Source of the DNA: Octopus vulgaris
Taxonomy: Eukaryota
DNA: 64,000 bases
Direction of reading: 5' to 3'
NCBI GenBank assembly: GCA_951406725.2
Contig: OX597814.1
Span: forward strand, 61,008,001 to 61,072,000
The position numbers and the translations under genes were made by a program. The stretch's first letter is position 1. Each line of letters starts with the position of its first letter. A model generated the notes under the pieces. That model made no database searches and was not told the origin of the DNA. It was given only the letters and a program-made list of their open reading frames with translations. Shown piece by piece: positions 1 through 64,000 of this stretch.

Positions 1-94
1 TCACTGCTTTTTTCAGTCGTCTCTGCCCTTTATACATTGCTGGCACATGCTACCTCCTCTCAAAAATTAGCATCCTATTCATCTCTCCAAGGCA

Positions 95-300
95 ACAAAC
101 TGGCAGAACTGTTAGCATGCCAGGTGAAATGCTTAGTAGTATTTCGTCTGCCTTTACATTCTGAGTTCAAATTCCACCAAGGTGGACTTTACCTTTCGTC
201 CTTTCAGTGTTGAAAAATGAAGTACCAGTTGTGTATTGGGTCGATCTAATCGACTAACCCCCTCTACCAAAATTTTGGGCCTTGTGCCTAGAGTAGAAAA
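95..300 (+). mobile_element. SINE family A (tRNA-like head plus conserved gcctttcatcctttcggggtcgataaa core); many copies
   Basis: Same consensus at ~1540-1705, 9280-9645, 25650-25840, 31430-31870, 33243-33447, 50805-51010, 52440-53105, 58690-58850 and 61800-62030. The core resembles the Meta-type SINE domain (from memory, unverified). Confidence 0.75.
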
Positions 301-2330
301 GATCCTATTCATGTTTCCCCCTTTCATCATTTTCGTTTTTTATGCAACCTCTCTGGTGCTGCACTAATCCTTATGCCCAGGCATTCCTTCCCAGTATGCC
401 ATCCCTCTGGAATCCCCACACACACACACACCTGTTCATGCTTTGCTTGAAGATGTTGACTTACAAAGCAGTGATTCTCAACCAAGACTTTGTTGTTAAA
501 ATTTATCTGCAATAAATTTTAACAACAAAATAAATTTGTTATACTTCTACAATATCTTTTATCTTTTATCTCTTACTTGTTTCAATCATTAGACTGTGGC
601 CATCTCCTTGAATAATTTGTAGCCGTACAAATCACCCCAGTACTTACTTTTAAGCCTGATACTTATTCTATTGGTCTCTTTGCCAAACTACTAAGTTACA
701 GGGATGTAAACAAACCATCAATGGTTGCCAAGTGGGGATGGGAGACAAAAGCAGACACAAACACACACATATATACACATACACACGGTAGGCTTCCATC
801 TACCGAATCCACTAACAAGACTTTGATTGACCCAAGGCTATAGAAGAAAACACTTGCCCAAGGTGGAACAGAACCCTTAACCATGTGGTTGGGAAGCTAG
901 CTTCTTACCACACAGCCATACCTGCACCTAAAATACATGAAATATTTTCAGAATATTTTTTATCTAATTTCTTAATAATGTTTAATTATTAAAAAAATCT
1001 ACAATAGGATATTTTTAAACATCAAATGGCTCTGGGGATCCATCTGAGTAAAACAGGAATCAAAGAGGTCTATAGGAAAAAAATGGTTGAAAAGCACTGT
1101 GCTTAAGGGAACAGTAGTGACATAAATTTCCCTGTTCTTCGAAAACCTGTTAAAGCCAAAGGTACTGCTTCCTTTTTCCAGAGACAAGTGCAAACAAAGC
1201 AGAAAGCAAGTGAAAAAGTATGATCACTCTGAAGTGGTTTCCCATTCTGAAGATTAGAAAGCAGGAGTTGAACTCAGCACTGTTTTAAGGCCTCCATCAG
1301 CCAGAGTTAAACATGTATGTGCTCCAGTATGTGCAGGTCTGGGGCAAAGTTTATTTTGTATTATACTAGCAGTGGCTGATGCATGCAAAATTCTCTTCTC
1401 CATGCCACTAATGTTGTCCAAGAGAACGGCTAAACAAAGTCCAATAATAGACTTCAATGCTGTCACAGGCATTGCTGTCAGAATTTCAAAGAAGGGATAG
1501 AACAAGTACCACAAGATGTACCATCTATTTCTCTAAACTCTGCTGCCAGTCCATCAGCTTGGGCTCATAGTTTTTCTACCAACTCCAAAAGGATGAAGGG
1601 CAAAGTTGACCTTGGTTGTATTTGAACATAAAGCTCAGAGAGTTGGAACAATTACCATAAGGCATTTTATCCAATGCTGGAGTCACTCAGTTAATTCAGC
1701 ACCTTAACACTACAAGCTAACAAATACAGGAAATTCAACAATAAGGATGAGGTTGAAAGCAGGTGCAGGGATATTTTGTCTCAAAACCAGTCACATGGTA
1801 TAAGCATGGAATTGAGCTTCTGGCATAACAACGGTAACAAACAATACAATATGATGGGATATATTCTGATGAATAAATGCTTTTTATATGTAATTTGTTT
1901 GAACTATTAATTAAAGCTTAAAATATGAAACAAAATTTGACTCATCCTGGTATATACATATATATAGACTGATAGATAAATAGATAGACAGACAGATATC
2001 ATGAGGACCTTTCAGGTTTTGTATACCAAATCCACACACAAAGTTTATTATTGAGAACTTGTATATTTGGAGATTGTCATTCATTGTATAAATAGGAATG
2101 TAATATCGGTCACTTAATGTGGTAGTCATGGTAAAGAAATTATATGCTACAAATGGTAATGTTGAACTGGAAAAATTTGAAAAATGAGAATTAGATAGAA
2201 GTAAATAAAACCAAAACCATTTTGACATCTAAAGTACATAGTATGGGTGATGGCTGGTTTTGTGATATTCAACTTAAAAGGTTCTTACTCACTACGTTAA
2301 GAATATTGAGAATATTAGCACTGTCTTTAA

Positions 2331-2385
<55 letters not shown>

Positions 2386-2755
2386 CAGAGAATCCACACA
2401 ATGTATTTTAAACCTGTTTGTGCATGTGTATGTACACACACACACACACACACACTTGCTCTCACACACACATATACACATCTACAGAAATACTAGGTCA
2501 GTTTTACCTTTTAGTCATTTGGTATGCATAAAAAAATAGTATTAGTTGAAGCTAGTGGATAGACAAGATTGTTAGAGTATCTGAGGGGATGCCTGGCATT
2601 ATCTGTTCTGGTTCTGTGTATCTTGAGTTCAAATCATGCCTCTTTGCTGAAAAACAGTAACATTTAGTCACAAATTGTAGCCAACTAATAGTATCTGCAA
2701 TTTAAGAAATAGCAATGCGTATAAAGTGTCCTTGGTTCAATCAGAAGTTTGACTA

Positions 2756-2812
<57 letters not shown>

Positions 2813-3198
2813 CAGATAGTAGAGTTACAGGTTGGAATAACCATCTAAGGGATAAAAATATACTTTACTACCAGCGTAATTACCTATATTAACCCTGGAC
2901 ATAGACATGCAAGCATATTATGCTCATAGGTTACAGGCAATGACAAAGATAAACATGAGTTTATCAGGAATCAAATTTGTGTGTGTGTGTGCATGCATTC
3001 ATACTTACACATTATGAATGCATATGTATGTGTGTGTGTGTGTATGTATATATATATAGAGAGAGAGAGGGGGGAGAGAGAGAGAAAGATAGATATAGAT
3101 ACATAACTACAGTGAATTTGCCTTTAGAAGTTGAAATATGTCACAAACATATTTTAACTAACCTAAGTTTTGCATGTGTGTGTGTATGTATGCATATG

Positions 3199-3247
<49 letters not shown>

Positions 3248-3271
3248 TTATATATAGTGTATGTGTGTGTT

Positions 3272-3312
<41 letters not shown>

Positions 3313-3314
3313 AC

Positions 3315-6300
3315 ATGATATAAAGCAGAAATCTAATAGAAGCAAATACAGACTTAAATCTTCTAAAAATCCACCACCTATTTCGGAATTGGAAGTCTTT
3401 GAAAAAGACCTTTTTCAAGCTTATTAGAAAAATTAAATTCTGCAAATTCAACAACCAACTCCAGAGAGCTATGAATGAAAGAACTTGGATAAGATCTTTG
3501 TAAACTCCGATAAGACAAGAAACTTTTACGCGGTTGACAAAGATGTTTATAAATATCTACTTTAGAACAGTATTACAGACACCTACAAAAAAAGATAGCA
3601 CAAACTTCTATAAAGAGGTGAATTTGGAGGCAAGAAGAATTGCTAACAACCTTAAAGTTAGTGATAGGATAGAATATCTCATTCCACACCAACCCTTTAT
3701 TACCCTAAAAGACCACAAAGGTAATTTCAATAGAAACCCTAAATACAGACTAATTAACCCAGGTAAAACTGAAATAGGTATTTTTAGCAAATATATTTTA
3801 GATCGTATTTTAAGCAAGTTAAATAGTGAATTAAATTTACGGGTTTGGGGGAATAGCAAGTCAGTGATAGATTGGTTCAAAGGGATTAGCCATAAGCATA
3901 ACTGCAAATTTACGCAGTTTGATGTTGTCAATTTTTACCTGTCAATATCTAAGCCTGTGCTTCTAAAACCATTAGATTTTGCCAAACAATATGTCACCAT
4001 CGATAACTCAGAAATAGTTATTATCCTGCATGCAAAGAAATCCCTTCTTTTTTTATGTGGATTCCACATGGGGCAAAAAGAGTGAGTATTCTCTTTTTGA
4101 TGTACCAATGGGAGCATATGATGGGGCAGAGATATATATATGCTCATAGGAGCTTATATTTTGCATAATCTGCATCTAGAATTCCCTTTTATTAATGCAG
4201 GATTATACAGGGATGATGGTCTTATAGTCACCCATAATTTAAATGTCCATGAGTTAGATAAACTTATGAAAAATCTGATTACTTTTTTCCAAAGAATGGG
4301 CTTACAGATTACAATAGAAAGTAACCTTAAAAGCATAGATTTACAATTAGATAAATTTAAACCCTACCGTAAGCCCAATGGAAAGCTATGTTATATTAGC
4401 AAAGAATCTAATCATCCATCCATAATTCTTAAGAACCTAGTTAGTAATGGAGGAAGGTGAATATCATCAATTACTTTGGATGAGACAGCATTCCAAAATG
4501 TTGCGCCATATTATAATAATGCAATAAGGAAAAGTGGATTTTTGGAGAAGATCCAATATAGTCAAGTTAATTCTAGCAATAATAGACAACATAGAACTAG
4601 AACTAGGAAAGTTTTGTGGTTTAACCCTGCATTTAATATTGCTGTAAAAACTAATATAGGTAGGGAATTCTTAAAATTAGTTCCTAAGCATTTTCAATCT
4701 AGCCATAAGTTCTATAGAATATTTAACAGGAGAACACTGAAGGTTAGCTATTCTTGTCGCAAAAACTTTGCCTCTTTTATTAGCCAACATAACATGAAAA
4801 TTATTACAGACAACTACAGTACTGAATTTAATCTGAGGAACTGCAACTGCAAAGATGAAACTGTTGGAAGGAAAATGTCTTGAAAAAGGTATTATTTATA
4901 GAGCCAAAGTGCAAGTAGATGGCTCACAAGAATATAAAACATATACAGGGGCTTCTGAAAATTCATTCAATACTCGATTCTATTCCCACCAAAATTCTTT
5001 CTAATACCCTGAGAACAGGACAGCGATTAGTCTTGAAAAGCATGTCTGGGAATTGAAAGAGAATAACACCCATCCTTTCAATGTAACCTGGGAAATTCTA
5101 GAAAAAGTATCAGCATAGAGACATGGAATTTATAAAAGACCTATGAAATGTAATCTTTGCCTTTCAGAAAAGTTCTTCATCCTGTTCTAGGATAAAATTG
5201 CTTTGAACCAGAGATGCGAGCTCTTAAATTCCTGCAGGCACGCTGCAAAGTTTAAAATGTCAACCAACAAAATACCGTAAGGGTAAAATGTTTTGACTTT
5301 CGAAATATTTTTTGACTGTCGCATTTGAATTTGACTTTACACAGTATAGTTATTTTGCATTACAATGTTAGAATCTTAGTGTATATTTCGACTTCATTTT
5401 TAAGAAAGCCTTTGACTGTTTTACAAATTTAAGTTTAAGCTTCGCCGAGGTTTATTTTTATTGTTTACTCACATATTTAATTATGTTGTATCAAATTAAT
5501 GTACAATTTCCTTAGTTTTACATTTTAATATTATGTACACCGGACAGTTTTTTAAATTGCTTGCATATATACGTTATGATGTATACATTTATCTTGATGT
5601 GAAGATATGTCTCTATTTATGTGTATGTATGTATTGTAGGTATGTATATGTATGTATTTGTGTATGCATATATGTGTGTGTATGTGTATATATATAAATA
5701 TATGTATATATTTATATACATTTATATATGCATACATATATAAATGTGTATGTATATGTGTGTATATTTTTATATATGTGGGCATGTATTTGCGTACATA
5801 TTTTCATATATTTGTATATGTATTTATATGTGTGTTTATTTGTATGTATGTTTGTACTTATATAGATATACATGTAATTTTATGTGTTCATTTTTATGTG
5901 TTCATTGCGCAAGCTATACAGAGTATCTAATCATCCTTAGATACATTCAAACGCCATGATGTTACACTTTCTACCCCTATCTATTTTCTTCCCTTTCTCT
6001 CCCTAATTTTCTGTTTCTCTTTCTTTTACTGCTTTTTCTTCTTTTCCACTGTTTTCTTCCCCACCCCCCCTACTTAATATTTTCTGATTTTTTTCCTTCT
6101 CTTTCTTTCACCTGTAACAACTAACTTGTATAAGCATACGCCAGGAGATTTTGTGTGTGTGCATGCATACATATATATATATAAATGCATTTATAATAAG
6201 ATGATTTTATACCAAAATTTGTTCATTGCATGCAACCAGTCATTGAAAAGACCATTAATTGAAAGGACCAATGAAATAAAACCATTTTCAAATGTGTATC

Positions 6301-6430
6301 TATTAAACTAATTGTATATTTTTGCTTATAACTTTATTTTGGTTCTGTTCTAAACAGAACTGTCTGACGAACAGGCATGTGAAACTCTGAGTAACAGTTT
6401 TTGCAATATTTTTGCTGCTTTTTAATAAAG
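3315..6430 (+). mobile_element. Penelope-like retroelement, 5'-truncated and frameshifted (RT + GIY-YIG + 3' pseudo-LTR)
   Basis: ORF pieces: RLINPGKTEIG, FDVVNFYLSI, GLYRDDGL (RT), KVLWFNPAF, NCNCK, then GIIYRAKV...TYTGASENSFNTRFYSH (GIY-YIG). The coding part ends near 5280. The 3' non-coding part carries a hammerhead and AATAAA, followed by (TA)n. Confidence 0.88.
6358..6399 (+). ncRNA. Minimal type-I hammerhead ribozyme, intact core
   Basis: aactgt-CTGACGA-aca[ggca]tgt-GAAAC-tctga-GTA-acagtt. Stem I aactgt/acagtt; stem II aca/tgt with GGCA tetraloop; stem III ACTC/GAGT; GUA cleavage triplet at 6391-6393. Confidence 0.88.
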
Positions 6431-7399
6431 TATATATATATATATACACACATACACACACACACCCTTGACTTGCTGTAAAATGGGAAAGTAGCAGATC
6501 TAGATGAAATCACACCCAAAGCACTTGAAGAAGATATCTACATCTACTGACCCCCTTCTGTACTGAGGGGGTGGAGTATGAGCACAAGGCAGAGTGCTCC
6601 ATTATTGCCCAACTTTTCTTTGACGCCCCCCCCCCTGGAATTTCCACTGCCCCCATTTTTGGAACCACCGCTTTTGAGGAACCCCATTTTGGCCACTTGT
6701 ATTTGCAGTCATACTTTTTCGATTATTACCCAGCATTCATGATCATAGGTGAGGATAGGCACAAAACCAAATTGAAGATAGCATGCTTGGCTTTTTTATC
6801 CTCTCAAATGCTGGAACTGGCGCATTAATCTAGCATCTAGTTCAGCCTCCTACCTCTCATCACGCATGAATATGGCCCCATCCACTTGCCTTGTAGATGT
6901 TTCCACTAACATGCAAACTGCACTGGGAAGATTTCCTTGAGAGGACCAATGTCTCAGTGTTTTCAACTCTTCATTGTTTCTCTTGTTTCCCAACTTGTCA
7001 AACAGGAGTAACTATAACATCCAGCACATTTTCTTTTTCAACAAACCATTTCTGTTGACTTTTACTCCAAGCAGCTATGAGAATCTTGGCAGCTGTGTTG
7101 TTAAGTTCTTGTAATTAAATGTAAGATATACATGCATACATATGTATATTTATGTGCATGCAAGTAGGTGTGCATAAGTATGTATGTTTTTTTGTGTGTA
7201 TGTGTGTGTGTATAAAGTGCTAATCTAGGAACAAAAGAGAAGAGGTTCTCCCAAAGTACCTTATATCTGTCTTTCCAGGTGACTATTTTCAAGGTTTTGT
7301 TTTCTTTCTGTCTTATAGTGGAGATCATAAATGTTTTTATGTGATATAAAATCTTAACCGTTATTGTACAATATAATGTGTAATTATATATATTTACAT

Positions 7400-7433
<34 letters not shown>

Positions 7434-7809
7434 TTTATTTACAAGCAAAGTGAAACTCAGTTGGAATTGCTACTTGGAATGTAAAGAGTTGTACAAAGTA
7501 TTGCAAAACTGAGAGAAGCTTGTTGTTGTGTGTGTGCACACATATGTGTACACACGTGGGTGAGAAAGAGAGAGAGTGAGGGAACTGTATGAGTATAAAT
7601 GTGTCTGTGAAGTAAGAAACGTGTGTGTATATGTACTGCTTGTATATATGTGTGCAATCACTTTGAATGTGTTTTTTGTATGACCGCACATATAGACTAT
7701 GTGCGTGTGTTTGTACTGTGTCTGTGTGTGTGTATGATATAGGGAGATAGATAGATAGATAGATATGTGTATATAGATAGATATGTATGTATATAAATAT
7801 ATATATATA

Positions 7810-7983
7810 TTTAATAGAGGTCACAAAAGTGACAGAGGGTACTGACCAGCACCAGCTATTGCTAGAAACAAGAGTTAAAACAATCAAAAGCACTGTCTTA
7901 ATGACTGACAAGTGCTTTTGTGGATTTTGAATTAACTCTTATTTCTAGCAATAGCTGGTGCTGGTCAGTACCCTCTATTAAAT
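7810..7983. repeat. Fold-back inverted repeat between (TA)n tracts
   Basis: gagggtactgaccagcaccagctattgctagaaacaagagttaa versus ttaactcttatttctagcaatagctggtgctggtcagtaccctc. Unique tail at ~7984-8028 on the right. Confidence 0.9.
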
Positions 7984-10420
7984 TTGCCTTTAGGTTCAAA
8001 TTGCTAATAAGCCACCTGTTTAATTTGTTATATATATATATGTATATGTGTGTGTGTGTGTGTGTGCATTTATATATATCGTTGCTATTATGCAAAAGTG
8101 TCATAAGTCCTAAACGTTACTTTTTCAGAAAATGAAAAAATAGTTTTACCATTCCATAGCAAAACTGTTCTACACTTTGAGAATTTGTGATATCTTGGCA
8201 TCTGAAGCAGCTGGAGATATAGTTTGAACAAAAGAACCAGCTATTGCAAGCAAAAATAAATATTGGAAAGTACACATTTGACCAAATTTGGAGATTTGAC
8301 AGTTTAACAGAATAGCAACTGTGTGTGTGTGTGTGTGTGTATACATATATATGTAATACTAACCAGTCGTGAAACTCCGAAGTCACTTTCAATTCATTTA
8401 TTAATAAGATGTGAATACTTTAATGAGTATTTTCTTCAGTTAATAATGTTTGCAATTTTTATACTTGCTAAATCATCCTTTCATTATGTGTGTGTGTGTT
8501 TATATAAATGTTTATATGTACACACATATATACATAATATACATAGGGAGTGGGGTGTAATCCAGGTAATTAATTAATAAACAAGTGGGACATGTAGAGA
8601 TGAATGGCACCTTTCACTTGAGTAATTTTTTAAAGAAAGTCGAACATCGAAAACATGCTGCTGTGACCTGATTGAATCCAGTTCAATATAAAATCAAATT
8701 GCAAATGAGAATTCACCGCCGTCATAGTAATGTGCAGCATGGCATAAACCGAAGGAAGCAGTATTGGCAAAGCAATGGGGCCAAGATAGAAAGTGGTGGG
8801 GAATGGCTGGTAATAAATAAATTTATTTATTATTTTTTTTCTCTCGGAGGTAAAGGGAGCATTGCAGAATCCTTGCTGAATCAAAAGACATACACTTTGA
8901 ACTTAAGATGCAGAGCTGTAAGCAGCTTGATGGTATCTGTTACGGTCGGCTGATATATCATATAGGTTGTGTTTGATATATCAAGTTACTGATCAATACT
9001 AAAGTGTGTTTGGTGTTTGTAGGTCTGTTGTGCGTGACAGTCAAAAAACGGTTCCGCAATTAGATAAGTACTTCCCTTGTTGCTGCTCTTGCTATTGCTC
9101 ACTTGCTTAGTTCGTTTATAATTAAGAATTAGGGGAAAGAGTGATAGAGAAAGAGAGAGAGAGAGAGAGGGTGAGGAGAAAACTAATAACTATAACTCCT
9201 ACTACTACTGATGATGCTATAGCAATAATAACTACTAGTGCAGCTAGCACTACTACTAGTGATTTGGTTTCAAATTTTGTCACAAGGCCAGCAATTTCAG
9301 GGAAGTGGAAAAATCGATTACATTAACTTCCAGTGTTCAACTGATAATTATTTTATCAACCCCGAAAGGATGAAAGGCAAAGTCAACCTCAGCAAAATTT
9401 TAACTCAGAATGTAAAGACAGATGAAATGCTGGTTTCCAGTTTGGGCACAAGGCTAGCACTTTCAGGGGAGGAGTAAGTCGATTATATCGACCCCAGTGC
9501 TCAACTGATACTCGTTTTATTGACCCTGAAAGGATGAAAGGCAAAGTCAACCTCAGCAGAATTTGAACTCAGAATGTAAAGATGGATGAAGTACTGCCAA
9601 GCATTTTGCCCGGCATGTTAATGATTCTGCCACATCACCACCTTACTACTACTACTAATAATAATAATTTTACTTTGACTTTTAATCCCTCCAGGATTAA
9701 TGCAATATGAAGGGCATCCAGCTGTAGAAACTCTGCCAGATCAGATTGTAGTCTGGTGCACCAGACCTCAATCAAATCGTCCAGCCCATGCTAGCATGGA
9801 AAGCGGACATTAAACGATGATGATGATGATGTATCAGTCATTTAGTTTGGAGTGGAAGGAATGAGTCAACTGACTATACTCATTTCGCCTCTTACTTCCT
9901 TGCCTTGCCAATGTAAGAATTTGTTCTTTCAACCCATACAAGTATGAAATCTTGACGTTAAATGATGATGATTTTATATACATGAAGGGTAAAGGGTAAA
10001 GGGTAAGGATAAAGATACTCTTCAGTCATGAATGACCATGGGATTGCACCTAGAAAGTTACCCTCTCGGGCACAAGTCCGGGCAAGGTTGTTTGTTGAAG
10101 ATCAGCTGTCGTTCATGCATATCAGCCTCCCCTCTCCACGCCACTGATGTTATCCAAGGGAACGGCAACGGCCGATACAGCTTGGCACCAGTGAATGTTG
10201 CAACTCATTTCTACAGCTGAGTAAACAGGAGCAACGTGAAATAAAGCGTCTTGCTCAAGAACACAACACACAGCCCAATCTGGGCATTGAACTAATTATT
10301 TCATGACTGTGAACTCAATGCTTTTATCACTGAACCATACACCTTCATACATAAATACATACTTTGTATTTGTATCTGGTCTGCAAGATTCTTTATGTAG
10401 ATTTGTGTGTTGAAACAAAC

Positions 10421-10655
10421 TTTGTTGTATCTAGGGAAAGTCATTATGCCAATATAATTAACACACACACTGGTTCAATTCCACTCGTTTATTAGATATC
10501 TAATTATTTTGTTTATCAAAGCACTGAAGTAACGATGAAAGAACTTAGGCAAACAAAAACTAAACAACTGGATATTTAACCAATTGACTAATAATAAAGT
10601 GGAATTGTGTGTGTGTTAATTATATTGGTATAATGACTCTCCCAAGACAAAACAT
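10421..10655. repeat. Diverged inverted repeat (~75 bp arms)
   Basis: agtcattatgccaatataattaacacacacac...caattccact versus agtggaattgtgtgtgtgttaattatattggtataatgact. Confidence 0.8.
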
Positions 10656-10997
10656 AAATGCATACCAACCGATGCCAGCATGGAAGGCAGATGTTAATTG
10701 ATGATGATGGTGGTGGTGATGATGATGATGATATATTTTTTTTTATTTTGTTTGAATATTCACATTTGTATCATATTTGTTTTTGTCACTGTCCCCAACA
10801 TTCATTTGCTATTCCCAGCAGCTTCTCGCAGCTGATGCCACCAAAAGTGAACAATATCATTATTAAAAGTGTGAAATTGTAAAAATATTTTGGACAATAA
10901 CTGATGAGGAATTAGCAATGTCCTGTCTTATGTGTGAATTTTTCATTTATTCCTTTATGTTGCTGTTTAAATTTTGGAACTTATTACATATGTATAT

Positions 10998-11041
<44 letters not shown>

Positions 11042-11619
11042 ATATACATGTATATATGTATATATACATGTACATATATATATATGTATATATATATATA
11101 TGTATATATATATATACACACATACATATATATATACATACATATATATATATATACATACATATATATATATATATACATACATATATATATATATACA
11201 TGCATATATACATATATATACATACATATATATATACATATATATATATGTATATATACACACACATATATATGTATATATATGTATGTGTATATCTTCA
11301 AAAACGATATCGCCATTATCATTATCATTCCCAAATTCAAACTTCCTTCTTCTCCAAATCAGAGACTTCCGGTCAATCCATTCTAAAGGCACCTGGTCCC
11401 CCCACCCCTATCATTCTTCCTGATCACTGATGTTCACAGCAAGTCAATATTTTTTTCTCTCCCTATCTCGCACAACTTACATACATTTGCCGCTAATCGT
11501 TTTTAAATCTTTGAACTTATACACTAACAAGCTTGCCTTCCCTATCTTATTCCTTCTCTACGAAATTTAATCCCTTAAGGTACCCTCTATCTTTCTCTAC
11601 GAAGTTTAACTCGATCGCC

Positions 11620-12610
11620 CTTTCCCACCCCCACCACCAATACCGGTGAACACTGTTCACACCATCTACACCGGATATGCCCTCCTCCCTCCCCCACCAC
11701 CATTACGTGTCTCTCCCTCCTACCCCTCCTCCTCACATGCTTTCACTGTGTACTACACCTCCCCCGCAGCTCATCAACCGACCCACTGATCTTACGTCCC
11801 TCCTGTTTTGAATCTGTCACCGCCTCAACCGGCTATCTCCTTCCAGTCCCCCCCCTCGTGATATCCTACGTTTTTATCTCTTATGAACCTGTTCCAACCC
11901 CTCCCTGTCATCGTCCCTCCTTACCCCAACCTTCCCCGCTGGTGCTTCCCTATATTACCTTCACCCCCCCACTTTCTCTCCCTCTCTTCTCACTGGTGGA
12001 ACTTTTCTCAGTTGGACCCCCCAGACCCAGGAAGACATGGGATGAGGCAGTCAAGCATGACCTCAGAGCGTTGGGCCTCACTGAGGCAATGGCGAAGGAC
12101 CGAGATCTCTGGAGATATGCTGTGACTGCAAAGACCCGGGCTGCTTCCTGCATCAGTTCCGCATAGCCCCCTGCCCATTCAAAGTACCCCGGATCCCAGA
12201 TCGTCCCGCTGTGCTTGAGGAGACCTGTTGAGTCAAGTACATGAACACTCCGAACACCCCTCCCCACTGGTGCTCCCCTATATTTCTGCACCCCCCCCCA
12301 CATAAAAAAGCACCATCCGAACGTGGCCGATGCCAGCACCGCCCCAACTGGCTTCTGTGCAGGTGGCACATAAAAAGCACCAACCGACCGTGGCCGTTGC
12401 CGGACCCCTCTGGCACCTGTGCAGGTGGCACGTAAAAAGCACCCACTACACTCGCGGAGTGGTTGGCGTTAGGAAGGGCATCCAGCTGTAGAAACACTGC
12501 CAGACCAGACTGAGCCTGGGGCAGCCCCTGGCTCCCCAGACCCCGGTCGAAACCGTCCAACCCGTGCTAGCGCGGAAAACGGACGTTAAACGATGATGAT
12601 GATGATGATG
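11620..12610 (+). mobile_element. Non-autonomous RTE-tailed repeat, copy 1
   Basis: C-rich body, then RPRKTWDEAVKHDLRALGL (RTE C-terminus), then the RTE 3' UTR ending (gat)n. Confidence 0.72.
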
Positions 12611-12729
12611 ATATGTATATGTATATATATATGTATGTGTGTATGTATATGTATATATGTATATATATGTATGTATATGTATATATGTATATGTGTATAT
12701 GTATATATATATGTGTATGTGTATATATG

Positions 12730-12780
<51 letters not shown>

Positions 12781-13387
12781 ATGTATATATATATGTATAT
12801 ATATATATATATGTATGTGTATGTGTATATATATATATGTATATATATGTGTGTATATGTATATGTATGTGTGTATATATGTATATGTATATATATGTAT
12901 ATGTATATATATGTATATGTATGTATGTATATGTATATATGTATATGTATATATATATATGTATATGTATGTATATGTATGTATATGTATATATATATAT
13001 ATATATATGTATATGTATATATATATGTATGTGTGTATATGTATATATATATATGTATATATATATGTATATATATGTATGTATATATATGTATATGTAT
13101 GTATATATATGTATATATATGTATATGTATGTATATATATGTATATATATATATGTATATATATATATGTATATATATGTGTGTATATATATATATGTAT
13201 GTGTATGTATGTATATATATATATATGTATGTGTATGTATGTATATATATATATGTATATATATATGTATATATATATGTATATATATATATATATGTGT
13301 ATATATATATATGTATATATATATATGTATGTATGTGTGTATGTGTATATATGTATATGTATATGTGTATATGTATATATATATGTA
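12611..13387. repeat. ~780 bp compound (TA)/(TG) microsatellite
   Basis: Pure tatg/tata/tgtg mosaic. Similar tracts at 10989-11295, 5620-5900, 14558-14762 and 53410-53790. Confidence 0.95.
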
Positions 13388-13953
13388 TTTCCTCTTTTCA
13401 TTGTTTTTGCAAGCCTTATTATTGTATCCCCATATATTAGCGTTATCGTTGTCTTTCGTCTCAAATGCTAGCTGAAGCATAAAAACTTTCACTCACAAAA
13501 ACTTATTCACACCACCGCAAAGCATTTCATCTCAATCCTGTCTTCTTTCTGCCGCCTAAAACCTCATCTTCTCCCAATGCGCGGTGTCACTATGTCTCTC
13601 TCTCTCTCTCTCTCTCGCTATGTGGTGTCGGTTCTCCCTCTGTTTTCACTGTCTCTCTCTCTCTCTCTCTCAGTATATATCTCACCTTCACTCGCTTCCA
13701 CAGGCTTAGCCAATACTGCAGGATGAAAAACATCAGCTAAGTTCCCGACCTGTTTCCTCTTTTCATTGTTTTTGCAAGCCTTATTATTATTGTATCCCCA
13801 TATATTAGCGTTATCGTTGTCTTTCGTCTCAAATGCTAGCTGAAGCATAAAAACTTTCACTCACAAAAACTTATTCACACCACCGCAAAGCATTTCATCT
13901 CAATCCTGTCTTCTTTCTGCCGCCTAAAACCTCATCTTCTCCCAATGCGCGGT
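13388..13953. repeat. Near-identical ~200 bp direct repeat (13388-13585 and 13753-13953)
   Basis: Identical apart from one extra TAT unit. Confidence 0.93.
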
Positions 13954-13954
13954 A

Positions 13955-14557
13955 CGCCCGCCCTCCCACCCCCACCACCAATACCGGTGAACACTGTTCT
14001 CACCATCTACACCGGATACTCCCTCCTCCTCCCCCACCACCCCTTCTCCTCATATGCTTTCACTGTGAAAAGACAAGCTACTAGTGTCACAGCTCTTCAA
14101 CTGCCCACTGATCTTACGCTTCCTCCTGTTTTGAATCTGACACTGCCTCAATCCGACTATCTCCTTCCAGTCCCCTCCCCGCCTCGTAATTATCCTACGT
14201 TTTTATTTCTTACGAACCTGCACCAACCCTTCTTGCCATCGTTCCTCCTTACCCCCCCAACCGTCCCCACCCCCACCCATTCCAAGTACCCCGGATCCCT
14301 GTTGCCCCCGTGCCGCGGGCACGTTAAAAGCTCGAACCGATCGTGACCGATGCCGGACCCCCCGGCCCCTGTGCAGGTGGCACGTAAAAAGCACCCACTC
14401 CACTCACGGAGTGGTTGGCGTTAGGAAGGGCATCCAGCCGTAGAAACTCTGCCAGATCAGACTGGAGCCTGGAGCGGCCCCTGGCTTCCCAGACCCCGGT
14501 CGAACCGTCCAACCCGTGCTAGCGCGGAAAACGGACGTTAAATGATGATGATGATGA
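13955..14557 (+). mobile_element. Non-autonomous RTE-tailed repeat, copy 2
   Basis: Same C-rich body (ccaccaccaataccggtgaacactgtt...) and same 3' tail as 11620-12610, but lacks the coding remnant. Confidence 0.72.
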
Positions 14558-14631
14558 TATATATATGTATATATATATATATATGAATGCATGTATATGT
14601 GTGTGTATATATGTATGTATGTATATGTGTG

Positions 14632-14666
<35 letters not shown>

Positions 14667-14731
14667 ATATATATGTGTGTGTATATGTATATTAATATGT
14701 ATGTATATATATATATATGTGTATATATATA

Positions 14732-14763
<32 letters not shown>

Positions 14764-15068
14764 GTAACAGAAAAGGGGGACATTTGATTATCCCCACATG
14801 GTGAGTTGTAACATATAAGGAATTAAAGAAGGAAAATGCACACACTTTACATTGTTTTAATATAATTTTTAATATATTGACTGGTTTTGCTTTTGCTATT
14901 CATGACATTAAGATTTAATTATTTAAATACGTATTTTCTTAAGAAGAAATTTTTTGGTCCATGTTGTGTGTGATATTTTTGAGTGAATGATACAAATAGT
15001 AGAAAAACTAAGGGAAGGTAATTGGTTATTGTTATTATTGATAACTGTTCAGCTTTCAGTAGGGGGTG

Positions 15069-15105
<37 letters not shown>

Positions 15106-16494
15106 AAAATTTGAAAACTAGTTTAGGGAGATGTATGTACAGTGATGTAATCATGAATTAAGATATGTAAAGATATCAGAGTTGGTGTATATTTAGATGT
15201 GTTCTGAATTTTCAATAAAAAAAGTTTATTTAGACATTCTTATAGAGAAGTTGTATCTTTGCACTAGTAGAAAGGGAAGACTGAAATTTGGTTTCTTTGT
15301 GTTCACTTAGAGGAATTTGTATTGTGGGAACCAGATCTGCTCTTTATGTAGCGTGGTTCTCCATCTCAAAGTCACACTCCTCTGTCCAGTATAGTGTTGT
15401 CCACAATCCAAGCAGGTTATTACATAAATTAGGTTCTCAGAGGCACAAGTGAAACTGGTTTCAATTGTGAATCTCTCTCCTTGTTTGAAAAGGAAATCCA
15501 AGCCTTCAAGTAGGTTGGGGCATGTTCCACAGTTAGGGCATCCGCATTTTTAACCATTAGTTTCGTGGTTGTTTTGTAAAGCTTCACATTTGTTAGAAGT
15601 CTCTTTAGTGATTTGTGATGCTTTTTGCATTTGATGAATTTATGAGTTTTCAGATTGTTGTTCATTTTTGGATTTCCAGTTAGTAAAGGGAGATTTTGCA
15701 CAATAGTGTTGTATGCCTCACTTTTTCTAGAGTTGTGGGTTGATATAAACAGTAGTGTTTTAACATGAGGTGTGGTTTTATGCTTTGTCTAATTTTTTGG
15801 TACACTTAATTCCCTTGTCTGTAAGTGAGGGTGGATATTGTCTTTCAGTAAGCGTTGTTTTGAGGTCTTGAAGACAAAGGTCCTGAGTAGTTCTATCAGA
15901 CACTATTGTGCAAATCCTTTTTGCCAAATTAAAGGGGATATTTATTTTGATGTGTTTCAGGCGGCATGAGCTAAAGAGTAGATATTGTTTCGATTCCATT
16001 GATTTATAATAGATGTCAGTTATAATTTGATAGTTGACTTTTTTTTGTCATGATATCCAAAAATGGGAGCTGTTCTTTGTTATATTCCTTTGTGAACTGA
16101 ATGTTACTATTTATATCATTTAGTGTTGATTTGAAGTCCAAGAGTTTACCAATGGTCTCCTTCCAAATAATAAAATAGTATCTTTTCTAGTTTTCTCTTA
16201 TGTAATGGTAAAATGCGTTTGCAAGATCAAGCTGCTTTCATTCCCATCGCATTTCCGCAAATAGTATGTACCATCAAATAGGAAATGATTGTTCTATAAT
16301 TTTTCTACTGTTCGAATCATTCACTCAAAAATATCACACACAGCATGGACCCCAAAATTTCTTCTTAAGAAAATACAATTTTTATATAATTAAACCTTAA
16401 TGTCAAGAATAGTGAAAGCGAAACCAGTCAATATATTAAAAATTATATTAAAAGTATGTTAAGTGTGTACATTTTCCTTCTTCGATTTCTTATA
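14764..16494 (-). mobile_element. Penelope-like element (Neptune-like), 5'-truncated, with inverted pseudo-LTR
   Basis: Minus-strand fragments: NIPFNLAKRICTIVSD (RT thumb), a Cys-rich linker CGCPNCGTC, and FTCASENLIYVITCLDCGQHYTGQ (GIY-YIG). A ~195 bp inverted repeat sits at 14814-15007 and 16300-16494, with an extra tail at 14764-14813 on one side only. Confidence 0.85.
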
Positions 16495-16502
16495 CACATA
16501 TA

Positions 16503-16540
<38 letters not shown>

Positions 16541-16623
16541 GGTCCCGGGTTGATTCGGGGTTAACCACAGTAAATAAGGTACTCAATACATAGCAGAGTA
16601 AAATTAATTTATTATATAGAAGG

Positions 16624-16674
16624 AGCTTCTACAGGACTAGAACTGTTTCATTCAAGAGAAATCTTCAGGAAGCT
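16624..16674 (-). ncRNA. Type-I hammerhead ribozyme (intact core), left arm of palindrome
   Basis: Minus strand: agcttc-CTGAAGA-tttc[tctt]gaat-GAAAC-ag[ttctagtc]ct-GTA-gaagct. Stem I is 6 bp and stem III is ACAG/CTGT. Stem II closes with a U-U mismatch. Confidence 0.78.
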
Positions 16675-16721
16675 TCCTGAAGATTTCTCTTGAATAAAAC
16701 AGTTCTAGTCCTGTAGAAGCT
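16671..16721 (+). ncRNA. Hammerhead copy with core mutation (GAAAC to AAAAC), right arm of palindrome
   Basis: Mirror of 16624-16674 except A at 16696 in place of catalytic G12. Confidence 0.7.
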
Positions 16722-16723
16722 CC

Positions 16724-16772
<49 letters not shown>

Positions 16773-16775
<3 letters not shown>

Positions 16776-17307
16776 GGTGTCCCAAAAAATGTATACACAG
16801 ACTGCAACAGTCTTTCATGCCAAGCATTAGAGAGGACTTTGAACAGGAAGAGTTTTATTTTCAGCAAGATGGGGCACCTCCACACTACCATCGCGATGTT
16901 AGATCCTTTCTTGATGGGATCTTGCCAAACAGGTGGATTGGACGGAGAGGTTTTGTCGAATACCCTCCACGTTCACCAGACCTCACACCACTAGACTTCT
17001 TTTTATGGGGATACCTAAAGGACAAAGTCTACGCACAGAAACCTGCAACAGTCGTTCAATTGAGGACAACCATTGAACATGAATGTACGAATATCCCAAG
17101 GGAATTGTTCCATGATGTGTGCCATTCCATCGCTTCGCGTTGTCAGCAGTGTCTGGAGCAGAACGGACATCAGTTTGAGAACATGCGATAACAAGACAAT
17201 AGAATGATATTTGTAAATTCTTTTACATGTTGAAAATTATTCGAATTATAATAAACCCCAAATTTACAATTATTTAAGGTGTGTATACATTTTTTGGGGA
17301 CACCCAG
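16773..17307 (+). mobile_element. Internally deleted Tc1/mariner element, DD41D-type transposase C-terminus
   Basis: TA-flanked TIRs cagggtgtcccaaaaaatgtatacaca / tgtgtatacattttttggggacacccag. ORF 16817-17191 reads QQDGAPPH...PPRSPDLTPLDFFLWG, with 41 residues between the 2nd and 3rd D. Confidence 0.9.
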
Positions 17308-18997
17308 TATATAGGTGCAGGCATGGGTGTGTAGTAAGAAGCTTGCTTCCCAATCACATGGTTCCAGGTTCAGTCCCACTGCATGGTACTTTGGGCAAGT
17401 ATATTCTACTATAGCCTTGGGCAAGCCAAAGCCTTGTCAGTAGAGTTTGTAGATGGAAACTGAAAGAAGCTTATCGTGTATTTATGTGTGTGTTTGTGTT
17501 AGTTTCTTGACCTTGACAACATGTGATAGCTGTAATGCAAGCGATGTCCTTCACTTCCAGTTTTCCATGAAACATGTCTGGTCACAGTGAAATATCACCT
17601 CACTTGGGAACAAAAGGTAAGGGTTGATGATAGAAAGGAATCTAGTCATAGCAGAAAATGTCACAACCAATTCTCTTTGACCCATGTATCCATGTGGTCA
17701 TTAAAACAATGATCTTGATGCCTTAGTCAGATAAAAAAGGACAGCACCTACAACCTTTTACAGGGGTCACCAAGACTACTTGTAGGAGGTGGAGTCATTT
17801 TCATTAGAATGAAAGCCTGGCCCAAATGCTTGCAGCAGTGTGAACCCAGTAGATTCACCTCAAAGGTTTGGTTACACCACTTACCTTGTAACATAGATTT
17901 AGAAATAAAACAATGGAATAAAGTATTGGCTTTTACAGTGTGTGTTGCTACTGTAGTTTCATTTCAAATAAATAAGACATGTTTAGCATAAAAGTAAAAT
18001 CCTCAGTTGGCTGTGCCTTAGATAAAACCAGTTTTCATCTCTATTCTGAATACAATGAGCTTTGTCTTTCATTTGTTTGGAGTCAATAAAATAAGTATCT
18101 TTAATATACTTGAGCTGATTCAATTGACTCTATCCTTGCCTTTACAAAAGTTGCTCTTATGCCAAATCCAAAGAAATCAATATTTTGTTTGGAAAAAGCA
18201 ACAGTTGGCTTTATTAGGAAATCTTTAAAATGTGTTGAAGGTCTGGCTGTGTTGTTTTCTATGTCTTTTTTTTTTTTTTTATTCAATTCAATTTTGTATT
18301 TCGTTTGTATTTTCGTTGTCTTTTGTTTGATGTAGGTTTACAAATTTTATTGTTGTTTATTTTTTTTATTTGATTTTCATTATTTATTTGTTTAAATTAT
18401 CAAAGTTTTTCATTTCAGTTTTATTTATTGTTTTTCTTTTTGCTTTTTGTGGAGTTTATTTTTATAGCTTAGTCTGGAAAGAAGAACCAGTGCCCATCCT
18501 TTCTCAGACTAGGCTGAGGACATGGATACTTCTGATGTTCAGCCTGAGTTTCTGCTTGGCAGGAATATCATAGGTTTGCAGTTGTAGGATAAACAGTAGA
18601 TAAATTGTTCATAAGATAACAATTAGAAGGACTTATGTAAGAGTGAGGGCACCTAGATTTTTAATTTAAACTGTTGTGATTTCAGTAACAGAAACTAAGA
18701 GAGTGTGTGCAAATGGTTATTGTTGTTGTCATTGTTGTTGTAGCTGCCATTGTTACAATCATTGTCATCACTATCGTTGTTATTTAACCATAGGTTAGTC
18801 CTCATTGAGCAAACATATGATCAAATATACAACAGCCATGACTATCTCATTTGGTTCTAGGCATTGTATAGTCTGGACTATATTATGCTATATATATCCT
18901 CCACTGACCTGAAATTGGAGAGGTGTATTCTGTATAATGGTACTTATTGCATGAAAAATTTTATTATAGAGAGGTGTTTAAGAAAGAGAATGTGAAA

Positions 18998-19370
18998 GGC
19001 ACAGGCGTGGCTGTGTGCTAAGAAGCTTGCTCCCCAACCACATGATTCCAGGTTCAGTCTCATTCCATGGTACCTTAAGCAAGTTTCATCTACTATAGCC
19101 TTAGGCTGACCAAAGTTTTGTGAGTGGGTTTGGTTGACAGAAACTGAAAGCAGGCTAATGTGTGTGTGTGTGTGTGTTTATCCTCACCACCACTTGATTA
19201 GTGTTGATGTGTTTACATTCCATAACTTAGTAGTTCAGCAAAAGAGACTGATAAAATAAGGACCAGGCTTAACAAAAAAAAAGGGTCAATTCATTCAACT
19301 AGAAAATCTTCAAGGCAGTGCCCCAGCATGGCCACAGTCTAATGAATGAAACAGGTAAAAGATAAAAGAT
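18998..19370 (+). mobile_element. SINE family B (CORE-like ccttgggcaagt, CR1-type tail); many copies
   Basis: Head gcaggcgtggctgtgtggtaagaagcttgc...ggttcagtccc. Other copies at ~560-930, 17312-17520, 19945-20365, 21775-22180, 36960-37330 and 48250-49050. Confidence 0.75.
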
Positions 19371-21318
19371 AATTAGATGGATAAAATAGATGAGGTAAAG
19401 TTTGATGTGGAAAGAACTAATGCTTGATAAGATGGAGACATCCGCTTGTGGGTTTTAGTTGTAAGCAAGGATTTTTTTTACTGCCTTATTTGATAATTTT
19501 GTTTGGTGATAATGATGATGAGGATAGTGATGGAGGCAGCATAGTAGTAGTAGTAGTAGTAGTAGACAAGAATAAAGATACCAATATGGCATAAGTTTGA
19601 TATTGATTACAGTTGTTTCAGTGCCTCTCCACTTGAAACCACACTGTGTCTCTGTGTTTATCCACCACCACCACTCTGAGAACTGGTGTTGGTGTGTTTA
19701 TGTCCCACATCAACTTGTGGGTTTTAGTTGTAATCACAAGGATGTTTTTGTACTGCCTTACTTGATAATTTTGGTTTTGCCCTTTGACCTCCAGGAAATA
19801 AAAGCAGAGCTGTCTTAACAGCATTATAGACCCCCACCTCCTCTGGTAATTCAGTGCATGGGGGTGGGGGTGCCTCTAGTATTTATTTATTGATAGCAAG
19901 CCACAGCTTATGTACATCAGTTGCGCCCTCAGTACTTTCTCTCTCTTTTACTCTTTTACTTGTTTCAGCCATTTGACTACAGCCATGTTGAAGCACCGCC
20001 TTTAGTCAACAAATCAACCCCAGGACTTATTCTTTGGAAGCCTAGTGCTTATTCTATCGGTCTCTTTTGCCGAACCGCTAAGTTACATGGACGTAAACAC
20101 ATCACCATCGGTTGTCAAGCGATGTTGGGGGGACAAACACAGACACACAAACATATACACATACATACATATATATATATATATACACACACACATATAT
20201 ATACGACTGGCTTCTTTCAGTTTCCTTCTACCAAATCCACTCACAAGGCTTTGATCGGCCTGAGGCTATAGTAGAAGACACTTGCCCAAGGTGCCACACA
20301 GTGGGAATGAACATTGAACCATGTGGTTGATAAGCGAACTTGCCACCCAGCCACTCCTGCACCTGAAAAGATGAATTTTAAAACAATGCTCAAATGCTGT
20401 TGCAGATTTTGTTTTTGGATACTGCATAATCCATAACTGTGGTGGGAACCTGTGGAAGAGGTAGACCCAGGAAGAAATGGGTTGAGGTGCTGAAATATGA
20501 TCTTCGGATGTTGAGTCTCATGGAGGCAATGATAAGTGGTTGAGACTGTTGACAATTTGCTGTACCTGGGAAGACACATCAAGCCTAGTGAAATCATAGT
20601 TGTGGCCAGTGCTAGTGACATGTAAAATGTGCCCATGCCAGTGACATGTTAAAGGAACCCACTACACTGTGGAGTGATTGGCATTAGGAAGGGCATGCAT
20701 TCATAGAAACCAAGTTGAAAAAGACTGGAGCCTGGTGCAGCTCACTGGCTTACCAGTTCCAATAAAACTATCTGACCTATTTCAGCATGGAAAATGGATG
20801 CTAAATGATGATGATGATGAAAGTTTTAACTAGAGAGTCAGAATGATTAAAGAGATCTTTCACAGACATCTAATGACTGATGCAAGAAGACAGATATAAA
20901 GTAAAAGACAAAATTTTATAGGATAATTCACCAGCTAACATGTCCACCAAATACAGTGTTTTCTGTGAGGAGAAGGGAGGTCTGTGAGTACTGGAAAACA
21001 AAAGCCCGACAAAATGCTGTTTTTAATAAAAATTACATGGTTTTAAACATTTTCAGCTTGTCCAACATCATGGTAGAAAAAAAAAAGAATTATATGAATG
21101 CAAACTTTGTTTTATTTTCATATTAATAACAAACAGGGGTGGAATTTCACTTGTTGTGTGTGTGTATGTGTCTGTGCCTCTCTGTGTGTAGAGGCTGGTT
21201 TTTTGTCAGTTTAAGAACCATGTCATTACAGTCAGATTCTGCTTTGTAACTACTCATCTGACAGTTCCTTTTCTCCCCAGAATTTCATCATTTCAAATTC
21301 CACCTAATCCTAATATCC

Positions 21319-21349
<31 letters not shown>

Positions 21350-22394
21350 AATGTTTTATATTTAATCTTGAGTGATTTATAAAGATAAACCATATCAAAC
21401 CATTATCCCACAATAAATCTCACTGCATGAAATTCAGGCGGGGCATTGTCAGACCATTGATTGGTAAATACCTCTCACTTGCAATGTCTTCTTCGTATTC
21501 TGTCATAAAAATTAATTCCGTTTTTATCCAATAAAAGCCTAACTACATTTCAATGAATGCCAGGAAGAGAATTAATTGGTGTTATATTGCCAGCAGAGTG
21601 ACATACCTAAATGTAAACAAAAACCATAAACAACACTGAAACTCTTTGGTGATGTGATAATGTTAATGATAATAAATCCTTGACATCAGGCGATGGTCTA
21701 CCACTTTTTTTCTTGATGATGAGGCAACAAAAATAACCCCTAATGAGCATTTCTAATTACTAGTCTTTTATCATCTTTTATTTTTGATTTGTTTCAATTA
21801 TGGGACTGCAGTCATGCTGGGATACCACCTAGAAAGGCTTTTTGTCAAACAAATCAATATCAGTTCTCATTTATCTTTATGAGTCTGGTACTTATTCTAT
21901 CAGTCTCTTTTGCTGACCTAGCAAGTTATGTGGACATAAACCAACCTACAAGGGTTGTCAAGTGGTTGAGGTACACACACACACATAAGTACATAAATTT
22001 ATACCGTTACATATTTATACAATGGACTTCCACGAAGTTTCTGTCTACAAAATTCACTCCCAGGGCATTGATTAGCCCATGACTACAGTAGAAGACACTT
22101 GCCCAAGATGCTGCACAGTATCACTGAATCTAAAACCTTGTGGTTGCAAAGGAAGCTTCTTAATCACATGACCATGACTAAGCAAAAACTGAATTTATTA
22201 TATTTTTACTCTTTACTATCCTCCATTCACTATTGGAGATTGTAAAAGGTCAAAAGGATTGAACACATAAGTAGTGGCTTCCAAACTTATTTTTGTCACA
22301 GAACCCTTTTACAATTTTGAAAACATTTTGGAAATTATACCTACGTATTCAAGCCCCTGTAATACTAACTATACAGGTTTTGCTTGCAATAACA

Positions 22395-24135
22395 TGGGTT
22401 TCACTTACTTGATGCACACAGCACTTCCTTATGAAGCATTCATTCTCCATATGCATCACATGTCCATACCAATATAGCCTTCTCTCCTGCACACTACAGC
22501 TGACTCCTCTTCCACCTAGTTTTCTTTTTTCTCAGATCATTTGTACTCTAACATTCATGCACTCTGACATTTCACATTCATCAGAATGTGTTAGCTTTGT
22601 TCCTTCACAAGTCTTCAGCATTCAAAGCTATCTGACAGCAATTAGAACACGTTTCATACAATCTACACCTTACCCTCAGACAAGAAGCCCTTTATTTCCA
22701 ACAGAGGTAATAGTTCCCTGAATACTTTCTTGTCTTTTGTTATCCTAGCTACTGCTCTTTTGAACAACCACCACCACTGCTAATTATGCATCTTAGGTTA
22801 CAGAAGCTATCAACTACTTCTAGTGACCCAGCCAGATATTTGTAGAGAATGTATTTCTGGTGTGCTCTTAGTACTTGTTGCTCCAGTGCATCAGCATCAG
22901 AGAAAGCTTGTTTTCTCTGTGAGTCTACCTGTGACTCTACTATATCTCTTGTGTCTCTACAGCTAACACTTGGTACAGCACATTAAATCTCTACCTGCTC
23001 CTATTTTGCATATCAAGCAAAGCCATTTCCTTATGATATCAATTTTTTTTTTTTTTTTCTATTTGCTAACATCTTAGTCTTTGCTAAGTTTACTATGAAG
23101 CATCTCAATTCTAGTTTTAATTCTATGTTTGGAATTTCTTCTCTAATCCTATTATAGATTCAACTATGAAAGCTAGATCATCTGCTTATCAGAGTTCTTG
23201 AGAGACTATTTTAAACTCCGTTGTGATGGCCTGCAGGACTATGATGAATAGAACAGGTTGAGCACTGAACTTTGTTGAACACCTACCTCCACATTAAATT
23301 CATTGCTGAACACATCATTGACTCTTGCTTTATTAACTGCACTTTTGCGCATAGCTTGTACAGCCCTCACAAGCCATTCATCTACATCTAATTTCCTTAG
23401 TAACCACAAAATTATCACGTGTGACATTCAGTCAAAAGTTTTCTCCAAGTCTATGAATGTTAGAGGTTTACTCTTTGCAAGCTACCTTTCTTGCAGCTGC
23501 TTCACTCAGAAGATTGCATCTTTGATGCTTCTTCCATACATAAATCCAAACAGCATCACATCCAAGCTAAATCTGTTTTTGATCACTTGTTCTATCACTC
23601 TATCTGTGACATTCATAGTTTGGTCCACCAGTTTGATGCCTCTCTAATTTTCTTTCTGTAAAGCATCTCCCTTGCCCTTGTTTACAATGATACTGCTATA
23701 TCAGTCACTGGTTATGATACCTTCCTGTATTACCTGGTTAACTATTCAGGTGACTAGTATGTATCCTACCTCTCCAGAAATTTTGAGCATTTCAGCAACT
23801 ATCTCTGAGTCTTCCCTACTTTCATTTTTTTAATCACTTTATCATACTGCTGTCAATTTGAATTGCTATACCCTCTTTATCCCATGCAGTCTTTTCATTC
23901 AACAAACTCTCATTATAGCACTTCCATGTTTCTTTATTGTCATCAGCTTTAAGGGTAAGCAAGTCTCTATCATCTTGGATATACTTCTCTCCAAACTTGG
24001 TTTTCTTTGACATAACACCTTATTCCCCTGATCCTCACATTACAGAACAGCTGCAAATCTCTTCCTTTCTGCTTTTAGTTTAGCTAAGTACACCTGATGC
24101 CTAGCTTTCCTCTTTGTTAATGAGCTTCCTATGGT
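22395..24135 (-). mobile_element. Older RTE LINE RT fragment
   Basis: LRKLDVDEWLVRAVQAM...EVGVQQSSVL; collinear with the element at 26858-30960. Confidence 0.78.
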
Positions 24136-26857
24136 TTCTCTCTCCATTTCCACTCACAAGGATTTGGTCAGCCTATGGCTATATTAAAGGAGACACCTAC
24201 CCACATTGCCATGCTGCAGGAATGGACCTGAAAGAATATGGTTGCAAAGCAAACTTCTCAACTTTGCAACCATGCATCTCATCATATAAAAACATAACTT
24301 ATTTTGAAAATGGTGAATACCTTTTTATGTATAAAATAAATTTTTGTTAAATTTACTTAACATCTTTTTCTGTGGAATTCTTCTGTTCCTCAGAACCTTC
24401 TCTAAGAAACACAATACTAGATTATCAGTTGACTAGCAGGAGGGGGGGCAGTTCATATCCTGTCATTGAGATTACATTAGGTCAGTGACCAACACATTTA
24501 ACTCTTAATGACCCTGTCTACCTTGCAGAATAGAAATAAATGGTAGGAATATCTGATTTTATCATAGTCAGTAGGGGGTCACACTGCAAAGTCAATTAGC
24601 AGTTTAATGCTGTTATTGTGGTTTAGTTTTGAGGTCAGTGCCAATGGAGCAGTTCTTCTCATACACCAATAAGTTTGTGGACATGCCTTAGTATGACATC
24701 ACCTGAAATGATGATGTAAACTAAGTCATGTGTATTCATAACTACAAAGTACTTGGCAAAGAAGATTTTTACTCATTTTGCATCTGACAGTTGTTGAGGA
24801 AAGATATAACTGAGATAACAGAAAAATTCACATCACCTGATTTAGGCTTAGCCACACTAAGCAGAGAAGCTATCTCTCATTTACATACTACACAGTATGT
24901 TAAAGACATTACTATTGACATTCATTATGAGAAGAGCATTCTCATTCAGTTATATTCATATTGGCAGACATACATTTCAAGAACAACATTTAGAGAGAGA
25001 GAGAGAGTCATATTCATATCAACATATATGCTTGTTTTCTATACAAATAAAATCTAAATCATTTTACTTTATAAAACCTTATTAAATGTTATCCATTTAT
25101 CTTAAATGTACTATGTTCTCATTTGTTGTGATTCATTGAATATTTACCTTTGGGCTGTTGTACTCCAGTTGAAATATTAACGGAAATAAAATGTTATTTA
25201 AAACTATATCTTTAATATCTTATGCATATCTTCCATTAAATCTCTTTTAAGATGGACTTTACAAAATGATTATGGGGATGAAACAAAGTTTAAGATGTAG
25301 TTTAGATAGTAAAGTGTGGTTTAAGATATTAAGCATAAATTCACTGACTGAACATCTGCTTAGAATATCTAGCAATTTAGCTACTGTGAGCTTTGTTCCC
25401 CAGTCATTTTTTTCTTTTTTCGTAACTTGAATATATCCTGTCAACATAGGATTTGATAGAAATTGCTGATGAGATTTAATCATCTATGATAAATTGCTTA
25501 TTTTCACATTGTGTTTGCTTGCAAAATGTTCACTTCTTGCTATTAATTTCTGCTATGTTGCCAACATTACTACCTACCTATAGTTAGTCAGTATCAGCTG
25601 CTGAGAACTTGAAATCAAAATGTCTCTAGTATTTACAATAAATAAAGGTAACTGGTGACAGAAGTAGCAGAGCATCAGATAAAATGCTTTGTACTATTTT
25701 GCTGTCTTTTTTATATTCCACTTTCAAATTGCAGCAAGGTATTAACTCTGCATTTCATTGATCAAGACAAAATGTATACCAGTCATGTACAGTGGTCAGT
25801 ACAATTGGCTATGAATTTGTGGCCTTGTGCCAATGTTAGAAATCAATATGTCTGATTATTCAGTAACAGAACACTTACTTCTAAATTTTTCTTTAGATAT
25901 TTTAACAAATTAATATCTGTATCTAATCAACCAATTTAATACCTCCATCTGTCCCCCATTGTGTCTTTAGCCAAAACCACTCTGTTGCAAGCCTTCAGGC
26001 TAGGTTTCTGCTTTGAGAAAAAACTTCCTCTTTTACTTTCTCTTTAGTTATGGAAACTCTGTAAAAGGTTTGAACAGTGCTCTTCCTCCTTTGATTAAGC
26101 CATTAAATATATGTTTGCTTGTTTCTTTGTTTGTGTGTATGTGATATCAGAAATAGATATTTATACAAAATTCAAACAATTGCCTGTCAATGGATTTTGC
26201 AACCAGTGAAAATAAGTCTTGTGGCTACATGTATGTAGCATGAACTGCCTTCCAAACTGCATTTCTTGAATTATAATACATCATGTTGAGTTTTAGATAC
26301 CTTTATAATAAACTACATATACATGCCAAAAAACTCACACACACACACTTGCACACATATTCAACTCCTTTCTATAGCAAGTTGCTACATTAAAATACTC
26401 AAGCCAACAAGTAAACCTTTACACTGTCACTTGGAACTACAAGCAACAGCAACCAAAAATTTCTTTTATCACACTCTACCATCTGAAACAAATAAACCAA
26501 AGACACATTTAATAAAGTAGTTGTAGATGCACTGTGCCTAAAAAAAATAAGTTTCAAATCCTGTGATAAAATCCAAGACCCAAAGAAATGAGTGAAGGTG
26601 TGTTGGCAGTATAAATGAAAGTTCTGGAAGAGTTTGATAAGTTCAATTGCCACAGGGAGGAGTACGGAATTTAATAGTTTGTGGAGGGGACTTCTTATCT
26701 CAGAGTAAGAAAATGATGAGCCAAAGCACTTCTCTCTCTCTTTCTCTCATTAGATAATAGGAGGTGGGGAAGAAAAAGTCTTCTGGTTTTGTCTTGCTTA
26801 TAAGTTTACAATGTAAAAATACTATCATGGTTGTATCTGCAATCCCTCTGATGTCTG

Positions 26858-29800
26858 TCATCATCATCATCATCGTTTAACGTCCGTTTTCCATGCTGGC
26901 ATGGGTTGGACGGTTTGACAGGAGGCCTCACCAGGCTCCAATCTGATCTGGCAGTGTTTCTACAGCTGGATGCCCTTCCTAATGCCAACCACTCTGTGAG
27001 TATAGTTAGTGCTTTTTACATGCCACCAGCATGAGAGCCAGTCAGGATGGTGGGGACTGGCATCAGGCACATTCAGATGATGCTTTTTACATACTATCAG
27101 CACAGGCAAAGAAGCCAGTCAGGGCACGGGTGTGGGGGACTGGCATCAACTACGTTCGGATGATGCTTTTTACGTGCCACTGGCACAGGGAGCCAGTCAG
27201 GTGGTACTGGTAATGACCCACGTATGAATGGTGCTTAATGCATGCCACCAGCAGGAGAGTCAGTTAGGTGACACTGGCATTTCCAATTGATTGTGATTTG
27301 ATTTTTGATTTTACTTGATGCAATAAGTCTCCTCATGCACAGCATGTCACCCGATGATTCAAAGGTACTTTTTAAATGGGCTGGTTATGTGATACTGGTA
27401 TAGGCTATGGCTGTGATCTCAGTTTACTTGCCAGATCTTCTCAACCACAGCATATCTCCAGAGGTTCCGGTATTTTGTCATTGCCTCTGTGAGGCCCAAT
27501 GTTCGAAGGTCAAGCTTCACCACCTCATCCCATGTCTTCCTGGGTCTCCCTCTTCCACAGGTTCCTTCCACTTTCCGGGAGTGACACTTCTTCACACATC
27601 TCTCCTCATCCATACACAGCACATGACCATACCAGTGCAGTCATCTCTTTTGCACACTACATCTGCTGCTTCTTATGTCCAATATTTCTCTCAGGGTGCT
27701 TACACTCTGTCGTGTGTGCACACTGACATTACAAATCCAGTGGATCATACTAGCTTCATTTCTTTCAAGCCTACATATGTCTTCAGCAGTCACAGCCCAT
27801 GTTTAACTGTTGTGTAGCATGGCAATTCGCACACATGCATCATACAATCTACCTTTCATCTGGGCGAGAAGCCCTTTGTTACCAGTAGGGATAGGAGCTT
27901 TCTGAACTTTGCCCAGGCTATTCTTATTCTAGTGGTAATGCTCTCCAAGCATCTACCCCCACTACAAACTTGGTCACCCAGGTAGTGGAAGCTATCAACT
28001 ACTTCTGGTTTCTCCCCCAAGCATGTGATGGAATCTGTTTTCTGAGCATCTGCAGTGTTTATTGCTCCTGTGCATCTGCTGCACACAAAAGCTATCATCC
28101 CAGTTAATCTTCCTTTGATATTGCTGCACCTCTTATGCGTCAATAGCTTACACTGGGTACATCTTATGAAGTTTCTACTTACACCTTTTCTACAGAGCCA
28201 TCTACCTGAAGAGGTTTGTGATGTGTTCACATTCCTACTTACCAAGACTTTGGTTTTTGCAACATTGACTCTAAGGCCCTTCAATTCTAAACCTTGTTTC
28301 CACACCTGAAATTTCTTCTCTAATTCTGGTAGTGATTCCACTATGAGAGCAAGGTTATCAGCATAGAGGATCTCCCAGAGGCAACCTGTCTTGAATTCCT
28401 CTGTTATTGCCTGGAGAACTATGATGAATAAGAGGGGGGATGAGGGCTGATCCTTGGTGAACCCCTACTTCTACCTGGAATTCTTCACTATACTCATTGC
28501 CAACCCTTACCTTACTAATGGCATCCCTGTACAGGGCCTGTACAGCTCTTATTAACCACTCGTCAATCCCCAGTTTCTGCATCGCCAACCAGATAAGGGA
28601 TCAGGGGACCCTGTCAAAGGCTTTCTCCAAGTCAACAAAAACCAAGTATAGGGGTTTATCTTTGGCTAGGTATTTCTCCTGCAGGAATATAGCATCAGTG
28701 GTGCTTCTACCCAGCACAAAACTGAACTGCATCTCATCTAAGCAGACTCTCTCCCTAATTATTTGGGCTATGACCCTCTCTGTGACCTTCATTACCTGAT
28801 CCAGCAATTTGATACCCCTGTAGTTATTTCTATCCAAAACATCACCTTTACCTTTGTAGTAGTTGACTATGGTGCTGCTACGCCAGTCATTGGGTATGAC
28901 TCCTTCGTGAACTACCTGGTTTACAATACAGGTGACTAGACCATAACCCACACCACCAGATATTTTAAGCATTTCATCAGTGATTCCTGATGGGCTAGGA
29001 GCTTTTCCTGACTTCATATCCCTAATAGATTTATCTACCAGTGTGCTATCTATTCGGGTAGCTGGGTCAACATTTGGCAGGCTCTCCTCTTTCCACTCAT
29101 TCTCCACATTCATCAGCCTTTCATAATGGCTTCTCCAAGCCTCTTTCTTTGCAGAATCATTAAAAGCAAGTGCACCATCATCCATGCAGACATATTTCTC
29201 TCCTGTAACATCACAATTTTTTCTCACACTGCCTTGCAATCTGAAATACTTCAGTTCTTTGGTCCTCATGTCACTGAACATTGGCAAACTTCTTTTCTGC
29301 CTCTCCCTTGGCTATGTATACCTGTCATCCAGCTTCCCTTCTGGCTATCTGGTACAGTTCCCTGCTACCCCAACTCTTTGCTCTAATGGCCTTGTCTACT
29401 ATATTATTCCACCACCACAGAAGGGACTTTGCACCAGCCACAGATTTGGTCTGTGGCACTCAGTAAGCTGTTCTGTAGGAATTTCCAGTTACCCTCTGTG
29501 TCTGAAGTCTGTAGCTCTTCCTCTCATCAAATTTCTCAATGAGGATGTCCCTAAATTTCTGACCATGTGAAGGGTTCTTTAGCTTCTAAATCTTTCTTTT
29601 CTGGATTGGTCTGCTTCTTGGCATCCTTCTGGCCTCAAGTTTACAGTCACTAATAACTAGTCTATGCTGGGGCTTACATTCTTCACCAGGGAGGGTCTTT
29701 ATATTTAAGAGCAGCCTTGCATCCCACTATCTCATGAGGATGAACTCAATCTGGCTAGTGGGATTGTGGAAGCACTCTGTCGGTTACGACGACGAGGGTT

Positions 29801-30960
29801 CCGGTTGATCCGAATCAACGGAACAGCCTGCTCGTGAAATTAACATGTAAGTGGCTGAGCACTCCACAGACACGTGTACCCTTAATGTAGTTCTCGGGGA
29901 TATTCAGCGTGACACAGAGAGTGACAAGGCTGGCCCTTTGAAATACAGGTACAACAGAAACAGGAAGTAAGAGTGAGAGAAAGTTGTGGTGAAAGAGTAC
30001 AGCAGGGATCACCACCATCCCCTGCCGGAGCCTCGTGGAGCTTTAGGTGTTTTCGCTCAATAAACACTCACAACGCCCGGTCTGGGAATCGAAACCACGA
30101 TCCTATGACCACGAGTCCGCTGCCCTAACCACTGGGCCATTGCGCCTGGCTAGTAGAGTCACCTGATTGATAGGTTATCAGTTGGCTCTGTGGCTTCCTG
30201 AAGTTAGTGTTGCAGATTAATAGGTTGCATGCATCAAAGAACTCCAGTAGCTTAGTTCCCTCTTCATTTCAGAAATCAATTCCATGGCCCCTGTGAACAC
30301 CATGGAAAATACCGGATTGCCGTCCGACATGCCCATTAAAATCTCCAGCCACAAAGATAAGGTCATTGCCACTCGTTTTTTTTAGGTAGCCTGTAGAAGG
30401 TTATCATAATAGTGGTCCTTCTGATCATTTGGTAGGCCCGCTTGTGGGGCATAGACAGAGATAATTGTAGCTATACTATTCTGCAGGACTCTCCTGAGCT
30501 TAAGCACTCTTTCACATACCCTGACTATCTCTATGGCCTTATCCACCCATTTCTCCACAAGGAATATGCCTACACCCCCTACTCCATCACTGTTACCTTC
30601 CCAGAAGATTTTATACCTATGTGCCTTGCCTGTGAGGACCATAGCTGAAGCTCCTCTCCACCTTACCTCTTGTATGCAGTATACATCAACACATCTCCAT
30701 TCAAGCATCACTACAATCTCACTAGACCTTCCTTTCAATGTGCCTACATTGACAGTGCCAACTCTAAAAACTGGGAAAGGAATGTGGGAGGAGGCATGGG
30801 GAGATGAGATGTTATTCAGTGCCTGAAAAGAAGAAGAAGGTTTTCGTGTTCATTTGATAGACATGCTACACCCATTCTCACTTTTGACCTGTCATTCAAA
30901 CATTCAAGCATGTTAAGATTGTTGCCCTTACCGGGGTAGGAGTAGGTGTTAGCGACGTTA
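26858..30960 (-). mobile_element. RTE-clade LINE, near full length, decayed
   Basis: APE fragment (CIQEVRWRG...IISVYAPQ). RT fragments (NYRGIKLL, FVDLEKAFDRVP, VGVHQGSAL) and C-terminal GRGRPRKTW. 3' UTR ends acggacgttaaacgatgatgat. Confidence 0.9.
29760..30146 (-). mobile_element. tRNA-derived SINE nested in the RTE LINE
   Basis: Minus-strand head ggcgcaatggcccagtggttagggc...ggtttcgattccc (A and B boxes). TSD (c)tggctagt at 29751-29759 and 30146-30154. Confidence 0.9.
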
Positions 30961-32962
30961 TAAGTATAAGCAGTATGGACATCATAAAATCGTAAATTTA
31001 AGCATTACTAGTGTTGCAGTTATAAGTAAATAAATAAATATAGATAAAGGAGAATATGAATATCAATATGCCAATGTTAGATTAAGAAGGCAGGCAGCTA
31101 AACTGGTTGCATTTGTCCCAGGAGTGAGAGAGGGAGAGGAAGTTGCAGGTATGATAGAGGATACCACCAGTGTGGGAGGGGGTTTCTGGTGAGAGAAAAG
31201 GGGAACAAGCATGCTCACACACACATACACAAGAACAAGCATGTTTATTTCCAGATTATTAGAACAAGAAGAGGAAGAGGCAATATATTTCCTTTGTTTA
31301 CACTTGTCAACTCTCTTCACAAGTATTTCTTCCTCTTTTTTCTTCTAATCCACCTCTCCTTTTTTTTCTTCCTTTCTTCCTCCTCCTTCTCTTCCTCCTT
31401 CCCATCTTCCATCTCTTCTAATAATCATAATCCTTTCTACTGTAGGCACAAGGCCTAAAATTTGGTAGGAGGGATTAAAGTCAATTAATCAACCCCAGTG
31501 CTCCACTGGCACTTAATTTATCGACCCCCAAAGGATGAAAAGCAAAGTCAACCTCAGCAAAATTTGAACTCAGAATATAAAGACAGATGAAGCATTTTGC
31601 CTGGAGTGCTAACAATTGTGCCTGCTCACTGCATTTAATATTAATAATAATAATAATAATAATTTCTACTAAAGCCACAAGGCCTAAATCAGGAGGAGGG
31701 AGCTAGTTGATCACATCAACCCCAGTGTTTCACTGGTACTTATTTCATCGACCCCCAAATGGATGAAAGGCAAAGTCAACCTCAGTGGAATTTGAACTCA
31801 GAATGTAGCAACAGGCAAAATACCATTAAGTATTTTGTCCAGTGTGTTAATGATTCCGCCAGCTTGCTGCCTTAGTAATAGTAGTAGTAATAATAAAATT
31901 GATAATGGTAACAAAGAAAGAATTTTATGTGGAAGAGAGAGATATAAATATAGAGAGTGTACTGAAGAATATGAAATAGTGAATGAGGTCTATGGAAAGG
32001 TGAAGAAAACAGAAACAAAATAATTGTAAATTAAACATTGAGAAACAGATATTTCCATCAGATATTTGTGTATCGTCATGTTTAATACATTTGAGTTTAA
32101 TTGGGTGTTATAAGGGCTTTTACTGCAGGAATAATTCTTGGAGAAAATTCTCCACCAGGACATGGGAAAGTGCATATTTTATTTTGGGCTATCATTGCAT
32201 TGTGTTGGGTTTAACTCCAACTTATATTAAATTGAATACCAGACATGAGCCAATGTGGGAGAGACTTTAACTCTTTTGCATTCATATTACTTTATCAAAT
32301 GTGATTCTATTTTATTCATCATGCATTGTAACTTTGAGATGTTGATGATGTGATTGTTTAGTTTTCAGAACGACATTGTAAGGTATGTATGAGACTTGTT
32401 GGATTATCATTACTTAAAAAAGCAAGTTTTTGGGGTTTTTTTTCGAGCCATGTTGTTATTAATATTATTAATCCTTACACATTTTTTCTCTCTCTGTTTG
32501 AACATAATGCATGTAGAATATTTGGGCCTGATATGGCCAGTTTAAAAGCTAAATAGTTAAGAGGTTGTTTGACTGGCAGAAAAAATAGCAAACTCTCCCA
32601 CAAATTCTTAAGATGATAATCTTTAAAAAAAATGATAATCCAACAAGGAAATCTCTTTATTGATTTTTGAGGTCTCAAATTAGGTCAACCCTACTACTTA
32701 AAAAAGCAAGTTTTTTTTTTTTTTCGAGCCATGTTGTTATGAATATACAACTATATGTGTATGTATGTGTATACCAATCATTGTCACTACCTTCAATATT
32801 AAGTTATGGTGTAACCTATGTGAAAGAAAAGTACCTGTATAGGTTGACATCAATGTTGCCTCGAAAGCTGCCAGAAACTTAATGACAATAATACTGGACT
32901 GTCTTAGAGCTCTTGTCTCTTGATAAGAAATCATGACTCATTACTTCTATTTTCTCTTCCAG

Positions 32963-33053
32963 TATCGATGCTAAATCTACTAGTATTCAAGTAACAGTTA
33001 AACAAGGGGGCCTGAAGTTATTACAGATTCAAGATAATGGCACCGGTATACAT
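32963..33053 (+). CDS. MLH1: MLH1 internal exon (equivalent to human exon 2), GHKL ATPase domain
   Basis: Acceptor tttctcttccag, donor gtaagt. 91 bp, starts in phase 2. Translates [30 protein letters not shown], with the DNGxG GHKL motif. Human exon 2 is also 91 bp. Confidence 0.96.
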
Positions 33054-33864
33054 GTAAGTAATCCTTTAGAATGATACCTCTAACACTTCAGTAAATCAAT
33101 TCTGCTTTTCCTATGTCCTTTAACACTTTAACCCTTTATTTCAGGTTTATATGTTTGTTGATGTTTAACCCAATTTGGCCTTGATTGAGCTCTATGATAA
33201 AAAAAAACATTCCAGTCTTGATTTACCTATCATCTTTTCTACTCTAGGCACAAGGCCCGAAATTTGGGTGGGTGGGGGCCAGTAAATTAGATCAACCCCA
33301 GTACACAACTGGTACTTAATTTATCGACCCTGAAAGGATGAAAGGCAAAGTCGACCTTGGTGGAATTTGAACTCAGAATGTAAAGACAGACGAAATTTCA
33401 CTAAGCATTTCACCTGGTGTGCTAACGTTTCTGCTAGCTCACCACCTCTTGATTTACCTATCTTATTTTCAGACATAGCATATCAAGAGCTACTATATTA
33501 TGCAGTAGGCATGATTAATCAATATACTGTGAAAGTGGAAGATGCAGCATCAGCCAACTATACATATCAGTAATCCCTACACATTTTTTTTCTCTCTGTT
33601 TTTTTTACCTCTCAATCCTTTGTCGAAGAGTAGGCTCAAAACATCAAGACTTTTTCATTCTTCCTGAGCATTACACTAATACACCTACTTGTTGTTCCTT
33701 CACCTCTCTTAATCTTTTGTTTTCTGCAAATTTGAACCATGTGTGTCTATGTGCGTGTGCATGTGCACGCGCGCATGTGGTTTTTAGAAAACATGTATCT
33801 GAAGAAGAAGCACACTCTATGAAGTAGAGTAGTCAATGATTTTTTACTGGGGAAGACCAGTTTA

Positions 33865-33927
33865 TGAAGTTACCCTGGGTTTCCCATCCATAAAGGATTT
33901 AACTTTATGGTGTATCATCAGACCCCA
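33865..33927 (-). ncRNA. Type-I hammerhead ribozyme (intact core)
   Basis: Minus strand: tggggt-CTGATGA-tacaccataaag[ttaaatc]ctttatggatgg-GAAAC-ccagg-GTA-acttca. Stem I includes two G-U pairs; stem II ccataaag/ctttatgg; stem III ACCC/GGGT. Confidence 0.72.
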
Positions 33928-34009
33928 AGACCTGTTGGCCTAAGACCTCTTTAAGATGTAATGAGGCTTTCCCCTCCATATTTTAAAGAGGTCTTAAGCC
34001 AACAGATCT

Positions 34010-34072
34010 TGGGGTCTGATGATACACCATAAAGTTAAACCCTTTATAGATGAGAAACCCAGGATAATCCCA
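34010..34072 (+). ncRNA. Hammerhead copy with damaged stems II and III (GTA to ATA)
   Basis: tggggt-CTGATGA-tacaccataaag...ctttatagatga-GAAAC-ccagg-ATA-atccca. Confidence 0.6.
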
Positions 34073-34119
34073 TAAACCAGCCTTCCCCAGTAATATGTAT
34101 ATGTGTGTGTGTGTGTGTG

Positions 34120-35447
34120 CATGGGTTGTACAAAATAATGGAAACACCTAGTATTCTAGCATCATAATTTTGAAATATCTATAAAACCGTCAAAAGCTTG
34201 TTTATTTTTATACTTTTTGATTTATTATTAGTGTTGCTTGATATGTTTTGCTAAAATTGCTGTTTCTTTACAGATATCATCAGAAAAAGGTAATTAAAAT
34301 TCATTAAAATGACAGATCTATCAGACTTTCAAAGAAGTCAAATTGTTGGTGCTCATATGGCAGGTGCTAACGTAACGAAAACAGTTGAAATGTTTGGTGT
34401 ATCAAGAAGTACTGTCTTGAAAGTAATGACAGCCTTTGAGAAAGAGGGGAAAACCTCCTTATCAAAACAAAACTCCGGAAAAAGACCAAAACTTTCAGAT
34501 TGGGACCATCGGACTCTTATGTGAATTGTTAGAAAGGATCACAAAAGTACAGCTCCCAAAATTACTGCAGAGCTTAATGACCACCTCAAGAACCCAGTCT
34601 CCACAAAAACTGTTCACCTGGAGCTGCACAAAGCTGGATTTCACGGGAGGGCTGCAATCAGAAAACCGCTACTTTCAAAAACAAACATTGCAAAGCATTT
34701 AGAGTGGAGTAAAAACCAACAGAATTGACCCCTAGAGCAGTAGAAGAATGTTATTTTCTTGGATGAATTATCCTTTACCTTATTTCTAGCCACCAGTCGC
34801 GTATACATGTGGAGACAGCCGAAAGAAGCATTTGACCCAGACTGCCTTCTTCTAACTGTTAAACATGGAGGAGGATCTGTGACGATCTGGGGGGGGAGGG
34901 TCTATATCTTGGAAATCTGCCAGCCCAGTGGTTTCCCTTCATGACAGAATTAATAGTCAAAACTATTCAAGCATTTTCCCTCTCTCTCACTTTCGGAGAG
35001 GCACTGAGCAGCTATACGCACACATGCATGATCAAATTCATCCTATGGTTGCGGAACTGTTTCTGGAGGGAAACACAATCTTTCAGGATGATAATGCACC
35101 AATTCACATAGCTAAAGTTGTTACTGAATGGCATGAAGAACATTCTAGTGAAGTTGAACATCCTACCTTGCCACCACAGTCCCCAGATCTCAATATTATT
35201 GAACATTTATGGTGCATTTTAGAAAAACAAGTAAGGAGTCGATATCCTCCACTATCATCACTACAAGAACTGGAGACTGTTTTAGCTGAAGAATGGACAA
35301 AAATTCCTTTGGAAGCAATTCAAATTTTGTATGAGTCCATACCTCATAGAATTAAAGATGTAATTACTGCCGAAGGTAGTTCTACCCCATAATAAAATAA
35401 ATTTGTTTGAAATTTTAAGGTGTTTCCATTATTTTGTCCAACCCCTG
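34120..35447 (+). mobile_element. Near full-length decayed Tc1-like transposon with DD36E spacing
   Basis: ~30 bp TIRs catgggttgtacaaaataatggaaacacct / aggtgtttccattattttgtccaacccctg. Disrupted transposase at 34309-35392: MTDLSDFQRSQIVGA HTH, VIFLDEL, VKHGGGSVTIWG, QDDNAPIH...SPDLNIIE. Confidence 0.92.
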
Positions 35448-35466
35448 TATATTCAATTACAAATCA

Positions 35467-35897
35467 AGAGCAGCTCTAGTGTTGTAAACAGTATCGACTA
35501 CCCATATTCAATGTATGTGTTTTGCTGGTTTGTCAGTTCACTGCGATTTAGTGCCTTGGAGGCAACCCTGTCATAATGCTGGGTGCTTTAACACCTGAAA
35601 GTCATAGGTAGGCAAGACAACTCAACTCCAATCCCATTCAGGAGTGATGGATACCGATATTTTGCCATTTCTGTGGCTTATCAACATAACATACCTGAAT
35701 TGAACACGGGCCAAACCGAATTGCCTGTCTATGACTAAATTACAATGCATACATAAGATTAAATTCAATTATGTATAAAGAGCAGCACTATTGTTGTAAA
35801 CATTATCAACTGCACATACTCAATGTATGTGTTTCACTTGTTCGCCAGTTTGCTGCTGTGTTGTGCTTTGGGGCTGACTCCTTCATAGCACTAGATG
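35467..35897. repeat. Diverged direct repeat, ~312 bp period
   Basis: agagcagctctagtgttgtaaacagtatcgact... at 35467 versus agagcagcactattgttgtaaacattatcaact... at 35779. Confidence 0.7.
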
Positions 35898-38800
35898 TTA
35901 CAGGTGTGCTGAGAAGTTGCTGGCTTTGGGTAAAAAAAAATACAGGAGAATCAGTTAATTATGGTTTTATTCCCCTCCTGTATTTCCCTCTGAGATTCAC
36001 ACACTTATTGCAGTGGTCCTTCAGTTTTTCTAAGCTTTGTAAAAGAACTCAGAAGGTTTGAACTTTTCAGCACCCCCACCTATATAAATGGTGACTGTCA
36101 ACCTGTCAATAAATATGAGCATCACTGACAAATTTACTTATCCTAAACGTTTAAAGACAGTAGCAACTTGCACAACATTTCTATGACTCTCGCCTACAAA
36201 GCCAAGTAGTCCAGAACTTAAGAACAAAATCTCTAGCATTGCAATGAAACAGGTATTATTTTAGCATTTCCTTCTCCTGGAGAAATGTCTAATCAAAGAC
36301 TATGGGTCTCTCACTCTCCAGCTGTTGGATGGTTGTTGATTCTACTGAGTTCATCAGTCAGGTTTTATTTTGTGTCCTGCAAGATGTCCAACAAAAACCA
36401 TCCTCCTTAGCAATTAGCTTCGTAAGATTGCTGGTTGCCAATATCCTGACTGTGTGACTGGTTGTACTAAGTTACATGGTACTAGCAGCATTATAGTGAC
36501 CTTATGTAAATATATATATTTTGTGTGTATGCATGTGTGTGTGTGTGTGTGTGCATATATTTATATACACACATACACACACATATATGGAACAAAACCT
36601 CCATAGACTGGAAACTCTTAAACAAGTATAACCCTTACTTCAATTAGAATCCCAATGAAGGACAATCATGAAGTGTCAATACCTGGCCTGATACATACAA
36701 CAAAACCACCATAAACTAAGAAACCAAGAATTCCTTAAGTTTCAACCCTACATAAACTAGATTCTCAATGAAGGACAACTTCAAAACCACAAGAACACAA
36801 GATATGAAAGGTTCACAGTCAACAACACACATAAATAAACAAGCACTTCAAACATATATATATGTATATCCATTCTTCAGCAGCCTATTGGATATCATTA
36901 TGATTTTAATACCTGGTTAGTACCATTCAATCTGGTGGTGTCAACAGCATTTAAAAATATAAACACCTTCTGTGTAGTACCTTATGCAAGTATCTTCTCC
37001 AATAGCCCCAGGCTGACCAATGCCTTGTGAGTGGACATGGTAGGCAAAATTGGAAAGAAGCTTGCTGTATTTGTTTGTGCGTGTGTGTGTGTGTGTGCGT
37101 GCGTGTGTGCATGCGTGCTTGTATCTCCTTCTCTTGTCATTACGTGATAGTTTTAAATGAGTGTCACTGTCATATACACGTAGCAGCATTCATTTCCAAT
37201 ATTCTGCAAGAACATGTCTGACCATGGGAGAAAATATTACCTTATTTGGAAACAGGTAAGGGTTGGTGACAGGAAGGTCATCTGGTTGAAGAAAACCAGT
37301 CTCAAATAAACTCTGTTTGACCCATGTAAGCATGGAAAAATGGACATTAAAACAACAACAGCGGCAGTGAAGAAGAAGAGGAAAATACTGCCTCAAAAAG
37401 TCCCATTCAACTCATGCCAGCATGTACATAAAAGCAGTGACAATAATGTGTGCCATAGACACAGCTACAATTATAAACACTTGCAAAATATATGTATTAT
37501 TTACTGAGACTCAGTTATAAGATTCCACAATATTCTTCTATATGTGTGCTAACCATTGCAAATGTGGAAATCCACTACAAGCACCAGCTGCTTTAGACAT
37601 GAAATAAGTAATTATTTTCTAAAGCAAAGTCAATTAATCAAAATGAAATAGTTTTTTGGTTGTTACATTTATTGTTGCTTTTGTGTTTCTTCTATCATTC
37701 GTTAAATGCCAAAATAAGAAATTATTAGATTTTGTAAATTGAAAGATTTTGTTGTCTTTTCTCATAAATAAAAGGAAACAAATTTAGATTTTTCAAATTC
37801 CATTAATCCATTTCAAATGTAGAGATTAATTCATCATTGCAACAATTTTGTATTTCTTCTAAAACCTATGTTCATTTATTATTAACCATCTTCTTGATCA
37901 AATATATTCAGTATACAGCTGTTATTGTTGTTGTTAGTTTTAGGTTAGCCCTACATTCACAAGTGGCCACCTCATCTCTCTTTTTTTTTGTATCAGAGAT
38001 TATATTTTATTTAAGATGGTAATGTGTGATTTAACCCTCTGTCAAATGTAATGCTTATTTATTCACTTTGTTTTGAATTAATTATGCATTGTCACATAGG
38101 TGTAAACTTTTGATAATGTGGTTGTTTATTTTTAGAATGAATTTGTAAGGTAGGTGTGAGAAGACAGATCATAAAATAGGTAGAATGTTGAGCCTGGTAT
38201 GGTCAATTTAAATGCTAAAGGGTTAAGGAAGATTTTGCTGTTATTTCTAGTATGTTGAGTGACCACAAAAAAGCTCTTTCAGTATACACTTTGTTTATGA
38301 TATACAATTATCATATTTTTTTTATGCTTTTCACATATTTGTATGATTCAGTTTGTTTTCATGGTGATGCCTAACTCAAAGCTTCTTCAACCACCAGCAG
38401 CTGTTTGACCATATTCCAAATATCTTTTATCTCTCTCTTTCTCACCTCCAAACTCCACGTTAACCAAACAACTGTGGTCTCTGCACTGATCACATTGTCC
38501 AACAACTACCTATGCAAAGCTATCTATGATAGATCAACATACTCCACAACCTACGCACCCCCAAGTTTACCTCCTAACCATATGGTACTTCAAGTCAGGC
38601 TAGAACTCAGTCAGTCTTCACATATAAGCTGGTGAGTGAATCCATCAGCATAGACATGTCACTTCAAATCCCACACACAACTAAAACCCATAACTGCAAG
38701 TCCCCCGAGTGGTTACCACCACATTGTCATCATCATCATCATCATCATCGTCCTTTAACATCTGTTCTCCATATTGTCATGGATTGGACAGTTTGATAAG

Positions 38801-39976
38801 ATTTGGAGAGCTGCACCAGTCTCCAATTGTCTATTTTGACATGATTTTTACTGTGGATGCCTTTCCTAATGTCAACCACTTTACAGTGTGTGTTGGGTGC
38901 TTTTAATGTGGCACCAACATGAATGCTTTTACATGGAACTAGCACAAGTGCTTTTTATGTGGTACCAGCACAGGGCTCTTGCAGGCCATTCCACTTCATC
39001 AGGGAAAGTGGCATCAACTTTTCTGCTGTGGAGGATGGGGCTTGAGTACAGCAAGCCACCAGGTATCTCGCTTCTTTGTCATTTCTTCTATAAGGGTCTA
39101 TGTCCTGAGGTTGTCCTTCAGTACTTCACCATTTTGCTTCCTGAGTCTCCCTCTTCCTTGAGTTTCATCCACTATAAGTCACCAGCAGTTTTTATGGTGC
39201 TGTCAACAACCATCTACACCACATGACCAAACCAGCACGGTCTTCTCTCTTGTAGTTATGCCAATCTTTGGAAACATTCCAATGAAAGGCAATCTCTGTG
39301 AACATACCAACTATCAACTTACTGCTCTCTCTCTCTCTCTCTCTCTTTTCCCACACACACAGGTGTCGCAGGCAATTGTTAACAGTCATCTTCTCCAACA
39401 CTTCTAATTCCTCTCTCTTCTTAATGAAACCCCAGTACAGCTTTCATAGAGCCACAGATTACTTTCTTATAACATTCCACACTGGTCCTTTGCTCTTGAG
39501 CACTTTGACAAAAGCGATGGGATTTGCAGTGGCATTCAGTTAAGGCTTTGCCATGATAATCTTATAGCTAAGCTGCCCATTGCACAATTTCTTTCTAGTC
39601 TGCAAATCCTCTGCATTCCTTAGGGGATGTTTTATTGCCATGAAATATACACATGCATAATCATCGTACAGTCTCAATATACAGCCATGCTATTTACTGC
39701 TTTGTTGCCATTAGAGGTAACAGTTCCTTGAATGATTTTTTTTTACCCTGTTTTTACTCTGCCTTCCAAATACCAATCCCCACCAGTAATTTCATCTATG
39801 CCTATATATGCATGTATATGTGTGTAGTGTGTGTATGTATGCATATATATTTAAATGCTTGCATAATGAGAGAGAATGGAGAATCAAGATGTGTCCACAA
39901 ATAACTTTGTAACATATAACTATCCTTTCAGCACACTTTACTATAAGATCATTCTTTGTTTCTGGTTAATTTACAG

Positions 39977-40149
39977 AAAGACGATATGGAAATAGTATGT
40001 GAGAGGTTTACCACAAGTAAGCTACAAAAATTCGAAGACTTAACTTCTATAGCAACATACGGATTTCGCGGAGAAGCTTTAGCCAGCATCAGTCATATTG
40101 CACATGTAACTATCATGACAAGAACTGCTGATTCAAAGTGTGCCTATAA
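39977..40149 (+). CDS. MLH1: MLH1 internal exon (equivalent to human exons 3+4 fused)
   Basis: Acceptor ttaatttacag, donor gtaagc. 173 bp. Translates [57 protein letters not shown](K), containing the MutL signature GFRGEAL. Confidence 0.97.
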
Positions 40150-41533
40150 GTAAGCTTCTAAATATCATCCCATTGTTTAACAATGATATATCACAGTCAA
40201 TTTTCAGTATTCTTAATCTACTTCATTAGGTATTTAAGGCAATGTTGTTGTTGTAGTTATTGTGGTTGTTACAGATTGCCCTATCTTTTTTTTGTTTTAG
40301 GCAAAGTGTATCTATGATTATATTATCTGATGTGCCCTTTGACATTTATTTGTTATTTCTAGCAAGTCAAATGACCTTATAGAGGCTCCGTGTTATGATA
40401 CATGTCAGTTGTGGCAACTATATTGAATCAGAAATGTAATATCAGTGACTATTGCACTGTAACAATGAAGAAATGCTCTGTAGAGATAGCTATCTATGAT
40501 GCTAGGAAGGGGACTTGAGGTTAGTTAATTAAATGGGATCTTGAAAATTGTGCATTACCTTCAAGATAATACAGAACTTAATGTGTGTTGTGTGTGGGAG
40601 AAGGCTTGTTTTATGTATATGAACATAATTTATTGTTACCATAATATAGAAAGTGTTCATGCAATACAAGAAAAGGAATATTCAGATCAAACAACACATA
40701 GGACAAGTGCTGAGTGTCTTTATCAGAAATTCAAAATCCGTTTATTTTTTACACATCAACACATATTCTTGTTGTTATGGTGTGTTTTCAACCATGCCAG
40801 GTTGAATATGTAGCTGTGAAAACAGCTATGTGTTGAGAGTAAATACCGCTCTGAAATAGCATACTCAAATGAGCTGTATTTGTAGGCTCTGTTTACAGAA
40901 GGTTCTAGTCATGCTACCAGATTATCAACAGCCATTGATTGGACTGAAATTGGTTTTGTGCACATGATCACCTTATGATTTTTATGTGGCAAAACATGGG
41001 GTATAGAAAGATGCTGAATTGCAAACTTTCAAACCTGTTCTAAAATCAAAAGAAAAAATCATCCCCATCGTCATCATATGTTGCAGTTGCATCTTACTCA
41101 AATCTGTAAGTATAAAGAAGGATGACATTAGTGATCTTCCTTTTCTCTAAGCCCTTCATTCTCTGTCAAGCATAAGGCATTGATGACTTTTCTCCACTGT
41201 TCTTGATCCTGGACTTTGTTTACTGATTCTTTCCTTTTGGATTTTGCCTTTCAGATTTTGTTGCACCATGTCATATGTTGCTCTGAGGAAAGGCCATCAT
41301 TTCCCAGGTCTTGTTATGTTTTAAGTTGCCATCGATGCTTCTGTAACTTTGCATTTTTAAATTTTATTTTGGTAGACATGTGTATGTGTATGCTTGTGTT
41401 TATGTATATACACACATGTAATAGTTTGTGGTTGGAGGGGGAGCGCTGACTGTGACATTAATGTACTGAATAACTAAACACTAGTCAGGAGTTCAAATTT
41501 CACAGTTACTATTGTGTTATACATGCCCTAAGC

Positions 41534-41999
41534 CAGTGTTTCTCAACTATTTTTTGTCTATGGTCCCCTTTGATTCCTGTTTTACTCAACTGGCCTGTCA
41601 TACCTATTCAATGTTTTTAAAAAATCTTACTGTTATAATTAACCCTTTAGCACTCAGATTATTCAGTCAAATGTAATGTATTTTTCATTCATATTGTTTT
41701 CAATTAAACATGCATTATTTTGTAACTTCGAAATTGTGATGATGTGATAGTATATTTTATAATGGCATTGAAGAGTAAGTGTGATAGGCTGGATCTGGCT
41801 TGTTAGAGCATAATGTAGGTAGCATATTTGGGCTGGATATGGCCAAATTAAATGCTAAAGGGTTAATTATTATTAGGAATTGTATAAAAAAAATGTTAAA
41901 ATATTCTATGTATTGTAGAAATACAACCATGTTTATTGTACATAGTAAAATCTTATAGGAACCCCCAAGGGCCATGTGGACCCTGTTTAAGAACCATTG
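41534..41999 (+). mobile_element. hAT/Charlie-like MITE with a nested piggyBac-like MITE (41643-41862)
   Basis: Outer ends cagtgtttctcaac / gtttaagaaccattg with 8 bp flanks ccctaagc / ttttaagc. Inner element TTAA-ccctttagca...tgctaaaggg-TTAA. Other copies of the inner MITE at ~32267-32558, 38030-38226 and 43930-44112. Confidence 0.75.
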
Positions 42000-42660
42000 T
42001 TTTAAGCTAACCCATTATTTTGATTGGCTCAGTTTTCTTAGTCAGAAACTGAATAGCATCCCATTTTACAGTAGTGTTGTTAGAAGTATGACTTTTCAAA
42101 TTTTCATGTTTGAAATTTCAAAGTGATAAAACTAATGTTTTCATGAATTTCTTATCAGATGCCAAAAACATATGATGCAAAGAAAAAAAATGAAAAATAT
42201 TAAAAAAAAAAAAAAACCTTGAATTAGAATATTATGAAAATAACTGAACTGTTTTATCAATTCAAATTTTCTTTTTATTGTGTTTTTTTGTAATTGAATT
42301 TAAGTTCTTTTCTCATTTTTTATTTCATTTATGTTTTTGTTTTTTTGATTTTGTGTTGGTGTTTTTTTTTTACTTCTGCCATCTTTGTATTTGTTTATGA
42401 AAGCTGATACTTCTATTCTGTGTTCTTTTATAAGTCTCTGATGGAATTTTTGTTCAGTGGTTTAGTAAAGTAAACCATCAGCAATATCTGACAAGTTAGT
42501 CTGTTAGCAGTCAAAATTACGGTTTGCACAAATTCTTCACACAAGGTTGAGCAAAGACTTGAAACTCAAGATTTTATTAATTATTTTTCTAAAAAAAATT
42601 CATGTTTGCTTCATTTTTCTCTCATATTATTCTTTTTGTTATTTTTCATTTTTATTCCAG

Positions 42661-42733
42661 AGGATCATATCAAGATGGGAAGCTGAAGGCACCTATTAAA
42701 CCATGTGCTGGGAATGTTGGCACTCAAATTACG
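42661..42733 (+). CDS. MLH1: MLH1 internal exon (equivalent to human exon 5)
   Basis: Acceptor tttattccag, donor gtaagc. 73 bp. Translates [24 protein letters not shown]. Phases match both neighbouring exons. Confidence 0.96.
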
Positions 42734-43109
42734 GTAAGCTTATTATGGCTAGTACTCACAATACAAAATATTTTGTTCAGTTTCATTCAAGCCTTCTGAG
42801 ACTTGAAAGAAAAGAAAAGAACTAAGATGTCATTTGTTTCTGTTACTAAATTTGATTGATGTGTTATTCTACCAAAAGTGGCCAATAACTTTCATAAATT
42901 CCATTCAATATTTTTTTGTTATTGATTAATATATTGATTAATATACATTTTTATTTCTTTATTTTTTGTAATGGAAAACCTTAATACATGGATATCATAA
43001 CTGACAAAAAATGTAATTATAATGACTCAGACCATCTAGCTACAAATAGACAGACTGCTGTTAAAGAGTGAGAGTAGTTTAACTATTAACAAGATAAGTG
43101 TCCTGTTAA

Positions 43110-43620
43110 GCTTCCTGTGATGGCCTACAGCTCAAAGTTGTCTGTGACTTCAAATAAGAAAGACTTTCTGATACACATTGGTTCAAGCCTGGAGTACTCC
43201 AAAACTTCCTGACAATCGTATATTTCAAATTCAGCAAGAATGGTCTCCTTCTGGGTGTATCTAGAGAATATTCTTTTCTGTGGAGTTGAAACCTCATCTA
43301 TGAATAAGGAGCTTCAAAATTGCCTTGATAGCATGTACACCAGGTTTCTCATGAACGCTAAAGACATTTCATGGTATGAGTACAAGACCAAAGAGAGATT
43401 TATGTACACATTCCACGCCTTGTTATTCAATGCTGAGTGGACTTTGCTGGCCACTGCTATCATGCTGACTAACAAGCCCTATCAGACATCTTTTGGAGAT
43501 TTCTTCACCCTAACAGAGAACAAAAACGGCTCAGCTACAGACCATACAACCTGAAACTGAGTATCTACCAAAGCTAATGAAGGACAGAAATTCCTGGCGC
43601 AGCATTGAGAGACACATCTC
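43110..43620 (+). mobile_element. Degenerate RTE-like LINE 3' fragment
   Basis: ILFCGVET...LDSMYTRFLMNAKDISW, typical of the region after RT in RTE-type elements. Confidence 0.5.
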
Positions 43621-44809
43621 AGTTACAGACAGTTGAAGAAAGCATTAACTGTCAGTACAAATCTTTCCCCATCTCCAGCTTTACATGAGTAAATGTTGAT
43701 CTCAGCCAGTTTAACTTGCCCTGGGTATACTATATATACTAAGGCATTCTGCAGTGATTCCCCTAATGTTTCCTTAAATTGTTACAGAGGCATTTGGTTG
43801 TAATCATTGTTCAGTCTTAAACCAATCCTGACCTAAATAACCTTTGTCCAAAGACATTCAAGCCATGACCTTCTGGCTTTTTACAGAGTGGGTTAACGTA
43901 CTTTAGATCACATTCTCTGATATGTCCATTTTTAACCATTTAGCATTCAAACCAGCCAGACGTGGTCTCTCACACCTACCCTACAGTGTCATTCTAAAAA
44001 TAAACGATCACATTGAAAGCTCAAAGCTACAAGATAATACATGATTAATTCAAAACAATATGAATAAATAAGCATTACATTTGATTGAGTAATATTAATG
44101 CTAAAGGGTTAAAAACAGTAGATTATGGTTTAATGCAGACTTGGCAGCTATTTCTAGCAAGGCAGAGAATTAGAACAAACTCCCTCTCATTGCTTCATTC
44201 CTGCATATGTTTGAATGGATATTACATTGGACTGCCTGCTCAAAGGTTTTAAGTTCAACTCCACTTCTCTGCAGATGTGTCATTGTATATTTGGGTCAGT
44301 ACATTTAATTCTATATTGCTTCAGTTCACCTTGCTGTCAGAGAAATAGATACCAAATCTTCTAGGAATGTTACCGGAGATAGACTGATGGACTGGCATCC
44401 TGTCAAACAAAAGATTTATTTCTCATCCACTTTACGCCAAAAAAACTAGGGCTAAGTGCCAATCCTTAAAAGTCCTTCCCCAAGGTATAGGAAATATCTA
44501 CATACATTTCAATGGCACTGTAAATAACAACACATCTAACTCTTCCTCATCTCCTCATTTCTGTGTGTTCCTAGCACTTTGTTAAATATCACTCTTACAG
44601 ATGAACAATCAATCCATTTTTTTATTCTTTTTTAATGTGTATTATATGAACTCTTCTTTGTTGTTCCTTCTTTCTGCAGTATTTCCTAGAATATATATAT
44701 ATCTTTAACAACATGCATTATCTTTTATTGATTCTCTGTCGTTTGATGGAAAATGTTTGTTCGGTTAACATTTTGTGAGAATCTTAAATGTGTTTGTTGA
44801 TGTTTGCAG

Positions 44810-44901
44810 GTGGAAGATTTGTTTTATAATGTAGCAACACGAAGGAAAGCTTTGCGAAGCCCAGCAGAAGAACATTCAAAAATAGCTGAAGTTGTTAGCA
44901 G
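44810..44901 (+). CDS. MLH1: MLH1 internal exon (equivalent to human exon 6)
   Basis: Acceptor tgtttgcag, donor gtaagc. 92 bp. Translates [30 protein letters not shown](R). Confidence 0.96.
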
Positions 44902-46194
44902 GTAAGCATCATTGAGTTTATGAGTGTATTTGCAAGTGCATATGCTTATGTGCATGTGTTTTTGAAAGAAAGAGGGGGTTAAGTTTGTATGCAATGCATA
45001 TAAAATATTAATGTCTAGTATTGGCACTAGTCTACAGAATGTAGTAGGAGGATAGGTATAAGGATTAAAGTATGTATATGATTACAGGTATATATGTTTA
45101 CAGTAAAGAACAATATTACTTGACTGCTTTGTAAAGTATTATATATGTTTATTACATGTGACCACAAGGAGTCTTGTACAGACTGGTTCATGATTACTCC
45201 TTAAGGGAATTGATATGTGAATGCATGATCAGCCTGTATCTGTTTGTGTGTAGCGTTACATAACTTACATAAATGGTGAAGAGCAAGTGACTTGAAAGAG
45301 TGATAGGCGGTAGGATAATAGTGTCATCAGCCACTGGTGTTGTCATGTGATGTCAAGTTGATCAGCCAGTAAGGGAGCCTGTTATGTGATCATTCAATCT
45401 GCTAGAAATATCAGTCAAATTGCCTTTAAATCTAATCATCATCATCATTTAATGTCCATTTTCATGCTGGCATGGGTTTGGACATGGTGTAATGTTGAAG
45501 AAAAAGACAGAATGGTCATAATTGGAAAGCCTTTGAAAAAAGTCTACACATTCAAAGGCTGATCTTAGATAAATATAACATGATGTGAATGGCTGATACT
45601 TTGTCAGTGAGAAAGTAGTTTGTGATGGTTGTGGAAAGTAGCTATGGTGGAAGAAGACAAAAGATGAGGGGAATTGATCATGTTCATTCTGAGAACATTG
45701 TGACTCACAAGACTTGATGCAGGACCAAGATAAACAGCTACTACATGTAATACTGTAAACCCATTTAAAAAAGACATGCCAACGTAATAGGCATTACAAT
45801 GAAAGTTACAGGTGGTGCTGCTCATGGTGGCAGCAGTGGTTTGTGTGTGTGTTTGGATATGTATGCAGGCACACATGTGCACTTGGTGAAAATGTTCTGT
45901 TCTTTAGCCCCAGGTCAACCCTCATTAAGCAGACCTATGATCAAAATCATTGTAGTCTTGATGATCTAGCAATTTGTAACAACTATAATGACCTTATTGT
46001 GTACAGTGCTCAGGTGCACTACAACTGCTCAGTCTGTGGTTTTTAAAGAAAGTTCAATGATTTGAGGACAATTTAGCTAGAGAGACCATGTAGAGACTCT
46101 TTCATTGACTTGGGTTAGAAATATACTTGCTGTTGGTGTTTGTTGATGTCTCAGTTGTCATGTGTATGTGGAGGACAAGTCTAGTTCTCAGTAT

Positions 46195-46497
46195 TGTTTG
46201 TTCCTTCTCGAGCCATGCCTGGCTCATAAGGGCCGGTTTCCCGGTTTCCTTGACGTATAGGTTCCCCACTTAGATGGGATGCTGGTCCGTCGCAGGTGAG
46301 CTGCAAGATGCAGAAGGAAAGAGTGAGAGAAAGTTGTGGCAAAAGAGTCAGCAGAAGTTCGCCATTACCTTCTGCCAGAACTGCGTGGAGCTTAGGTGTT
46401 TCACTCATAAACACACACATCACCCGGTCTGAGATTCGAACCTGTGATCCCTCGACCGCGAATCCACTGCTCTAACCACTAGGCCATGTGCCTCCAC
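46195..46497 (-). mobile_element. tRNA-derived SINE in an MLH1 intron
   Basis: Minus-strand head tggcctagtggttagagc...ggttcgaatctc. 12 bp TSD agttctcagtat at 46183-46194 and 46498-46509. Confidence 0.92.
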
Positions 46498-46979
46498 AGT
46501 TCTCAGTATAGCGAACCCTTTATCTATCACCCATCATTAGGTGTAAACTGCATACATGAAACTATCTGTTCTTTGAGGGCCGCAGAGTGTTGAGCTTTTT
46601 TGGTGGAGTGATACATTTTTTTCAATGAAATCATTAACAATATTATCAAAATATCCACATATCATCTAGCCAACAAGGGGCTTGCTGAGCTAATGCAAGG
46701 ACTTTTATAATTGGTCAATCTTTTGCAAATAGTTTTTTAATATCCCTCAAATCCCATCTCACCAACTTAAAATGGAAGGATATATTGGCTCATGAGGTCC
46801 TAGTAGCAAATGATAATGCGGTCCTTAAAAATATAAATTGGGTAGTCATGGCTAGAATGTCTTCAGTCATAGGTCTGCTCAATCAGGGCTGACCTGGAAC
46901 TAATCTACTACTATAAATCATTGTCATCATCATCATCATGTTTATAACAACCCCACCTTTTCTTCATGTTCTATTGTAG

Positions 46980-47022
46980 GTATGCTGTTCACAATGTTGG
47001 AGTTGGATTTATTTTGAAAAAG
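46980..47022 (+). CDS. MLH1: MLH1 internal exon (equivalent to human exon 7)
   Basis: Acceptor ttctattgtag, donor gtaagt. 43 bp. Translates (R)YAVHNVGVGFILKK. Phase-compatible with the previous exon. Confidence 0.93.
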
Positions 47023-47957
47023 GTAAGTGTCACAATAAATAATTTCTTGTTATCATCTATATATTAATACATTAAAGCTAAGTGTGTGATGCTGTCATGT
47101 GGTTAGTTGAAGGGAGAGGTGAAAAGAGAGAGAAAAAGAGTGTTAGTGGTGAGAGCCAGGAGAAAAGGATTGCTATTATGTTATATGCTTGTGTTTTAAG
47201 TTGGTGGCACCTTAAAATACTGCTAGAAGTGCTTGCTTTACTTTTCTCATTCTTGTTTTGCATATGTATGTCTTTTACCTGTTTTGAATACTAAAACATT
47301 ATCTAGAGCACTGCTTTGTTGACAATATGCTCTATTCCATTACATACATTAGTATTTTACTTTGAGATATTTGGGGTTGTGTTTTGTAAGATATTTTTAA
47401 TGAGTACTGATCTGTGTGTTTATGCATTTGTGTATGTGTGGTTTGTATTTATGTGTCAGTTTGTGTGTGTATATATATATATCATCATCATCATCGTTTA
47501 ACGTCTGTTTTCCATGCTAGCATGGGTTGGACGGTTCGAGCGGGGTCTGGGAAGCCAGAAGGCTGCAGTGGCAGTGCTATGTAAAAAGCATCCAGTACAC
47601 TTTTTAAAGTGATTGTTGTTAGGAAGAGCATCTAGCCATTCAAACAATCTCAAAGCAGACATTGAAGCTTGGCAAATCCCTCTGGCTTACTGGCTTCAGT
47701 TAAACCACCTAACCCATGCCAGCATGGAAAACAGATATTAAATGGTGATGATAATGAATATATATCTATATATGTGCAGGTGGCACGTAAAAAGCACCCA
47801 CTACACTCACAGAGTGGTTGGCGTTAGGAAGGGCATCCAGCTGTAGAAAGACTGCCAGATCAGACTGGGCCTGGTGCAGCCTTCTGGCTTCCCAGACCCC
47901 AGTTGAACCGTCCAACCCATGCTAGCATGGAAAGCGGATGTTAAATGATGATGATGA

Positions 47958-48012
<55 letters not shown>

Positions 48013-48621
48013 AATTAAATTAGAGATAAAACCACTATTAGGCAAATCAAACAGTGAAAAACATAAACCAAAACATAGAAATAAAATAAATTAATATAAA
48101 ATTCAAAATTTAAGGAATATTATTCTAAAATATCCTATCAGACTATGGATGACTAAATTACAACAGGTATATAGCCCATTGTATGTATTATACTGCATTG
48201 TTATACCATTCAAAACTTTTTATCCTTTATAATATATATATATATATTGCTTCCTAGCTATATGGTTTCGGGTTCAGTCCCACTGCGTGGCACTTTGGGT
48301 AGGTGTCTTTCACTATAGCCCCGAGCTGACCGGAGCTTTGTGATTGAATTCGGTAGGTGGAAGTTACTGCCGTGTGTGTATATGTGCGTGTAGGTGCTTG
48401 TGCCTCTCCGAAAGAGAGAGAGGGTATGTGTGTGTGTGAGACCAAGTGTGTATCATTGGCGATTTTCTTTCTCCATCTTCCCTTCCTTGGACTTTTCTTT
48501 TTTTATATATTTTTGATAAAGAGCTCTGCTCAAAACTTTAAATCCTCCTTCTTTCTTTCCTTTCCTGAGCGTCCAATAACGTCCTTGTGTTGTTGTGTTT
48601 TCTCTTTGTTTATGTTTGGAT

Positions 48622-48666
<45 letters not shown>

Positions 48667-51060
48667 CTATATAGTTAGAAGTTTGTTTCCCAATTACATG
48701 GTTCCAGGTTCAGTCCCACTGTGAAGCACTTTCAGCAAGTGCTTTCTACTATAGCTTCAGGCCAACCAAAACATTGTGAGTGAATTTGGTAAATGGAAAC
48801 TGAAAAAAGCCCATAGTATGTGTATGTGCATGTGCGTGTGTGTTTATATACGTGTGTGTCTTTCTGCCTGTGTTTGTTCCCTACCACTGCTTGGCAGCTG
48901 GTGTTAGTGTGTTTATATCCCTGTAACATAATAGTTTGGCAAAAGAGATTGATAGAGAAAGCTTTAAAAAAAAGAAGTACTGGAGTCAATTTATTTAAGG
49001 CACTGCTCCAGCATGGCCTCCGTCTGATGACTGAAACAAGTACGAGAATAAAACTAGAACATGCATGCATGCTTACATACATACATTCATGCATACACAT
49101 GTAACTATATATATAATAGAGAGAGAGAGAGAGAGAAGGAGAAACAGGTTTAGCTCTTTCTGTTCCTCTATCTGTCAGTTCTATATCCAACATAGTAAAA
49201 GGTCTTGTCTTGCAAGTACTTGGGGACCTCACTAGTGTTGGTGCCATGAAAGAAAGCATCAAGTATACTCTGTAGAAGGGACATCAAGCTGTAGAAACCA
49301 TGTCAAAGCAGTCATTGGGACTCGGCACACTCCTCTGGTTCATCAGTTCTTTTCAAACCATCCAACCCATGTCTGTATGGAAAAAGGGATGTTGAACAAT
49401 TGGTGGTGGTGGTGGTGTTGATGATGATGATGAGGAGGAGGAGGACGACGACGACAACGATAACGACGACGATGACAGTGACATTGATGATGATTTACTT
49501 ATGTATAATGTGAAAAACTTAATACAAAACTTTAGACCAAAATTGGTAAACATTATATGCAAGTGTGAAGAAAAGGAGAAAACATATCAGATTTTTAGGT
49601 AAAACATTGCATTTTATTTAAGATCATTGTATATACTAATAGAAATGGTATATTTACAATGAAGCATATGTAACCAAATCTGGGGAGGGGGTAAAAAAAT
49701 AAATAGAGTTCAGCCATATTGTTCATATTGATGTTATTGTTGCTTCACATTCCAGTTACTTTTTTAAATTCTTCTGTTATTCAATTTTTTTTCCATTTAA
49801 TTCTTTTTTCAAATTTTATTTTCCAAATATATTTTCTCTCTTTTATTTTTATTTACTAATTATCTTTCTAATTTTCTTATTATTCTTTTATTATAACCTC
49901 AAATGTTTTTATTTCTATTTTTCTCCATATTTTTTAAAACTATTTTAAGCTACATTTACTGTATTCAGTATTATTTGTTTTGTTTTTAACTTATAAAAAG
50001 AAAGGTTCTGGTAGCTAGCTAATTCTCTTATAGCTTCTATTTATAATTTTGTGCCACATTATTGTGTAAATTACATAAAATATCTCTTTCTTTATCTGTC
50101 CATATATTGCTTGCCTGTCTGTCTTTCTGCCTGTCCATCTATCTATATATATATATAGCTGCATATATGCCAGTCTTAGAAAATTTTAGCCTTATGCTTA
50201 GTCATCATTGTTATTTTTATCATCATCATCTATTTTCAGTGGTTCTATACTCCACCATATCCATCTCTGTCTTCCTAAGGCATGTGCAACATTGTCTTTT
50301 TTGGTAAAGCAGGGGCTGTTTATATGTTACATCTACTTTACTATACTGTACAGATTGTGTTATTCTATCAGATGTAATGTTGTCACTTGTATTGTATGTG
50401 TTTAAGTACCAGAGTGGCAATTGTATATATGAATGTATGTGCTGTATGAGTTATGTTATAGTGTTGAGTTGAGATTTTGTATCTGTACATTGTGTGAGCT
50501 TCACAGAAAGTCGACTGTAAGAATTCTGTTATTGTACTTATGTCTTGCATAAGATGAGAGCTATGTATAGCAGTTTCTTTTTAAATTTTTACTGTATGTG
50601 GTTGTAGTGTAGTAGGTCTAGTGTGGTTTTTATGGCTTTTGGTTAAATTCTTCATTACCATACCTATTATTAGTAGCTTTTACTTTCATATCCTACATCT
50701 TACTTATTTACATTTCAGGATCTTTTACACATTGATACATTTATATATATCTTATTCTGTGTAATATTTTGGTTAAAAGTTATCAAGTTGTCTATCTTAA
50801 TATTGATTTCAAATTTTGGTGCAAAGCCAGCAAGGGAATGGGGAAGATGATAATATTAACCCTAATGCTAAACTGGTACTTATTTTATCAACCCCCAATA
50901 AGATGAATGGCAAAGTCAACCTTGGCTGAATTTGAACACATAACATAAAGATGTATGAAATACTGCTAAGCATTTTGCCTGGCATGCCAACAATTCTGCC
51001 AGCTCACCACTAATATCAGTTTTACATCCATTTTCCATTGTTAACATGGTTGGGCATGTC

Positions 51061-51167
<107 letters not shown>

Positions 51168-52089
51168 ACACACACACACAATAAAAACAACAACAACAGA
51201 GAAAACCCACCAACTTTGGTAGTGTATATCTTAAAGTATGAACCAGGTGCATTTTACAATGCCAGTAGATTCTAATTCTTTGAATCTATTAGACTGGTTT
51301 GCTTTCATTTCTTTTTCAGCCTAAAAAGGGATATCTTTGCCAGGTCATTAGAATATACCAAGTTTGGTACATGCTTATTCACTTCTAGCTGTTATATCAA
51401 GGTGTTAGCATAAATTCTAATGGACATAGTTGTTTACCTAGTCATATATATGAATATATTGTCTTTACAAGGACTGAGCAGCTACAAAAACTCTGATCAG
51501 TTATTTCTTGATGCTGATTGCATAGTCTGCACTCAGTGTCACCCTCTTATCAGGTTTTTACCTTGTGTGTATGCATGTGCATGCATGCATGTGTGACTAT
51601 GACTGACTGGTTGGCTGGTTAGGCATTTATCCTCTGTAATTGATCAGGCTTTCTACTTTCACTTTCAGCCCAGGGATTTTGAAATATTATTAGCTTTTCA
51701 GTCTAAGTCTTGTTGGATACTGGTCATGGAGTGTTTTTTTTCTTTCCATTTTTATTTTTATTTATTCTATTTTGGTGTTCCATATTTATTTAGTCTTTTG
51801 AAAGTGAGTTTACCATTCTTTTTGTCTTTAAACCTTTTTCTTCATTCTTTTTCACAATTCTGTATCATTTCTTAACCACGCATAAATATCAAAAGTTCTT
51901 TAACAGGAACAACATTATGATGAACTATACTTGCCTGAATAGCATCACTTCACAGATCCCACATCACTAGCTAAGATGCACAACCAGCCACCCACCTCAG
52001 AAAAAACATCTATTTTGCTCTATAAAACTACCCACTTTAAGCATCCTACTCCTCTTAAGCTTTGGTATGTAGAGCAAATATAACACTTG

Positions 52090-52400
52090 GCAGTGATATT
52101 ATACTGTACTTTTGAAAAATACTTTTAAAATTAGATGCTCCCAGAATGTGTGTTCATTTAGATTCAGCGATAAAATTAATTCCTGCTTTCTATCTCAATA
52201 TATCTGGAAAATAAAGGACAGTGGAATTAAAAACACTCCCATAACCTGGAGTATTGTAAAGCAGCACCCACCCCACAACATTAACATAGCAAGAAAAATC
52301 ATTTTGTGTTTAACCAATAAATTCCATATTCTAATATAACTGCCAACATTGTTAAATAGGCAAGCTGAAATGTTATTCAGCAGCTGTACATTTTGTGTTC
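52090..52400 (+). mobile_element. PLE GIY-YIG C-terminal remnant
   Basis: LSQYIWKIKDSG...ITWSIV...LCLTNKFHIL, similar to the C-terminus of the PLE at ~5030-5190. Confidence 0.65.
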
Positions 52401-53433
52401 AAATATTCAAATACTGTTGAGATCAGTTTTGTTTATTATTAAGGCAACGAGCATTCTGGGAAAAATACTTAGTGGCATTTTGTCCGTCTTTACATTCTGA
52501 GTTCAAGTTCCACCAAGGTTGACTTTACCTTTCATTCTCTTGAGGTCAATAAAATAAGTACTAGTTGAGTACCGGGATCAATGTAATCAACTTATCCCCT
52601 CCCCTGAAATTGCTGTGCCAAGATTTGAAGCCACTATTATTATTTTTTTCATTATTATTATTATTATTATTATTATTAAATGTATTGAGCTGGCAGAATT
52701 TTTAACACATCAGACTAAATGCTTAGAAGTATTTGTTCCAGTTAAATTCTGCCATGGTTACATTTGCCTTTCATCCTTTCACTATATAAGTACTAGTTGA
52801 GCACTGGCATTTATATAATTGAGTAATCTCCTCTAAAAAATTTCATGCCTTGGGCATAGTGTAGAAAGAATTATTATCAATATCATTATTATTTAGGTGG
52901 TGAGCTGACAGACTTGTTAGCATGCCAGGCAAATGCTTAGCAGTATTTTGTCCATCTTCATGTTCTGAGTTCAAACGTTGCCATGGTCAACTTCGCCTGC
53001 CATCCTTTTAGGATCAATAAAATAGTACCAGTCAAATACTGGGGTCTATGTAATTGACTAACCCCCTCCCTTGAAATTGCCGGCCTTGTGCCAAAATTTG
53101 AAATCAATATTAGTTATTGTTGTTATTGTTATTATTATTATCAGTAGAAGTAGTAGTCTAATTATTATAACTGTTGTTATGGTGGCCATGGTGAAAAGCA
53201 AGCAGTAAGAATATATATTCTGAAACATAACAAAAATATATTAAAAACAAATCAATACAAGAGACTATTGGATGAGGTGGGTGTTTACAAGTGGGTGGAA
53301 AAGCCATGGTTGGTTGTCAGTGTTTTGTTGGCATTCTTCCAGCATGCTAATTTTGGTAAGTGATAGAATTTCAATTGAAAAACAATGATATGCAGTAGTG
53401 TGATTGAGTATATGTATACAGACACACACACAT

Positions 53434-53490
<57 letters not shown>

Positions 53491-53521
53491 CATATATATA
53501 TATGTGTGTACATATATATAT

Positions 53522-53570
<49 letters not shown>

Positions 53571-53685
53571 TCTGTCTGTCTGTTTCTCTTCCTTAATCTG
53601 TCTATTTTCTATGTGTATATATATATGTATATACACACACACACACACATGCATACATACATCTCTCTCTCTCTCTCTCTCTCTC

Positions 53686-53722
<37 letters not shown>

Positions 53723-54319
53723 TATATGCATATATACACACATACATGTACATGCCTACATATATATGTATATATACATGCATATATGGGCACTGGACAT
53801 CAAAAAAAAACGTGAACAAAATTAGAAACGGGAACATAAAATACAAAAGTATGGAAAATGAACTTTTTTCGAACAACAAAAGAAACAAATAGAGAAATTA
53901 GACAGGCAACATAAAGAACATTCCCTTCATCAGCTGTCCCCTGTTTTATCTACTCCGTGTTTTGAATGTAGAGACAAGACGCGACTTCATTAAAAGTCCT
54001 TCCTGCAAAGCAAATTAAATAAAAATTTGGGATTTTTTGCAGAGGGTAAAGTGGTAACAAAAACAGGACAATAAGAACAAAACAGTAAAAACAAATGGTG
54101 AGGGCTGTTAAGCCATAATGAGGTGAAGTGGTGAACGCTGGAAAAACGATCTCTGAGAAGAGACAGGCAAAAGCATGTCTTGTCTTTAGGAAGGAAGTGG
54201 AAGGAAGAAAGGTAGATAGCTGTTGGTCACCACACATATGTGTGTGTCTTGGCACAGAAGCTCACCAATCTCTTTCAGGCTGTTGTTCCTTAGGATCTCA
54301 AAGATGCTTCTATTGCCCA

Positions 54320-55300
54320 TCCCTACAAGAGAAAGGGAAACAGGCAGTCCTTCTTGACTACCTCACTCAGCACATGGAAGAGTGTGGCTTCAGAGAGGGC
54401 CATGGGAGAGTCAACATGATCTTTGCTACATGCCAACTTCAGAAATGTCAGAAGCAGAATAGATCTGTACGTGATGTTTATAATTTTTGTCCAAGGTCTT
54501 TAACACCCTCAGTCATGAGGGGTTTGGGAAGATCTTGGGAAAGTTTGATTATCCAAACAAATTCATCAGCATAGTGCCACAGTTTCATGGTGACATGTCT
54601 GATGAGTGCTGGATAGTGGATATTCTTCTGGTACATTCACAGTCACTAATGGGGTGAAGCTGGGCTGTCTACTCACACCGTTCAGCATAATGTTCTCACC
54701 ATACTATCAAATGCCTTCTGTAACGACAATGAAATCAGCATCAAAATCAGATTCGGGACTGATGGCAGACTCTTCAACCTGCAGAGGTTACAGGTCAAGA
54801 CCAAAGGAAGAGATGACTCAATGCACAACTTCCATTACACAGATGACTGCACACACAGTGCCACCACAGAGGCCTTGAAGCTGTAGAGCATGAACTACTT
54901 TTCCAGGCCTGACAATCAGCATTCAGGAGACAGAGGTCATGCACTAATCTGGCCCATGAAGCCATGTATGGAACCAATTATCACTGTCAAAGAGGAGTCC
55001 CTGAAGATTGTTAATAAGTTCTTGTTCCACAACAACACATTCTCCAGATCTGTGAACATTGATGAGAAAGTTGACACTTGCATTGCCAAAGGAAGCCCAG
55101 CATTTGGGCAGCTACATGAATCCATGTGGGAGAGGAGAAACATTAGGCTGGAACCAAGCTGAAGGTTTAGCAAGAAGTTATACTACCTACACTACTGTAC
55201 ACCTACAAGAGTTGGACAGTTTTTGAACTCCACGTCAAAAAGCTAAACCACTTCCACATGAACTGCCTGAGAAAGCTGTTGAAAATCATCTGGCAAGACA
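54320..55300 (+). mobile_element. Decayed RTE/BovB-like LINE RT fragment
   Basis: ECGFREGHGRVNMIFATCQLQKC, FTVTNGVKLGC, IDEKVDTCIAKGSPAFGQL. Confidence 0.78.
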
Positions 55301-56286
55301 GAGAGAGAGAGAATGAGAGATGTATACACATGCACACACACTGGAAACTATCTGTTTACATCAATGAAAATATATTATAATATTATGAATTCATTTATAT
55401 TCATATTAATATTCATTAAAAGGATTTTTCGTCTGTTGTATTGAAACATCCATAATTAAAAGATTAGATATGATACCATAAATTCTAATTTGTTTGTTTT
55501 TTTTATTTAATGTATTCATACTTTGCAGCCATTCTATTTTACCTGGAATTCCAGTTGATATGGGTAGTTTTCTTCTTTACAGTAAACCATCTACTGATAT
55601 ACACTTACACAGATGTGCCTGTTGAGGATCCTGTAGTGATATTTTAAATCAGTTAATATGTACATTTCAGGTTTGTGTAATATATAATAGGAAATGCATC
55701 CATAATGCAAGACCAGTCTCAGTTAAAACATTTCAAAATATGAAGCAGTTAATGGAGATATTTCAATATCTTTCCAGTGGCACAAAAAAAGCACTTTTCG
55801 AGCATTGGGCCTCACGGAGGCATGACAAATGACCAAGACCTTTGGCAATATGCCATGCTTGAGTAGAAGCCCCATCAAGCCATGTGAAATTATAGTTGTG
55901 GCAGATACTGGTATCATGCAACTGGCTCATAAAAGCACCCGTTACACTCCCAGAGTGGTTAGCATTAGGAAGGGCATCCAGCTGTAGAAACTGTGCCAAA
56001 TCAGACTAGAGTCTGTTGCAGCCCTTCAGCTTACTAGCCCTGGTCAAACTATCCAACCCGTGACAGCATGGACAACATACGTTAAATGATGATGATGATG
56101 ATATTGCCATAGCAGTAAACCAACTACTAAGAAGAATAAATGGTTTGACTTCATTAATACAGTTTATACAACTCAATGCTAGTCCAGACTCCACTTATGT
56201 AGATGCTCTAACAACAATTTGGAGTAGTTTATTATATTTGACTCGAGTCGAAAATTCTATTACCATGCACCACTTCTTAGTATAAC

Positions 56287-56323
<37 letters not shown>

Positions 56324-56393
56324 TAGGGTAGCGAATATTCATTAGAAATATCACCACCAGTGGCCTAACATGTATAAATAGTCAATAGACAAC

Positions 56394-56557
56394 ATATTCT
56401 TATTTTAAAATAGTGTACATTTAAACACAAGAGATAACTACCCTTTAACAGGTAATTTTTACATGCTAAAAGAAGCTTCTTCTAGCATGTAAAAATTACC
56501 TGTTAAAGGGTAGTTTTCACTTGTGTTTAAATGTACACTATTTTAAAATAAGAATAT
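56394..56557. repeat. 164 bp spacerless palindrome (3 mismatches) centred on AAGCTT
   Basis: atattcttattttaaaatag...agaag|cttct...ctattttaaaataagaatat. (TA)n on both sides and a one-sided tail at ~56326-56393. Confidence 0.95.
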
Positions 56558-56935
56558 ATATATATATATATATATATTTAGTATAATTCAAGTAAAACCC
56601 CTGTAACATGTATTTAAGAACTCTTATGTTATTATTTGGCTACAATTTTTTCCTTTGCACATCTGAACTTTGGAATTCCCTTCCACAGTCTATTTTCTTC
56701 TTCAACATGACCCCCAGTCTTTTAAGTCTAATGTACATCATCACCTATTGACTTCTGTCTAGCATCCATTTTATTCTAGTAGCTCTATGTTTTCAGTGGT
56801 CTAAGGAACTTGTAACAAGCAAATGCTTTCAAAAAAAAAAGAAAGAAAGAAAGAAGAAAAACTACATATACTACAGTGGGGTATACTCCAGTGCTGGATA
56901 CATATGTGGAACTCCTCTTTGCATAAGATTAATAC

Positions 56936-57019
56936 AAGAATTATATAACATAAGAATGGAGGATATATCAGGTTTTAATAGAACCTGATATCCTCCATCC
57001 TCATGATATATTATTCTTT
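56936..57019. repeat. ~84 bp imperfect hairpin just 5' of a truncated CR1-type LINE
   Basis: aagaattatataacataagaatggaggatatatcaggtt versus aacctgatatcctccatcctcatgatatattattctt. Confidence 0.75.
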
Positions 57020-57029
57020 TATATATTTA

Positions 57030-58156
57030 ACTGGAAAACTTGGAGAGTGGTTATATGACTTTCTGAAAAATAGAAGTCAGGCAGTGGTGGCCAATGGATC
57101 CACCTCAAGAAAAACACAAATAGTGAGTGGTGTTCTCCGGGGCACTATCTTAGGACCACTACTTTTCATAGTGTCCCTCTCAGATACACCCTCAGCTGCC
57201 CAGATAGCTACCCTTGCTAGCTACACAGATGATATGAAAGTCTTGCAGAAAATACAAAACCCTAGTGATGTTGCATGCCTGCAGCAGGAGTTGGACTCAA
57301 TGTATAGATGGACTGAGAACAATAATATGCAGTTTAATGCTGAAAAATACCAAACCCTGTGCTACTAGCACCCAAGACTGAATGTAAAACTTACAGGGTA
57401 CATTGGTCCACAGGGGTTTACAATCCCAGAACCTAAATCAGTGCAGGACCTGGGTATCGACATGAGTGATGATACTTCTTTCCAAGTGCATATTACTAAA
57501 ATGGCAATAAAGTGCAGACAGATAGCTGGCTGGATCCTGAGAACCTTCAGAACCAAAGAGAAGGAAACCATGATGGTACTCTGGAGGACATTCGTCTATT
57601 GTTACCCCACAGTGTAAAATTAACAGCAAACTTTGAAACAATCCAGCAAAACTTCACAAAGATCATCTCATTGCAACAGCTCAGCTACTAGGAAAGGCTG
57701 AAACAGCTAAAACTCTATTCCCTGGAGTGAAGGCAGTAGAGATATGCAGTAATATACATCTGGAAGGGATTGTGCCAAATTTTAGCATTGAAAGCTACAC
57801 AAATGCCAGAACGGGTTGCCACTGCACAGTACGAAAGATCCCAACAATATCTTTGTGCTTCAGGACCAGCTACTGCAACAGCTTGGGTTTCAAGGGCCCT
57901 CAGCTTTTTAATATTCTCCCAAAGAGCCTAAGGGACTTACACAAAATGGATGTAGGCGTTTTCAAATCAAAACTGGTCTCTTCCTGTCAAGAATCCCAGA
58001 TGAACCTACCTTGTGGCAGGAGGCACAAATGAGGGCAGCGACACCAACTCCCTTATTCACTAAATGTCACATATCAGAGGAGGCTCTCAATAATAACAGT
58101 GTAGCAAAACACCGGTGCCCCAGCATGGCCACAGCTCTGAGCTGAAACTAATAAAA

Positions 58157-58160
<4 letters not shown>
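57030..58160 (+). mobile_element. 5'-truncated CR1/L2-group LINE (3' RT and tail)
   Basis: WLYDFLKNRSQAVVANG...SGVLRGTILGPLLF...YTDDMKV. Ends ggtgccccagcatggccacagctctgagctgaaactaataaaa. A second 3' end lies on the minus strand at ~60995-61200. Confidence 0.85.
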
Positions 58161-58192
<32 letters not shown>

Positions 58193-58205
58193 TAATAAAT
58201 TAATA

Positions 58206-58251
<46 letters not shown>

Positions 58252-59350
58252 GTTATGTTTAAAATTAAAGTTTAAATAGGAGACTTTAAAGTGTCATTTC
58301 CAAACCTTGTTTTGGGTCTGCCTCTCGTAGTGTGCCTAATATAATTCCATTATATTGTTCCCCAACCACTATGTAAGCCAAAACAATTGTTGTGCTAAAT
58401 AAAGCGTACAGTCCATTGTCTTCCCTATCAATCATTTAAAATAGATATATGTAAGTGTGTGTGTTTGCACCTCCTCATCTTGGTATCATGAGATAGTTGT
58501 AAACAAGTTTCACCACCATGCATGTAATGCCATTCATTTCCCACCTTCTCTGGAAACCTGTCCATTTGGTAACAAGGAATGCATCCATCCATAGAAAATC
58601 TGCCTGAACAAATCTCAGCTGACCAATGCAAGCATTGATAAGTGGCCATTAAAACAATATTATTATTATCATTATTATTAATCTGCAAGTTAGAGGTTTG
58701 TTACCACACTGGAGAAAATGCTTAGTGGCATTTCTTCCAGCTTTACACTCTGAGTTCAAATTTTGCCATGGTCAGCTTTGCCTTTCGTCCTTTTGGAGTC
58801 AATAAAATAAGTACCAGTTGAGCACTGGAGTTGAGGTAAATGATTAGCCCCACCTCTCTATATATGTTTGTGTGTGTGCATCAGGGGATGATTATGTTGT
58901 TAAATAATAGTAGTTGCAGCAACCAAAGCAACCACTTTATGTTACTACATCAGACAGGAGAGACAGACAGAGACACACAGACGGACAGGCAGAGAGAGAG
59001 ATTATAATTCTTCAGATTATTAACCTCGTCTTTACAGGTGAATCTTTTATGTTTTTTACAATATTTATGACTATACTAGATTTCTGATAAGTTAATTTAT
59101 TGGTAAACCAATAAATCAGCCTATATTGAAGAAATGAATCACCTGAAAATAATACTCCTGAATAATATATATCCAGCCCATTAAATAAGACCTGTAGTCA
59201 CTGTGATACACAAATTTGAAGTTTAACCAAACTTTTCTCACTGTGTGTGTGTATTATTTTGCTTAGGCATTGTGAGTCTAATAACCTAGTGTAGAACTCA
59301 ATATATGTATGTTTCAGAATAAAGTGTTAGCTGAGTATAGAGCAGTATAA

Positions 59351-59496
59351 AGAGATGACAAAGGAATAAATTATTATTGTATGAATTTCATTAGCTTACA
59401 GCTGTTTCACTGCATCTGAGTCACTACATCTTACAGTAGAAACAGCTGTAAGCTAATGAAGTTCATAACATAATCATTTTTTCCTTTGTCATCTCT
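59351..59496. repeat. Inverted repeat with hammerhead 3' halves (GAAACAGCTGTA) on both arms
   Basis: agagatgacaaaggaa...ttagcttacagctgtttcactg versus cagtagaaacagctgtaagctaa...ttcctttgtcatctct. Confidence 0.88.
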
Positions 59497-59852
59497 CTAA
59501 TGTGTAGTGTGTGTGTGTGTGTAGTTATAACAATAATAATCCTTGGATGGAATTTATATAAAAAAAGTTCTGTTTAGCCTATTCTGTCTTTCTGTCAGGA
59601 CTGAAGGAGGCATGTAAGGACGGAGAATCGTGAAGAGGTCACAGGATGTATGATGAAAGATTTCAGACAAAGGACACGAAAAATAAGAATAATAATAAGA
59701 AAGCTGAAGTGAACAAGCATAAGGTGCATGTTGTTAATTGGCAAAAAATATGACCATCCCCAAATATAACAATTTCTGTTTCAAAACACAATTTAACATC
59801 AGAATTATTACAAAACAAATACATGTGTATGTCTGTCTGTCTGTATGTATGT

Positions 59853-60600
59853 ACAGGGTAAATTGTTGTCATTTTATATTTTTAATTTCATGTATGTGCA
59901 TTGTTTTGGATTTTGTCAACTACACAGTATAGTAGGGTCAATTGGGAAAAACAGTACCATGACACAATTCACTCCACCAGAAATTTGGAAACAACATACT
60001 GTACTGCTTGGCACTCATGCCAGAAGCTCCAATACGAACATTTCGGTGTGTTTGGCTGTCAATCTGGGGACAATGCATGTACCGAGAGTGATAAAAATCA
60101 AACATCCAGTCAACTTCATGGTGTTTGGAATGATCACTAGTGATGACGATGTTATGCCTCCATTCATCTTCCTACATGGCCTCAGACTCAACATGGAGGC
60201 CTACAAGTACCTGCAGGAAGTAGTGCTGCCCTGGATCAAGAGGGTGGCTGCTGGGAGACTCTATGTCTGGCAACAGGACTCTGCACCATGCCACACAGGC
60301 AGGAGAACCCAATCATGGCTGTCAGACAATTTCTGCAACCACATCTGCAATCTCCTTCATTATTATGTGTGGGGCACAGTTGAGCAGGAGACCAACAAAA
60401 CTCCTTGTACTACCAAAGATGAACTGACGGCAAGGATTATAGCAGTATTCACCAACTTAAACAAGGAGACCGTCCAGAAAAGTTGCAGGAGATTCCAAAG
60501 TTGTCTGGAGGCCATAGTTGAAGCCAATGGCGATTTTATTGAATAAATTTACTATTTAGTATTTGAAGATATTTTTATGTAATATTGGTAAATATATCTT
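59853..60600 (+). mobile_element. Deleted mariner-like (maT/DD37D-like) transposase remnant
   Basis: KHPVNFMVFGMITSDDDVMPPFIF, WQQDSAPCH, YYVWG...CRRFQSCLEAIVEANGDFIE. The region around the third catalytic D is deleted. Confidence 0.78.
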
Positions 60601-62599
60601 GGTCTTTCATCATTCTCAGTCTCCATTTTCCTATAGTTACCCTCATACTGATTGCATATGACCTTTTTTTCCTGCAAGTGTCCATTACCCAATAACATAT
60701 CAAGTCCATAGCAGCATGATTGTCTCTCTTGCACACTTACACTAAGGCCTTGAATGCAAAATGTCATTCACTCAGGTCAGTACTGCTCTGACTTATATAC
60801 AGAGGTCACATTATACACCCAATAGATATACATTTCATACCATTTCTCTCCAATCTCACCAGCTCTTCTATGTTCAATACCCATGTCTTACTAACAAGTA
60901 ACATCACACACAACCCTTCACACATCTACCACTCCTTCTTCACACAACCTACTGTTGTTTCACTACACTCAACTCCAAAACTAATTTTTTTTTTCATTTT
61001 CATCTAGTTTCAGCTCACAAGCTGTGGCCATGCTGGGGCACCGCCATTCGGTGTTTCTACATGATTTTACTTCACGAATGCTTTTTAGCAATTGACATTT
61101 GGTGCATGAGAGAGTTTGTTGCAGCTTCCCTCATCTGCACCTCTTGCCATGAAGTTGGTTCATCTGGGACACCTGACAGGAAGAGGTCCAGCTTTATTTA
61201 TTAGACATAATTTTTTTATGTCTTTTTAATTAGGCATAATCAATTAGCTTCTTCCTTGCCAATAAAGGACCTTTTAGGTAGTTTCTCAAACTTATAGAAA
61301 TAACAAAAATGAAGCAAAAGATAAAAAAGTGGGGATTAAGCAGCAGAAAATGGGAAAAAGGAGTTCATCCCTGAAAAAATGGTATGTTTAACCGTGCCTT
61401 GCAGACATGATTGCAAAAGCATTTGCCACAGAGAATGCCCAGCAACACTTGCTACAACAATTACCCCACCTCACAGGGTTCATTTCTCAGACAGGCTACA
61501 GTTATCCTGATTTTGTGGCAGAAACCAGCAGTGCAGGCTCTGAGAACATCTGAGGTCTTGGCAGTAATCATCATAAACTGACAGTAGCCGGTCAGGATCC
61601 TATATTTATTTATCTATTTTTCTCTCCTGTATTGCAGGTGGCTGATGCAACAAGGTTGGGGCCAGAGAACATGTCACTGCCCCCCGCCCTTGTTATTTTG
61701 TCAGAGAGCTCACCATTTCTATGGCTGAGATCTACTGGCTCCAGTCGAGACAGGAAGCTAGCTGCATCAAGGCCGCTTCTAATTATATCATTCAGAGTAG
61801 TGGTGAGCTGGCAGAAACATTAGCACGCCGGGCAAAATGCTTTGTGGTATTTCGTCTGCCATTATGTTCTGAGTTCAAATTCTGCCAAGATTGACTTTGC
61901 CTTTCATCCTTTCGGGGTCAATAAATTAAGTACCAGTTACGCACTGGGCTTGATGTAATCGACTTAATCCCTTTCTCTGTCCTTGTTTGTCCCCTCTATG
62001 TTTAGCCCCTTATGGGTAATAAAGAAACATATATCATTCAGAGTAGCATGTTGGAGGAGCTGGCCCACACTATGGATGCAGGATAATGGATGCAAGCAGA
62101 ATTCATCAACTTATCACATAAATTTTGTTTTTGTTGAGAGAGTGAGGCAGAAAGAGATTAATTACATATTCACACTCACTCACATTCATTTGCATACTCT
62201 TAGATAGACAATCCCTCCTGATTGGAATAATGATTGCTAAGAAGTTAAAAAGCTATCATTCTTACTTAGAAACGATTGTTGCCTGAGACTAACTGTATTT
62301 GAGTTTTTGTTGGTAATTTTTATTTTGTCTGTTTTTAATTATTTTCATAGCCTTGACACAAAATCAAAATCTAGTTTGACATATCGTGTAGTTGTTTGCA
62401 TCTGTCAGACTGAGTTGTAAATTGAAACTTTATTGATTTGATTAAGGGCTTTAATTTCAGTTCCTTCTAAATAATTCTTTGACACATTCCTTGACTTTGA
62501 TTGAGTTTGTTAAGGTTCAGTTTTGTTATAAATAATCTTTATTGTAACATACACCCATACACACACACACACGCCCACATGTAAACATATATACATATA

Positions 62600-62632
<33 letters not shown>

Positions 62633-62641
62633 GTATTTATG

Positions 62642-62683
<42 letters not shown>

Positions 62684-63561
62684 AATGTGTTTATATATGT
62701 ATGTATTTATATGTGTGTGTGCATACATACATAAGAGCAAAGGAATCTGATGCGCCTCCTCCAAATTCAATCTATTAATGGCATATTGAAAATTGCTAAC
62801 TCATTCCAAAGATTCTCCATCTGAGATTCTTTAAATGAATATAAGCACAAAACATCTCAACCACGTTTTTATAAACCCTGGGAACTGAAAAGGTTATACA
62901 ATTATCTTATCAACCAGCTTCAACTTCATTAAGAACTCAAATCTAAAAAAAAACCATACATACATACATACATACATATACACACACATACATGCATGCA
63001 TGCATGTATGATTATCTTGAGATTTAAGTTCTTAATGCAGTTCAAGCTGGTTGCTAACAAAACAGTTCCGCTTTTTAAGTTCCCAAAGTTTGTAAATATG
63101 TTGTTGAGTTGTTGTGTACATATTTTCATATAAAGAATGCATGCATTTTATAAATGTTCAGTGTCACATTCATTAAAGTCCTCTTACATAGTTTTTAAAT
63201 GAAAATTGTTCCCTAGATTAATAGTTTTTTTGGGTTTTTTTTATTATTTTGCGTTGTTACTGAAACATGAAATCACCGAATGTAGAATACAATTACATAT
63301 ATTACAATGAATTGTTTTATTTAATATGAGAGAAATGAGTTAAAAATCGTTTGGTATGTGTCACAGCACTTTTTTTTACGTCTTCACACCCACTAACTTT
63401 AGAACCTGGCCACACCTCTGTATGTGCTTATGTATGTGTGTGTATGAATATGTTCAGTATATAATATTTTTGAATAATTAAAGGAAATCAGATATTCATA
63501 ATTAACTGATCTTCCTGTATTTTCTTTTGCCTAAAGCCAGGAACTTTTCACAACCCTCTCG

Positions 63562-63595
<34 letters not shown>

Positions 63596-63607
63596 TGCAT
63601 ACATACA

Positions 63608-63816
63608 CGAGGGGTTACTGAAAAGTACCTGGGTATCACAAAAAGCCTGGTGGGAGGCTCAACCTTCCAAGTTCTTTTACAGGGCTTAGAAAAATTGAAG
63701 GACCGCTGCAATGAGTGTTTGAATCTGAGTGGGGAATATGTTGGATAAAATCACAATTAACTGATCTTCCTGTATTTTCTTTTACCCAAGGCCAGGAACT
63801 TTTCAGCACCCCCTCG
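63608..63816 (+). mobile_element. Mariner-derived MITE (related partial copies at 63500-63561 and 35900-36078)
   Basis: TIRs cgaggggttactgaaaagtacctgg / ccaggaacttttcagcaccccctcg, followed by TA. Encodes a mariner-type C-terminus GLEKLKDRCNECLNLSGEYVG*. Confidence 0.82.
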
Positions 63817-64000
63817 TATATGTATATAGATGTATAAAGGGTCTCACTTGTTGATCCTCTTCTCTACCACTACCAACTCTTACCTCTACGGACACTCTAC
63901 CTCTCTCCACTGGACTTTTTACCTTTACGGACACTTACCCTCTGGTTGCACCTCTCCCACACACGGATCACAGTGACTATATTATATAGTTGTATGTGTG

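What the first reader, a model, noticed from the sequence alone, without database searches (positions are those of the whole stretch)
16540..16732. Spacerless palindrome made of two head-to-head hammerhead ribozymes sharing one stem-I strand
Seen: a 120 bp palindrome (1 mismatch). Its centre, GAAGCTTC, is the 5' strand of stem I for a type-I HHR on each strand. The minus copy has a complete core (CUGAAGA...GAAAC...GUA). The single mismatch hits catalytic G12 of the plus copy. AATAAA and a ~70 bp one-sided tail follow the minus copy, and the whole unit lies in (TA)n. Known: PLE pseudo-LTRs carry minimal type-I HHRs and often occur as inverted pairs with a 3' tail. Inference: this is an ORF-less ~190 bp ribozyme-only PLE derivative, made by snap-back at the self-complementary stem-I strand. 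In a read-through transcript the antisense arm is made first and should sequester the ribozyme.
Basis: partly seen in the sequence, partly recalled or inferred. Interest (0 to 1): 0.8.

Follow-up and report, generated by a model that had tools for sequence, protein, structure and literature searches.

The report
Hammerhead palindrome from Penelope-element stump
This 120-base mirror-image stretch is real and carries a hammerhead self-cutting RNA motif, but it is likely an ordinary leftover of a very common Penelope-like jumping gene, made when two short copies of its end were likely joined head to head, possibly at the point where the element's RNA starts.

Summary
The palindrome (16613-16732, one mismatch, no spacer), the intact minus-strand type I hammerhead motif, the G12 change in the plus copy, the one-sided tail and the (TA)n flanks are all confirmed. 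Tail plus arm is a very abundant repeat. Its hammerhead (U·U at the base of stem II) and a hairpin in its tail match Hydra-clade Penelope-like elements (PLEs), including ORF-linked relatives found here. Head-to-head truncated copies with a one-sided tail are a published PLE layout.

The palindromic junction is a small minority form of the family (about 0.2-2% of summed contig depth). The native stem-I strand is self-complementary only over AGCT, so joining of two cDNA ends fits better than snap-back. Other palindromes in the window have their centres elsewhere.

One lead goes further. The centre lies 29 nt after a TATAAA box in the native sequence, and 6 of 8 copies of a related family from another host start 7-10 nt before the core. 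Such stumps may be run-off cDNAs that end at the transcription start. Cleavage and the start site are untested. Verdict: new member of a known kind.

The parts
16509..16536 (.). left (TA)n target run (TA-rich from about 16498)
16538..16612 (-). one-sided 75-bp tail, by analogy the stretch between the two reverse-transcription start sites
   Evidence: contigs in X4 and X12 match from 16538, and other copies join (TA)n at 16603/16607; tail concept from PMC11167929
16580..16599 (-). tail hairpin ACUC...GAGUA, 69 nt after the core; ORF-linked relatives have GCUC...GAGCA at 73 and 72 nt
   Evidence: background 18 of 752 window segments
16608..16613 (-). AATAAA in an AT-rich stretch; role as a poly(A) signal not supported or excluded
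   Evidence: present at a similar place in L069, absent in L020
16613..16672 (-). left arm: direct copy of the element end (sense is the minus strand)
16624..16674 (-). type I hammerhead motif with intact core; predicted cut between 16630 and 16629
   Evidence: family variants at 3% or more fall only in loop III (16641) and loop II (16657)
16671..16674 (.). AGCT, the overlap of the two arms; last native bases, 29 nt after a TATAAA box in native copies
   Evidence: loose ends behind 16674
16673..16732 (+). right arm: inverted, tail-less copy that merges into (TA)n through TATATA
16671..16721 (+). second hammerhead copy, G12 changed to A at 16696; not a common family variant
   Evidence: no variant listed at the mirror position 16649
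16727..16772 (.). right (TA)n target run

Best explanation
The unit is a real spacerless palindrome with a one-sided tail in (TA)n, and it is likely the stump of one insertion of an abundant Hydra-clade Penelope-like retroelement, in which two short cDNA copies of the hammerhead-bearing end were likely joined head to head through the self-complementary 4-mer AGCT. Steps: (1) an autonomous partner's endonuclease would cut both strands of (TA)n (inferred; partner not seen). (2) One target end would prime at the far start site and give arm plus tail, the other at the near site and give the tail-less arm (two end classes shown in the family; priming inferred from in vitro work on another PLE). (3) Both cDNAs stop at the same base, the 5' edge of stem I (shown by the sequence); I think this is the RNA's 5' end, a TATA-directed transcription start (inferred, about 40%). 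(4) The two 3' ends would anneal over AGCT and be filled in (inferred, about 55% against snap-back). (5) One copy later lost G12 (shown to be uncommon in the family). The ribozymes are passengers: a read-through RNA is predicted to fold into a 58-bp hairpin that cannot cleave. In the parent element the motif likely cleaves slowly, aided by dimer formation through its palindromic loop III.
For: Family abundance: 1718 and 1701 contigs laid in runs X14 and X7; tail plus arm held in 20 of 24 listed runs from 10 studies. Two end classes joined to (TA)n, at 16538 and at 16603/16607, as expected from two start sites (PMC11167929). Native non-palindromic continuation behind 16674 in X14 (18 contigs) and X12 (1 contig, 129 loose nt). 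U·U at the base of stem II occurs in 14 of 26 Hydra-clade rows of Craig et al. File S2, and ACAG/CUGU-A in 3 of 26. The same core with other stems sits 3' of a Hydra-type endonuclease in L020 and on both sides of a full Hydra-type ORF in L068/L069, and both have the tail hairpin at the same distance. 18 of 120 core matches in metagenome contigs also form stems I and II, in 9 stem variants, against a mean of 0.22 in 5000 shuffles. Fixed start: 6 of 8 distinct copies of the L020 family begin 7-10 nt before the core, 2 of them with a short inverted piece. The layout is published (PMC3846280, PMC8557442, PMC4209133).
Against: No ORF or autonomous parent of this exact family was seen, so the clade rests on cis features, and a U on each side of stem II also appears in some non-Hydra rows of the PMC4209133 supplement (garbled columns). 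Loop III (8 nt) is longer than in any of the 26 Hydra rows (3 nt at most). Rfam finds no hammerhead. Two other hammerhead palindromes in the window do not have their centre at the stem-I edge, and L010 and L020 extend far upstream, so run-off at a start site is not the only route. The TATA tally was made after the fact and partly by eye; Drosophila Penelope has a TATA-less internal promoter (PMC2377424). The inverted arm here ends 6-10 nt inside the commonest tail-less ends. X14, X7 and X4 may be the source of the window and so not independent.
Confidence: 0.68

Rival explanations
1. Snap-back or self-priming (first reader; also proposed for rotifer PLE palindromes): one cDNA or an antisense template folds back at stem I and copies itself, and the new arm then joins (TA)n.
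For: Spacerless centre. PMC3846280 reads such palindromes as self-priming. The inverted arm ends at TATATA, inside the commonest tail-less ends.
Against: Only AGCT is self-complementary natively; the last 10 native bases have no predicted fold, while two ends anneal over 4 bp. Both target strands are cut and extended in vitro by another PLE (PMC11167929).
Confidence: 0.17
2. The short form (hammerhead plus tail, about 140 bp) is a SINE-like non-autonomous family with its own fixed start, spread by a Hydra-clade partner. The palindrome is an occasional double insertion of it.
For: In the low-depth run X4 a single contig covers the whole 137 bp and ends 1 nt past 16674; continuations behind 16674 are mixed (agreement 0.67 and 0.59). 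6 of 8 copies share a start in the L020 family. Non-autonomous PLE derivatives are known.
Against: A longer native upstream exists (129 loose nt in X12; 18 contigs in X14), and the TATA box lies outside the short form, so a short copy would lose it.
Confidence: 0.2
3. The palindrome itself is the mobile unit (a ribozyme-only or MITE-like element amplified whole).
For: Contigs reaching past the centre have summed depth of 5,000-7,600 (X14) and about 1,600 (X7), well above the lowest contig depths (12-46), so this junction likely recurs.
Against: That is about 2% and 0.2% of the depth at the mirror positions. The tail is one-sided. A transcript would be a closed hairpin. Two centre-spanning contigs differ from the window by gaps (table 8).
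Confidence: 0.07
4. Assembly fold-back artefact.
For: Perfect spacerless palindromes can arise in assembly (own knowledge); no listed piece bridges the centre by 31 nt on both sides.
Against: One mismatch between arms, a one-sided tail, contigs of two runs reaching past the centre, and older palindromes of the same layout with 82-96% arm identity in the window.
Confidence: 0.02

Closest known systems
Typical EN+ PLE insertion with inverted 5'-truncated copy, palindromic junction and one-sided tail (Arkhipova et al. 2013, PMC3846280, passages and Discussion read; Craig et al. 2021, PMC8557442, passages and one section read)
   Same: Head-to-head inverted copy, overlap at the junction, tail at one end only, AT-rich or (TA)n target.
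   Different: Here both copies are cut down to about 60 and 135 bp, nothing of the ORF is left, the overlap is 4 nt, and the tail is 75 bp against 30-40 bp.
Hydra-clade PLEs (PMC8557442, section 11, Files S1, S2, S7; Penelope-13_HM carries an inverted copy with a hammerhead on each strand)
   Same: (TA)n target, hammerhead near the 3' end, U·U at the base of stem II, ACAG/CUGU-A stem III, GCUC...GAGC-type hairpin after a TATAT stretch.
   Different: Loop III is 8 nt with a palindromic middle (3 nt at most in File S2); no sequence match to the hammerhead end of Hydra-1_Obim; no ORF seen for this family.
Metazoan min-HHRs of PLEs (Cervera and De la Pena 2014, PMC4209133, parts 1-2 of 4 and supplement passages read)
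   Same: Type I motif, mostly solo and tied to truncated PLEs; pairs on opposite strands 100-700 bp apart are reported; dimer-prone helix III.
   Different: Helix III is a real 4-bp stem, helix II is short (3 bp), G10.1-C11.1 is absent, and the two motifs overlap instead of lying 100-700 bp apart.
Poseidon PAc of Anolis, in vitro (Frangieh et al. 2024, PMC11167929, main text read)
   Same: Works like it by inference: two internal start sites define the tail, both target strands are cut and extended, uncut RNA is the template.
   Different: Another clade; the text I read does not treat run-off at the RNA start or joining of two cDNAs.
Non-LTR retrozymes (bioRxiv 10.64898/2026.07.22.740005, part 1 of 5 and passages read)
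   Same: ORF-less, type I hammerhead, PLE-derived.
   Different: Defined by head-to-tail tandem units; this unit is head-to-head and single.

Membership tests
Type I hammerhead ribozyme | core CUGANGA, GAAA, NUH | tested here: met
   minus copy complete; plus copy lacks G12
Type I hammerhead ribozyme | three helices closing the core | tested here: met
   stem I 6 bp, II 3 bp, III 4 bp; -7.3 kcal/mol against an MFE of -8.5; z-score not different from shuffles
Type I hammerhead ribozyme | G10.1-C11.1 pair | tested here: not met
   U·U, family-wide; the same in 14 of 26 published Hydra rows
Type I hammerhead ribozyme | match to an Rfam hammerhead model | tested here: not met
Type I hammerhead ribozyme | stem covariation | tested here: inconclusive
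   within the family only 2 loop variants and no stem change; across families 18 of 120 core matches pair, in 9 stem variants, against 0.22 expected, but these are not direct homologues
Type I hammerhead ribozyme | self-cleavage | not testable with these tools
   needs an in vitro assay
EN+ PLE insertion | inverted 5'-truncated copy joined head to head | tested here: met
EN+ PLE insertion | tail at one end only; two end classes in the family | tested here: met
   75 bp, longer than the published 30-40 bp
EN+ PLE insertion | target-site duplication | not testable with these tools
   both ends lie in (TA)n
Hydra clade | ORF with RWK, DKT, CxCX5C, CxxC/CxH and no CCHH | not testable with these tools
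   no ORF at the locus and no genome held; met by relatives L068/L069 (DKS for DKT) and, for the C-terminus, L020
Hydra clade | (TA)n target and hammerhead near the 3' end | tested here: met
min-HHR | helix III absent or 1-2 bp | tested here: not met
   4 bp plus 8-nt loop
Non-LTR retrozyme | head-to-tail tandem units, each with a hammerhead | tested here: not met
   no direct repeat of the unit in the window
MITE | inverted repeats at both ends of the unit | tested here: not met
   the tail lies outside the palindrome on one side only

The most novel reading that the evidence does not exclude
Hydra-clade PLEs start transcription just 5' of their hammerhead, and because reverse transcription begins inside the nearby tail, they shed short run-off cDNAs like retroviral strong-stop DNA. 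Two such cDNAs, primed on opposite target strands and possibly held together by a hammerhead dimer, join through end microhomology. Palindrome centres and stump ends would then map PLE transcription starts genome-wide and explain how inverted pseudo-LTRs form.
Probability: 0.3. Interest if true: 0.62.

Novelty: new member of a known kind. Interest (0 to 1): 0.33.

Why it matters
As a locus it is ordinary: one dead stump among many, in a layout already described for PLEs. It matters in two smaller ways. How PLEs make their inverted and tandem ends is called an open question in PMC8557442 and PMC2377424, and this very abundant, homogeneous family offers a direct test of run-off plus end-joining against self-priming. 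It also points to an uncatalogued, likely Hydra-clade family whose hammerhead Rfam misses, and whose palindromic copies would make long double-stranded RNA if transcribed (predicted).

Tried and rejected
No whole genome is held, so no copy count or junction census was possible. No second copy of the family in the window. Exact family motifs gave 0 hits in viral, metagenome and prokaryote genome contigs. Rfam: 0 at gathering level; at E up to 10 only hairpin-type matches, no hammerhead family; the microRNA matches were rejected as generic hairpins below their cut-offs. No RNA holder listed; X12 is only guessed to be RNA, so expression is not shown. Family motifs were not found in paper text or, apart from one chance 11-mer, in the Craig et al. 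supplement; line breaks can hide matches. Lunse et al. 2017 on dimeric PLE hammerheads is not held; I saw only the review PMC6765202 (passages). File 1 of the PMC4209133 supplement was not searched, bioRxiv supplements are closed, and Repbase/Dfam and the Octopus vulgaris repeat library (PMC13282606, passages only) were not seen, so the family may already have a name. L099 looked like a second head-to-head pair but is tail-to-tail. A MAFFT alignment of 8 hammerheads was too poor for pair counts, so no covariance model was built. Pfam did not recognise the window's decayed Hydra-like ORF pieces. Searches for a published run-off or twin-priming model for PLEs listed none by title or abstract; I did not read all listed papers. 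Depth decline from 16640 to 16674 was rejected as evidence of truncation because it fits an edge effect.

Full report
Observation. The window holds a spacerless palindrome at 16613-16732 with 60-nt arms and one mismatch. The minus strand from 16674 to 16624 reads as a type I hammerhead: 6-bp stem I, CUGAAGA, U, 3-bp stem II with a 4-nt loop, U, GAA, 4-bp stem III with an 8-nt loop, and GUA at the cut site. The mirror copy has A for G12 at 16696. A 75-bp tail (16538-16612) lies on the left only, and (TA)n flanks both ends. A generic descriptor finds 3 motifs in the window (6364+, 33921-, 16668-) against a mean of 0.045 in 200 shuffles. Against the motif: Rfam finds no hammerhead and the isolated motif folds no better than shuffles. 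The host looks like an octopus; that label is recalled from a SINE near 17320-17480 and comes from no call.

The family. No genome is held. Tail plus left arm is held at 0.9-1.0 of 10 sampled words by 20 of 24 listed runs, from 10 studies and 6 organism codes; 9 rows may be the source of the window. I laid 4 of these runs on 16538-16705. X14 and X7 gave 1718 and 1701 contigs with summed depth near a million, which the tool says is not a copy number. Only three variants reach 3%: one in the tail, one in loop III, one in loop II, none in core or stems. So U·U at the base of stem II is the family state and the G12 change is not a common variant. The loop III variant strengthens a predicted two-molecule helix (-15.2 against -12.8 kcal/mol), and two monomers are predicted to pair through stem III (-27.0 against 2 x -8.5). 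Copies join (TA)n at two kinds of place: with the tail (16538) and without it (16603, 16607; 32 contigs in the rows shown; 13 of 62 loose-end rows were shown).

The centre. Behind 16674 most contigs leave the window's sequence: 18 in X14, 20 in X7 and 1 in X12 with 129 loose letters. X14 and X12 give the same non-palindromic continuation. The native 5' strand of stem I is therefore AGCUUC, and only AGCT is self-complementary; the 8-nt centre is a product of the palindrome. Depth just past the centre is 7,592 (X14) and 1,669 (X7) against 355,716 and 935,934 at the mirror positions, about 2% and 0.2%. It drops again after 16687, as expected for short-word contigs at a perfect palindrome (inference). 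The junction is thus real, likely recurrent, and a minority form. No listed piece bridges it by 31 letters on both sides.

Which element. In Craig et al. 2021 File S2, 14 of 26 Hydra-clade rows have CUGANGAU...UGAAA with U·U, 3 have ACAG/CUGU-A, and 20 of 21 Repbase and 6 of 6 new Hydra families are listed with (TA)n targets. A scan of metagenome contigs with the core alone (34 of 64 parts scanned) gave 120 matches; 18 also form stems I and II, in 9 stem variants, against 0.22 expected. One sits 3' of a Hydra-type endonuclease end (L020), and one contig has it on both sides of an ORF with RWK, DKS, CxCX5C and CxxC/CxH (L068/L069). Both carry a GCUC...GAGCA hairpin 72-73 nt after the core; the finding has ACUC...GAGUA at 69 nt, a change on both sides of one pair; background is 18 of 752 segments. 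Of the 17 motif copies examined in that call, 6 had the pattern (the finding, window 33921, L020, L069 and two in L099 at other distances). A similar hairpin is visible by eye in Hydra-2_Amil, Hydra-2_Ajap and at the start of Hydra-1_Ajap. The window itself holds a decayed Hydra-like element at about 3.3-6.4 kb with a hammerhead before (TA)n. The parent ORF of this family was not seen, so the clade is inferred.

What is known. Head-to-head inverted copies with palindromic junctions and a one-sided tail are the typical PLE layout (PMC3846280; PMC8557442). Hammerhead pairs on opposite strands and solo motifs from truncated PLEs are reported (PMC4209133), and Penelope-13_HM has both. In vitro, a Poseidon element cuts and extends both target strands, starts at two internal sites that define the tail, and does not need ribozyme cleavage (PMC11167929). 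Earlier notes of this scan reached similar verdicts in other genomes; they are leads, not support.

Mechanism. I favour two cDNAs, one from each start site and each target strand, both ending at the A of AGCT and annealing there. The last 10 native bases have no predicted fold-back, while two ends pair over 4 bp (-4.8 kcal/mol). Self-priming, the published reading for rotifer palindromes, stays possible.

The lead. Why stop at stem I? In the native sequence TATAAA begins 29 nt before that A, close to the usual TATA-to-start distance (own knowledge). In the L020 family from another host, 8 distinct copies were recovered (9 rows; L057 and one L099 copy are the same locus and were merged). Six begin 7-10 nt before the core: four by direct match of 7-9 nt, two by a 5-nt match plus an inverted piece reaching about -10. 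Two extend far upstream. With random truncation of mean 100 nt the chance is about 2e-5, with mean 30 nt 0.009. Those starts lie about 33 nt after CATAAA. Among 12 families with known upstream sequence, counted by eye and after the fact, 3 have an exact TATAWA and 7 have at most one mismatch 29-37 nt before stem I; background for a 7-nt range in this window is 1.2% and 12.7%. Against: the palindrome at 33844-34093 has its centre about 47 nt upstream of the core, the one at 59348-59499 inside the ribozyme; the L020 family seems to come from one host; Drosophila Penelope has a TATA-less promoter; a short master copy would give the same fixed start. Searches listed no paper with this model, but most subscription journals are not covered.

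Verdict. Real, well explained as a PLE stump, new member of a known kind. The ribozymes are untested and predicted to be inert at this locus. Interest 0.33; the run-off model has about 30% probability and would deserve about 0.6.

Noticed in passing
window 56327-56557: A second unit of the same layout: (TA)n, about 67-bp one-sided tail, spacerless palindrome of 82-bp arms (3 mismatches), (TA)n. Unrelated sequence and no hammerhead core, yet its centre is also GAAG|CTTC. It may start at a hammerhead cut site (13 of 14 letters match the 3' strand of the finding's stem I); unexplained.
   Followed up: partly
window 33844-34093: Older palindrome (84% arm identity) with a hammerhead on each arm, intact on the minus arm, with a tail-type hairpin on one side; centre about 47 nt upstream of the core.
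   Followed up: partly
window 59348-59499: Palindrome whose arms each hold only the 3' half of a hammerhead (GAAACAG-CTGTA); the centre falls inside the ribozyme.
   Followed up: partly
window 3310-6430: Decayed Hydra-like PLE: broken RT and endonuclease frames (3.3-5.3 kb), hammerhead at 6364 (+), then (TA)n at 6431.
   Followed up: partly
window 7834-7976, 10423-10654, 56932-57022, 62826-63138: Further diverged local inverted repeats; the first lies between (TA)n runs with short one-sided flanks.
   Followed up: no
window 16773-17307 and 14814-16494: The finding is flanked by a short Tc1/mariner-like element with about 34-bp inverted ends (label recalled from motifs; no Pfam hit) and by a 198-bp inverted match between 14814-15010 and 16297-16494.
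   Followed up: no
L099:79-249: Two hammerheads of one family arranged tail to tail, the less common orientation.
   Followed up: partly
L076:15-200: Hammerhead followed by telomere-type (TAACCC) repeats in a locus with tandem units of about 175 bp, like endonuclease-less PLEs.
   Followed up: no
L060 and L061 (one 4-kb contig); L041, L056, L078, L103, L118: The same U·U hammerhead type in more GC-rich contigs without (TA)n, once as a direct pair about 2.4 kb apart.
   Followed up: no
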